Source: a virus (Duplodnaviria > Caudoviricetes). From it: a stretch of DNA of 37,644 bases. The translations under genes and the position numbers were made by a program. The notes below the pieces were generated by a model. That model had not been told where the DNA came from. It worked only from the letters and a program-made list of their open reading frames with translations, and ran no database searches. Location of the stretch: positions 1-37,644 of IMG/VR virus record IMGVR_UViG_3300037420_000101. One strand, written 5' to 3'. This document shows positions 1-37,644 of this stretch, one piece after another; the first letter of the stretch is position 1; each line of letters begins with the position of its first letter.

Positions 1-1
1 C

Positions 2-523
2 TTCGGTCACACCCGCATTGAACAAGTGTTCAGAGATGCCGGGATTGTGGAGGAGACCGAGAAGGAGATGAAGCTCCAAGACCCGCCGATTCGTGGATAC
101 ATTGACCTTATTGTCAATTTCGACGGGGAGCGGATGGTTGGAGAAATCAAGACAACCAGAACTGAAGCTTACCAGCACCGTTATTTGACGGGTAAGCCAA
201 AGGAGAATAACCTCCTACAACTTCTCATCTACATGAAGGCTGAGAATTGCAGGTGGGGATTCTTGTTCTACGAGGACAAGAACACTCAAGAATTCATGAT
301 TATCCCAGTGGAGATGACTCCAGAGAACGAAGCATTCTTGGAAGAGTGCCTTGACTGGCTGAGAAAGGTCCGTGCTGCATGGGAGGATGGCGAAGTGCCG
401 AACCGACCTTTCCGTAAGAACAACAAGATTTGCGCGGCTTGCCCCGTGCAATTGACATGCTGGAGTGCCGATGCTCCAGAGGCCACCATCCAAATTGAGG
501 CCATGAAGGTGCCGAAGATTTAG
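2..523 (+). CDS. Cas4/RecB-family (PD-(D/E)xK) exonuclease, 5'-truncated by window edge
   Basis: RGYIDL...GEIKT nuclease motifs, QLLIYM motif, C-terminal CxxCxxxxxC cluster typical of phage Cas4-like nucleases; frame open to window start. Confidence 0.85.
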   Translation, partial: FGHTRIEQVFRDAGIVEETEKEMKLQDPPIRGYIDLIVNFDGERMVGEIKTTRTEAYQHRYLTGKPKENNLLQLLIYMKAENCRWGFLFYEDKNTQEFMIIPVEMTPENEAFLEECLDWLRKVRAAWEDGEVPNRPFRKNNKICAACPVQLTCWSADAPEATIQIEAMKVPKI

Positions 524-846
524 TGAATACAAGGATTTGCGCAAATCCGGGTTGCGGTGAAGAATTCACCCCACGGACTCATAATCAAAGGTATCATTCA
601 GACGAATGCTGCCGTAGAGCTACTAATGCTCGATTGATGGAGCAGTATTACGACAAGAAGGCGCGACGGCAAGGCGCGATTCGAACGTGTGAAAGAGAAG
701 GTTGCAACACTAAGCTGTCTAGGTATAACGACGGCAAGGTGTGTGAGGCGTGCGAGGCGGGGGATAAGAAGTCCGACAGAGCACGACTACTTGAAATGAT
801 TGGTTACGATGGCGGGACTAGCAAATCTCTCAAAAAAGCGGGCTAA
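523..846 (+). CDS. hypothetical Cys-rich (Zn-binding) protein
   Basis: ORF overlapping upstream stop; several CxxC/CxxxxC motifs. Confidence 0.7.
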   Translation: MNTRICANPGCGEEFTPRTHNQRYHSDECCRRATNARLMEQYYDKKARRQGAIRTCEREGCNTKLSRYNDGKVCEACEAGDKKSDRARLLEMIGYDGGTSKSLKKAG

Positions 847-1393
847 CCGTGTAATGGGCATTGATGCCTCCACTTACTCGCTTGCATTCTGTGTATTCTA
901 CAATCGACGCCCAGAGCGTTGGGGTAAAATCAATTTTGAGGGTGCAGATGTCTTCGAAAGAATCCGGGATGCGGGAAAGAAGCTCCACGCTCTATCTAAC
1001 ACATTTGATAATGTCGGATACATCGCAATGGAAGGCGCAATCCTTGCGAATAACAGGAATGTAGATGTCACAATTAAGCTGAGTCTGATGTACGGAGCAA
1101 TTCTGAGCGAACTACTTAGACACGATGCAGAAGTTGTCCACATCAAGCCCACAGAGTGGCAGAATTTTATCGGGAACAAATCCTTCACGAAAGCTCAGAA
1201 AGAAGCTCTCAAGGTTGACTACCCAGGGTACTCAGCGTCGTGGTACACTAACAAGGTTAGAGAGATTCGGAAGCAGAGAACGATGGACTATTTCAACAAG
1301 AAGTGGCCTGACCTCAAGCTGACGGACAACGACGTAGGTGACAGCTTCGGCCTGTCCTACTTCGGATACCACAAAAAGACTACGAGGACTTAA
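809..1393 (+). CDS. ruvC: RuvC-like Holliday junction resolvase
   Basis: VMGIDAS (first Asp), IAMEG (Glu), PTEW, and DNDVGDS C-terminal acidic pair. Confidence 0.85.
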   Translation: MAGLANLSKKRANRVMGIDASTYSLAFCVFYNRRPERWGKINFEGADVFERIRDAGKKLHALSNTFDNVGYIAMEGAILANNRNVDVTIKLSLMYGAILSELLRHDAEVVHIKPTEWQNFIGNKSFTKAQKEALKVDYPGYSASWYTNKVREIRKQRTMDYFNKKWPDLKLTDNDVGDSFGLSYFGYHKKTTRT

Positions 1394-1834
1394 TTGAGCT
1401 ACATTATTCTAGTTACAGGGTCTCGGGACTGGGGCGATTACGCAACCATCCTTGAGGCCCTGGCCGCATTTGAGGGTCAGCCTGACGTAGTAGTTCGCCA
1501 TGGAGCCTGTTCGTATCTGGACGAGAAGACCGGCGAGGAATTGTCAGCGGACATGCTTGCCGACAGAGCCGCGAAATACTTGGGGTTCGAGACGGACCCA
1601 ATGGCAGCGGATTGGAAGAAGTACCGCAATGCGGCAGGACCAATCCGCAATATGGAAATGATTAAGAAGCAGCCGAAGCCTAACAGATGTCTTGCATTCG
1701 GACGGCTCTGTAAGGGGAAGAACGGCAAGCCTTGCCAATTGGTCCAAGGGAAGCATGTCAGTCATGGCACAAGGCATTGCTCAACTGCCGCTGAAAAAGC
1801 CGGGATTGAAGTTGTGAGGTATAAAATTGCCTGA
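1394..1834 (+). CDS. SLOG/DprA-like (YspA/DUF2493-type) nucleotide-binding protein
   Basis: ILVTGSRDW, VRHGA, ADW...AAGPIRN..M, SHGT motifs. Confidence 0.8.
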   Translation: MSYIILVTGSRDWGDYATILEALAAFEGQPDVVVRHGACSYLDEKTGEELSADMLADRAAKYLGFETDPMAADWKKYRNAAGPIRNMEMIKKQPKPNRCLAFGRLCKGKNGKPCQLVQGKHVSHGTRHCSTAAEKAGIEVVRYKIA

Positions 1835-1970
1835 CCTATACAAGAGCCGTACTTGGCTCAAGCTCCGTTACTGTAAAGACAAGATGACTCCAGAGCAGAT
1901 TGCCAGGCTTTGTGGAGTCAATGAGCGTACAATTCGGCGCTACATTGAAGAGTTTGGATTGAAGCGATAA
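1827..1970 (+). CDS. small helix-turn-helix DNA-binding protein (not in ORF track)
   Basis: TTG start; LYKSRTWLKLRY...MTPEQIARLCGVNERTIRRYIEEFGL; stop overlaps next ATG. Confidence 0.7.
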   Translation: MPDLYKSRTWLKLRYCKDKMTPEQIARLCGVNERTIRRYIEEFGLKR

Positions 1971-2731
1971 TGCAATACGAGTCACGCAACGAAGTTGAAG
2001 CTATTGGTAGGGCATGGCCGAGGGCAGTTTATGACCAGCGCGGCTTGAGAGCCAGATATCTCTCTAATTTCTGGCTGTATATCGAGCCGGAAGACCAGGC
2101 ATTCACACCACATGCACGAGACGGATTCTGGGAGTCGTGGGTCACCAAATGGATGTCTGACCAGTTTGACAAACATGACACCTTCATTGACGTTGGTGCC
2201 AATGTCGGCTACTATACGATGATGGCAGCAAAAGCCGGATTGTACACGGTGGCCTTTGAGCCAAATCCAAAGCTTGTTGACATGCTCAGGCTGAGTGCTG
2301 CCATCAACAGAGTCAGCGTTTTGATTACGACGACCGCTTTGTCAGATGAAGCCGGGGATTCAAGGCTGTTCATCCCAGAAGGACATTCTGGTGGAGCCAG
2401 TCTTGGTAATGAAGGTATCACTGTCAAGACTGAGACTCTAGATAGCTGGAATTTCTGCCCATGGACTCGCCCTCTAATCAAGATTGATGCCGAGGGCGCG
2501 GAGCCAAAGATTTGGGACGGAATGCAGCTATTCCTCAAGAATCACCCCGGCTGGTGTATCACTCTAGAATGGGATGCCTCACGATATGACTCTGAGGCTT
2601 TTGCTGACAAGTTGTACGACGGCAACACAGTCGGTCTAATCGATTACGACGGTTGTGAAGCCATGATTACTCGGGAACAGCTATTGAGCATTCCTGACCT
2701 TCGAATGATTGTAGTTAGGAAGATTAAATGA
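1970..2731 (+). CDS. FkbM-family SAM-dependent methyltransferase
   Basis: FIDVGANVGYYT, AFEPNP, IKIDAEGAE motifs. Confidence 0.9.
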   Translation: MQYESRNEVEAIGRAWPRAVYDQRGLRARYLSNFWLYIEPEDQAFTPHARDGFWESWVTKWMSDQFDKHDTFIDVGANVGYYTMMAAKAGLYTVAFEPNPKLVDMLRLSAAINRVSVLITTTALSDEAGDSRLFIPEGHSGGASLGNEGITVKTETLDSWNFCPWTRPLIKIDAEGAEPKIWDGMQLFLKNHPGWCITLEWDASRYDSEAFADKLYDGNTVGLIDYDGCEAMITREQLLSIPDLRMIVVRKIK

Positions 2732-3276
2732 TTGTAGGACTTAGCGGTTATGCAAGGTCTGGGAAAGACACTGTAGCCGACATTCTTGTAGAAGAAGCCG
2801 GGTTTGTCAGAGTGGCTTTTGCAGATAAGCTACGGGAGGCAGTTTACGAACTTAACCCAATCATTGGGGATGACACAGAAAGTTACGTTTATCTGCAAGA
2901 TGTTATTGATGCTTGGGGCTGGGATGGTGTCAAGGCTACGGGATTTGGACCAGAAGTTCGCCGGTTGCTCCAAAGAATGGGCACAGAGGTAGGAAGAAAC
3001 ATCCTCGGTGAAAACATCTGGGTGAACGCGGCGTTCTTCGGCCTTCAACCTGGCAAGAATTACGTATTCACCGACTGTCGATTTCAGAACGAAGCTTTGG
3101 CAATCAGAAAGTATCAAGGTGAGATTTGGCGGGTGACTCGGCCAGGGGTAGAACCTGCTAACGACCATATCTCTGAAATCGGATTGGACAACTGGCCGTT
3201 CAACGTCATCATCCTCAACGATGACAGCATCGACAGCCTGAGGGAAAAGGTTTTAAGCCATGCACGTCGGGTATGA
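2728..3276 (+). CDS. deoxynucleoside monophosphate kinase
   Basis: GLSGYARSGKDT P-loop, FAD.LR, RRLLQRMGTE, TDCRFQNE, HISE motifs. Confidence 0.9.
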   Translation: MIVGLSGYARSGKDTVADILVEEAGFVRVAFADKLREAVYELNPIIGDDTESYVYLQDVIDAWGWDGVKATGFGPEVRRLLQRMGTEVGRNILGENIWVNAAFFGLQPGKNYVFTDCRFQNEALAIRKYQGEIWRVTRPGVEPANDHISEIGLDNWPFNVIILNDDSIDSLREKVLSHARRV

Positions 3277-3826
3277 TTACGACGGAGTAATCTCCTCATT
3301 TCACGCAGGAGTGGACAAGTACTTACGCTTGAATGGCTACGAAGGCTTGAAGGCAAGTACGACTCAATGGGACTTCTGGAAGGATTGGGGTTGGTCAAAC
3401 AGTAAGTTCCACAAGTTCTGGGTGGATGGAGTGCGTGACGGAATCATTTTCGCCACCGCTCCGTTCCCCGGAGCAGTTGACGCTATCAACTCTGTGTATG
3501 ACGCAGGTCACAAGGTGCACATCATTACTCACCGTGGCTGGAAGAAATATCCGGGGTTGGCCGAAGATTTGACAGCGGCTTGCCTTGAGCGAGATGGTAT
3601 CAGGTATCACTCACTAACTTTTACCGCAGATAAAACAGATGTTTACACTGACATGATGGTCGATGACAAACCAGAGAATTACTACGACCTTCTCAAGGCT
3701 GGGACTGATGCATACCTCCTCACCAGAGATTGGAACAAGCACGTTGAAGGCGCAAAGCGCGTCCGAAGTGTCGGAGAGTTCAGCAGAAAAGTTCTGGAGA
3801 AAGTTGACTCTGCCCAACTTGCATGA
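3260..3826 (+). CDS. HAD-superfamily 5'(3')-deoxyribonucleotidase
   Basis: DYDGV motif I, ITHR motif II, K and VDDKPEN motif IV. Confidence 0.85.
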   Translation: MHVGYDYDGVISSFHAGVDKYLRLNGYEGLKASTTQWDFWKDWGWSNSKFHKFWVDGVRDGIIFATAPFPGAVDAINSVYDAGHKVHIITHRGWKKYPGLAEDLTAACLERDGIRYHSLTFTADKTDVYTDMMVDDKPENYYDLLKAGTDAYLLTRDWNKHVEGAKRVRSVGEFSRKVLEKVDSAQLA

Positions 3827-3867
3827 TAGTCTGGGCGAGAACTGATGGAACTACGAAGGAGGATAGT

Positions 3868-4707
3868 ATGAAGAAGTTTATCAAGTCCATGATTGCGCTA
3901 GTGGCAGTTGCGGCGGTAGGATTTGCCTGGGGTCTTTCTTCGACACCTGAGGTTAAACTGCCTGCTCAAGTTGCTTACGAGACATCGCCGGGTCCGTATG
4001 GAAGTGGCGAGCTTGGAGACTGGCAATCATGGAGTCATGGCACGCAATGTTTCAAGGCCAGCGGCGGGATTGTAGTAACAATCCGTGACTATGACCTCAA
4101 TGGTTGTAGTGAGCAGGTATTGATTATGGGAGATTCGATTACCGCTGGTGGTCGATATGCCCTTGCTGACCGATTTGCCGAGAAGGGCAAGTCCGTCTAC
4201 ATCAATTACTGGTCAGGTCGTCCTACGGCACCGGCTGTTGACTGGCTAGTAGCGCAGGATTCCCTTCCCGATGTTGTTATTATGGCAACCGGAACGAATG
4301 ATATTTTCAATCCAACCGTCATGGCTGCGCAAATCAAGAGGGCTCAGGCGTTCGTAAATTCACTGAATGCAACAAGGACTGACGGTGTGACCACCCAGTT
4401 GTTCTGGGTTGACGTTCAGGCTACTCGTTGGCCTGCGACCGAATACACAGAGCGTAATGACCAGCGAAACAGCATGGCTGTGAACCTGGCTATTTACCAG
4501 AACATGCCGGTCAACCACGTTATCCAGTGGACTCAGCGATTCATGAGTAACCCAGGCCTTTTGACCACTTACCTGGCAGACGGCGTTCACCCGAAGACGA
4601 GCCCACTATATGTTCGACCAGATGGAGTAACTGAGAATTACAGCACCTCGTATAACTACTGGGCTGCATCCATCGTAAACTGGACAGATACTCTAGGCGG
4701 AATCTGA
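3868..4707 (+). CDS. secreted SGNH/GDSL-family hydrolase (esterase)
   Basis: N-terminal signal/TM segment; GDSI, GTND and DGVHP blocks; AGGAGG RBS. Confidence 0.85.
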   Translation: MKKFIKSMIALVAVAAVGFAWGLSSTPEVKLPAQVAYETSPGPYGSGELGDWQSWSHGTQCFKASGGIVVTIRDYDLNGCSEQVLIMGDSITAGGRYALADRFAEKGKSVYINYWSGRPTAPAVDWLVAQDSLPDVVIMATGTNDIFNPTVMAAQIKRAQAFVNSLNATRTDGVTTQLFWVDVQATRWPATEYTERNDQRNSMAVNLAIYQNMPVNHVIQWTQRFMSNPGLLTTYLADGVHPKTSPLYVRPDGVTENYSTSYNYWAASIVNWTDTLGGI

Positions 4708-4720
4708 ACAAACTAGCACT

Positions 4721-4748
4721 GGCCGGGAGTCTTTGACTCCCGGCTTTT
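4721..4748 (+). terminator. intrinsic terminator
   Basis: GGCCGGGAGTC-TTT-GACTCCCGGCT hairpin followed by T run. Confidence 0.8.
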
Positions 4749-4798
4749 GCACGTCCAATTCTAGTTGACTGGGATTGAATCGATGATACAATAGGAAT

Positions 4799-4972
4799 AT
4801 GCCAACATACGAATATAAACCATGTATTGCAGACCCGGAATATCCAATCGAACGCAACGTTCCGATTGCAGAACGCGACGAGCAGTTTTGCGACAGATGC
4901 GGACGAAAGATTGAGCGTAAGATTTCATTCACAGGTTTGACTTGGGCACCAACAGCAGGCGGAATGAGATAA
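4799..4972 (+). CDS. FmdB-like zinc-ribbon protein (not in ORF track)
   Basis: MPTYEYKPC...CDRCG pattern. Confidence 0.65.
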   Translation: MPTYEYKPCIADPEYPIERNVPIAERDEQFCDRCGRKIERKISFTGLTWAPTAGGMR

Positions 4973-4973
4973 T

Positions 4974-5297
4974 ATGGCACCACCGTATAAGAACCGGGGT
5001 GTAAAGAATGACCGGTGGTGGGATGATGCATATGCAACTCATCCTGACATCGACGTAGAATATATTTACGTCCACGGTAAAGATGTAATCGAGCCGGGTG
5101 ACAAAATCAAAATTAAAAGGAAACAGGGAACCTATGCGTTCCGCTGCCTTGCCCACAATATCACTCTTGACGTTCGATGGATAGACTGTAAGGATACGCT
5201 CACTGGGGAATGGAAGTCATTCCGAACTGATGAGTTAAAGGGCAAGGTCAAGCCGCGTAGGCGGCGAAGGAAGAAGAATGAAGCGATTCAGGCTTAA
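4974..5297 (+). CDS. hypothetical protein with basic C-terminus
   Basis: ORF in tight operon. Confidence 0.65.
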   Translation: MAPPYKNRGVKNDRWWDDAYATHPDIDVEYIYVHGKDVIEPGDKIKIKRKQGTYAFRCLAHNITLDVRWIDCKDTLTGEWKSFRTDELKGKVKPRRRRRKKNEAIQA

Positions 5298-5484
5298 GAG
5301 AGTTGTTGACGATTCGGGAATTTCAGGCACCGGATATGTCACCGAAGGAATCATCTGGTCAGATGGTACCGTAGCCATGCGTTGGCTGACACATGTCAGC
5401 AGCCATTGTTACTACAATTCTATCGCAGACGTTGAGACCATTCATGGTCACGGCGGGCACACAGTGGTGGAATACATTGACTGA
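5278..5484 (+). CDS. hypothetical protein
   Basis: ORF overlapping neighbours; DxSGxSGTG...IHGHGG pattern reminiscent of actinophage small proteins. Confidence 0.7.
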   Translation: MKRFRLKRVVDDSGISGTGYVTEGIIWSDGTVAMRWLTHVSSHCYYNSIADVETIHGHGGHTVVEYID

Positions 5485-6031
5485 GCTATCCATTCCGGAC
5501 AGAGAAGCGTTGAGGCTCCAGGTCCAAGAGAAGTACCTAAAGGGAAATAAGCAGCCCGGTACTATCGCCAAGGAACTGGGGCTTAAGCGCGTTGAAGTAA
5601 TGGACCTTATTCAAGAGTCCAAAGAGATTTGGCGCAATGATGACGCGGTAAAGGAACGAGCCAAGGAGGCTCTTCAAGAAGCCGACGCTCATCTTGATAT
5701 GGTCATTAACCGCTCATGGGAAACCGTCGAGCAAGCCGACAACAACAACGACCTTAAGACGAAGGCAACAGTTCTGAAGAACATTGCCGACGTAGAAATG
5801 AAGAAGGTTGAAATGCTCCAAAAGGCCGGGTTGTACGATGACGCTGCCCTTGGAGATGAACTAGCAGAGATGGAAGAGAAGAATGAAATCATCAAGGCAA
5901 TTCTTCTAGAGGTCACTGCTAACTGTGAACACTGTGCATTTGAAGTTAGACGTAGACTCAGCCGGTATGGGAAGAACCCCGAGCCGATGCCTGATTCTAT
6001 GGTCATTAAGGAGGATGGCTCACCCGCATAG
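5477..6031 (+). CDS. HTH/coiled-coil protein, candidate terminase small subunit
   Basis: N-terminal HTH (TIAKELGL), helical body, directly upstream of the large terminase. Confidence 0.6.
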   Translation: MTELSIPDREALRLQVQEKYLKGNKQPGTIAKELGLKRVEVMDLIQESKEIWRNDDAVKERAKEALQEADAHLDMVINRSWETVEQADNNNDLKTKATVLKNIADVEMKKVEMLQKAGLYDDAALGDELAEMEEKNEIIKAILLEVTANCEHCAFEVRRRLSRYGKNPEPMPDSMVIKEDGSPA

Positions 6032-6048
6032 CGGGTGGGCTTATTGTC

Positions 6049-7854
6049 ATGTACGATTTCGGTGACATCCTCAACCTACTTGACGGTGAAGATTTTGAGG
6101 AAAGGCCGGTTGAGATTGAGGAGTTCGTAACAAGCGAAGACTACCTCAACCTTCCCGACACGCCGCTCTCGAAATACCAATACCAGCTAATCAGGGTAAG
6201 CTCTCAGATTTACAAGCGCGAGACACTACATAACCTATATGGTTACGAGGCGGGAGAGAGGCGCTGGGCAGAGACCAAGCGAGAGGTTATCTTTCAGCTT
6301 GGAAAGGGTAGCGGAAAGGACTTTACGTCCACCATCGCCTGTGCCTACATCGTGTACTTGTTGCTCTGTCTCAAAGACCCGGCGAAATACTACAACAAGC
6401 CACCTGGCGACACAATCGACATTCTGAACATTGCTATCAACGCAACACAGGCTCAGAACGTCTTCTTCAAGGGATTCACGAATCGAATTGAGCGCTCTCC
6501 ATGGTTCATGGGTAAGTACACCAAGAAGCAGGGGCACTTCGAGTTCGACAAAAACGTCAACGTTTACTCAGGACACTCCGAGCGAGAGGCCTGGGAGGGA
6601 TATAACGTCCTTTACGTCGTACTGGACGAGATTGCCGGTTTTGCATTGGAGTCAACCTCCGGTAACGAGCAGGCCAAGACTGCACAGGCTGTCTATGACA
6701 TGTACCGTGCATCTGTCACATCTCGATTCCCTGACTTCGGGAAGCTCGTGCTCTTGTCGTTCCCACGATTCAAGGGTGACTTCATTCAGCAGGCTTACGA
6801 CAAGGTAATCGGTGAGAAAGAAACCATTATCCGCACTCACAAGTTCAAGCTCAACCCTGATTTGCCGGATGGCGTTGAGGGGAACGAATTTGAGATTGAG
6901 TGGGAAGAAGACCACATTATGAATTACAAGACTCCTGGGGTCTTTGCCCTCAAGCGACCTTCATGGGAAGTTAACCCAACGAAGAAGATTGAGGATTACA
7001 TGGTTGACTTCTTCGACAACCCGCTGGATGCCGGTGGACGTTATGCTTGCATGCCACCTGACGCTATTGACGCATTCTTCAAGGACCGTCAGAAGATTGA
7101 ATACGCATTCAACGGTTCAAACGGAAATAGCTTGGATGGCGTCTTCGCGGACGACTTCCTACCCAAGGCTGACAAGCAGTACTTCATCCACGTTGACTTG
7201 GCCCGTGTTCACGACCACGCAGCAGTTGCTATGGCACATGTCGAGAAGTGGGAAACTCGCAAGATTGGTGCTAATATGACCGAACCAGCGCCGGTTATCG
7301 TGGTAGATGCCGTCCGCTACTGGACTCCATCTAAGACAAAGAACGTAGATTTCACGGAGATTCGTGAGTACATCTTGTCACTCAAGAGGCGCGGGTTTGA
7401 TTTGAAGCTAACTACCTTTGACCGCTGGGAATCAGCAGATACAATCGACTACCTAAAGTCCATGGGATTGCGCAGTGAGCGCTTGTCTGTCGCAAAGAAG
7501 CACTACGAAGACTTCGCAATGGTTGTTGCAGAGCAACGTCTAACTGGACCAAAGCTAGATTTGCTCATTGACGAACTCTTGCAGCTTCGTATTATGAAGA
7601 ACGATAAGGTTGACCACCCTCGCAAGGGAAGTAAGGACTTGGCAGACGCAGTGTGTGGGGCTATCTACAATGCTATCGCACACACTCCGCGAAACGCAAA
7701 TGAACTCATCGAAGTCAAGACCCTGGCCGATATCCAGCAAGAGATTGAGCGAAACCGGATTGAGGAGAAGCAGAACGATGGCGTCATCAGGGCACCGAAG
7801 CGCCAGATGCCAGCAGAGCTAGAAGAATATTTGAAGGGACTTCAGGTGTTGTGA
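6049..7854 (+). CDS. terL: terminase large subunit
   Basis: Walker A GKGSGKD, Walker B VVLDE, coupling motif LLSFPR, nuclease HVDLA...KDLADA. Confidence 0.92.
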   Translation: MYDFGDILNLLDGEDFEERPVEIEEFVTSEDYLNLPDTPLSKYQYQLIRVSSQIYKRETLHNLYGYEAGERRWAETKREVIFQLGKGSGKDFTSTIACAYIVYLLLCLKDPAKYYNKPPGDTIDILNIAINATQAQNVFFKGFTNRIERSPWFMGKYTKKQGHFEFDKNVNVYSGHSEREAWEGYNVLYVVLDEIAGFALESTSGNEQAKTAQAVYDMYRASVTSRFPDFGKLVLLSFPRFKGDFIQQAYDKVIGEKETIIRTHKFKLNPDLPDGVEGNEFEIEWEEDHIMNYKTPGVFALKRPSWEVNPTKKIEDYMVDFFDNPLDAGGRYACMPPDAIDAFFKDRQKIEYAFNGSNGNSLDGVFADDFLPKADKQYFIHVDLARVHDHAAVAMAHVEKWETRKIGANMTEPAPVIVVDAVRYWTPSKTKNVDFTEIREYILSLKRRGFDLKLTTFDRWESADTIDYLKSMGLRSERLSVAKKHYEDFAMVVAEQRLTGPKLDLLIDELLQLRIMKNDKVDHPRKGSKDLADAVCGAIYNAIAHTPRNANELIEVKTLADIQQEIERNRIEEKQNDGVIRAPKRQMPAELEEYLKGLQVL

Positions 7855-7855
7855 C

Positions 7856-7885
7856 TTGACATCAAGCAAGGCGATGCTCTAAGCT
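7856..7885 (+). promoter_or_regulatory. sigma70/HrdB-type promoter
   Basis: TTGACA-N18-TAAGCT. Confidence 0.65.
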
Positions 7886-7912
7886 ATCAATTACACTTGA
7901 GAATATAACAAA

Positions 7913-8167
7913 ATGAATGATGTAAATGAGATTGTAGATATTGGGTATTTGGTATGTAACTGTTCCAATAAGCATGTACCTAAACCACACAAGCTATTCA
8001 AGGTAGAGATTGGTGACTCTATGTATCATCTCTGTCCAACGAGTTACTACAACTTGACAAGCTTGCTGGAGAAGTGGGAGTCTTGTAACGGCGAACCTCC
8101 GGGTTCAGTCAGGAAACACTATTCAGACTTTGTGCAGGGGCTTGCCAAGGCGAAGAAGTTCAGTTAG
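7913..8167 (+). CDS. hypothetical protein
   Basis: ORF downstream of promoter. Confidence 0.6.
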   Translation: MNDVNEIVDIGYLVCNCSNKHVPKPHKLFKVEIGDSMYHLCPTSYYNLTSLLEKWESCNGEPPGSVRKHYSDFVQGLAKAKKFS

Positions 8168-8177
8168 GATAGAGCTT

Positions 8178-8510
8178 ATGAGCGAAACTAGAACGGTGAA
8201 TGTACGCTTCCCGCTCCTGATTCCAACGCTGGTAATCATCTTCGTGATTGCTAAGCTGACAGGCCACTTTGATTATTCATGGTGGTGGGTATTTTCTCCG
8301 ATTTGGATTCCGGCCCTAGCGCTTCTAGGTCTCTACCTAGTATGGCTTGCGGTCTTCGGACTCCTCGCGGTAGCATATGTCATTGTCGCGCTTTGCACTG
8401 AAGGTCCGAAGTTCTTCAGCAAGGAAAACCGGGTTCGAAGGAAGAACACTAAGAATGCACGTAAGGCATTGAATAACTACGCGGATGCCTTGCTAAAGAG
8501 AAGAAGTTGA
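8178..8510 (+). CDS. membrane protein
   Basis: Hydrophobic segments; KLTG..D.SWWWVFSPIWIP motif. Confidence 0.7.
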   Translation: MSETRTVNVRFPLLIPTLVIIFVIAKLTGHFDYSWWWVFSPIWIPALALLGLYLVWLAVFGLLAVAYVIVALCTEGPKFFSKENRVRRKNTKNARKALNNYADALLKRRS

Positions 8511-8536
8511 CAGACTCTAATCGAGTGTGTTAAAGT
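8507..8536 (+). promoter_or_regulatory. sigma70/HrdB-type promoter
   Basis: TTGACA-N18-TAAAGT upstream of tRNA-Pro. Confidence 0.7.
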
Positions 8537-8602
8537 AGTAAATGTAGCAATTCCCACGATAATGGTGGGGTAGAGGAAAAACTCACCTCGGTTGTTACAT
8601 CA

Positions 8603-8677
8603 CGGGTTGTAGCTCAGCTTGGTCAGAGCGCTCGGTTTGGGACCGAGAAGTCGCAGGTTCAAATCCTGTCTACCCGA
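8603..8677 (+). tRNA. tRNA-Pro(TGG)
   Basis: Cloverleaf; anticodon arm CTCGG-TTTGGGA-CCGAG; GGTTCAAATCC T arm. Confidence 0.93.
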
Positions 8678-8784
8678 CGCAGCGGTTGTAGGTATTTCTG
8701 CGGAGCAAGAACCGGTAGAACCTTCCGAATCACTTTATAATTCTTAGGAGAAAGAAGAACCAAATGTCTTAGGAGTCACGCAGA

Positions 8785-9327
8785 ATGAGTAACACTGTAA
8801 AGATGCAACGTGATGAAATCCTCGCTGTGCTGGTAAAGCGCGACGGGGACTTTTGTATGTACCCTGGCTGTGGAAACAAGCTCGACTTTAACGCAACTGG
8901 CAAGAAAGAGGTCACTATTGACCACTGGATGCCACAGAGTTGGTGTTACGAGAATGGATGGACCACAGAGGAAGTCTGGGATACTTCAAATTTGAAGTTG
9001 ATGGAGAAGGAATGCAACGCCAAGAAGGGTTCACTTCTACCTCGCCCAGATGGTACACTGCCACCACGAGAGGTTACTCAGCGTGAAAGGCGAGCAGACA
9101 AGGGCAATCGTCCTGAAGTCTGTCACACCTGTAACTCTGGTAGACTGCTAGGCCCTGACGAAATTTGCGGGGTCTGCTTCTCCGGTCCTCAGCCTGAAGC
9201 CTTCCCCGGCTGGGCTAAGATGAAGTCCACTGAATGCGACCATGATTTGTTCTGGTGCTGGGCTTGTTCAATCGGACTCACCGAAAGACGTCCTGCTTCG
9301 GCGGATGTGTTCGGAGTTCTAGACTAG
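8785..9327 (+). CDS. HNH endonuclease
   Basis: RDG..C...GC, TIDH..P, SNL...K.CNAKKG motif, C-terminal Cys clusters. Confidence 0.85.
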   Translation: MSNTVKMQRDEILAVLVKRDGDFCMYPGCGNKLDFNATGKKEVTIDHWMPQSWCYENGWTTEEVWDTSNLKLMEKECNAKKGSLLPRPDGTLPPREVTQRERRADKGNRPEVCHTCNSGRLLGPDEICGVCFSGPQPEAFPGWAKMKSTECDHDLFWCWACSIGLTERRPASADVFGVLD

Positions 9328-9371
9328 AACACTGTCAAGCCTGTCTCTCGTGCCGAACGGCAGAGAGGAGG

Positions 9372-9401
9372 TTGACAGTCATGTAGAACTAGTAGTAAGC
9401 T
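9372..9401 (+). promoter_or_regulatory. sigma70/HrdB-type promoter
   Basis: TTGACA-N18-TAAGCT. Confidence 0.7.
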
Positions 9402-9487
9402 GAAAATCGCGGGTGCTAATCAGACCATTCTGGGTCTCAAAGGTTACAGGCTGGTAATCAACGTATACGAGTCAGCCCACCCACTCA

Positions 9488-9558
9488 GCCTTGCAAGTGT
9501 AACGATTGCACGACTGCCTCTAAAGCGGGAAGACGGGGTTCGACTCCCCGGCAAGGCA
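9488..9558 (+). tRNA. tRNA with CTA anticodon (amber suppressor / 'Pyl-like')
   Basis: Acceptor GCCTTGC/GCAAGGC, D stem GTGT/GCAC, loop CTCTAAA (anticodon 9520-9522), T arm CGGGG-TTCGACT-CCCCG. Confidence 0.85.
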
Positions 9559-9563
9559 CTTAC

Positions 9564-9592
9564 TTGACAGACAGATTCTAGTCTGCTAAAGT
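9564..9592 (+). promoter_or_regulatory. sigma70/HrdB-type promoter
   Basis: TTGACA-N17-TAAAGT. Confidence 0.65.
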
Positions 9593-9653
9593 AATAGTAT
9601 TGGTCGAAACGGGCTAGCAAATAGTGGACCTGAAAAAACTACGCTAGCTGCAA

Positions 9654-9725
9654 TGGTCTATGGGGTAATCGGCAGCCCGAAAGATTCTGACTCTTTTAGT
9701 CTAGGTTCGAGTCCTAGTAGACCAG
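9654..9725 (+). tRNA. tRNA-Gln(CTG)
   Basis: Cloverleaf; AAAGA-TTCTGAC-TCTTT. Confidence 0.92.
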
Positions 9726-9753
9726 CAAGTCTCGTCAGACTCTAAATGACAAT

Positions 9754-9824
9754 ATCCGCTAAGTGTTACGGTAGCACATCTGTCTCCAAAGCAGAGGGCG
9801 TGGGTTCGACTCCTACAGCGGGTG
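9754..9824 (+). tRNA. tRNA-Trp(CCA)
   Basis: Cloverleaf; TCTGT-CTCCAAA-GCAGA. Confidence 0.92.
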
Positions 9825-9827
9825 CGA

Positions 9828-9959
9828 TGAAATTGGGCCGACTGGAAATCGGTTATCTTACATATTATCGGAAAATATATCGGCAGTTGGTTCGAATCCA
9901 ACACCGTCCCACAATAGGAAGCCGGGACAATCTCCGATTCCGCAACATGTCCAATTTCA
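9828..9959 (+). ncRNA. Y RNA (YrlA-like) 1
   Basis: 11-bp terminal stem TGAAATTGGGC/GTCCAATTTCA, CGAC bulge, second stem, GGTTATCT, internal T arm GTTGG-TTCGAAT-CCAAC; upstream of Ro gene. Confidence 0.75.
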
Positions 9960-9963
9960 CAAT

Positions 9964-10039
9964 GCGGGTGTAGCTCAGTCTGGTTAGTAGCGCTACTCTG
10001 ATAAAGTAGAGGTCGTAGGTTCAAATCCTACCATCCGCA
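9964..10039 (+). tRNA. tRNA-Ile(GAT)
   Basis: Cloverleaf; CTACT-CTGATAA-AGTAG. Confidence 0.92.
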
Positions 10040-10043
10040 CAGT

Positions 10044-10183
10044 TGAATACGAGCCGAACGAGAAACGGTTATCTTTCTGTCAAAAAGAGGGTCTGGGTTC
10101 GAATCCCAGCGCCGGGGCATCTTCCCGGTGTAGTGTAATGGTGAGCATCTAAACGTCGTTCCTCACCCATATGTTCGTGTTCA
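10044..10183 (+). ncRNA. Y RNA (YrlA-like) 2 containing a circularly permuted tRNA-Asp-like domain
   Basis: Terminal stem TGAATACGAGC/GTTCGTGTTCA, CGAA bulge, GGTTATCT, then anticodon arm (GTC), T arm, closed acceptor hairpin, D arm. Confidence 0.8.
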
Positions 10184-10187
10184 CAAT

Positions 10188-10276
10188 GGAAGTGTGGTCG
10201 AGTCAGGCTTATGGCGCTAGTCTTGAAAACTAGAGTGGAGTTAAATCCACCGGGGGTTCGAATCCCTCCACTTCCG
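10188..10276 (+). tRNA. tRNA-Ser(TGA)
   Basis: Cloverleaf with long variable arm; CTAGT-CTTGAAA-ACTAG. Confidence 0.93.
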
Positions 10277-10290
10277 CGCAAATAAAGTAT

Positions 10291-10364
10291 GGCTGTGTAG
10301 CTCAGTTGGTCAGAGCGCTGCCCTGTCAAGGCAGAGGCCGAGGGTTCAAGTCCCTTCACAGTCG
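10291..10364 (+). tRNA. tRNA-Asp(GTC)
   Basis: Cloverleaf; CTGCC-CTGTCAA-GGCAG. Confidence 0.93.
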
Positions 10365-10448
10365 CCTCCCAAGCCTTTGAAGCTTGGTCGCGGGTCACCC
10401 TAATAAATGAAGGTGACCCGCTTTCCTTTGGAAGTAAATGGGGGTATT

Positions 10449-10688
10449 ATGTCTGTTGAGCAGGCAATCAAGAACGCAATGCTGGTTATGCTCAGAAATC
10501 GCGGGATTTCTGCGATTGAAGTTACCAAGTTCGAAGAGGAAACCGTCGAAATTGGTGGCTGTGAGACTTGCTGGGATGAGTATGCAGTTGTTATCATTAC
10601 GTATATCACCGAAACCGGTGTAACAAAGAGTTACGAATATGATGGAGAGTTTGGAAAACTCATCCAAGAGCTAGACGCTTCAAGCTGA
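10449..10688 (+). CDS. hypothetical protein
   Basis: ORF with GGGG RBS; GGCETC motif. Confidence 0.65.
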   Translation: MSVEQAIKNAMLVMLRNRGISAIEVTKFEEETVEIGGCETCWDEYAVVIITYITETGVTKSYEYDGEFGKLIQELDASS

Positions 10689-10731
10689 CTAGCTAAACTA
10701 TTCCCACAGGATGGGACGAAAGGAGACAGAA

Positions 10732-12363
10732 ATGTCTGATGCACTAAAGAACTATGCTCGTACCAAGAAGGTCGAGCGCACAAACACTCCTCTGACAAAG
10801 AGGACTCCAGGCCGAACCGATGAAGTCGTAAACAACGCCGGTTCCTACGTCTTTGGCGTAGATGACCAGAACCGCCTTGAGCGATTCCTCATTCTCGGTA
10901 CTGATGGAGGAACTTACTACGTCGGTGAGCGTAAGCTTACTGAGCAGAATGTCAAGTTCCTCAAGGACATGATTGCTCGAAACGAGCAGGCTGTCCTTGC
11001 TACCGTAATTGCGGTTTCTGAGGGCGGTCGTGCACTCAAGAACAGCCCTGCGCTATTCGCTTTGGCTTTGATTCTCACCGAGGGTCAGAACAAGGCTGCT
11101 GCACGAGCGGCTGTTCCGCGAGTTGCACGTACCTCCACGGCTCTATTCGAGTTTGCCGAATACATCAAGAACCTTGGTGGATGGGGTCGGGCAAAGCGAG
11201 GAGCAATCGCGGATTGGTATGAGAACATGGACGCTGGTAAGCTCGCTTACCAGGCTGTGAAGTACCGTCAGCGTAACGGATGGACTCACCGAGACCTATT
11301 CCGTCTTGCTCACCCAAAGGGAGTTGACCAGACTGTTGGAAACTTCATTCTAGGCAAGGACGAGCTTGGTCCAGACGCGCCATACATCCTCCTTGGATTC
11401 AAGGAAATGCAGCGGGCAACTTCGGTTGCAAACGTCATTGACACCCTTGGAGAGTTCAAGAACCTACCTTGGGAGACAATCCCAACTCAGTTCCTCAAGG
11501 ACGAGAAGGTATGGAAGACCCTCTTCTACAACAACCAGCTTGAGGGACAGGCCCTTGTTCGTAGCATTACGCGGCTCGCCCGTATTGGTGCTTTCAAGGA
11601 CATGGTATTCACGGCTGACTACGCTGAGAGGCTTGCTGACCCAGCAAGGATTGAGAAGACACGTCTTCACCCAATCAACTTCCTCAACGCGCTGGTTGTT
11701 CACAACGAAGGCCAGATTGACCGTGAGAACACTTGGTACTACGGTGCCTTCAGCACGCACAACCGCAAGAAGGACTGGACGACTTCTGGAAAGATTGTGG
11801 ACGCTCTCAACGAGGGCTTCTACGAGGCTTTCAAGCACGTCGAGCCAGCCGGTAAGAGGACTCTGCTCGCGGTTGACGTTTCTGGCTCCATGGCCGGATT
11901 CGCTGCCAACGGTCTAGACCTTTCAGCGGCTCAGGTCGCGGCGGCTATGGGAATGAACCTGGCTCGTACTGAAAAGTACAGCGAGATTGTTGGGTTCGGT
12001 ACCAGCATTGTTGACCTTGGAATTACAGCCAAGACTAGCTTGGAAGACGCAATGCGAAAGGTTCAGCGTTCCTTCGGGAGCACGAACATTTCCGCTGCCA
12101 TCGACTACGCTATCAAGAACCGTATTGAGGTTGATACGTTCGCAATGATTACCGACAACGAGGCGAACACCGGTCGTAAGCCTACCCAGGCCTTGGCCGA
12201 CTATCGTCAGCGTATGGGTATCGATGCGAAGCTGGCAAGCTTCGGCGTAGCTGCTACCGAGTACACCGTGGCCGACCCTAAGGACGCGAACCAGATGGAT
12301 TTCGTTGGCTTCGACAGCAACGCGCCAAAGGTCTTCGCAGACTTCTCAGCCGGTCGTCTGTAA
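10732..12363 (+). CDS. rsr: Ro60/Rsr-like RNA-binding protein (TROVE + vWA domains)
   Basis: NNAG.YVF, RLERFLILGTDGGTYY, GWGR, KYRQRNGWTHRDL.RLAHP, MIDAS DVSGSM, ITDNE, VGFDS; AGGAG RBS. Confidence 0.95.
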   Translation: MSDALKNYARTKKVERTNTPLTKRTPGRTDEVVNNAGSYVFGVDDQNRLERFLILGTDGGTYYVGERKLTEQNVKFLKDMIARNEQAVLATVIAVSEGGRALKNSPALFALALILTEGQNKAAARAAVPRVARTSTALFEFAEYIKNLGGWGRAKRGAIADWYENMDAGKLAYQAVKYRQRNGWTHRDLFRLAHPKGVDQTVGNFILGKDELGPDAPYILLGFKEMQRATSVANVIDTLGEFKNLPWETIPTQFLKDEKVWKTLFYNNQLEGQALVRSITRLARIGAFKDMVFTADYAERLADPARIEKTRLHPINFLNALVVHNEGQIDRENTWYYGAFSTHNRKKDWTTSGKIVDALNEGFYEAFKHVEPAGKRTLLAVDVSGSMAGFAANGLDLSAAQVAAAMGMNLARTEKYSEIVGFGTSIVDLGITAKTSLEDAMRKVQRSFGSTNISAAIDYAIKNRIEVDTFAMITDNEANTGRKPTQALADYRQRMGIDAKLASFGVAATEYTVADPKDANQMDFVGFDSNAPKVFADFSAGRL

Positions 12364-12367
12364 TTGA

Positions 12368-12396
12368 GCGGGGTGGCTTCGGTCACCCCGCCTTTT
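12368..12396 (+). terminator. intrinsic terminator
   Basis: GCGGGGTGGC-TTCG-GTCACCCCGC + TTTT. Confidence 0.85.
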
Positions 12397-12560
12397 AACG
12401 AAAGGATGGGGAATATAATGAAGATGAAAGCTGGTGGCCGCGATGCGCAAGTACTGGGATTGGTGACGGATAAGACCCTTGCTGGGGGCAAGGGCACACC
12501 GGAACGCTGCAAGTACTGCGGAGAGGTCGGAGGTCACACCGGACAATGCCCGGTAATTTC

Positions 12561-12821
12561 ATGAAGCATCACATTCTGACAATCATTGATGACGAACATG
12601 GTCGGGATTGCGAAATTGAGCATCTTACCGAATGTCCTACTCAAGCTAGCCGGGGTTATCTGGAGTGGATTTGTCCAGTCGGCTGGTTTATCGATGAAGC
12701 CGGGTTGCCGGATGAATTGACAGTACTTCCCGCTGGCGAGTACAATATCGACTTCTGGCATGAAGAGCGCAGGAACTATACCGGAGCTATCGAACATGAG
12801 TATGGAATTGTTCTAGTTTAA
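12561..12821 (+). CDS. hypothetical protein
   Basis: ORF, ATGA overlap with preceding small ORF. Confidence 0.6.
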   Translation: MKHHILTIIDDEHGRDCEIEHLTECPTQASRGYLEWICPVGWFIDEAGLPDELTVLPAGEYNIDFWHEERRNYTGAIEHEYGIVLV

Positions 12822-12850
12822 CGCTTATAATTCGGGGGAATAATAAGTGT

Positions 12851-13033
12851 ATGCTTACTTGCAGGGCGCGATTGTTCCATGACGACGAGTATAATTGGTA
12901 CTGGTACTGCTTCGACCACGGAGTTGTATCTCTCAGCTTTGAGACAGTACCAATAGCTCTGCGTGACCTTGACAATCATAAGCGTGAAGTGGTAGAGTCT
13001 GGAACAGAGCTTGACAGTGACATTTCGGAGTGA
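12851..13033 (+). CDS. hypothetical protein
   Basis: Short ORF with GGGGG RBS-like site. Confidence 0.5.
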   Translation: MLTCRARLFHDDEYNWYWYCFDHGVVSLSFETVPIALRDLDNHKREVVESGTELDSDISE

Positions 13034-13089
13034 TACCATAACGCCGTTGCACTTGCGGCGAGACTTCCCACGCCGGGTAGGGCAGCGAG

Positions 13090-13117
13090 AAACCCCCGGC
13101 TCAAAAGCCGGGGGTTT
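13090..13117. terminator. bidirectional terminator
   Basis: AAACCCCCGGC-TCAAAA-GCCGGGGGTTT between converging transcripts. Confidence 0.75.
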
Positions 13118-13128
13118 ACTCTAGGGGC

Positions 13129-13485
13129 TCAGCGCAGCTTGCCCATGTGAGCCTTCGTGAAGGCATCCATGACGGAGAATGGAATGCGGCCACGGTCGTT
13201 GACCTTGTGACCATTCTTCCGTGCCCAGTCGCGGATGACTGAGAGGTCTTCCGAGGACTGAGTGGTGCGACGAGTCGGAGTGCTGTTCGAGGTGGCGACA
13301 TTGCCCTCTCCTGCCGAGATGAATTCGCGGAACGTTTGCTCCAGTCGTGCGATGTTCTCGTTGGTGAGGTCGAGCGTTGTTTCCACGTCTCCGATTTTGA
13401 CCGGGATGGACCGGCCCTGGCTCTCGTCCATGATTGGAGTTCCGTCGATGTCGTCAACCAGAACTTCCATCTGCCGCTTGCTCAT
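13129..13485 (-). CDS. lsr2: Lsr2 nucleoid-associated protein
   Basis: LVDDIDG dimerisation motif, LDLT..N, IRDWARKNGHKVNDRGRIP AT-hook domain; AGGAG RBS. Confidence 0.93.
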   Translation of the reverse strand: MSKRQMEVLVDDIDGTPIMDESQGRSIPVKIGDVETTLDLTNENIARLEQTFREFISAGEGNVATSNSTPTRRTTQSSEDLSVIRDWARKNGHKVNDRGRIPFSVMDAFTKAHMGKLR

Positions 13486-13588
13486 GATGTTGCTCCTAAC
13501 TGTTGCGGTTGGTGGTGCACTACTTGGTACACAACCAGTTGTACAGGGCAACACGCGACAAGTCAAGCCGAAGTTCTGAAGTCGTTAC

Positions 13589-13618
13589 TTGACAAGCGTT
13601 TGAATCAGATGTTACACT
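13589..13618 (+). promoter_or_regulatory. sigma70/HrdB-type promoter
   Basis: TTGACA-N18-TACACT. Confidence 0.7.
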
Positions 13619-13635
13619 GGTACTACCTGTTACAG

Positions 13636-13708
13636 GGGGACTAAGTAGAAGCGGTAGATACGCTCGGTTGAAGCCCGAGAGAGTAGGGTTCGATTCCCTA
13701 AGTTCCCA
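13636..13708 (+). tRNA. tRNA-Phe(GAA)
   Basis: Cloverleaf; CTCGG-TTGAAGC-CCGAG. Confidence 0.88.
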
Positions 13709-13714
13709 CGCAAT

Positions 13715-13787
13715 GCGCTAGTAGCTCAGCGGATAGAGTACTTGACTACGAATCAAGCGGTCGGAGGTTCGAATCCTCTCTAGCGCG
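13715..13787 (+). tRNA. tRNA-Arg(ACG)
   Basis: Cloverleaf; CTTGA-CTACGAA-TCAAG. Confidence 0.93.
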
Positions 13788-13792
13788 CAAGA

Positions 13793-13820
13793 GGCCACTA
13801 CTTCGGTAGTGGCCTTTCTC
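13793..13820 (+). terminator. intrinsic terminator
   Basis: AGGCCACTAC-TTCG-GTAGTGGCCT + T-rich tail. Confidence 0.75.
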
Positions 13821-13842
13821 TATGATACGGAGGTCTCACTAT

Positions 13843-14088
13843 ATGGACGCAGTTACAGATTTCGACGCACTGGTTACTATGGGTGTGTATAACTATGTGG
13901 GACCAGATGATAACGGAGAGCCACTGTACGTGCTGAATGTCAAGCAGGCGCTTGAACTTTGTCCTGAAATCTACTGGGCTCAGCGCAACCAAGTTGACCT
14001 AGCGATTCTCGACGCGATAACAGCCGGGGTTGTTGACTGGGATATCAACACAACTACACTAGAGGAAACACTGAATTTCAATGTCTAA
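13843..14088 (+). CDS. hypothetical protein
   Basis: GGAGG RBS, ORF. Confidence 0.65.
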   Translation: MDAVTDFDALVTMGVYNYVGPDDNGEPLYVLNVKQALELCPEIYWAQRNQVDLAILDAITAGVVDWDINTTTLEETLNFNV

Positions 14089-14653
14089 GTTTTTCTACGA
14101 CTGTGAATTCCATGAGGATGGAAAGACCATCGACCTTATCAGCATCGGTATCGTGAACTACGAGACCGGCGAAACTTTCTATGCGGTCTCCAACGAATTC
14201 GACACTTCCAGGGTAGCAACTCATTGGTGGCTTATGGAGAATGTCATGTCTTCCATTGACCATGAGTCGTACGCTGTTGTCGATGCCGAAGGATTTCCGG
14301 TCTACCGCGACTTCGACATCACGGACCAGGCAGCCATGAGCCGCGAGGAGATTAAGCGCGGGGTCTTGGAGTTTGTCGGCCAAGGACAACCAGCAGAACT
14401 ATGGGCATGGTACAGTGCCTACGACCATGTGTGTCTAGCTCAACTCTTTGGCAAGATGATTGACTTGCCGTCTGAGGTGCCTATGGTGACCTACGATATC
14501 AAGCAGCTACATAAACTAGCTGGATACTGTGACATGCCAAAGCAGCCCGAAGGCTTGCACAACGCCTTGGAGGATGCTAAGTTTAACATTGTTAGATACA
14601 ACTATCTCAAGGAGGTGCTTGATGGCAACAATTTGCGCAAGGCCGAACTGTAA
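14081..14653 (+). CDS. DEDDh 3'-5' exoribonuclease (RNase AS/Rv2179c-like)
   Basis: FFYDCEF, LISIGIV, LWAWYSAYDHV.L.QLFG.M..LP, HNALEDA. Confidence 0.88.
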   Translation: MSKFFYDCEFHEDGKTIDLISIGIVNYETGETFYAVSNEFDTSRVATHWWLMENVMSSIDHESYAVVDAEGFPVYRDFDITDQAAMSREEIKRGVLEFVGQGQPAELWAWYSAYDHVCLAQLFGKMIDLPSEVPMVTYDIKQLHKLAGYCDMPKQPEGLHNALEDAKFNIVRYNYLKEVLDGNNLRKAEL

Positions 14654-14816
14654 CAAGGTAGTCTCTCAGTTCAAGTCTCTCGGCATCGTCAGTCTTAGGC
14701 TTGAGTCTCAGTTCAGCGAGAACGGGCCGGTTTTGGCAGTTGATGACCGAGGAGAAATCTGCGGAAACTGCTCCGTCGATTTGGCCGACTGGTGGCTACG
14801 AGGAAAGAACTCGTAG
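14622..14816 (+). CDS. hypothetical Cys-containing protein
   Basis: GGAGG RBS; CxxxxC...CxxC. Confidence 0.55.
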   Translation: MATICARPNCNKVVSQFKSLGIVSLRLESQFSENGPVLAVDDRGEICGNCSVDLADWWLRGKNS

Positions 14817-14828
14817 TACAATAGAGGT

Positions 14829-14996
14829 ATGAACAGATATACGTTGTCCGTACAACTAGAGGTCGAAGTAGAAGCTTTCGACCTAGCCGACGCCATTGAT
14901 GCCGTCCATGACGCATTTGGCGAGGGTTCTACGTGCGGAGTTGACATCAATAGCTTCAAGGTAGACAGTGAACGACCTAAGCCAAATCAAAAATAG
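14829..14996 (+). CDS. hypothetical protein (not in ORF track)
   Basis: GAGG RBS; 55-aa ORF MNRYTLSVQLEVEVEAF... Confidence 0.5.
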   Translation: MNRYTLSVQLEVEVEAFDLADAIDAVHDAFGEGSTCGVDINSFKVDSERPKPNQK

Positions 14997-15210
14997 TATT
15001 GAAGCCACGGGTAACAACGTCGAGATTCAGCAGATGTGCGGGATTACTTGGACAGACGGACAAAACCCCGATATGCATTTCACTGACGGAAATCCAGCGG
15101 TTGGTGAGATTACGGCATCCACAGAGTTTGGCCCAATCGTCATCCCAGTATGCCAGAAGTGTCTAGACCTAATCAGTGTAGAACACAAGCTATCCCTGGG
15201 AGAAGAATGA
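14968..15210 (+). CDS. hypothetical protein
   Basis: ORF in operon. Confidence 0.55.
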   Translation: MNDLSQIKNSIEATGNNVEIQQMCGITWTDGQNPDMHFTDGNPAVGEITASTEFGPIVIPVCQKCLDLISVEHKLSLGEE

Positions 15211-15413
15211 ACATCTGGAATGTCTTGTGGGTACTGTGGATTGTCAGCTTCGCTATCATTGAGGCTGTGGCAATCTCCAATGACGTAGACGAAGATACAC
15301 TGTCGGAGCATCTTCGTAAGTGGTTCAGGGTTGACACTCACCTTGGCCGCACGGTATGGTTGGTAGTATCAGGAATCTTCTTCGCATGGTTCGTTGTCCA
15401 CATAGTTAATTGA
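15207..15413 (+). CDS. small two-TM membrane protein
   Basis: Two hydrophobic helices around TLSEH. Confidence 0.65.
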   Translation: MNIWNVLWVLWIVSFAIIEAVAISNDVDEDTLSEHLRKWFRVDTHLGRTVWLVVSGIFFAWFVVHIVN

Positions 15414-15439
15414 CAAGAATGCGCGGGTTCTGGTAGACT
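15410..15439 (+). promoter_or_regulatory. sigma70/HrdB-type promoter
   Basis: TTGACA-N18-TAGACT. Confidence 0.7.
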
Positions 15440-15479
15440 AGAGTTATTAAACCACCCGCTCCCTCGTGGTTCGGGTTTT

Positions 15480-15551
15480 GGGGCTAAGGTGTCAAGGGTT
15501 GCATACTTCTTTTGCAAGGAATAGGATGGGGTTCGACTCCCCATAGCTCCA
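15480..15551 (+). tRNA. tRNA-Ala(TGC)
   Basis: GGGGCTA/TAGCTCC acceptor with G3.U70; loop TTTGCAA. Confidence 0.85.
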
Positions 15552-15621
15552 CCGCCGTACTTGAGAAAGTACGTTTACACCTTCACTAAATTGGGTAACA
15601 TGATAGTGGAGGTGTGTAATA

Positions 15622-15696
15622 ATGAGTATTGGTTACATTCTTATGGTGATTGTGGTAGTATTGCTAATCGTATGGCTACTATCACTAATCCTGTGA
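15622..15696 (+). CDS. 24-aa single-pass membrane peptide
   Basis: GGAGG RBS; MSIGYILMVIVVVLLIVWLLSLIL. Confidence 0.55.
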   Translation: MSIGYILMVIVVVLLIVWLLSLIL

Positions 15697-15709
15697 AGGG
15701 GGTAAAACG

Positions 15710-15787
15710 ATGCCCCTTTGGCTAGCAGTAGTAATTGGAGTTTGCATCGGAGTGTTCTTCGCTCTGGTCATTCTTCCAGCAATTTGA
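15710..15787 (+). CDS. 25-aa single-pass membrane peptide
   Basis: AAGGGGG RBS; MPLWLAVVIGVCIGVFFALVILPAI. Confidence 0.55.
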   Translation: MPLWLAVVIGVCIGVFFALVILPAI

Positions 15788-15829
15788 TGTGAACGAAAGA
15801 AGGCCGGGTTTAGCAGAAAGCCCGGTTCT

Positions 15830-15902
15830 GCGTCTTGGAGCATGTATGGATAATGCAACTGACTCTTACTCAGTGGATGCGGTTCGATTCCGACAGGACG
15901 CA
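15830..15902 (+). tRNA. atypical tRNA-Lys(CTT)
   Basis: GCGTCTT/AGGACGC acceptor; ACTGA-CTCTTAC-TCAGT; imperfect T stem. Confidence 0.7.
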
Positions 15903-16013
15903 CAAACACCAAATGTCTTTACTAGCAGTCAGCAATCAAGAGAAACAATCCCACTCCTCTTGACTATGAACTTCTAGTTGGTGTAGCATGGATATAGGCT
16001 GAAACTGACATAT

Positions 16014-16086
16014 GCCTCTATAGCTCAGTTGGTAGAGCAGATGACTCTTAATCATCGGGTCGGCGGTTCGAGTCCGTCTGGGGGTA
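16014..16086 (+). tRNA. tRNA-Lys(CTT)
   Basis: Cloverleaf; GATGA-CTCTTAA-TCATC. Confidence 0.92.
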
Positions 16087-16197
16087 CGCTTTTATGGAAA
16101 CCGTTTTGGCACGAGATAAACGGGCCACGCAGTAGAGGAGTAGTTGGATGCTTCTGCTGTTGATTAAAGACCAACTGGCTAGCGGACTACCGCTTAT

Positions 16198-16273
16198 GCT
16201 CCAGTCGTATCTGTTGGTTAGGTATACAGGGTTTTCACCCCTGTGGTCGCGGGTTCGATTCCCGTCTGGAGTA
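16198..16273 (+). tRNA. tRNA-Glu(TTC)
   Basis: Cloverleaf; CAGGG-TTTTCAC-CCCTG. Confidence 0.9.
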
Positions 16274-16428
16274 CAATGGTGAGCATTACGCGATGCAAAA
16301 CCCAGATGGTGGCATGTCACCAAAGTCATGCTGTTCAGTGAGAGGCTGAATGTTAGAGAAACCTCTTGGCGCAGTGAGAAGCCAAAACTCACAAAAGGGC
16401 AATCATCCTAGGTATTGTGATTGCTGAC

Positions 16429-16458
16429 AACCTGAAGATTAGCGGTCTTCAGGTTTTT
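16429..16458 (+). terminator. terminator-like hairpin immediately before tRNA-Lys(TTT)
   Basis: AACCTGAAGA/TCTTCAGGTT stem + T run. Confidence 0.55.
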
Positions 16459-16532
16459 GGGTCTATAGTTCTAATTGCGCAAAACAGCGGGCTTTTACCC
16501 CGTGGTTCTCGGTTCGAATCCGAGTGGACCCA
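16459..16532 (+). tRNA. tRNA-Lys(TTT)
   Basis: Cloverleaf; GCGGG-CTTTTAC-CCCGT. Confidence 0.87.
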
Positions 16533-16610
16533 CTTAACTTCTATTAAAGGAGGTTCGTAATGCGAAAGGTTGACGGCCATGTATAGGTAACCTAAGGAGG
16601 GATACTTAAC

Positions 16611-16976
16611 ATGGCAACATTGAAGGAGCGTTCCGACAACTGGAACGCAACAAGTCTCATCACCCGAGACAATCGGCATGACAAGAGCGCCGGTTACGAG
16701 GAAACTCCTCACAAGAAGAACAAGGCTAGGAAGGCACCAAAGAAAAAGCCGGGTTGTCCCGGTAACGACGGTAAGAATCACGTCTACGTATGGACTTTGC
16801 TTCGTTGGGAACCCGGCGAAAACGGAAAGCAGATTGACCGGCTCCTATGGAAGTCCTACTACAGAAGCGACCTTGTATTTTGGACTCTTGAGCGACACCA
16901 AGCGTACCTTGAATCTTACGAAGTTGAGGTTTGCGCGGGTTGCTACAAGAAGCGCCGCATTAGAAAGGCGCAGTAA
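16611..16976 (+). CDS. hypothetical basic protein
   Basis: AAGGAGG RBS; CxxC near C-terminus. Confidence 0.65.
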   Translation: MATLKERSDNWNATSLITRDNRHDKSAGYEETPHKKNKARKAPKKKPGCPGNDGKNHVYVWTLLRWEPGENGKQIDRLLWKSYYRSDLVFWTLERHQAYLESYEVEVCAGCYKKRRIRKAQ

Positions 16977-17224
16977 CACCTCACACGTCGAGAGACGGTA
17001 TAAATCAAAATTAGTGAATTGTAGCAAATGCAGAACAAAGATTACCACCCATCGGTGGGTCATGAGAGGGCTGGTTTACTGCTCACCTTCGTGTGAGCGG
17101 GGAGCTAAATCGATGTTCGAAAAGTTGTACAAAGCTCTGAAGCAGTAGCGTTTCATCGGGAACCCGGAAAATTGCCCGATAGAAAGCTGCCGGGAAAAGG
17201 GGGATACAATACCCGGCAGTGCTT

Positions 17225-17297
17225 GCCTCTGTAGTTCAAAGGATGAACGGCTGGTTTCTACCCAGCGCGTATGCAGGTTCGAATCCTGTCAGGGGTA
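17225..17297 (+). tRNA. tRNA-Arg(TCT)
   Basis: Cloverleaf; GCTGG-TTTCTAC-CCAGC. Confidence 0.9.
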
Positions 17298-17301
17298 CAA
17301 T

Positions 17302-17327
17302 AAACCCGGCCTAAAAAGCCGGGTTTT
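17302..17327 (+). terminator. intrinsic terminator
   Basis: AAACCCGGC/GCCGGGTTTT. Confidence 0.75.
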
Positions 17328-17431
17328 GTGCTGTTTGAACCACAGAAAGTAACCTTGCAACCTTGTTATCTACCTGTTATGATTAAATGCATAAGGCACG
17401 CCCCGGCCATAATCTAACAGGGAGGAATACA

Positions 17432-18652
17432 ATGAAGCACGCTAAACCGTCCATTAGCGCACCCATTCGGGAACGAAGAGCAATTGCAGTTTCACTACTC
17501 ACACTAGCAGTAGTCTGTGCAATTCTATTTAATCCATTCTGGGCAAAGGCTAACGACAATGCAACACCAGCAACACAGCAGGTTCTTGGTCGGGTCGAGA
17601 CTTGTAAGCTTAACACTTCAAGCTATTGTGTCATTAACCACGGGCTTGGAGTGAAGCCAACAGCAGTGGTTGCCACACCGGCTGGACCAGGGCAGAACAT
17701 CACAATTGATGTTTCCAAGATTACAGAGACTAGCTATACAATCAAGGCTCTGTGGCATGATGGAAAGCCATTCACCAAGCAGCCAACCATCACCTTCAAT
17801 GCAATTTACACCTACGTAGGAGCGCCGGTCGAGCCAAGTCCGTCACCTACAGTGACATCACCAACGGCGACAAATCCGTCAAACCCAACGCCAACTCCTA
17901 CGGCTACGGTCACGCCAACATCCACAATTCCTGCGGATAAGTCATGCAACCCAACAAACACCATTGCACATTTCACTGGTGAGGGTTCAGACGCAATTGG
18001 TGATGCACCATCCACTGAAGCGCCGGGGCAGTACAATGCTTCTGCTGAGCAGTGGGCAGTAAAGGATGACTACTCATCTAACATGTGCGTTTATTCTAAG
18101 GACAACTGGTACGTAGAAATCAAGGCTACTGACCATGGAGATGGAGCGGTTCAGGCTTATCCATCAATGCGTAAGATTTACCACGACTGGGGATTGGGTG
18201 GAGACTTCTCCAAAGACCCGAAGGTTAGTTCATTCCCACAGTTGAAGGCAACGGTTGCTCACACCAGTCCATCTGACTGCGCCGGATGCATCTACGAAGA
18301 GGCATTCGATATTTGGTTGAACGGCATTGGTGGAAGCAAGCCAGAATTGATGATTTGGACACACAATCAGGACCAAGTACCATACGGGAATCTGAAGGCA
18401 ACCAACATTACTCTTGACGGAGTGCAGTGGGATTACTACAATAGTGGTACCTACATGGCATTCGTTCCACATGACAAGAGTGCCAATCTGTCTGGAAAGA
18501 CATTTGACTTGAAGCAGTACATTGCTTACGTATCAAATGTTGTAGGTTCTGACCCAACACTGGGACAGATTTCCTACGGTGTTGAGCCGGTAGATACCGA
18601 TGGTGTATTCAAGCGTTGGGACTTTACGAAGTTCGAGATTCTAGACAAGTGA
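17432..18652 (+). CDS. secreted glycoside hydrolase family 12-like protein with Pro/Thr linker
   Basis: Signal peptide, PT-rich linker, AYPS, AFDIW, ELMIW and GVEP motifs matching the GH12 catalytic Glu pair. Confidence 0.8.
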   Translation: MKHAKPSISAPIRERRAIAVSLLTLAVVCAILFNPFWAKANDNATPATQQVLGRVETCKLNTSSYCVINHGLGVKPTAVVATPAGPGQNITIDVSKITETSYTIKALWHDGKPFTKQPTITFNAIYTYVGAPVEPSPSPTVTSPTATNPSNPTPTPTATVTPTSTIPADKSCNPTNTIAHFTGEGSDAIGDAPSTEAPGQYNASAEQWAVKDDYSSNMCVYSKDNWYVEIKATDHGDGAVQAYPSMRKIYHDWGLGGDFSKDPKVSSFPQLKATVAHTSPSDCAGCIYEEAFDIWLNGIGGSKPELMIWTHNQDQVPYGNLKATNITLDGVQWDYYNSGTYMAFVPHDKSANLSGKTFDLKQYIAYVSNVVGSDPTLGQISYGVEPVDTDGVFKRWDFTKFEILDK

Positions 18653-18653
18653 G

Positions 18654-18683
18654 TTGACGCAGGCTGAAAAGCCGTGCTACAAT
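18654..18683 (+). promoter_or_regulatory. sigma70/HrdB-type promoter
   Basis: TTGACG-N18-TACAAT. Confidence 0.7.
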
Positions 18684-18715
18684 TAAACGAGTGAAGGTGA
18701 AAGCCTTCACTCTAT

Positions 18716-18787
18716 GGCTGGGACGAGACAAGGAGTCCAAGTTCTCTCATAAGGAACTATTGGTCGGTTCGATTCCGACTCCAGCTA
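18716..18787 (+). tRNA. tRNA CAT (Met or Ile2), atypical D arm
   Basis: GGCTGGG/TCCAGCT acceptor; GTTCT-CTCATAA-GGAAC; T arm GTCGG-TTCGATT-CCGAC. Confidence 0.75.
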
Positions 18788-18789
18788 CT

Positions 18790-18861
18790 CGCAGGGTAGT
18801 GAAACGGCATCACGCGAGTTTCATATGCTCGAAATCCGGTTCGAATCCGGCCCTGCCCCCA
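18790..18861 (+). tRNA. tRNA-Met(CAT), initiator-like C1 mismatch
   Basis: CGCAGGG/CCCTGCC; CGAGT-TTCATAT-GCTCG; encoded CCA. Confidence 0.82.
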
Positions 18862-18864
18862 CTT

Positions 18865-19245
18865 ATGAAGTTCTACGAAAATCCGGTGGTTTTGAGGGCA
18901 TTCCATGGATGGTGTACACTATTCTGGTTGCCCTTCACCGTTGTTAGCTACTACGTTGGCTGGCTAGAGAGTGTGGTATTCGTAAGCGTAGTATCTATGG
19001 TAGCCTTGTTCTTGGGGTCATTCTCAAGCTGGCAAGCGGCAAGAACCGAAGTAGTTCAAGATGAAACTACAGAGACCTTGCCGGATAAGCTTGACAGACT
19101 GAGAAGGCGTCGAGTAAGCTACTACAAGAGCAGGTTGATTAGAAACCAACTTGCAATGCGTGCTTATTCCGTAGAGGTAGCGGGACTGTCTGTAAAACAG
19201 TTGTCTTCGGGCTCGGGTGGTTCGACTCCATCAGCGCGCACGTAG
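18865..19245 (+). CDS. possible membrane protein (3' part overlaps promoter and tRNA-Tyr)
   Basis: Two hydrophobic segments; no clear RBS. Confidence 0.4.
   Translation: MKFYENPVVLRAFHGWCTLFWLPFTVVSYYVGWLESVVFVSVVSMVALFLGSFSSWQAARTEVVQDETTETLPDKLDRLRRRRVSYYKSRLIRNQLAMRAYSVEVAGLSVKQLSSGSGGSTPSART
19091..19120 (+). promoter_or_regulatory. sigma70/HrdB-type promoter
   Basis: TTGACA-N18-TAAGCT. Confidence 0.65.
19158..19240 (+). tRNA. tRNA-Tyr(GTA)
   Basis: Cloverleaf with variable arm; ACTGT-CTGTAAA-ACAGT. Confidence 0.92.
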
Positions 19246-19262
19246 TAAAGGGAGGTGAAAAA

Positions 19263-19532
19263 GTGCCATTTACTGAGACTGTTACAATGGGTCAGGAGCT
19301 TACAATTAGATTTGTAAGGTATTATGACCCACAAGACCCTCAAGATTGGGCTGCGGATTGGCTTGAAATTAAGCCTAGCTTTGGAACGTTGCCGGGAACT
19401 TATGAAGAGGGATACCAGACAATCATTGATTCTCTGACAGAACTATTGGGTGCCGATGGCTGGCAATTCCAATATGCATATGCAAGCGTATCAGGGCCAC
19501 AGTTCGGAACATTCACTCCAACTCAGGCATAA
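19263..19532 (+). CDS. hypothetical protein
   Basis: GGAGGTG RBS, GTG start. Confidence 0.7.
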   Translation: MPFTETVTMGQELTIRFVRYYDPQDPQDWAADWLEIKPSFGTLPGTYEEGYQTIIDSLTELLGADGWQFQYAYASVSGPQFGTFTPTQA

Positions 19533-19562
19533 GGAGTAGGCAGCCATGCCTCAAATGGCGAT

Positions 19563-19634
19563 GGGCCATTAACTCAGCGGTAGAGTGCTTCCATGGCATG
19601 GAAGAAGTCGCAGGTTCAAATCCTGTATGGTCCA
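19563..19634 (+). tRNA. tRNA-Ala(GGC)
   Basis: G3.U70; CTTCC-ATGGCAT-GGAAG. Confidence 0.92.
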
Positions 19635-19737
19635 CGGTGGTGGCTGGGCTATAAGCTCTAGTAAGTCGGAGGTAATTACGTAATATCCCGAGAAACTACT
19701 AGGGTGAAGGAACTAATTAAGGGTTCACCACCAACAA

Positions 19738-19806
19738 GCCTTCGGTGACGGAATCTCGGAAGAGTCTTCGAAACTTTTCTTCAGGGTTCGACTCCCTGCG
19801 GGGGCA
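19738..19806 (+). tRNA. tRNA-Arg(TCG) with degenerate D arm
   Basis: GCCTTCG/CGGGGGC acceptor; AGAGT-CTTCGAA-ACTTT; CAGGG-TTCGACT-CCCTG; 69 nt. Confidence 0.7.
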
Positions 19807-19851
19807 CGAAAGCGAGTGTAATAAGGTTCGCCCTTACGCCCGTTTTCTCAT

Positions 19852-19925
19852 GGTGTGTTGGCCGAGTGGTTAGGTACTGGATTGCAAACCCAGGCACACC
19901 GGTTCGAATCCGGTACGCACCTCCA
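19852..19925 (+). tRNA. tRNA-Cys(GCA)
   Basis: Cloverleaf; loop TTGCAAA; U73 and CCA. Confidence 0.92.
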
Positions 19926-19926
19926 T

Positions 19927-19999
19927 TCTCCTGTAGCGTAAACGGCGAACGTGCTCGGCTGTTAACCGAGAATTCCGGGTTCGAATCCTGGCGGGAGAG
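19927..19999 (+). tRNA. tRNA-Asn(GTT)
   Basis: Cloverleaf; CTCGG-CTGTTAA-CCGAG. Confidence 0.9.
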
Positions 20000-20070
20000 C
20001 AAAGCGTAGTTCGAAATACGCTCAGTCAAGTCGGGGTTCGATTCCTGCTGGTTGCAACGGCTTGGCGAAT

Positions 20071-20142
20071 GTCTTTGTAGGCTAATGGATAAACCCGCTC
20101 CCTCCTAAGGAGCTATTCCCGGTTCGAGTCCGGGCAGGGACA
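20071..20142 (+). tRNA. tRNA-Arg(CCT)
   Basis: Cloverleaf; GCTCC-CTCCTAA-GGAGC. Confidence 0.9.
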
Positions 20143-20153
20143 CGCAGTAACAA

Positions 20154-20576
20154 GGGGTCGAAAGGTATCGATTCTGAAATAGAGAGTATGAACGCAGCCC
20201 GACTTCGTTGAGAGAGTCGTTAAACACTTGACAAACAATAAATGCAGCCGATAACATCGATGCAGAGTACGAGGCGCTTTGCGCTGAGTACAACCTTGCT
20301 TCTGTCTGAGCGATAGAACAAGGCGGGGCTTGCCGTGGAAGTCGCCCTGTTAGATAAGTGCTTCCACATTAGGTGCTGACAACCTTTAAAGGTCAGTGGT
20401 GGAAATCGAACAAGAAATTGTTCACCCCTACTGCTCGGCATCAGTTTAAACTGCTAGAGGTAGACGGACTTATCCTGGGACCACCTTCAATCGTAAAGGT
20501 CTAAAGAATAGGGATGGCTGTAATTCGGATGTACGATTGAAAGCAGAAGACGGGAGTTCGATTCTCCCCGACTCCA
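20154..20576 (+). ncRNA. ssrA: tmRNA
   Basis: 5' GGGGTCGAAAGGTATCGA; 3' GACGGGAGTTCGATTCTCCCCGACTCCA with G3.U70; ATAAAT-GCA resume site and tag ORF 20244-20309. Confidence 0.92.
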
Positions 20577-20594
20577 CAACTAGAGAGGAAGGGC

Positions 20595-20864
20595 ATGTCA
20601 GACACGATTGTCAAGAAAGAGGACTTCTTCTCTCTCGACACGAAGGTACGACTAATCACCGTTGAGGCGAACCCGTTCGAAATGAATGGGAGATATGCCC
20701 GGTATTTCGCAATTTCGAAGAACGGTAACATTGAGTACACTTCGCCGCTCTTTTACGGCGGGTCTACAGAGGATGTAATCCGCAACTGTGACTCAGCCCT
20801 ACAGGTCGTGAGGCAACTCTTGGCCGATACACAGTTCCTTATAGGAGAGGTAGTTGGCGCGTAA
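20595..20864 (+). CDS. hypothetical protein
   Basis: GAGG RBS, ORF. Confidence 0.65.
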   Translation: MSDTIVKKEDFFSLDTKVRLITVEANPFEMNGRYARYFAISKNGNIEYTSPLFYGGSTEDVIRNCDSALQVVRQLLADTQFLIGEVVGA

Positions 20865-21354
20865 AATTCTGACTAAGCTTGCCAGAGCACTTGATACTCA
20901 GGAGCTAAGATACTGCTACAATAGCAGTTTTCGGTCATATGGAGACCTCAGTGAATGGCTTTATCAAGCTAGACACTGGGATGATTGGGCAGACACTAAG
21001 GCCATTCTCGTTGAAGAGGATGGCGTTTTTCTTGGCTGGGGTCTGAGGAGAAGCGACGGTGAAGTCGGCTTCTGGACTCGTCGGGAAGCCCGAGGTAAGG
21101 GCATTGGCATGGCTATGGTCAAAAGAGCGGCTAAGCTGGGAAACATCGTCACTCATCCGCATGACGAACCATCGCGGGCTCTATTTCGGAAAGCCGCCCG
21201 AATTATACCAACAGAGGTAGCTCTGGTAGACTACAAGCAAGACTTCCTAGAGGATGTCTCTACAGAGCTAAAGACACTAGGTAGAAAGACTAAACTGAGT
21301 CTAGATAGTGAACGTTACGGAGACCATCTTCTTCAGGTACTAGCTAAGGAGTGA
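20854..21354 (+). CDS. GNAT-family acetyltransferase
   Basis: Acetyl-CoA-binding motif A (ARGKGIGMAMV) and PSRALFRK. Confidence 0.75.
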   Translation: MARKILTKLARALDTQELRYCYNSSFRSYGDLSEWLYQARHWDDWADTKAILVEEDGVFLGWGLRRSDGEVGFWTRREARGKGIGMAMVKRAAKLGNIVTHPHDEPSRALFRKAARIIPTEVALVDYKQDFLEDVSTELKTLGRKTKLSLDSERYGDHLLQVLAKE

Positions 21355-21355
21355 C

Positions 21356-21502
21356 GTGCAGTATTACCCGAGACGCTACAGGAACCGCGATTCCCTTAAA
21401 GACCCTAAGGCACAGGCGCTAAAAGGTGAAATGTCGCAAGCCGACCGGATTCGTGAGAGACTAGCTCAACTACGACAGGAAGTAGACGCAAATCGTGTAT
21501 AG
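21356..21502 (+). CDS. small hypothetical protein (not in ORF track)
   Basis: AAGGAG RBS, GTG start, 48 aa. Confidence 0.45.
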   Translation: MQYYPRRYRNRDSLKDPKAQALKGEMSQADRIRERLAQLRQEVDANRV

Positions 21503-21620
21503 GAAAGCTCTCTGGTTTGGCTTCTGGAGCATGTCATTCTCAAGCTTCATTCTCTTGTGTCAGGGAGAAATTCTGCTGATGTTTGGAGCGATTATCTTGG
21601 TCTTGACCTGTAACGCGGAG

Positions 21621-21650
21621 TTGACGCGAACATCTGAAGAGTGATACAAT
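21621..21650 (+). promoter_or_regulatory. sigma70/HrdB-type promoter
   Basis: TTGACG-N18-TACAAT. Confidence 0.7.
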
Positions 21651-21735
21651 AAATAAGCTAGGTTAGAGATTCGTTACCACGGCGGGTGGAAACTTAGCAG
21701 TGCATCATCCTAAGTTGGTGGAGGGGTGCACATAT

Positions 21736-21808
21736 TGGTCTATAGCTCAATTGGCAGAGCAGTCGGCTGTTAACCGACCGGTTATAGGTTCGAGTCCTAT
21801 TAGGCCAG
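21736..21808 (+). tRNA. tRNA-Asn(GTT)
   Basis: Cloverleaf; GTCGG-CTGTTAA-CCGAC. Confidence 0.93.
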
Positions 21809-21812
21809 CGGA

Positions 21813-21900
21813 ACCGTAAAGAGACGGGTGAGAGTCCCGGCAGGGGTTGACTGAGGTTGCAAACTCTGAGACTCTAGGTAGTGTAGATAGCACAGACGGT
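21813..21900 (+). ncRNA. candidate circularly permuted tRNA-like RNA
   Basis: ACCGT/ACGGT closing stem; T-like arm CGGG-TGAGAGT-CCCG; long closed hairpin; D-like arm TA-GTGT-AGATA-GCAC. Confidence 0.5.
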
Positions 21901-21905
21901 GTATT

Positions 21906-21983
21906 GCCCGGTTAGCTCATTTGGTGTAGAGCGCGAATCTTGTAAATTCGAGGCGGTCGGTTCGAAACCGACACTGGGCTCCA
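21906..21983 (+). tRNA. tRNA-Thr(TGT)
   Basis: Cloverleaf; CGAAT-CTTGTAA-ATTCG; CCA. Confidence 0.92.
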
Positions 21984-22064
21984 AGGGGTAATTGCTGAGG
22001 AGATAATATCAAGCTCAGTTTACTCCTGCTACCAAACACTGTGAAACTCAGAATGGTAGCATTT

Positions 22065-22146
22065 GCACGCATGGCGGAACGGTAGACGCGCAGTGTTGAG
22101 GGCGCTGTGTCCTAGTGGCGTGAGAGTTCGAATCTCTCTGTGTGCA
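22065..22146 (+). tRNA. tRNA-Leu(GAG)
   Basis: Cloverleaf with variable arm; CAGTG-TTGAGGG-CGCTG. Confidence 0.9.
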
Positions 22147-22148
22147 CG

Positions 22149-22218
22149 GCTAAAGGTTGTGGGTTCAAATCCTGCCCCTTATGTAAAAGTTCGGGTAGCT
22201 CAATGGAAGAGCGTTAGC
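22149..22218 (+). ncRNA. circularly permuted tRNA-like RNA (open at anticodon)
   Basis: GCTAA/TTAGC stem; T arm GTGGG-TTCAAAT-CCTGC; CCC...GGG hairpin; D arm TAGCTCAATGGAAGAGC. Confidence 0.65.
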
Positions 22219-22221
22219 GAT

Positions 22222-22292
22222 AGCAAAGATGCGGGTTCGAATCCCGCCTGCTTCGGGAAACCGGGGTTGTAGCTTAATGGCAAAGCGTTGCT
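22222..22292 (+). ncRNA. circularly permuted tRNA-like RNA (open at anticodon)
   Basis: AGCAA/TTGCT stem; T arm GCGGG-TTCGAAT-CCCGC; GAAA-capped acceptor hairpin; D arm TAGCTTAATGGCAAAGC. Confidence 0.72.
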
Positions 22293-22296
22293 TATT

Positions 22297-22379
22297 GGTG
22301 GGTTCGCATAGAGGTCTAGTGCACTGTCTTGGAAAGGCAGCGGAGGAAACTCCCAAGGGTTCGAATCCCTTACCCACCG
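22297..22379 (+). tRNA. tRNA-Ser(GGA)
   Basis: Cloverleaf with variable arm; CTGTC-TTGGAAA-GGCAG. Confidence 0.92.
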
Positions 22380-22502
22380 CTTGGAAGTAGGGGTTTAACG
22401 TGTCACCGACCACCAACCTAGGATAAGGTGGCTCTCGGGTAAGGCCGGATTCGGGAATCACGTTGACTTAAACGACAAACGGTCATGTGCCCACTTCCAC
22501 TT

Positions 22503-22589
22503 GGTGAGTTGCCAGAGTCCGGTTTATCGGGCAGTCCTGCTAAGACTGTGAGTGTAAAAGCTCCGTGGGTTCGAATCCCACACTCACCG
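22503..22589 (+). tRNA. tRNA-Ser(GCT)
   Basis: Cloverleaf with variable arm; CAGTC-CTGCTAA-GACTG. Confidence 0.92.
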
Positions 22590-22612
22590 CTTCATTGACC
22601 GAAAGGTTGGTA

Positions 22613-23608
22613 ATGACAAAAGAATTTCCAAAGAAGACACACATCATTTCGAAAATCGATATGGATAGTGTGTCTTTTAATTTTGGAGCATTTGCTCAAC
22701 ACATGCTTGCCATGAAGAAGGCTGCACAAGAGTCCGGGGAGGCTATCATCACATTTCAATCCAGCATGTGGCCCGAGTTGGAACTGCCACACGATGCCAT
22801 CAATAAGATGACAGATTACCTTGGACAAACTGCCGCCCATCTATGGGGAACAGAGAATGTCACCAAAGAATGGCATTACCATCCGAAGACTGATATGTTC
22901 TCACTCGCCATTAGTGTTATGGCAATGCAAAAAACTGCCATTTTTGCAATGAAGTTCACCTCTGAGTACTTTGTTGGTACAGACACCAAAGCGAATTTCT
23001 TTGATATCCTGCGCAAAATGTGCATGACGTGCGACGATAAATTTAAGGTATCGTATGTACTTCCCAGCGCGCATTCGATTTTTGCCAAGGATGTCGGTAA
23101 CATTGACCTGTTTGGACCCACATTCTCACATACCATGAGTTCCTATGAATATTTGAAATCCAAGGGTTACCTTGACCAGCTAGACTTCTTCTGGGATAAT
23201 CCGAACGGTCACTACCCGTACAAACGGGCTCGTGAATTTGGCATTAGGAAGGATGTCAATAAGGACTGGTGGCACCACGGAGTCAAGAATGGCGATATCG
23301 TTCCCAAATTTGACATGGACTTGGCGACTGGTGGATATCTGACTGGTGGAATCATGGGTGATGACTACGCTGATTCTGGTGTACTCATGAAGAAGATTTG
23401 CCCCGGCTTGATGGAATTCGTGAAGTATCCCTGTGGATGCAAGGAAACTGACACTATTCAGAGAATCATCATTCATCTCAATGACCAGGGATATCACAAG
23501 AATGATAGCGGAGAGTGGACCCGCGAAGAAATCGCGGATTGGCTTGAAAGCCTTGACGTAGACCTCTCTCTGAGAGACAATAGTACTACCACTGAAAAGG
23601 AGAACTAA
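22613..23608 (+). CDS. hypothetical protein
   Basis: Long ORF, GAAAGG RBS; C-terminal IIHLND...WTREEIADWL motif. Confidence 0.7.
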   Translation: MTKEFPKKTHIISKIDMDSVSFNFGAFAQHMLAMKKAAQESGEAIITFQSSMWPELELPHDAINKMTDYLGQTAAHLWGTENVTKEWHYHPKTDMFSLAISVMAMQKTAIFAMKFTSEYFVGTDTKANFFDILRKMCMTCDDKFKVSYVLPSAHSIFAKDVGNIDLFGPTFSHTMSSYEYLKSKGYLDQLDFFWDNPNGHYPYKRAREFGIRKDVNKDWWHHGVKNGDIVPKFDMDLATGGYLTGGIMGDDYADSGVLMKKICPGLMEFVKYPCGCKETDTIQRIIIHLNDQGYHKNDSGEWTREEIADWLESLDVDLSLRDNSTTTEKEN

Positions 23609-23609
23609 A

Positions 23610-23828
23610 TTGATTACTAGAGAGACAAAGGCCGATGAGCTTTCTGAGCTTATGAAGGCCGACCTGGCAAACATCGAGCTTGACCTTCTTACCAAGCCCT
23701 ACAGCCTTGCGGATGCAATTCGTGATGGCATCAAGGTTACAGAGAAGGCTCGTGGCTGGGGTTCTGAGAACCGCGCTTGCGCTCTCAGTGCCGCCGCAAT
23801 TGCAGCAAAGTCAAAGGGTCTTATCTAA
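23610..23828 (+). CDS. hypothetical protein
   Basis: AAGGAG RBS, TTG start. Confidence 0.7.
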   Translation: MITRETKADELSELMKADLANIELDLLTKPYSLADAIRDGIKVTEKARGWGSENRACALSAAAIAAKSKGLI

Positions 23829-23842
23829 GAGTTAGGAGAGAA

Positions 23843-24589
23843 ATGCTAATCGGTTCTAAGGCAGCAAAGATTTGGTTCCCGGATTTTCGAGAGCCTAAGG
23901 ATGAGGACCATTTCTCTCCTGACCCTGACCTTCCCGGTGACAATTTCTGGCACGACTCTTTCCCCTCCGAATGGGCAGAGAACATCACTGCCAAGCCTGA
24001 GATGCTTTACACAATCAAGGTTAGCCACTCTCCGTGGGCATTGCAGAATGGCTCATGGGAGAAGCACATGGGCGACATTTTGTTCTACCAGCACAATGGT
24101 GTAGAATACGACCGGGCTGCATGGGAAATTCTTCACCCTGTGTGGAAGGAAGTACACGGTCAGAAGAGAGTCAATCTTAACAAGACCAAGGAAGACTTCT
24201 TCGGAGACGCGGTTGTCAGAAAGTATGACCACGATTCCCTACATGACAGCGTTGCATATGGTGACGAAGCCATGTATATTCGTATCCTGAAGGAAGGCTC
24301 TGATGTCCTTGTTGACAACAACAAGTTCTGGGCAATGAGCCGCGAAGACAAGCTCAAGACTATCCGTGAGGAAGTCTACGCGACAGCACTTGAGCGTTGG
24401 GTAATCCCTTCTGATTACCGGATTAGCCCGCGAATGGCCTACGCTAAGGCCATGAAGAAGTCCATTACGTCGCTGTTCAAGAATGAATGGGCTTTGTTCA
24501 TTATCTTGAACTACAAAGACCTTTACAAGCCTGACTTTGACTACGTAGCGCAACATCGTAGCAAGTCACACAAACTAATTCTTCTCTGA
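23843..24589 (+). CDS. putative nucleotidyltransferase-fold protein
   Basis: N-terminal LIGS...KDED (GS...DxD), later LYTIKVSH, FFGDAV..KYDHDSLH, EEVYATALER; AGGAG RBS. Confidence 0.6.
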   Translation: MLIGSKAAKIWFPDFREPKDEDHFSPDPDLPGDNFWHDSFPSEWAENITAKPEMLYTIKVSHSPWALQNGSWEKHMGDILFYQHNGVEYDRAAWEILHPVWKEVHGQKRVNLNKTKEDFFGDAVVRKYDHDSLHDSVAYGDEAMYIRILKEGSDVLVDNNKFWAMSREDKLKTIREEVYATALERWVIPSDYRISPRMAYAKAMKKSITSLFKNEWALFIILNYKDLYKPDFDYVAQHRSKSHKLILL

Positions 24590-24598
24590 AAGGAAGTA

Positions 24599-24907
24599 AT
24601 GTACGCATCAGACAATTGGGACGCCATGTTCACCAGGGGACTTGGCTCTCAGCACAAGGTTGTTCCGCTGGCTCAGGGGACAGAGGCCATTGTTGTGGAG
24701 CGCCACGAGCGTCCGACTGACGGATATGGAGATTACCTCCAAAGTGATGACGAGATTTACGTCATCTTTCAGGTTGGCGACCGGTTCTTCAAGAAGACCG
24801 GTAGGATGGACTCCTACGATGAAATTCGCACCTGGGATGGTCCCGTTACAGAGGTATTCGGTGAGACCAAGCAGGTTACTGTCTTCGTTCCTAAGGGTCA
24901 CCGATGA
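24599..24907 (+). CDS. small acidic protein, KTG..xSY..WDG paralogue 1
   Basis: FQVGDRFFKKTGRMDSYDEIRTWDGPVTEV. Confidence 0.75.
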   Translation: MYASDNWDAMFTRGLGSQHKVVPLAQGTEAIVVERHERPTDGYGDYLQSDDEIYVIFQVGDRFFKKTGRMDSYDEIRTWDGPVTEVFGETKQVTVFVPKGHR

Positions 24908-25182
24908 ACTTCACGCTGACAGACCTAGATTGCGCCATTAACTGGTATTATCTCCACTACGAGGAGGATGAAGTTTCGACTCCGTACGGCTTGGTGGAGA
25001 TTGTCGAAGAGAACCAGCGCGGCGAGAACAACGAAGGCGAGCTTTACAAGGTCGTCCGTCTGAATGGGGAAACATTCAAGAAGACCGGCTATTACCAGTC
25101 ATACGAAGGGGCTGTCTGGGACGGTCCACTCGTGCAGGTCGAAAAGCGCGAGGTTCTACGAAAGGAATGGGTAGAGATTTGA
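24904..25182 (+). CDS. small acidic protein, paralogue 2
   Basis: FKKTGYYQSYEGAVWDGPLVQV. Confidence 0.75.
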   Translation: MNFTLTDLDCAINWYYLHYEEDEVSTPYGLVEIVEENQRGENNEGELYKVVRLNGETFKKTGYYQSYEGAVWDGPLVQVEKREVLRKEWVEI

Positions 25183-25529
25183 GCATCACTGTAGAGCAGT
25201 TCGAGGCGGCTCTTGAAAATGGTGTAGAGTACGAGTGGACCACTTGGAAGGACGAGAAGGTCACTGATACTTTTGACGAAAGTAGCTTCTGGCATGAGGG
25301 TTATGACAACAGCCCACTAGAGCTTCCTGGCGTCGGCACCGCTGTCTACGTTGACGGTGAGCACGGTGGCGAGGGAAGTGCTGAGTACATCTGGCAGGTT
25401 TGGCAGATTGGCGACCAGTACTTCCGTAAGACCGGTTACTATGTGTCTTACGACGGCAGCAATTGGGACGGCTCTCTTGAAGAGGTTGTTCCTTTTGAGA
25501 AGACTGTTACGGATTGGAAGACCAAGTGA
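25179..25529 (+). CDS. small acidic protein, paralogue 3
   Basis: HGGEG...IGDQYFRKTGYYVSYDGSNWDGSLEEV. Confidence 0.75.
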   Translation: MSITVEQFEAALENGVEYEWTTWKDEKVTDTFDESSFWHEGYDNSPLELPGVGTAVYVDGEHGGEGSAEYIWQVWQIGDQYFRKTGYYVSYDGSNWDGSLEEVVPFEKTVTDWKTK

Positions 25530-25993
25530 CTTATCTGTCTGAAAGCGCCATTAAGGCGGCTATTGATGAGTGGGCTGAGTCTCAGGTTGACGACAGTATT
25601 GCCGAATCAATCGAGCGAAACAAGGAGTACAACGAGAAGTACGCCAACGACACCACTCCACGTTATGGCAGCTACCGACGCCCGGTCTATCCAACTGAAG
25701 TAGAGCAGTTTGACCGCGAAGAAATTCGTGATGAGATTGCCGAGGAGTTCTACAATGAGATGCCTAAAGAGGGCATTGAATTGCCGGGTCTTGGTTTGGT
25801 GACCCTTGTCGATGAGTACGGTGGTGAAGGTCAAGGCGAGGATTACTGGAGAATCTTCAAGATTGGTGACAATTTCTACAAGGCCGACCACTACTACGCC
25901 TCTTACGGAGAGAGTGAGCCTTGGCAGTCTGAGTGCACGATTTTCCCGGTTGTCGGTAAGCAGGTAATGGTTACCAAGTGGGTAAAACCCTAG
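25526..25993 (+). CDS. small acidic protein, paralogue 4
   Basis: YGGEGQGE...IGDNFYKADHYYASYGESEPW. Confidence 0.75.
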   Translation: MTYLSESAIKAAIDEWAESQVDDSIAESIERNKEYNEKYANDTTPRYGSYRRPVYPTEVEQFDREEIRDEIAEEFYNEMPKEGIELPGLGLVTLVDEYGGEGQGEDYWRIFKIGDNFYKADHYYASYGESEPWQSECTIFPVVGKQVMVTKWVKP

Positions 25994-26023
25994 TTGACAG
26001 TCCCAAAACGGACATGCTAGAAT
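25994..26023 (+). promoter_or_regulatory. sigma70/HrdB-type promoter
   Basis: TTGACA-N18-TAGAAT. Confidence 0.75.
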
Positions 26024-26075
26024 AGAAGTACTTCGGGGGAAAGGCACAGGCTACGGTCATCTTTCCCCTGAACAT

Positions 26076-26158
26076 GCGGATATGGTGAAATGGCAGACAC
26101 GCTGCGCTTAGAACGCAGTGCCCGAGAGGGCGTGCAGGTTCGACTCCTGTTATCCGTA
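26076..26158 (+). tRNA. tRNA-Leu(TAG)
   Basis: Cloverleaf with variable arm; CTGCG-CTTAGAA-CGCAG. Confidence 0.93.
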
Positions 26159-26229
26159 CTTGACGGTAAGGTGCAAAGAAGTAATGACCCGGAGAAAGTA
26201 AAGTGAGTCGCAGTCTCACGCCGTCATAT

Positions 26230-26303
26230 TGGGGAATCGTCTAATGGCAGGACGCAGGATTTTGGTTCCTGCTGTGTGGGTTCGAATCCTACTTCCCCAG
26301 CCA
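26230..26303 (+). tRNA. tRNA-Gln(TTG)
   Basis: Cloverleaf; CAGGA-TTTTGGT-TCCTG; CCA. Confidence 0.92.
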
Positions 26304-26304
26304 A

Positions 26305-26376
26305 GCGTCCATAGCTCAGAGGAAGAGCGGTTGTCTTACACACAACAGGTCGGGATTTCGAAATTCTCTGGACGCA
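26305..26376 (+). tRNA. tRNA-Val(TAC)
   Basis: Cloverleaf; GTTGT-CTTACAC-ACAAC. Confidence 0.9.
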
Positions 26377-26492
26377 CGTTGATAATACCGGCAAAGTACC
26401 CGTTAGGGCGGGGAAGCTGGCGGGATGCGGGTGACCCTAATCGCTCAATTACCGGAGTCTGAGCCTGATAAGCAGGACCGTAAAGGCATCAT

Positions 26493-26564
26493 GGATGGTT
26501 AATTCAGCGGTAGAATGCTTGCTCGACACGCAAGTCGTCGGGGGTTCGATTCCCTCACCATCCA
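26493..26564 (+). tRNA. tRNA-Val(GAC)
   Basis: Cloverleaf; CTTGC-TCGACAC-GCAAG (C at position 33). Confidence 0.88.
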
Positions 26565-26662
26565 CTCTGAGAATAAAATGGCAAAGAACACCTCAAGTTC
26601 CGGTACGACTATCGCACAAGGGCGGGGCTACGTAATTCAAAAGCCGGAATGATTCTCAGTAT

Positions 26663-26745
26663 GGCGACTTGGCGTAACGGCAGCCGCGCTGCACTCAAAA
26701 TGCAGTCTCAGAAATGGGGTGTGGGTTCGACTCCCACAGTCGCTA
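26663..26745 (+). tRNA. tRNA-Leu(CAA)
   Basis: Cloverleaf with variable arm; CTGCA-CTCAAAA-TGCAG. Confidence 0.92.
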
Positions 26746-26825
26746 CTTATGAGAAATCCATGGGAACCACACGACGACCCGTCACAACTACCAGCACCAC
26801 CACCTCCTCCACCGCCACGTCCGCG

Positions 26826-26855
26826 TTGACAGGCTAGAGTCTTATAGGATATGAT
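26826..26855 (+). promoter_or_regulatory. sigma70/HrdB-type promoter
   Basis: TTGACA-N18-TATGAT. Confidence 0.7.
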
Positions 26856-26861
26856 GTAAGA

Positions 26862-27062
26862 ATGAGTACTTATATCAAGCCTGGCTATCGATTGATGGAT
26901 AGGGCTTATCTCCGAGATGGTGACCTAGTTCATACTGGCGAACCGTTGCTCATTGCGCTACTATTGCATGCAAAGGGCAAGACAAACCGGGGTCAAGAAG
27001 AGATTGACCACGTAGCCAGACTAATGAAAGACCCGAACCGAAAGAACCGTCACTCTAAGTAG
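26862..27062 (+). CDS. hypothetical protein (possibly leaderless)
   Basis: ATG 7 nt after the -10 box. Confidence 0.55.
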   Translation: MSTYIKPGYRLMDRAYLRDGDLVHTGEPLLIALLLHAKGKTNRGQEEIDHVARLMKDPNRKNRHSK

Positions 27063-27073
27063 TGGCGGTTTTT
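27045..27073 (+). terminator. intrinsic terminator
   Basis: AACCGTCACT/AGTGGCGGTT + T run. Confidence 0.7.
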
Positions 27074-27087
27074 GCATTGGAGAATAA

Positions 27088-27354
27088 ATGAGTGATTTCA
27101 AGATGCCGGAACTTCCAGAGGGGTTCCGCTGGAATGTTAAGCTCAGGCAAATGAGGTCAGGGCTGTGGGTTTACAAGGTTTCCTTGCAGAAGAAGAGTCG
27201 TCCCTTCGGATTCTGGGATGATGTATGGGTAAGAGATACCGCTGACGCAACAGACACTAGCTTGATTATGACGGCAACCCAGATTATAGACGGCTACGAT
27301 AATTGGCTTAGAGCTAAGGCGAGGGAGGGAATCTATGGCGACAATTCAGATTGA
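27088..27354 (+). CDS. hypothetical protein
   Basis: GGAG RBS; MPELPEGFRW start. Confidence 0.7.
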   Translation: MSDFKMPELPEGFRWNVKLRQMRSGLWVYKVSLQKKSRPFGFWDDVWVRDTADATDTSLIMTATQIIDGYDNWLRAKAREGIYGDNSD

Positions 27355-27589
27355 CAGAAGTAGTTCAACCTGTCTAAGCTGTCACAGAGGAGCCAGACCA
27401 AGCGAGAATGGTCACATCACGATTGCAGAATACTCTGAGCGCTCCGGTGAGCCCGGTTGCGGAGAGTCATGGACTGCTGTTAGAATCAACTACACGCCTT
27501 CCACGGGTGGATTCGTCTTCGAGAATTTGCGGGGACTTCCAATGGAAGGCTTTCTTATTGAACCGGGTAGTACGTACCCACCGGAGTAA
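27335..27589 (+). CDS. hypothetical protein
   Basis: GGAGG RBS; CxxC. Confidence 0.6.
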   Translation: MATIQIDRSSSTCLSCHRGARPSENGHITIAEYSERSGEPGCGESWTAVRINYTPSTGGFVFENLRGLPMEGFLIEPGSTYPPE

Positions 27590-27598
27590 AGGAGCATA

Positions 27599-29515
27599 AT
27601 GCGTCCAGCACCACTAGACATTGCACGGCAGGGAGATTTGGGTGGTCAGCGTATTGGAATGACGCTCGACACCAATAGCCTTTCCCACATTATGAGCGTA
27701 TTGACCGACCTTTATTCGGACCCGGTTAGCGCAATCATCCGTGAGTACAGCACCAATGCCCGCGATGCTCATATCGACGCTGGCAAAGCAGATGTTCCGA
27801 TTGAGGTTCACAGTCCTAGTGCACTTAGCCCGTTCTTCAAAATCCGGGATTTCGGAAAGGGAATGTCTGTAGACTTCATTGAGAACGTCTACTCCCAATA
27901 CGGTAACTCAACCAAGCGCGATACCAACACTCAGGTCGGCATGCTTGGTCTCGGCGGTAAGTCTGGCCTGACTTACACGGCTCAGTTCCGGATTGTGTCA
28001 ATTCACAACGGTGTCAAAATCCAGATTATGGTGAGTAAGTCTGAGGACGGCTCTGGCGTAATGGAGATTGTCGATACGTCCATCACTGATGAGCCGTCCG
28101 GTGTTGAAATCATCATTCCGGTCAAGTACACTAATGACTTCACAAACAAGGTGTCTCACTTTTTCAAGTACTGGACTCCGGGTACCGTCCTTGTTGACGA
28201 CAAGCAGCCGGAATTCATCGGAGACCACAAGGATGCTTTGTGGGTCACTGACAACATTGTCGCTCTTCCCGGTCAGGGTACATCGTACGTAGTTATGGGA
28301 AATGTTCCCTACAAGGCCGACGGTCTTGCCGAACACTACGGCGATTATCACTTGGTAGCCTTTGTCGAGATTGGTGATGTGGCATTTCCTCCGAACCGCG
28401 AGGAATTGATGTACACCGCCGAGACCAAGGAGACAATCTCCAAGCTGTCGGCAGAGGCTAAGGCAGGAATTGCTAACCAAATCCAGGCCGAGATTGACGC
28501 CCAGCCCACCTACCTTGACGCTCTCAAAACTCATGACAAGCGTTCATTCATGATTTCTCACAACTACACCTACAAGGGTGAGGAACTGAAGCAGACGTGG
28601 GAATTCAATTACGGTGAAGCGCCGGAAGCGATGTCTTTCGCTCACACTCATGAGCGTCATGCTGTAACATTCCCTAGGTACATCGACTGGAAGAACTTCT
28701 CTCAATACCTGACAATCACCGGGTTTACTGGAGAGAAGCTTCCCACGAACTACCGGCAGAAGATTCGTCACTACATTGAGAACCTTCCCGCAGGCGAGCG
28801 TCCGTACAAGGTCTTCCTGATGGAGAAGCATCCTGACAAGGAGCGCCTTGGCGAAATTCGGACGGTGCCCTTTGAGACTATCAAGGCTATCAAGCTAGTT
28901 CGTGCAAAGTCTGACAAGAAGGTTGTTGAGTACAACACTCTGACTTTGCACGGCTACACGACAACCAAGGCTGACTTGGATAACACCAAGGATGTCTTGT
29001 ACATTGTGCCTGGTCGCCGGAAGATTAAGTGGAAGAACCTCACCACTATCCTCAAGGATTACGAGGTTGTAGTCCTGTACAAGCACGAGCTTGACAAGTT
29101 CAAGAAAGCCAACCCTGACTCTGAGAACTTGGAGCAGTGGATTAAGGACAAGGTAATGTTCTCGAAGGCTGGACTTACCAAGGCCGACAGGCGTAGAATG
29201 ACTGATGTAGACTACTACTCCAGAGTCAACGCTCAGAAGCTTGACCCCACTCGCATTGACGACCCTGAGATGGTTGCATTCATCAATGCGTGCAATGCGA
29301 AGCAGGAACCGCTCACCGACACCATGAAAGATTGGTACACGGCGTGTGAATTTGCTAGGGCAATCGAGTACGCTCATGGAGACATTAAGTCGGAAGAGAT
29401 TACCGACCCATTCGACAAGTACCCGCTTGCTAAGGGTCACTGTGGCGGCAATAAAGAGCATGTCTACACGTACATGAATGCAATTTACCAGAAGGAGAAG
29501 AACAATCAAGTATAA
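27599..29515 (+). CDS. rIIA: rIIA-like protein (GHKL/Hsp90-type ATPase N-terminus)
   Basis: LYSDP..AIIREYSTNARDAH, IRDFGKGMS, STK, GMLGLGGKS, PPNREEL. Confidence 0.88.
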   Translation: MRPAPLDIARQGDLGGQRIGMTLDTNSLSHIMSVLTDLYSDPVSAIIREYSTNARDAHIDAGKADVPIEVHSPSALSPFFKIRDFGKGMSVDFIENVYSQYGNSTKRDTNTQVGMLGLGGKSGLTYTAQFRIVSIHNGVKIQIMVSKSEDGSGVMEIVDTSITDEPSGVEIIIPVKYTNDFTNKVSHFFKYWTPGTVLVDDKQPEFIGDHKDALWVTDNIVALPGQGTSYVVMGNVPYKADGLAEHYGDYHLVAFVEIGDVAFPPNREELMYTAETKETISKLSAEAKAGIANQIQAEIDAQPTYLDALKTHDKRSFMISHNYTYKGEELKQTWEFNYGEAPEAMSFAHTHERHAVTFPRYIDWKNFSQYLTITGFTGEKLPTNYRQKIRHYIENLPAGERPYKVFLMEKHPDKERLGEIRTVPFETIKAIKLVRAKSDKKVVEYNTLTLHGYTTTKADLDNTKDVLYIVPGRRKIKWKNLTTILKDYEVVVLYKHELDKFKKANPDSENLEQWIKDKVMFSKAGLTKADRRRMTDVDYYSRVNAQKLDPTRIDDPEMVAFINACNAKQEPLTDTMKDWYTACEFARAIEYAHGDIKSEEITDPFDKYPLAKGHCGGNKEHVYTYMNAIYQKEKNNQV

Positions 29516-30428
29516 TCTTGTAAGCGTTGGCAATGAGTCCAGCGTCACCGCGTTTATCGACGGTGAGATGTACGTTGCAAATCAGGACCACAAGAATTGG
29601 GACGCCATTGTTGCCGGGGTTACTTCTGGTGATGAGTCTGTTGCCCGACTCTTTGACCCGGCTGATGAGGTGGCAAAGCGATTCGAGCGTTTGACCGACA
29701 GAATCTCTGTTGCCAATGGCAAGGTCTACTTCGACGGTGACCACATTGACAACACTGTGACTGACCAGATTCTTCGATTCTTGGAGGCTGATGAGGACTT
29801 TATGCCTCTGGTCAACTTCCTAGACAAGGTGTCTCTCAACCCTGAGCCTCACAGCCGTGAGCAGCTTTACGGTTGGGTCAAGGCGCGTCCGTCAATCACG
29901 ATTACCTCTGACGGTGACCTTGTTGCCTACAAGGGTCTCTACGTTGAGGATGATGAGGACGGAGTTGTCTACAAGTCATGGCACTCTGGTACGGCAATCG
30001 TCAATGGCGAGTTGTTCGAGAACCAGCAGATTCCTCAGCGAATCGGTGACACGGTTGAGATGCCGCGTAGCGAGGTTGAATTCAACCCTGCCGAGGGATG
30101 CTCGACTGGTCTGCACGCCGGAACCTTCGACTATGCCCGTGGTTACGGAAATGGGCGTGTGAAGGTTGCCATCAACCCGCGTGATGTTGTCTCTGTGCCG
30201 ACTGAGCACAATGAGGCGAAGATTCGCGTCTGTCGATACGTCGTAATTGACGTTGCCGATGAGGAGGTCAGCGCTCCTCTGCTCAAGTCCGATTACGCCA
30301 ATGTCGTTGGTGAAATGGACGAGGACGACTTCGACACTTTGTACTGTGAGAATTGTGGTGACGATGACCACGAGTACTACGAGTGCCCAGAGTACGATGA
30401 AGACGACGACGAAGATGACGACTACTGA
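29478..30428 (+). CDS. rIIB: rIIB-like protein
   Basis: NP.PHSREQLY, ITSDGDLVAYK, EMPRSEV, CSTGLHAG, INPRDVVSVP...KIRVCRY; follows rIIA; acidic tail. Confidence 0.88.
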   Translation: MQFTRRRRTIKYNLVSVGNESSVTAFIDGEMYVANQDHKNWDAIVAGVTSGDESVARLFDPADEVAKRFERLTDRISVANGKVYFDGDHIDNTVTDQILRFLEADEDFMPLVNFLDKVSLNPEPHSREQLYGWVKARPSITITSDGDLVAYKGLYVEDDEDGVVYKSWHSGTAIVNGELFENQQIPQRIGDTVEMPRSEVEFNPAEGCSTGLHAGTFDYARGYGNGRVKVAINPRDVVSVPTEHNEAKIRVCRYVVIDVADEEVSAPLLKSDYANVVGEMDEDDFDTLYCENCGDDDHEYYECPEYDEDDDEDDDY

Positions 30429-30591
30429 GCCTGATAAGGCTGAGAGTGTGATGGGGGAGTCGCCTAGCGCTCCCCCTAAGCACTACTACGCATCTCAAGA
30501 AGCCATTTGCTCAAGGTGCGGTCGTCATGTAGACTTGTGCAAACACGGCAAGGAAGGTATCAACGAAAACGACTGGGTTTAAGGAGGCGAA

Positions 30592-31359
30592 ATGAAGGTG
30601 CTCGTAGCAGGCGATTGGCACGGCAACACCAAGCACGCCATTAATATGGTGAAGGAGGCGGCAAAAGCCGGGGCTAAGAAGATTGTCCAAGTAGGAGATT
30701 TTGGCCTCTGGACTCACTACGAGGACGGCATTCGCTTCCTAGACCAGTTGAATGAAGCTGCCCGTCGAGAAGGCGTAAAGATTTACGCTGTCGGCGGAAA
30801 CCATGAGAATTGGGACCACTGGGATTGGTTCGTAAAGAACATGCCAAAGTCATATCACGGCTTTGCATATCTGCGGTCTCACGTCTTGCTAGCTCCCCGC
30901 GTCCATTACTGGGGTTGGGAAGGCAAGAAATTCCTCATGGTAGCCGGGGCTGTCTCGGTAGATAAGCAGTGGCGAGTTGAGGGCCAGACTTGGTGGCGGA
31001 ATGAGGAAGTCACCGACGAGATGGTTGACTCCATCCAAGGCAAGGTTGACTACCTAGTCACTCATGACTGTTCTAACAGGACTCCATGGAAGGGCCGACT
31101 CAAGCCTGACATGGACAGTCTGGCTAACCGGCAGCGTATTGACGCGATTTTGGGCCGGGTTAAGCCAGAGATGCACTTCCACGGACATATGCACACCCGA
31201 TATGTCTGGGAGAACCTTGTTGCAGACAATCATTACACCAAGACAATTGGTTTGGATATGGATGGGACATGGGATAGTTGGGGAATTCTCGACATTAATA
31301 CCGGAGAATTTCTCTTTAGAAACGAATTCAAGGTAGAATGGAATGGATTGGGTACCTAG
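30592..31359 (+). CDS. calcineurin-like metallophosphoesterase
   Basis: GDWHG, VGDFG, GNHE, THD, HGHMH motifs. Confidence 0.9.
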   Translation: MKVLVAGDWHGNTKHAINMVKEAAKAGAKKIVQVGDFGLWTHYEDGIRFLDQLNEAARREGVKIYAVGGNHENWDHWDWFVKNMPKSYHGFAYLRSHVLLAPRVHYWGWEGKKFLMVAGAVSVDKQWRVEGQTWWRNEEVTDEMVDSIQGKVDYLVTHDCSNRTPWKGRLKPDMDSLANRQRIDAILGRVKPEMHFHGHMHTRYVWENLVADNHYTKTIGLDMDGTWDSWGILDINTGEFLFRNEFKVEWNGLGT

Positions 31360-31396
31360 CTAGGGTGCAATCTATTCTTAAGGAGGTGTAACACAT

Positions 31397-31717
31397 ATGG
31401 CAGATGACAAGAAGAAGGACTACGACTACTCCGGTCTTCTAGCTCCAGAGGAGCGTGGAAACAAGGTTGACGAGGAGGCCGCTGAGCGAGCCGCTGAGGC
31501 TGGTAAGGTAGCTCCAGAGTACGTTGACTACGAGGCCGCTCTTGAGAACTACGAGAGCCGTCCAGACGTTGAGACTCTAGAGCAGCGTCGTGCCCGTGAG
31601 AACGGAACCTCTTTCGCAGACGCAGCTTTCCGTCGTGAGGTTGGTCAGGCTCAGGAAGGTGGAGTCGTAACCTCAGACCAGGCAACTGGTGACGAGAAGA
31701 CGAACGACAAGAAGTGA
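31397..31717 (+). CDS. hypothetical acidic protein
   Basis: AAGGAGG RBS; strong codon bias. Confidence 0.7.
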   Translation: MADDKKKDYDYSGLLAPEERGNKVDEEAAERAAEAGKVAPEYVDYEAALENYESRPDVETLEQRRARENGTSFADAAFRREVGQAQEGGVVTSDQATGDEKTNDKK

Positions 31718-31734
31718 GTCTAGTCTTAGACTGT

Positions 31735-31768
31735 AAGAGAGGGGACTTGCAAAAGTCCCCTCTCTTTT
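31735..31768 (+). terminator. intrinsic terminator overlapping a -35 box
   Basis: AAGAGAGGGGACTT/AAGTCCCCTCTCTT + T run. Confidence 0.8.
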
Positions 31769-31776
31769 GCTACAAT
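31747..31776 (+). promoter_or_regulatory. promoter of the RNase P RNA / tRNA-Thr unit
   Basis: TTGCAA-N18-TACAAT; predicted +1 coincides with the P1 5' end. Confidence 0.65.
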
Positions 31777-31781
31777 AATCT

Positions 31782-32047
31782 TAACAAAGCATGATGCGAG
31801 CGCTGGGAAGCTAGACTTCCTAGAGGACAAGTTCGGGGCTCCCAGAATGAAAGCCATGTGGTACGGCCACTAAGCCTAGTTTAAGACGCAGGGTGAGGAC
31901 GGGAGCAACCTCAAGCAGACATCCGGTTTCATTCCCAATAGGATGTCGGGTAGAGGGCAGCGATGGAGGCAACAAAATCGCCGGGTTCGTAAGAGCCTGA
32001 GACAGATGCTTGCACTAGACAGAACCCCGGCTATTATTGCTTTGTTA
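31782..32047 (+). ncRNA. rnpB: RNase P RNA (compact, reduced S-domain)
   Basis: CR-I GAGGACAAGTTCGGGGCTCC, GGGAGCAA, L15 GGT, CR-IV AGACAGAT, CR-V ACAGAACCCCGGCTA; P1, P2, P3, P4, P5, P6, P15, P16, P18 pairings all present. Confidence 0.87.
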
Positions 32048-32048
32048 T

Positions 32049-32123
32049 GCCCGCTTGGCTCAATGGTAGAGCGCAATCTTGGTAAGATTGAGGTCGTGGG
32101 TCCGATTCCCACAGTGGGCTCCA
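32049..32123 (+). tRNA. tRNA-Thr(GGT)
   Basis: Cloverleaf; CAATC-TTGGTAA-GATTG; CCA. Confidence 0.92.
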
Positions 32124-32236
32124 AGTGTGTTAAGGTAACGCCTAATGGCACACTGGTGAGGGGTATTCCATATAACCCCCGGTGATGAAGGTTTCTAGGC
32201 CCTTCATCTCGCATTCTGTCCGTCAAGCAGAGTTTT

Positions 32237-32311
32237 GCCCGATTGGTTGTAGTGGTAACACATCTCCTTCGTAACGAGAATTCGCCAGTTCGATTCTGGC
32301 ATCGGGCTCCA
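32237..32311 (+). tRNA. tRNA-Thr(CGT)
   Basis: Cloverleaf; loop TTCGTAA; CCA. Confidence 0.88.
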
Positions 32312-32312
32312 C

Positions 32313-32339
32313 CCCGGCAATCAACATTGCCGGGTTTTT
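32313..32339 (+). terminator. intrinsic terminator
   Basis: CCCGGCAAT/ATTGCCGGG + TTTTT. Confidence 0.8.
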
Positions 32340-32364
32340 GTTTGCCAAACGGTCAAACAAACGC

Positions 32365-32394
32365 TTGACTCTCATGTTAAGCACATGTTAATAT
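32365..32394 (+). promoter_or_regulatory. sigma70/HrdB-type promoter
   Basis: TTGACT-N18-TAATAT. Confidence 0.6.
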
Positions 32395-32435
32395 TAAACC
32401 ATGATGTTTCCTACAAATGAAAGGATTAACTAACA

Positions 32436-32681
32436 ATGTTGATTCTCGATTACTCCGCTGCACACAAGTTTATGCGTGAACAGCGTCATCTTGGCAATAA
32501 GGTTCGATGGGAAGGATGGGACATGGTTTTCTTCAAGCCGACCCATTATGGTTACAAGGATGTAAACGGAGCTTTCCGTGATGGACGCTGGGGTGTAGAA
32601 AAGCGCGTTCAGGTAAATGCGGATGGCAACTGGGAGGTTAGCAAGAAGGATGTCTTCACTGCTAGAAAGCCTCGGAATTGA
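32436..32681 (+). CDS. hypothetical protein
   Basis: AAAGGA RBS; WEGWD motif. Confidence 0.7.
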   Translation: MLILDYSAAHKFMREQRHLGNKVRWEGWDMVFFKPTHYGYKDVNGAFRDGRWGVEKRVQVNADGNWEVSKKDVFTARKPRN

Positions 32682-32961
32682 CCCGGAAGAGTTTGAATGG
32701 CACCACTTGGCTGCCTGTCAACATCTTAACCCGGAAATCTTCTGCGATAAATATGAATCAGACCAAGAAATCGCTAAGGCAGCGGATTCAGTCTGCCTCG
32801 GGTGTCCAGTCATCAGAGATTGCTTCTTTGCTGGAAGCCAGAATAACGAGTACGGTGTCTGGGGCGGCGTTTACTGGAATGGCTCCGGTAAACCAGATAA
32901 GAACAAGAATTCGCACAAGACCCAAGAAATCTGGGATGCAATTGAGAGGAAGGTAAGTTGA
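32650..32961 (+). CDS. whiB: WhiB-family transcription factor
   Basis: W...AAC, CLGCPVIRDC, YGVWGG. Confidence 0.9.
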   Translation: MSSLLESLGIDPEEFEWHHLAACQHLNPEIFCDKYESDQEIAKAADSVCLGCPVIRDCFFAGSQNNEYGVWGGVYWNGSGKPDKNKNSHKTQEIWDAIERKVS

Positions 32962-33224
32962 GCCTCTACACGGCAGACGTTCAGCGCATCGTCAAGTCTA
33001 CGAAGTGTCCATATCGGGGGTTCGTCGTGGATGTTGTCGAGCACCAAGATTACCTTGAGTTGCGGGTTTACAGAGATAATATCGAATCATTCAGCGAGCC
33101 ACAGAAGGTTGTACTGGCAGACTACTTGTACAAGATTCGTGACGCAATCAAATTGACTGGTACAAAGTGCTTCATTCAGGGCTCACTTAATCCTGTACCG
33201 TATGGAAATTGGAGGGGGAACTAA
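32958..33224 (+). CDS. hypothetical protein
   Basis: TTGA overlap in operon. Confidence 0.65.
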   Translation: MSLYTADVQRIVKSTKCPYRGFVVDVVEHQDYLELRVYRDNIESFSEPQKVVLADYLYKIRDAIKLTGTKCFIQGSLNPVPYGNWRGN

Positions 33225-33454
33225 TGGAGTGCCAAAGTTGTGGCAAGCAAAAGGCAGAGCTTCACGCCAAGGAATCAAAGCTTTGGAAGAAGACCAAGGT
33301 TCTGATGTGTCAGACTTGCATCAATAGCAAGATGGAACCGCGTGCCTTTGTTATTTTGGCCGGTCGCATGGTGGGAGATGACGCAATCCGCGAGTACATC
33401 AAACATCGCCGGTATTGTGGTCCAGAAATCACCGCAAAAGAACTGCTGGGTTAG
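33224..33454 (+). CDS. hypothetical Zn-finger protein
   Basis: CQSC...CQTC; GGAGG RBS. Confidence 0.7.
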   Translation: MECQSCGKQKAELHAKESKLWKKTKVLMCQTCINSKMEPRAFVILAGRMVGDDAIREYIKHRRYCGPEITAKELLG

Positions 33455-33506
33455 TTACTGAGAGTTACTTTTTGGCACCTAATCCGTTCCGGGATATAAT
33501 TAGACC

Positions 33507-33944
33507 ATGATTAAGCCAATTACCTTTTTCAAGTCCATTGCGAAGCGACCGATGGAAGCAATCGAATCTATCATCGCCTTCATTCTGTTCTTGACGGGTA
33601 TTTGGTTTATGACACCGTGGTACACACCGAATCCTGGGGCGGCTTCACAGCTGAAAATTATTGATGGGATTACCCTGTCAATGCTGTTTGGTACTGTGCA
33701 AATCTTGATGGCTGGACCGATGCTGTATGCTCTGCTCCGCAAGAAGTGGCCTAAGAGGCAGCAAGTTCGCAGAATTGTAACGTTCACGTCCTTTCTGTTG
33801 CTGACCTTTTATGGTTTTTCCGGGGTTATTCTCTTTGGAACCCAGAGACTATCTTGGTTGCAGACGTTTGGTCTGGCACTTATTTCGGCTGTTTGCCACT
33901 TGAGACTAAAGTGGGAGATGGATACACAAGATGCCGGAAATTAA
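33507..33944 (+). CDS. four-TM membrane protein
   Basis: Four hydrophobic segments. Confidence 0.7.
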   Translation: MIKPITFFKSIAKRPMEAIESIIAFILFLTGIWFMTPWYTPNPGAASQLKIIDGITLSMLFGTVQILMAGPMLYALLRKKWPKRQQVRRIVTFTSFLLLTFYGFSGVILFGTQRLSWLQTFGLALISAVCHLRLKWEMDTQDAGN

Positions 33945-34233
33945 TCAGGCTTGGCTAGCACTAGTCGGTGCACTACTCGGGGGTTCCGGTCTAAAGGTCA
34001 TCGAACATTGGCTAAACAGGTCTAAGACGAAAGATGACAGCGCAACTGATTTTCGCAATGAGTTGCGCTCTGATATCAAGGAACTACGCCTTGAGCTAGC
34101 AAAAACTGAAGAAGAACTTGACAGGTGGAGGGTTAAGTACTACGCTCTAATGGACGAGTTCATCAAGTATAAGATGGGTCAGGGAGAGAACGCCAAAGCC
34201 CCAACACAAACAACCCCTGAGACCACGGCTTGA
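33931..34233 (+). CDS. membrane-anchored coiled-coil protein
   Basis: N-terminal hydrophobic helix then coiled coil. Confidence 0.7.
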   Translation: MPEINQAWLALVGALLGGSGLKVIEHWLNRSKTKDDSATDFRNELRSDIKELRLELAKTEEELDRWRVKYYALMDEFIKYKMGQGENAKAPTQTTPETTA

Positions 34234-34259
34234 CAGTGATGCAAACGCTCTGATAGAAT
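34230..34259 (+). promoter_or_regulatory. sigma70/HrdB-type promoter
   Basis: TTGACA-N18-TAGAAT. Confidence 0.75.
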
Positions 34260-34305
34260 AGAAACATCAGGGCAGGACGCAGGCAATCCTTAAACCTGCA
34301 ATTAT

Positions 34306-34378
34306 GCTCTAGTGGAGTAGTGGTTATCTCGCTTCCCTCTCAAGGAAGAGAACGTGGGTTCGAATCCCATCTAGAGTA
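34306..34378 (+). tRNA. tRNA-Glu(CTC)
   Basis: Cloverleaf; CTTCC-CTCTCAA-GGAAG. Confidence 0.92.
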
Positions 34379-34403
34379 CGTGCGACATCCTATGTCGCAG
34401 TTT

Positions 34404-34474
34404 GCGAGTATGGTGTAGTGGTAACACGCGAGCCTTCCAAGCTCTCATCCTCGGTTCGAATCCGTGTACTCGCT
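34404..34474 (+). tRNA. tRNA-Gly(TCC)
   Basis: Cloverleaf; loop CTTCCAA; U73. Confidence 0.9.
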
Positions 34475-34503
34475 CTCTGTACCCCCGAATTTAAGGAGGC
34501 ACT

Positions 34504-34698
34504 ATGTCAGTGAATGTTGTCGAAAAGTTGCAGGACCACAATCCTGTGTCACAACGATGTGACAAGTGCGGCGCACGAGGGTATATGGTTGCAGAGAAGG
34601 GCACATTGATGCTAGTCTTTTGCAATCACCATGGACAGGAAGCTTGGAAGAACCTGAATGCTCAGGGATTCGAAGTGACAATAATTCCATTGGATTAA
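34504..34698 (+). CDS. small Zn-ribbon protein
   Basis: AAGGAGG RBS; RCDKCGA...FCNHH. Confidence 0.7.
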   Translation: MSVNVVEKLQDHNPVSQRCDKCGARGYMVAEKGTLMLVFCNHHGQEAWKNLNAQGFEVTIIPLD

Positions 34699-34714
34699 TG
34701 CGCGTAAGCGCTAT

Positions 34715-34791
34715 GGTGGCTGTAATCGAGCGGTCTCAGATATCTGCCTGTGAAGCAGAGTACGCGGGTTCAAGTCCCGTCAGTCACCCCA
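34715..34791 (+). tRNA. tRNA-His(GTG)
   Basis: G-1:C73 pair; TCTGC-CTGTGAA-GCAGA; CCA. Confidence 0.9.
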
Positions 34792-34792
34792 C

Positions 34793-34863
34793 GTAGGGCC
34801 GAAGTGAATTGGTTATCTCTCACCTATCACGCGAAAAACGCCGATTCACACCCCATGCCCTAC
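34793..34863 (+). ncRNA. Y RNA-like 3 (minimal, no tRNA-like domain)
   Basis: GTAGGGC/GCCCTAC stem, CGAA bulge, GTGAATTGG/CCGATTCAC stem, GGTTATCT; same signature as 9828 and 10044. Confidence 0.7.
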
Positions 34864-34867
34864 CTTT

Positions 34868-34943
<76 letters not shown>

Positions 34944-34946
34944 GTA

Positions 34947-34973
34947 AACCCGGTCAAAAATGGCCGGGTTTTT
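34947..34973 (+). terminator. intrinsic terminator
   Basis: AAACCCGGTCA/TGGCCGGGTTT + T run. Confidence 0.8.
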
Positions 34974-34999
34974 GCTTTGGTCCCCATAGAGGAGGAAAC

Positions 35000-35641
35000 T
35001 TGAAGAAGCTGTACGGTATCATTGCACTAGCCATTATTGGTGCCCTTGCATTTACAGGCTGTGGTAATAAGTTCGGACAGAACTATTACCGACCGGCATC
35101 ATTCGGTGAGAATGGCATGTGCTATTACATGCAAACGCAGGCCGAAGCCGACATGCTCATTCGTGAGGGTCTTTGCCAGCCAACCTGGCGACCGGCTCAG
35201 GCACCGTGGTCCTGGCAGGTTCGTTACTCTCCGTATTACTCGTCTGATGAGTACCGCGACTACTACGTCCCGGCTTCGAACCGTAAGATTTACGCCGTCT
35301 ATGTCCGTGATTTCAACACCACTTGGTCAAAGGATATTAAGGCTGCCCAGAAGAATGCTGTCTACGTTGACAACAAGGGTAAGAAAGTTGACGGCAATAC
35401 GGTTCCGCGAGGGCAGTTCGGCGGCGGTGTTCGCTCTAAGGGCGGCTCTGGAATTCGAGGCGACAATGGCAAGTCTGTAAAGAAGAATGCAGACAAGTGG
35501 TACAAGAAGCAGGAGAAGTCTAGTAGCTGGAAGCCTTCATCAAGTGGCGGCGGCTACAAGAGTGGCAGTACCAGCAAGAATAGTGGCTGGAGTAGTAAGT
35601 CATCCTCTTCTGGTGGCGGAATTCGCACCAGCCGACGTTGA
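35000..35641 (+). CDS. lipoprotein with Gly/Ser/Lys-rich tail
   Basis: GGAGG RBS, TTG start, signal peptide ending FTG-C lipobox. Confidence 0.75.
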   Translation: MKKLYGIIALAIIGALAFTGCGNKFGQNYYRPASFGENGMCYYMQTQAEADMLIREGLCQPTWRPAQAPWSWQVRYSPYYSSDEYRDYYVPASNRKIYAVYVRDFNTTWSKDIKAAQKNAVYVDNKGKKVDGNTVPRGQFGGGVRSKGGSGIRGDNGKSVKKNADKWYKKQEKSSSWKPSSSGGGYKSGSTSKNSGWSSKSSSSGGGIRTSRR

Positions 35642-35698
35642 TTCGGAGTTGAGTACCACTCTCTATGGGTGGTACTCTTTTCCTATATAGGAGGGGAA

Positions 35699-35788
35699 AT
35701 GAAAGAGCTTACCATCGGCCTTGCTATTGGCCTTGTTGTTGGCGGGGGTATTTTCACTATCTGGTACTTCTACAAGGAGGGCTTGTGA
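35699..35788 (+). CDS. 29-aa membrane peptide (not in ORF track)
   Basis: AGGAGG RBS; MKELTIGLAIGLVVGGGIFTIWYFYKEGL. Confidence 0.55.
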   Translation: MKELTIGLAIGLVVGGGIFTIWYFYKEGL

Positions 35789-36075
35789 CTGACGAGCTTG
35801 AGGATGACATCCGCCATGACTGGTGGACTGTGGTAGGATTCTGGCATGAATCATGGGAGCGTTGGGCTGGTCACTATGACTGCCTAACCCCGCAAATGGC
35901 CGAAGACCTTGCTCAAATGGAAGCAAAAGAGCGCGGACTAAATCTGGCGGTTGTAGCAGTATTCGAAGGCAAGCTAATGCCTGCCGATGGAGATTACGCT
36001 ACCTACGTAGACTATGAAGCCCGGAACTCGGAAGAAATGAATAGGAAGCTACGAGCACTTGGATATCTCAGATAG
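35785..36075 (+). CDS. hypothetical protein
   Basis: AAGGAGG RBS, GTG start. Confidence 0.7.
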   Translation: MTDELEDDIRHDWWTVVGFWHESWERWAGHYDCLTPQMAEDLAQMEAKERGLNLAVVAVFEGKLMPADGDYATYVDYEARNSEEMNRKLRALGYLR

Positions 36076-36349
36076 ACACTTTCATATCGTTAGTATTACA
36101 CCTCAGGGTGTGGTACTCTATGAGAGTGAATATGAATCCGCTGACCGAAGCATTGATGACTTCCTTGAGCTAATTGGCAACATCTACATGAATCAGATTG
36201 GGCCAATACCAGAAACTTACAGGCTAGAGTTGATGGATGTAGCTTATGCTCCAGATACCGCGTCAGTGACTCTGGGTTATAACGAATCATTGTTCAAAAT
36301 CTTTTGGTCATCATGCGACGGCGGATGCCGTGTTATTGAGAGGAATTAA
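36059..36349 (+). CDS. hypothetical protein
   Basis: ORF in operon. Confidence 0.6.
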   Translation: MDISDRHFHIVSITPQGVVLYESEYESADRSIDDFLELIGNIYMNQIGPIPETYRLELMDVAYAPDTASVTLGYNESLFKIFWSSCDGGCRVIERN

Positions 36350-36522
36350 TGGACACTTACGAGCTATATGTATACATCACCAAGGAGACAGATAACGTCT
36401 ACACTTGGGGAATTGGTCAGGAACTCGATGATGAAGAGTTTGAGTTTTTGGCCGGTGGTGAGGAAGAGTCTCTTGAAGAGGCTTCCCACCGCATCTCAGA
36501 GGAAATCAAGACGCTCTTCTAA
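36349..36522 (+). CDS. small acidic hypothetical protein (not in ORF track)
   Basis: TAATG overlap; 57 aa. Confidence 0.55.
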   Translation: MDTYELYVYITKETDNVYTWGIGQELDDEEFEFLAGGEEESLEEASHRISEEIKTLF

Positions 36523-36531
36523 GGAGGACAG

Positions 36532-36765
36532 GTGGCTACTGTGTACAAGCTGTGTCTGATTCAGAACCCGGCATCAAAGTACTGGAGTTGGCATTTGCAG
36601 CCAATTGAACCACACGACTGGCCGTTTGACCCTGATAGAGCAGAATTCTCCGGAATTCATAGGAATATCCGTGGAGCCATGAATATGGCGCACGAGTTGG
36701 TACCGAAGAAGCAGGTAGAGTATGTCTACATGGATAGGAAGACTCAATTGAGGTTATCCCGTTGA
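36532..36765 (+). CDS. hypothetical protein
   Basis: AAGGAGG RBS, GTG start. Confidence 0.65.
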   Translation: MATVYKLCLIQNPASKYWSWHLQPIEPHDWPFDPDRAEFSGIHRNIRGAMNMAHELVPKKQVEYVYMDRKTQLRLSR

Positions 36766-36868
36766 AACTCTACTGGCGCTCGGTGCTTGAATTCGGTCAA
36801 GAGATGGTTTGGGTAATCATCGACCGTGTAACCTAAAGGCAATTTTGAAATTCGAAACCCTACATAAG

Positions 36869-37489
36869 ATGATTCCCTATGCAACTGGTGGTAAGAACCA
36901 CGTCATGACTATGACCCCATATAATGGCGTGGTTCTTGCAATGCCGGGAAGACATCAGAAAGACACAACCCCGGAAGGCGGGGATTTTGTCGTAATGGTA
37001 AGCGATGAGAGGCTAGGTTGGGTTAACCACCAGTTCACCCATGACGACCTCTTTCTCGATATTGAAAAGAAGTGCGGCGACGACCTTTACACCACGGAAC
37101 AATTCTTCGTGGATTATGTCAAGGTAGTCTTTGGTGAAGACCCTTCCAAGCTTGATTGGCATAGGCCAACCTATCATCTTCTACCGGAAAATCCCGACGA
37201 TGAAGGCGAGCTATGGTCAGACAGTCTTCATCCACAGACATTCCTATATGCCGTACAATGCTTGGCTATTGCTGAGCACAGAAGATATCACCAGCACGAG
37301 TCAAAGGGTGGAGGAAGATTCCTGCCCGCTCGATTTGCCGGGGGTATCGTTCAAGGATTGTGGACCGCACAGGATTGCAAAGCAGTACAGCGCAGAGGCC
37401 GCATGGGTCTCGACCACTTGATTAGCGTCCATGGAAGTCCGACACCACTAAAGGAGATTTACGCAAATGCGCAAGAAAGTAACAATTGA
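36869..37489 (+). CDS. hypothetical protein
   Basis: Long ORF; start uncertain (frame open from 36809). Confidence 0.65.
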   Translation: MIPYATGGKNHVMTMTPYNGVVLAMPGRHQKDTTPEGGDFVVMVSDERLGWVNHQFTHDDLFLDIEKKCGDDLYTTEQFFVDYVKVVFGEDPSKLDWHRPTYHLLPENPDDEGELWSDSLHPQTFLYAVQCLAIAEHRRYHQHESKGGGRFLPARFAGGIVQGLWTAQDCKAVQRRGRMGLDHLISVHGSPTPLKEIYANAQESNN

Positions 37490-37644
37490 CCTAGAGATTG
37501 AGGCAGAGTTCGAGAGCGCAGTGTACGCTGGGCTCGGAGATTTGCTGGCTGACATTGAGGACAGTAATTTCGAGGTCTTGAATGTCAAGGTAGACGACAT
37601 CAAGCCAGCCCTCAATATCCCAACTCTACGAAATGTAGACGTTG
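37467..37644 (+). CDS. hypothetical protein, 3'-truncated
   Basis: GGAG RBS; MRKKVTIDLEIEAEF..., open to window end. Confidence 0.5.
   Translation, partial: MRKKVTIDLEIEAEFESAVYAGLGDLLADIEDSNFEVLNVKVDDIKPALNIPTLRNVDV

Follow-up and report, generated by a model that had tools for sequence, protein, structure and literature searches.

The prevailing view of RNase P is of an enzyme universal to cells. Its bacterial class A RNA (E. coli M1, encoded by rnpB) has the helices P1 to P6, P15, P16 and P18, the conserved segments CR-I, J5/15 (GCAA), L15 (GGU), J18/2 and CR-V, a bulged U in P4 and a GNRA loop on P18, and all of these recur, in the same order and with the same pairing, in the phage-encoded RNA that is the subject of this analysis. 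The T-type RNase P RNA of the Thermoproteaceae has, like the phage RNA, lost nearly all of its specificity domain (S-domain); according to the P finder paper, it stays active despite this loss and is found in that family only (PMC7191817). The catalytic domain of the E. coli RNA, made in the laboratory as a construct without the S-domain (Eco CP RPR), cleaves by itself with an efficiency that likely depends on P6-like pairing, and P18 is dispensable for it (Mao et al., 2018; PMC5839562). Theta (minimal HDV-like) ribozymes are, like the phage RNA, encoded by phages beside their tRNA genes; the paper on them presents them as small self-cleavers proposed to remove tRNA 3' trailers in gut phages, and assigns the maturation of tRNA 5' ends to cellular RNase P (PMC10879173). 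The available portion of a 2024 review of RNase P (PMC11143913) names no phage-encoded form, and the RNase P annotation papers P finder (PMC7191817) and Bcheck, in the portions available, mention neither phages nor viruses. The full-text literature searched, which covered few subscription journals, yielded no report of an RNase P RNA encoded by a phage or other virus, and a 2026 preprint on phage tRNAs does not mention a phage RNase P RNA. A putative RNase P RNA of orthopoxviruses, said to have been described by Yang, Altman and colleagues in about 2005, is reportedly inactive and of weak resemblance; it is viral too but belongs to an animal virus without tRNA arrays.

The DNA analyzed here (the window) is an IMG/VR virus record of 37,644 bases, in the linear class and with a completeness estimate of 29; it represents about 29% of a genome, and gene absences among its 51 open reading frames (ORFs) refer to that fragment. 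At 31782-32048 on the + strand lies what is, by its sequence, a gene for a 267-nt homolog of RNase P RNA, as judged from its match to the Rfam model RF00010, from a check of its helices and from covariation. It differs from class A RNAs in its length (267 nt, compared with 334-395 nt in five Actinomycetota), in having neither P10-P14 nor CR-II/III, in an extra hairpin before P18 and a CA in J3/4, in a P4 that is shifted by one G-C pair, and in being phage-encoded, fused to a tRNA gene and below the curated score of the family. Its P6 has 8 bp; the P6 of E. coli RNase P RNA has 4 bp. Whereas the T-type RNA is archaeal, is associated with archaeal proteins and is the sole RNase P RNA of its cell, the phage RNA aligns best to the bacterial class A model and is an accessory gene of a phage; the archaeal-type catalytic domain that defines T-type RNAs is not found in it, and the loss of the S-domain alone is common to both. 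Unlike Eco CP RPR, it is a natural gene and has a long P6, and unlike the theta ribozymes it is a homolog of the trans-acting 5' enzyme itself.

The preliminary description of this stretch, made from its letters alone, had proposed a phage-encoded RNase P ribozyme with a nearly deleted S-domain, and a significant covariance-model match bears out both the homology to RNase P RNA and the near loss of the S-domain. RF00010, the model of bacterial class A RNA, aligns over model positions 1-367 with 31784-32049 on the + strand at 58.5 bits (E 1.8e-17 in a 431-nt search and E 1.6e-15 over the whole 37,644-nt window); in this alignment 15 nt stand in for 110 positions of the model, which correspond to P10-P14 of the S-domain, and 48 nt (31853-31900) stand where the S-domain would be. 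At the curated gathering threshold Rfam lists no RNase P, 58.5 bits being less than the cut-off of 100 bits, and the shortfall accompanies the 110 absent positions. The class A model is the best match of its clan, two lower-scoring matches of the same clan being unnamed, and the minus strand gave no reported match to RNase P. A separate genome search, in which the RF00010 profile was run over the window's own record, gave no match at E <= 1, which we take to reflect the lower sensitivity of the first-pass search. Among the features of class A, the P4 pseudoknot between CR-I and CR-V with its bulged U and the P6 pseudoknot (the strand after P5 with the P16-P17 loop) are present, as are the GCAA of J5/15 and the GGU of L15, both aligned to the model consensus; the S-domain P7-P14 with CR-II and CR-III is absent from the phage RNA. 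By minimum free energy the full-length RNA stands out weakly from shuffled sequence, with z-scores of -1.88 (+ strand) and -1.25 (- strand).

The phage RNA has the full architecture of the catalytic domain: P1-P6, P15, P16 and P18 together with CR-I, J5/15, GGU and CR-V. The conserved blocks on which the preliminary description relied are all in place on the + strand, as read from the sequence, namely the CR-I block GAGGACAAGTTCGGGGCTCCC (31823-31843), GGGAGCAA (31901-31908), CGGGTA (31947-31952), AGACAGAT (32000-32007) and ACAGAACCCCGGCTA (32019-32033). The helices that it named all form, and a script that checked every pair found standard pairs only in all 11 helices; the fractions given in brackets below are the pairs that change on both sides across the family alignment discussed further on. 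P1 pairs 31782-31791 with 32038-32047 (10 bp; 10/10) and P2 pairs 31796-31801 with 32008-32013 (6 bp; 5/6), followed by the P3 hairpin at 31803-31823 (8 bp with the loop CUAGA; 6/8). CR-I and the 5' strand of P4 occupy 31823-31838, the strand consisting of A31830, G31831, the bulged U31832 and U31833 to G31838, and pairing with 32025-32032 gives an 8-bp P4 of which 7/8 pairs are invariant in nine distinct RNAs. J3/4, a highly conserved stretch, has a 2-nt insertion (CA) after GAGGA that occurs in 0/8 of the other distinct miniatures; this insertion, unique among the nine, counts against a working ribozyme. P5 (31839-31843 with 31901-31905; 4/5) had been drawn with 6 bp, and the helix does form, but the G31838 of the sixth pair belongs to P4, so that P5 is better drawn with 5 bp.

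The 8-bp P6 pseudoknot, likewise put forward in the preliminary description, pairs GAAUGAAA (31845-31852) with UUUCAUUC (31927-31934, in the P16 loop), and its pairs check out; a complement of 8 bp arises by chance in 50/20,000 shuffles of the two segments and in 6/5,000 shuffles of a tighter test. The 48-nt remnant of the S-domain (31853-31900) contains one small hairpin (31858-61/31867-70) and folds no better than shuffles (z +1.04). The GCAA of J5/15 (31905-31908, in the CR-IV region) is aligned to the GCAA of the model. P15 (4 bp; 3/4), an internal loop and P16 (7 bp; 5/7) occupy 31909-31956, within which G31949-G31950-U31951 corresponds to the GGU of class A RNAs, a motif that pairs with the 3' CCA of tRNA. 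There follow a hairpin outside the class A consensus (31960-31981, pairing 31960-64 with 31977-81; 5 bp, 5/5), which was absent from the earlier list of helices, then P18 with a GNRA loop, GUAA (31982-31999; 7 bp, 6/7), and, at 32000-32033 by Rfam alignment and helix check, J18/2 (AGACAGAU), the 3' strand of P2, J2/4 and CR-V with the 3' strand of P4.

A close relative of the phage locus is present in soil DNA. Of the sequencing runs on record as RNA none holds the phage stretch, and 24-35% of its words occur in each of four DNA runs from soil or rhizosphere; a relative that is about 88-90% alike occurs in runs X1, X2 and X4, and a 1,173-nt contig of run X4 spans the upstream ORF, the RNA and part of the tRNA. 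In this relative three of the five pairs of the extra hairpin are doubly compensated (C31961>T with G31980>A, A31963>G with T31978>C and T31964>A with A31977>T), P18 has a 2-nt insertion on each strand and a GAAA in place of the GUAA loop, and the tip of P3, with six substitutions and one insertion, can still be read as a hairpin with a GAAA loop. One change in P18, C31997>G, leaves a G-G mismatch near its base, as read, and the remaining listed changes fall in joining regions, at 31795 and 32014-32017. No change is listed in P1, P2, P4, P5, P15, P16, CR-I, GGU or CR-V, and none in the GCAA of J5/15 or in J18/2, the contig totals allowing for at most five substitutions beyond those listed; the flank at 31663-31781 has 14 listed substitutions (about 12%) and 11 indel letters. 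In the 3' strand of P6, U31928>G would break a pair, and so count against the structure, unless its partner A31851, which lies in a replaced part of the RNA, has also changed. This replaced part, 31848-31895, is nearly the whole remnant of the S-domain and is swapped for 68 other letters; as the remnant is both unstructured and freely replaced, we regard it as a variable linker and not as a small specificity domain. A 296-nt contig of run X1 is near-identical over 31782-31847 and may share the source sample of the window.

More distant relatives were found with a covariance model built from the phage RNA alone, with its nested structure, and run over 64 sources. The model gave 34 matches at E <= 1, of which 11 were full length, namely the window and ten other miniatures of 241-356 nt that scored 38-67 bits. 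These 11 RNAs, nine distinct sequences, make up the covariation alignment, and the 23 short matches were left out. Standard pairs fill 96.7% of the cells, against 34-48% when the partners are slid by 1-3 columns, in an alignment that was fitted to a model of the phage RNA's own structure and is thus biased toward it; 44/72 pairs change on both sides, and 0/500 shuffles reach any of five covariation measures. The 3' strand of P4 was fixed by the search pattern and its 5' strand was free. Since the columns of P6 and of the hairpin in the S-domain remnant are gaps in the other RNAs, P6 was tested apart. Six of the eight other distinct miniatures have a Watson-Crick P6 complement of their own, of 5-6 bp and in the same two places, and none was found in L037 and L014; with the phage RNA counted, P6 is present in 7/9 distinct RNAs and in five different sequences. 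Combined over the nine RNAs, among which the pairs L036/L025 and L041/L035 are not independent, the shuffle test for P6 gives p = 1.4e-5. Double-sided pair changes across the family bear out a fold that had been proposed from a single sequence, as do the compensated pairs and the core without listed change in the close relative, and on these comparisons the fold of the phage RNA is under selection.

The traits of this family, whose members come from metagenomes and viral contigs, are the catalytic domain, the extra hairpin before P18, a short variable insert where the S-domain would be and a P4 of the type UCGGGG/CCCCGG. The phage RNA has all of them, is alone in having the CA insertion, and shares about 60-72% of its letters with any other miniature. 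Exact-word searches gave a broader view of related loci. In viral contigs the CR-I 20-mer had 0 matches and the CR-V 16-mer marked eight loci: L013 is a full-size P RNA (255 bits by Rfam) on a 300-kb contig, L007 and L011 have weak full-length Rfam matches (32.6 and 22.3 bits), L006, L008 and L012 align with L011, and L009 and L010 were rejected as chance matches. A scan of metagenome contigs with a 17-mer that began one base too far 5', and that could not match the close relative, found at least 50 loci. Rfam, applied to 14 of the metagenome loci, returned six full-length matches of 240-279 nt at 31-62 bits (L014, L017, L025, L036, L037 and L059) and four full-size P RNAs at 164-279 bits (L019, L031, L049 and L057). 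CR-I was recognized by a regular expression in 16/58 loci; L058, L041, L063 and L035 were missed in this way and later found by the covariance model. tRNA genes lie within 480 nt at 5/10 miniature loci, or 4/9 distinct ones because L017 and L059 are the same sequence, and the distance from RNA to tRNA in the other miniatures is 85-326 nt where a tRNA is within reach at all.

Comparison with cellular genes bears on the origin of the phage RNA. Each of five Actinomycetota genomes has one ordinary copy of rnpB (334-395 nt, 205-316 bits), in which the core of P4 is CCGG (4/5) or CGGG (1/5), in contrast to UCGGGG/CCCCGG in the phage RNA, and in which CR-I and CR-V are 267-326 nt apart, against 196 nt in the phage RNA. 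Global identity of the phage RNA is 0.60-0.72 to host rnpB and to the miniatures alike. A search of 185,579 species-representative genomes located the CR-V 16-mer 119 times, fewer than the roughly 280 estimated by chance, and the CR-I block lies upstream of it at 1/119; the phage-RNA model gave no full-length match on 100 of these loci, and Rfam, run on 20 of them (9 from Actinomycetota), found a P RNA in L119 only. L119, a contig of 3.6 kb that was binned into a Pseudomonadota MAG, carries three tRNA genes and has the same arrangement as the phage RNA, with 1 nt between RNA and tRNA. Because the P4 type, the spacing and the results with the 16-mer differ from the sampled cellular genes, we conclude that the phage RNA was not, as far as such comparisons tell, copied recently from a host gene like those sampled. 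The miniatures and some full-size RNAs have the same type of P4, and since an exact 16-mer search misses one-letter variants, we do not claim this type as confined to mobile elements. A copy of host rnpB left at an attachment site was also considered and dropped, as it would be a terminal fragment, whereas the phage RNA runs from end to end of the model and lacks an internal part.

The surrounding genes identify the carrier. Over the 5.1 kb up to the RNase P-like RNA, 128 phage records match at 60-90% identity, 127/128 of them Streptomyces phages, and the order is the same as in these phages (rIIA-like, rIIB-like, phosphoesterase, hypothetical protein). On account of these syntenic matches and of its Pfam content, the window is, as its genes indicate, part of the genome of an uncultured relative of the Stanwilliamsviridae phages, and the host is most likely an actinobacterium. 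The GC content is 0.48-0.53 all along the window, which has 35 tRNA genes and one tmRNA, every one of them on the + strand; Pfam finds a WhiB regulator just 3' of the operon (32617-32961) and no RnpA domain among the 51 ORFs. In five named genomes of the Stanwilliamsviridae the model of the RNase P-like RNA has no real match (at best 13.3 bits over 81 nt), and in four of them the syntenic spot holds tRNA-Lys or gaps of 80-140 nt, with no room for the RNA, which is therefore dispensable for that phage family. A blastn search for close relatives in 50,697 phage records gave eight matches, all over tRNA only, and a search of viral contigs for syntenic loci by means of the two upstream proteins gave none.

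The RNA stands at the head of what is likely one operon with two tRNA-Thr genes. Upstream of it, at 31735-31766 on the + strand, the sequence can be read as a GCAA-capped hairpin and a T-run after it, likely the terminator of the upstream gene; a terminator scan did not call it, and it is supported by a compensated pair in the relative, in which G31744>A is matched by C31757>T. The loop and 3' arm of this hairpin overlap the first hexamer of a promoter-like site, TTGCAA-18-TACAAT with a TG before the second hexamer (31747-31776, ending 6 nt before P1). The preliminary description had given the RNA a promoter of its own at this site, and a promoter scan reports it, with two sites found in this region where 1.2 would be expected. 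The relative has an identical first hexamer, TATACT (near consensus) as the second, a spacer of 17 nt and the same TG. Transcription is thus predicted to start near P1. Just 1 nt after P1 begins tRNA-Thr(GGT) with an encoded CCA (32049-32123); its leader is taken up as far as position -2 by the paired P1, an unusual form of substrate that counts against a ribozyme. In the relative, 5 nt inserted after 32047 lengthen the linker between RNA and tRNA to 6 nt. Next on the + strand are a 113-nt spacer (32124-32236), at whose edges contigs from other runs end or lose their similarity, tRNA-Thr(CGT), found by tRNA scan and also with an encoded CCA (32237-32311), and a terminator-like hairpin of nine pairs with a T-run, called by the terminator scan (32313-32344). 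Two ORFs across the locus, 31876-32226 (-) and 31943-32185 (+), cross the tRNA gene, and a protein-coding reading was dropped.

We think it probable, going by the conserved fold and its setting, that the miniature is a working ribozyme, and that it likely removes 5' leaders from the tRNAs that the phage itself encodes. Such an enzyme is plausible because the E. coli catalytic domain cleaves alone, and the long P6 of the phage RNA fits the likely dependence of its efficiency on P6-like pairing (PMC5839562). In the mechanism that we propose, the promoter would yield a single precursor containing the P RNA and the two tRNA-Thr genes, which RNase P would cleave at 32048/32049. A cut at the 5' end of tRNA-Thr would also set the 3' end of the P RNA. 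Release would most likely occur in trans, by the host or the phage enzyme, since a tether of 1 nt from P1 could hardly reach the active site, judging by known structures. The released RNA may then assemble with the RnpA of the host, a partner that is a guess because there is no RnpA in the 51 ORFs of the window. Substrates would be recognized through the acceptor stem, the leader and the pairing of CCA with GGU, without the domain that reads the elbow, and a catalytic domain standing alone would owe its stable shape to the long P6. A relaxed specificity for atypical tRNAs or tRNA mimics, which the preliminary description suggested, may or may not go with this. The 35 tRNA genes and the tmRNA of the window, and the CCA encoded by the fused tRNA-Thr(GGT), count in favor of the ribozyme reading. 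In the phage RNA, selection has retained P18 with its GNRA loop, whereas P18 is dispensable for the lone E. coli catalytic domain (PMC5839562); the contrast hints at another role for P18. The fuller reading, to which we would give somewhat less than an even chance, is that a mobile-element lineage of natural, catalytic-domain-only RNase P of the bacterial type exists, marked by the shifted P4 and the extra hairpin, and that its phage copy is a pre-tRNA leader which is cut free and processes the 35 tRNAs and the tmRNA, with a host protein or alone.

Among the other explanations, an unlikely one is a catalytically dead decoy, which would bind host RnpA, or pre-tRNAs by way of GGU and CCA, and so slow or divert the tRNA processing of the host. 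A conserved, selected fold would be needed equally for binding, the CA insertion in J3/4 and the lost S-domain could have ended catalysis, and no RnpA is encoded in the window. However, the blocks of the active site (CR-I with the bulged U, the GCAA of J5/15, J18/2 and CR-V) show no listed change in the relative, a molecule that merely captured the protein could do without some of them, and the phage's 35 tRNAs and tmRNA themselves need RNase P. Ranked just behind the decoy, and likewise improbable in our judgment, is a cis-acting leader of the tRNA-Thr operon that derives from RNase P and stabilizes, folds or times the release of the tRNA without any activity in trans. The position of the RNA at the head of a short operon and the 1-nt linker to tRNA-Thr, with L119 alike, would suit such a leader, but the linker varies, being 6 nt in the relative and 85-326 nt in other miniatures or there being no tRNA at all, and P4, P6 and GGU, which a mere leader does not need, are conserved among RNAs that share about 60-70% of their letters.

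We hold it very unlikely that the RNA is a decaying pseudogene of a captured host rnpB. The large internal deletion, the absence of the RNA from five named relatives and a remnant of the S-domain that is unstructured and freely replaced are what such decay might leave; against it stand the compensatory changes and paired insertions in the relative, a core without listed change beside a flank with about 12% substitutions, a promoter that is kept in the relative and a P4 type unlike that of the five Actinomycetota rnpB genes. That the likeness arose by chance, or that bacterial DNA was joined to the phage in a chimeric assembly, for which one could cite the score below the Rfam gathering threshold and the null genome search of the record itself, is scarcely credible given E 1.6e-15 over the whole window, the same junctions of upstream ORF, RNA and tRNA on single contigs of the relative in three runs, and phage genes syntenic with Streptomyces phages on both sides of the RNA.

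Should the phage RNA prove to be the working ribozyme that we consider probable, the maturation of tRNA 5' ends would be a function that viruses can bring along, and large phages with tRNA arrays would supply a processing enzyme besides the tRNAs. It would also be a natural bacterial-type enzyme made of the catalytic domain only, such catalytic-domain-only enzymes being so far known from the Thermoproteaceae and from test tubes, and at 267 nt it would offer a natural scaffold on which to probe the roles of the specificity domain, P6 and P18.

An RNase P RNA joined to a tRNA gene lies on the minus strand of L119 (463-800), a 3,650-base contig binned in a Pseudomonadota metagenome-assembled genome. 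This RNA of 338 nt scores 62.7 bits, below the Rfam curated cut-off of 100 bits; only 1 nt separates it from the tRNA gene downstream, beyond which lie two further tRNA genes. The fusion of RNase P RNA to tRNA at this locus is the same as in the window, and L119 is probably a phage fragment that was placed in a bacterial bin. The plus strand of L013 (257-632), an IMG/VR contig of 299,875 bases listed there as viral, encodes an RNase P RNA of class A that is full-size (255.4 bits, exceeding the cut-off), and its variant of P4, the helix pairing the conserved blocks CR-I and CR-V, is that of the window's P RNA. Another set of RNAs resembling RNase P RNA, ~340 nt in length and each on the minus strand of its locus (L006, L008, L011, L012 and L050), also adjoins tRNA genes; the viral contigs that carry them reach 336 kb. 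Detection of this second group with Rfam is marginal (22.3 bits for L011); its members have in common CR-I, GCAACAA, ACGGGTTG and CR-V.

At the start of the window's P RNA unit (31735-31776, plus strand), the terminator-like hairpin of the upstream gene holds the first promoter hexamer in its loop and 3' arm, and the termination and initiation signals therefore overlap. Within the unit, contigs from other sequencing runs, of soil or rhizosphere DNA, end or diverge in the 113 nt that separate the two tRNA-Thr genes (32124-32236, plus strand), with loose ends at 32123-32124, 32155 and 32234-32236, as if this slot held differing inserts among related phages.

RNA-handling functions are abundant on the window fragment, which carries, in addition to the P RNA and all on the plus strand, an Rv2179c-like 3'-5' exoribonuclease domain (14081-14653; E 1.5e-14), a phage tmRNA (20154-20579; 80.9 bits) with the tag peptide AADNIDAEYEALCAEYNLASV, and a 550-aa Ro60-type protein (10711-12363; TROVE domain E 3.8e-35, Ro60 vWA domain E 2.5e-45) whose gene is surrounded by tRNA genes. 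Three further plus-strand stretches, for which ARAGORN made no call, resemble tRNAs: 9488-9558 (44.6 bits as tRNA), 15480-15554 (of which 15480-15551 scores 42.7 bits as tRNA and 27.8 bits, E 1.3e-7, as tmRNA) and the partial match 22195-22248 (33.6 bits). The Y RNAs to which Ro60 proteins of cells bind contain tRNA-like parts, so a partner RNA of the window's Ro60-type protein may lie near its gene, and the "tRNA mimics" of the preliminary description may be such Ro60-linked RNA.
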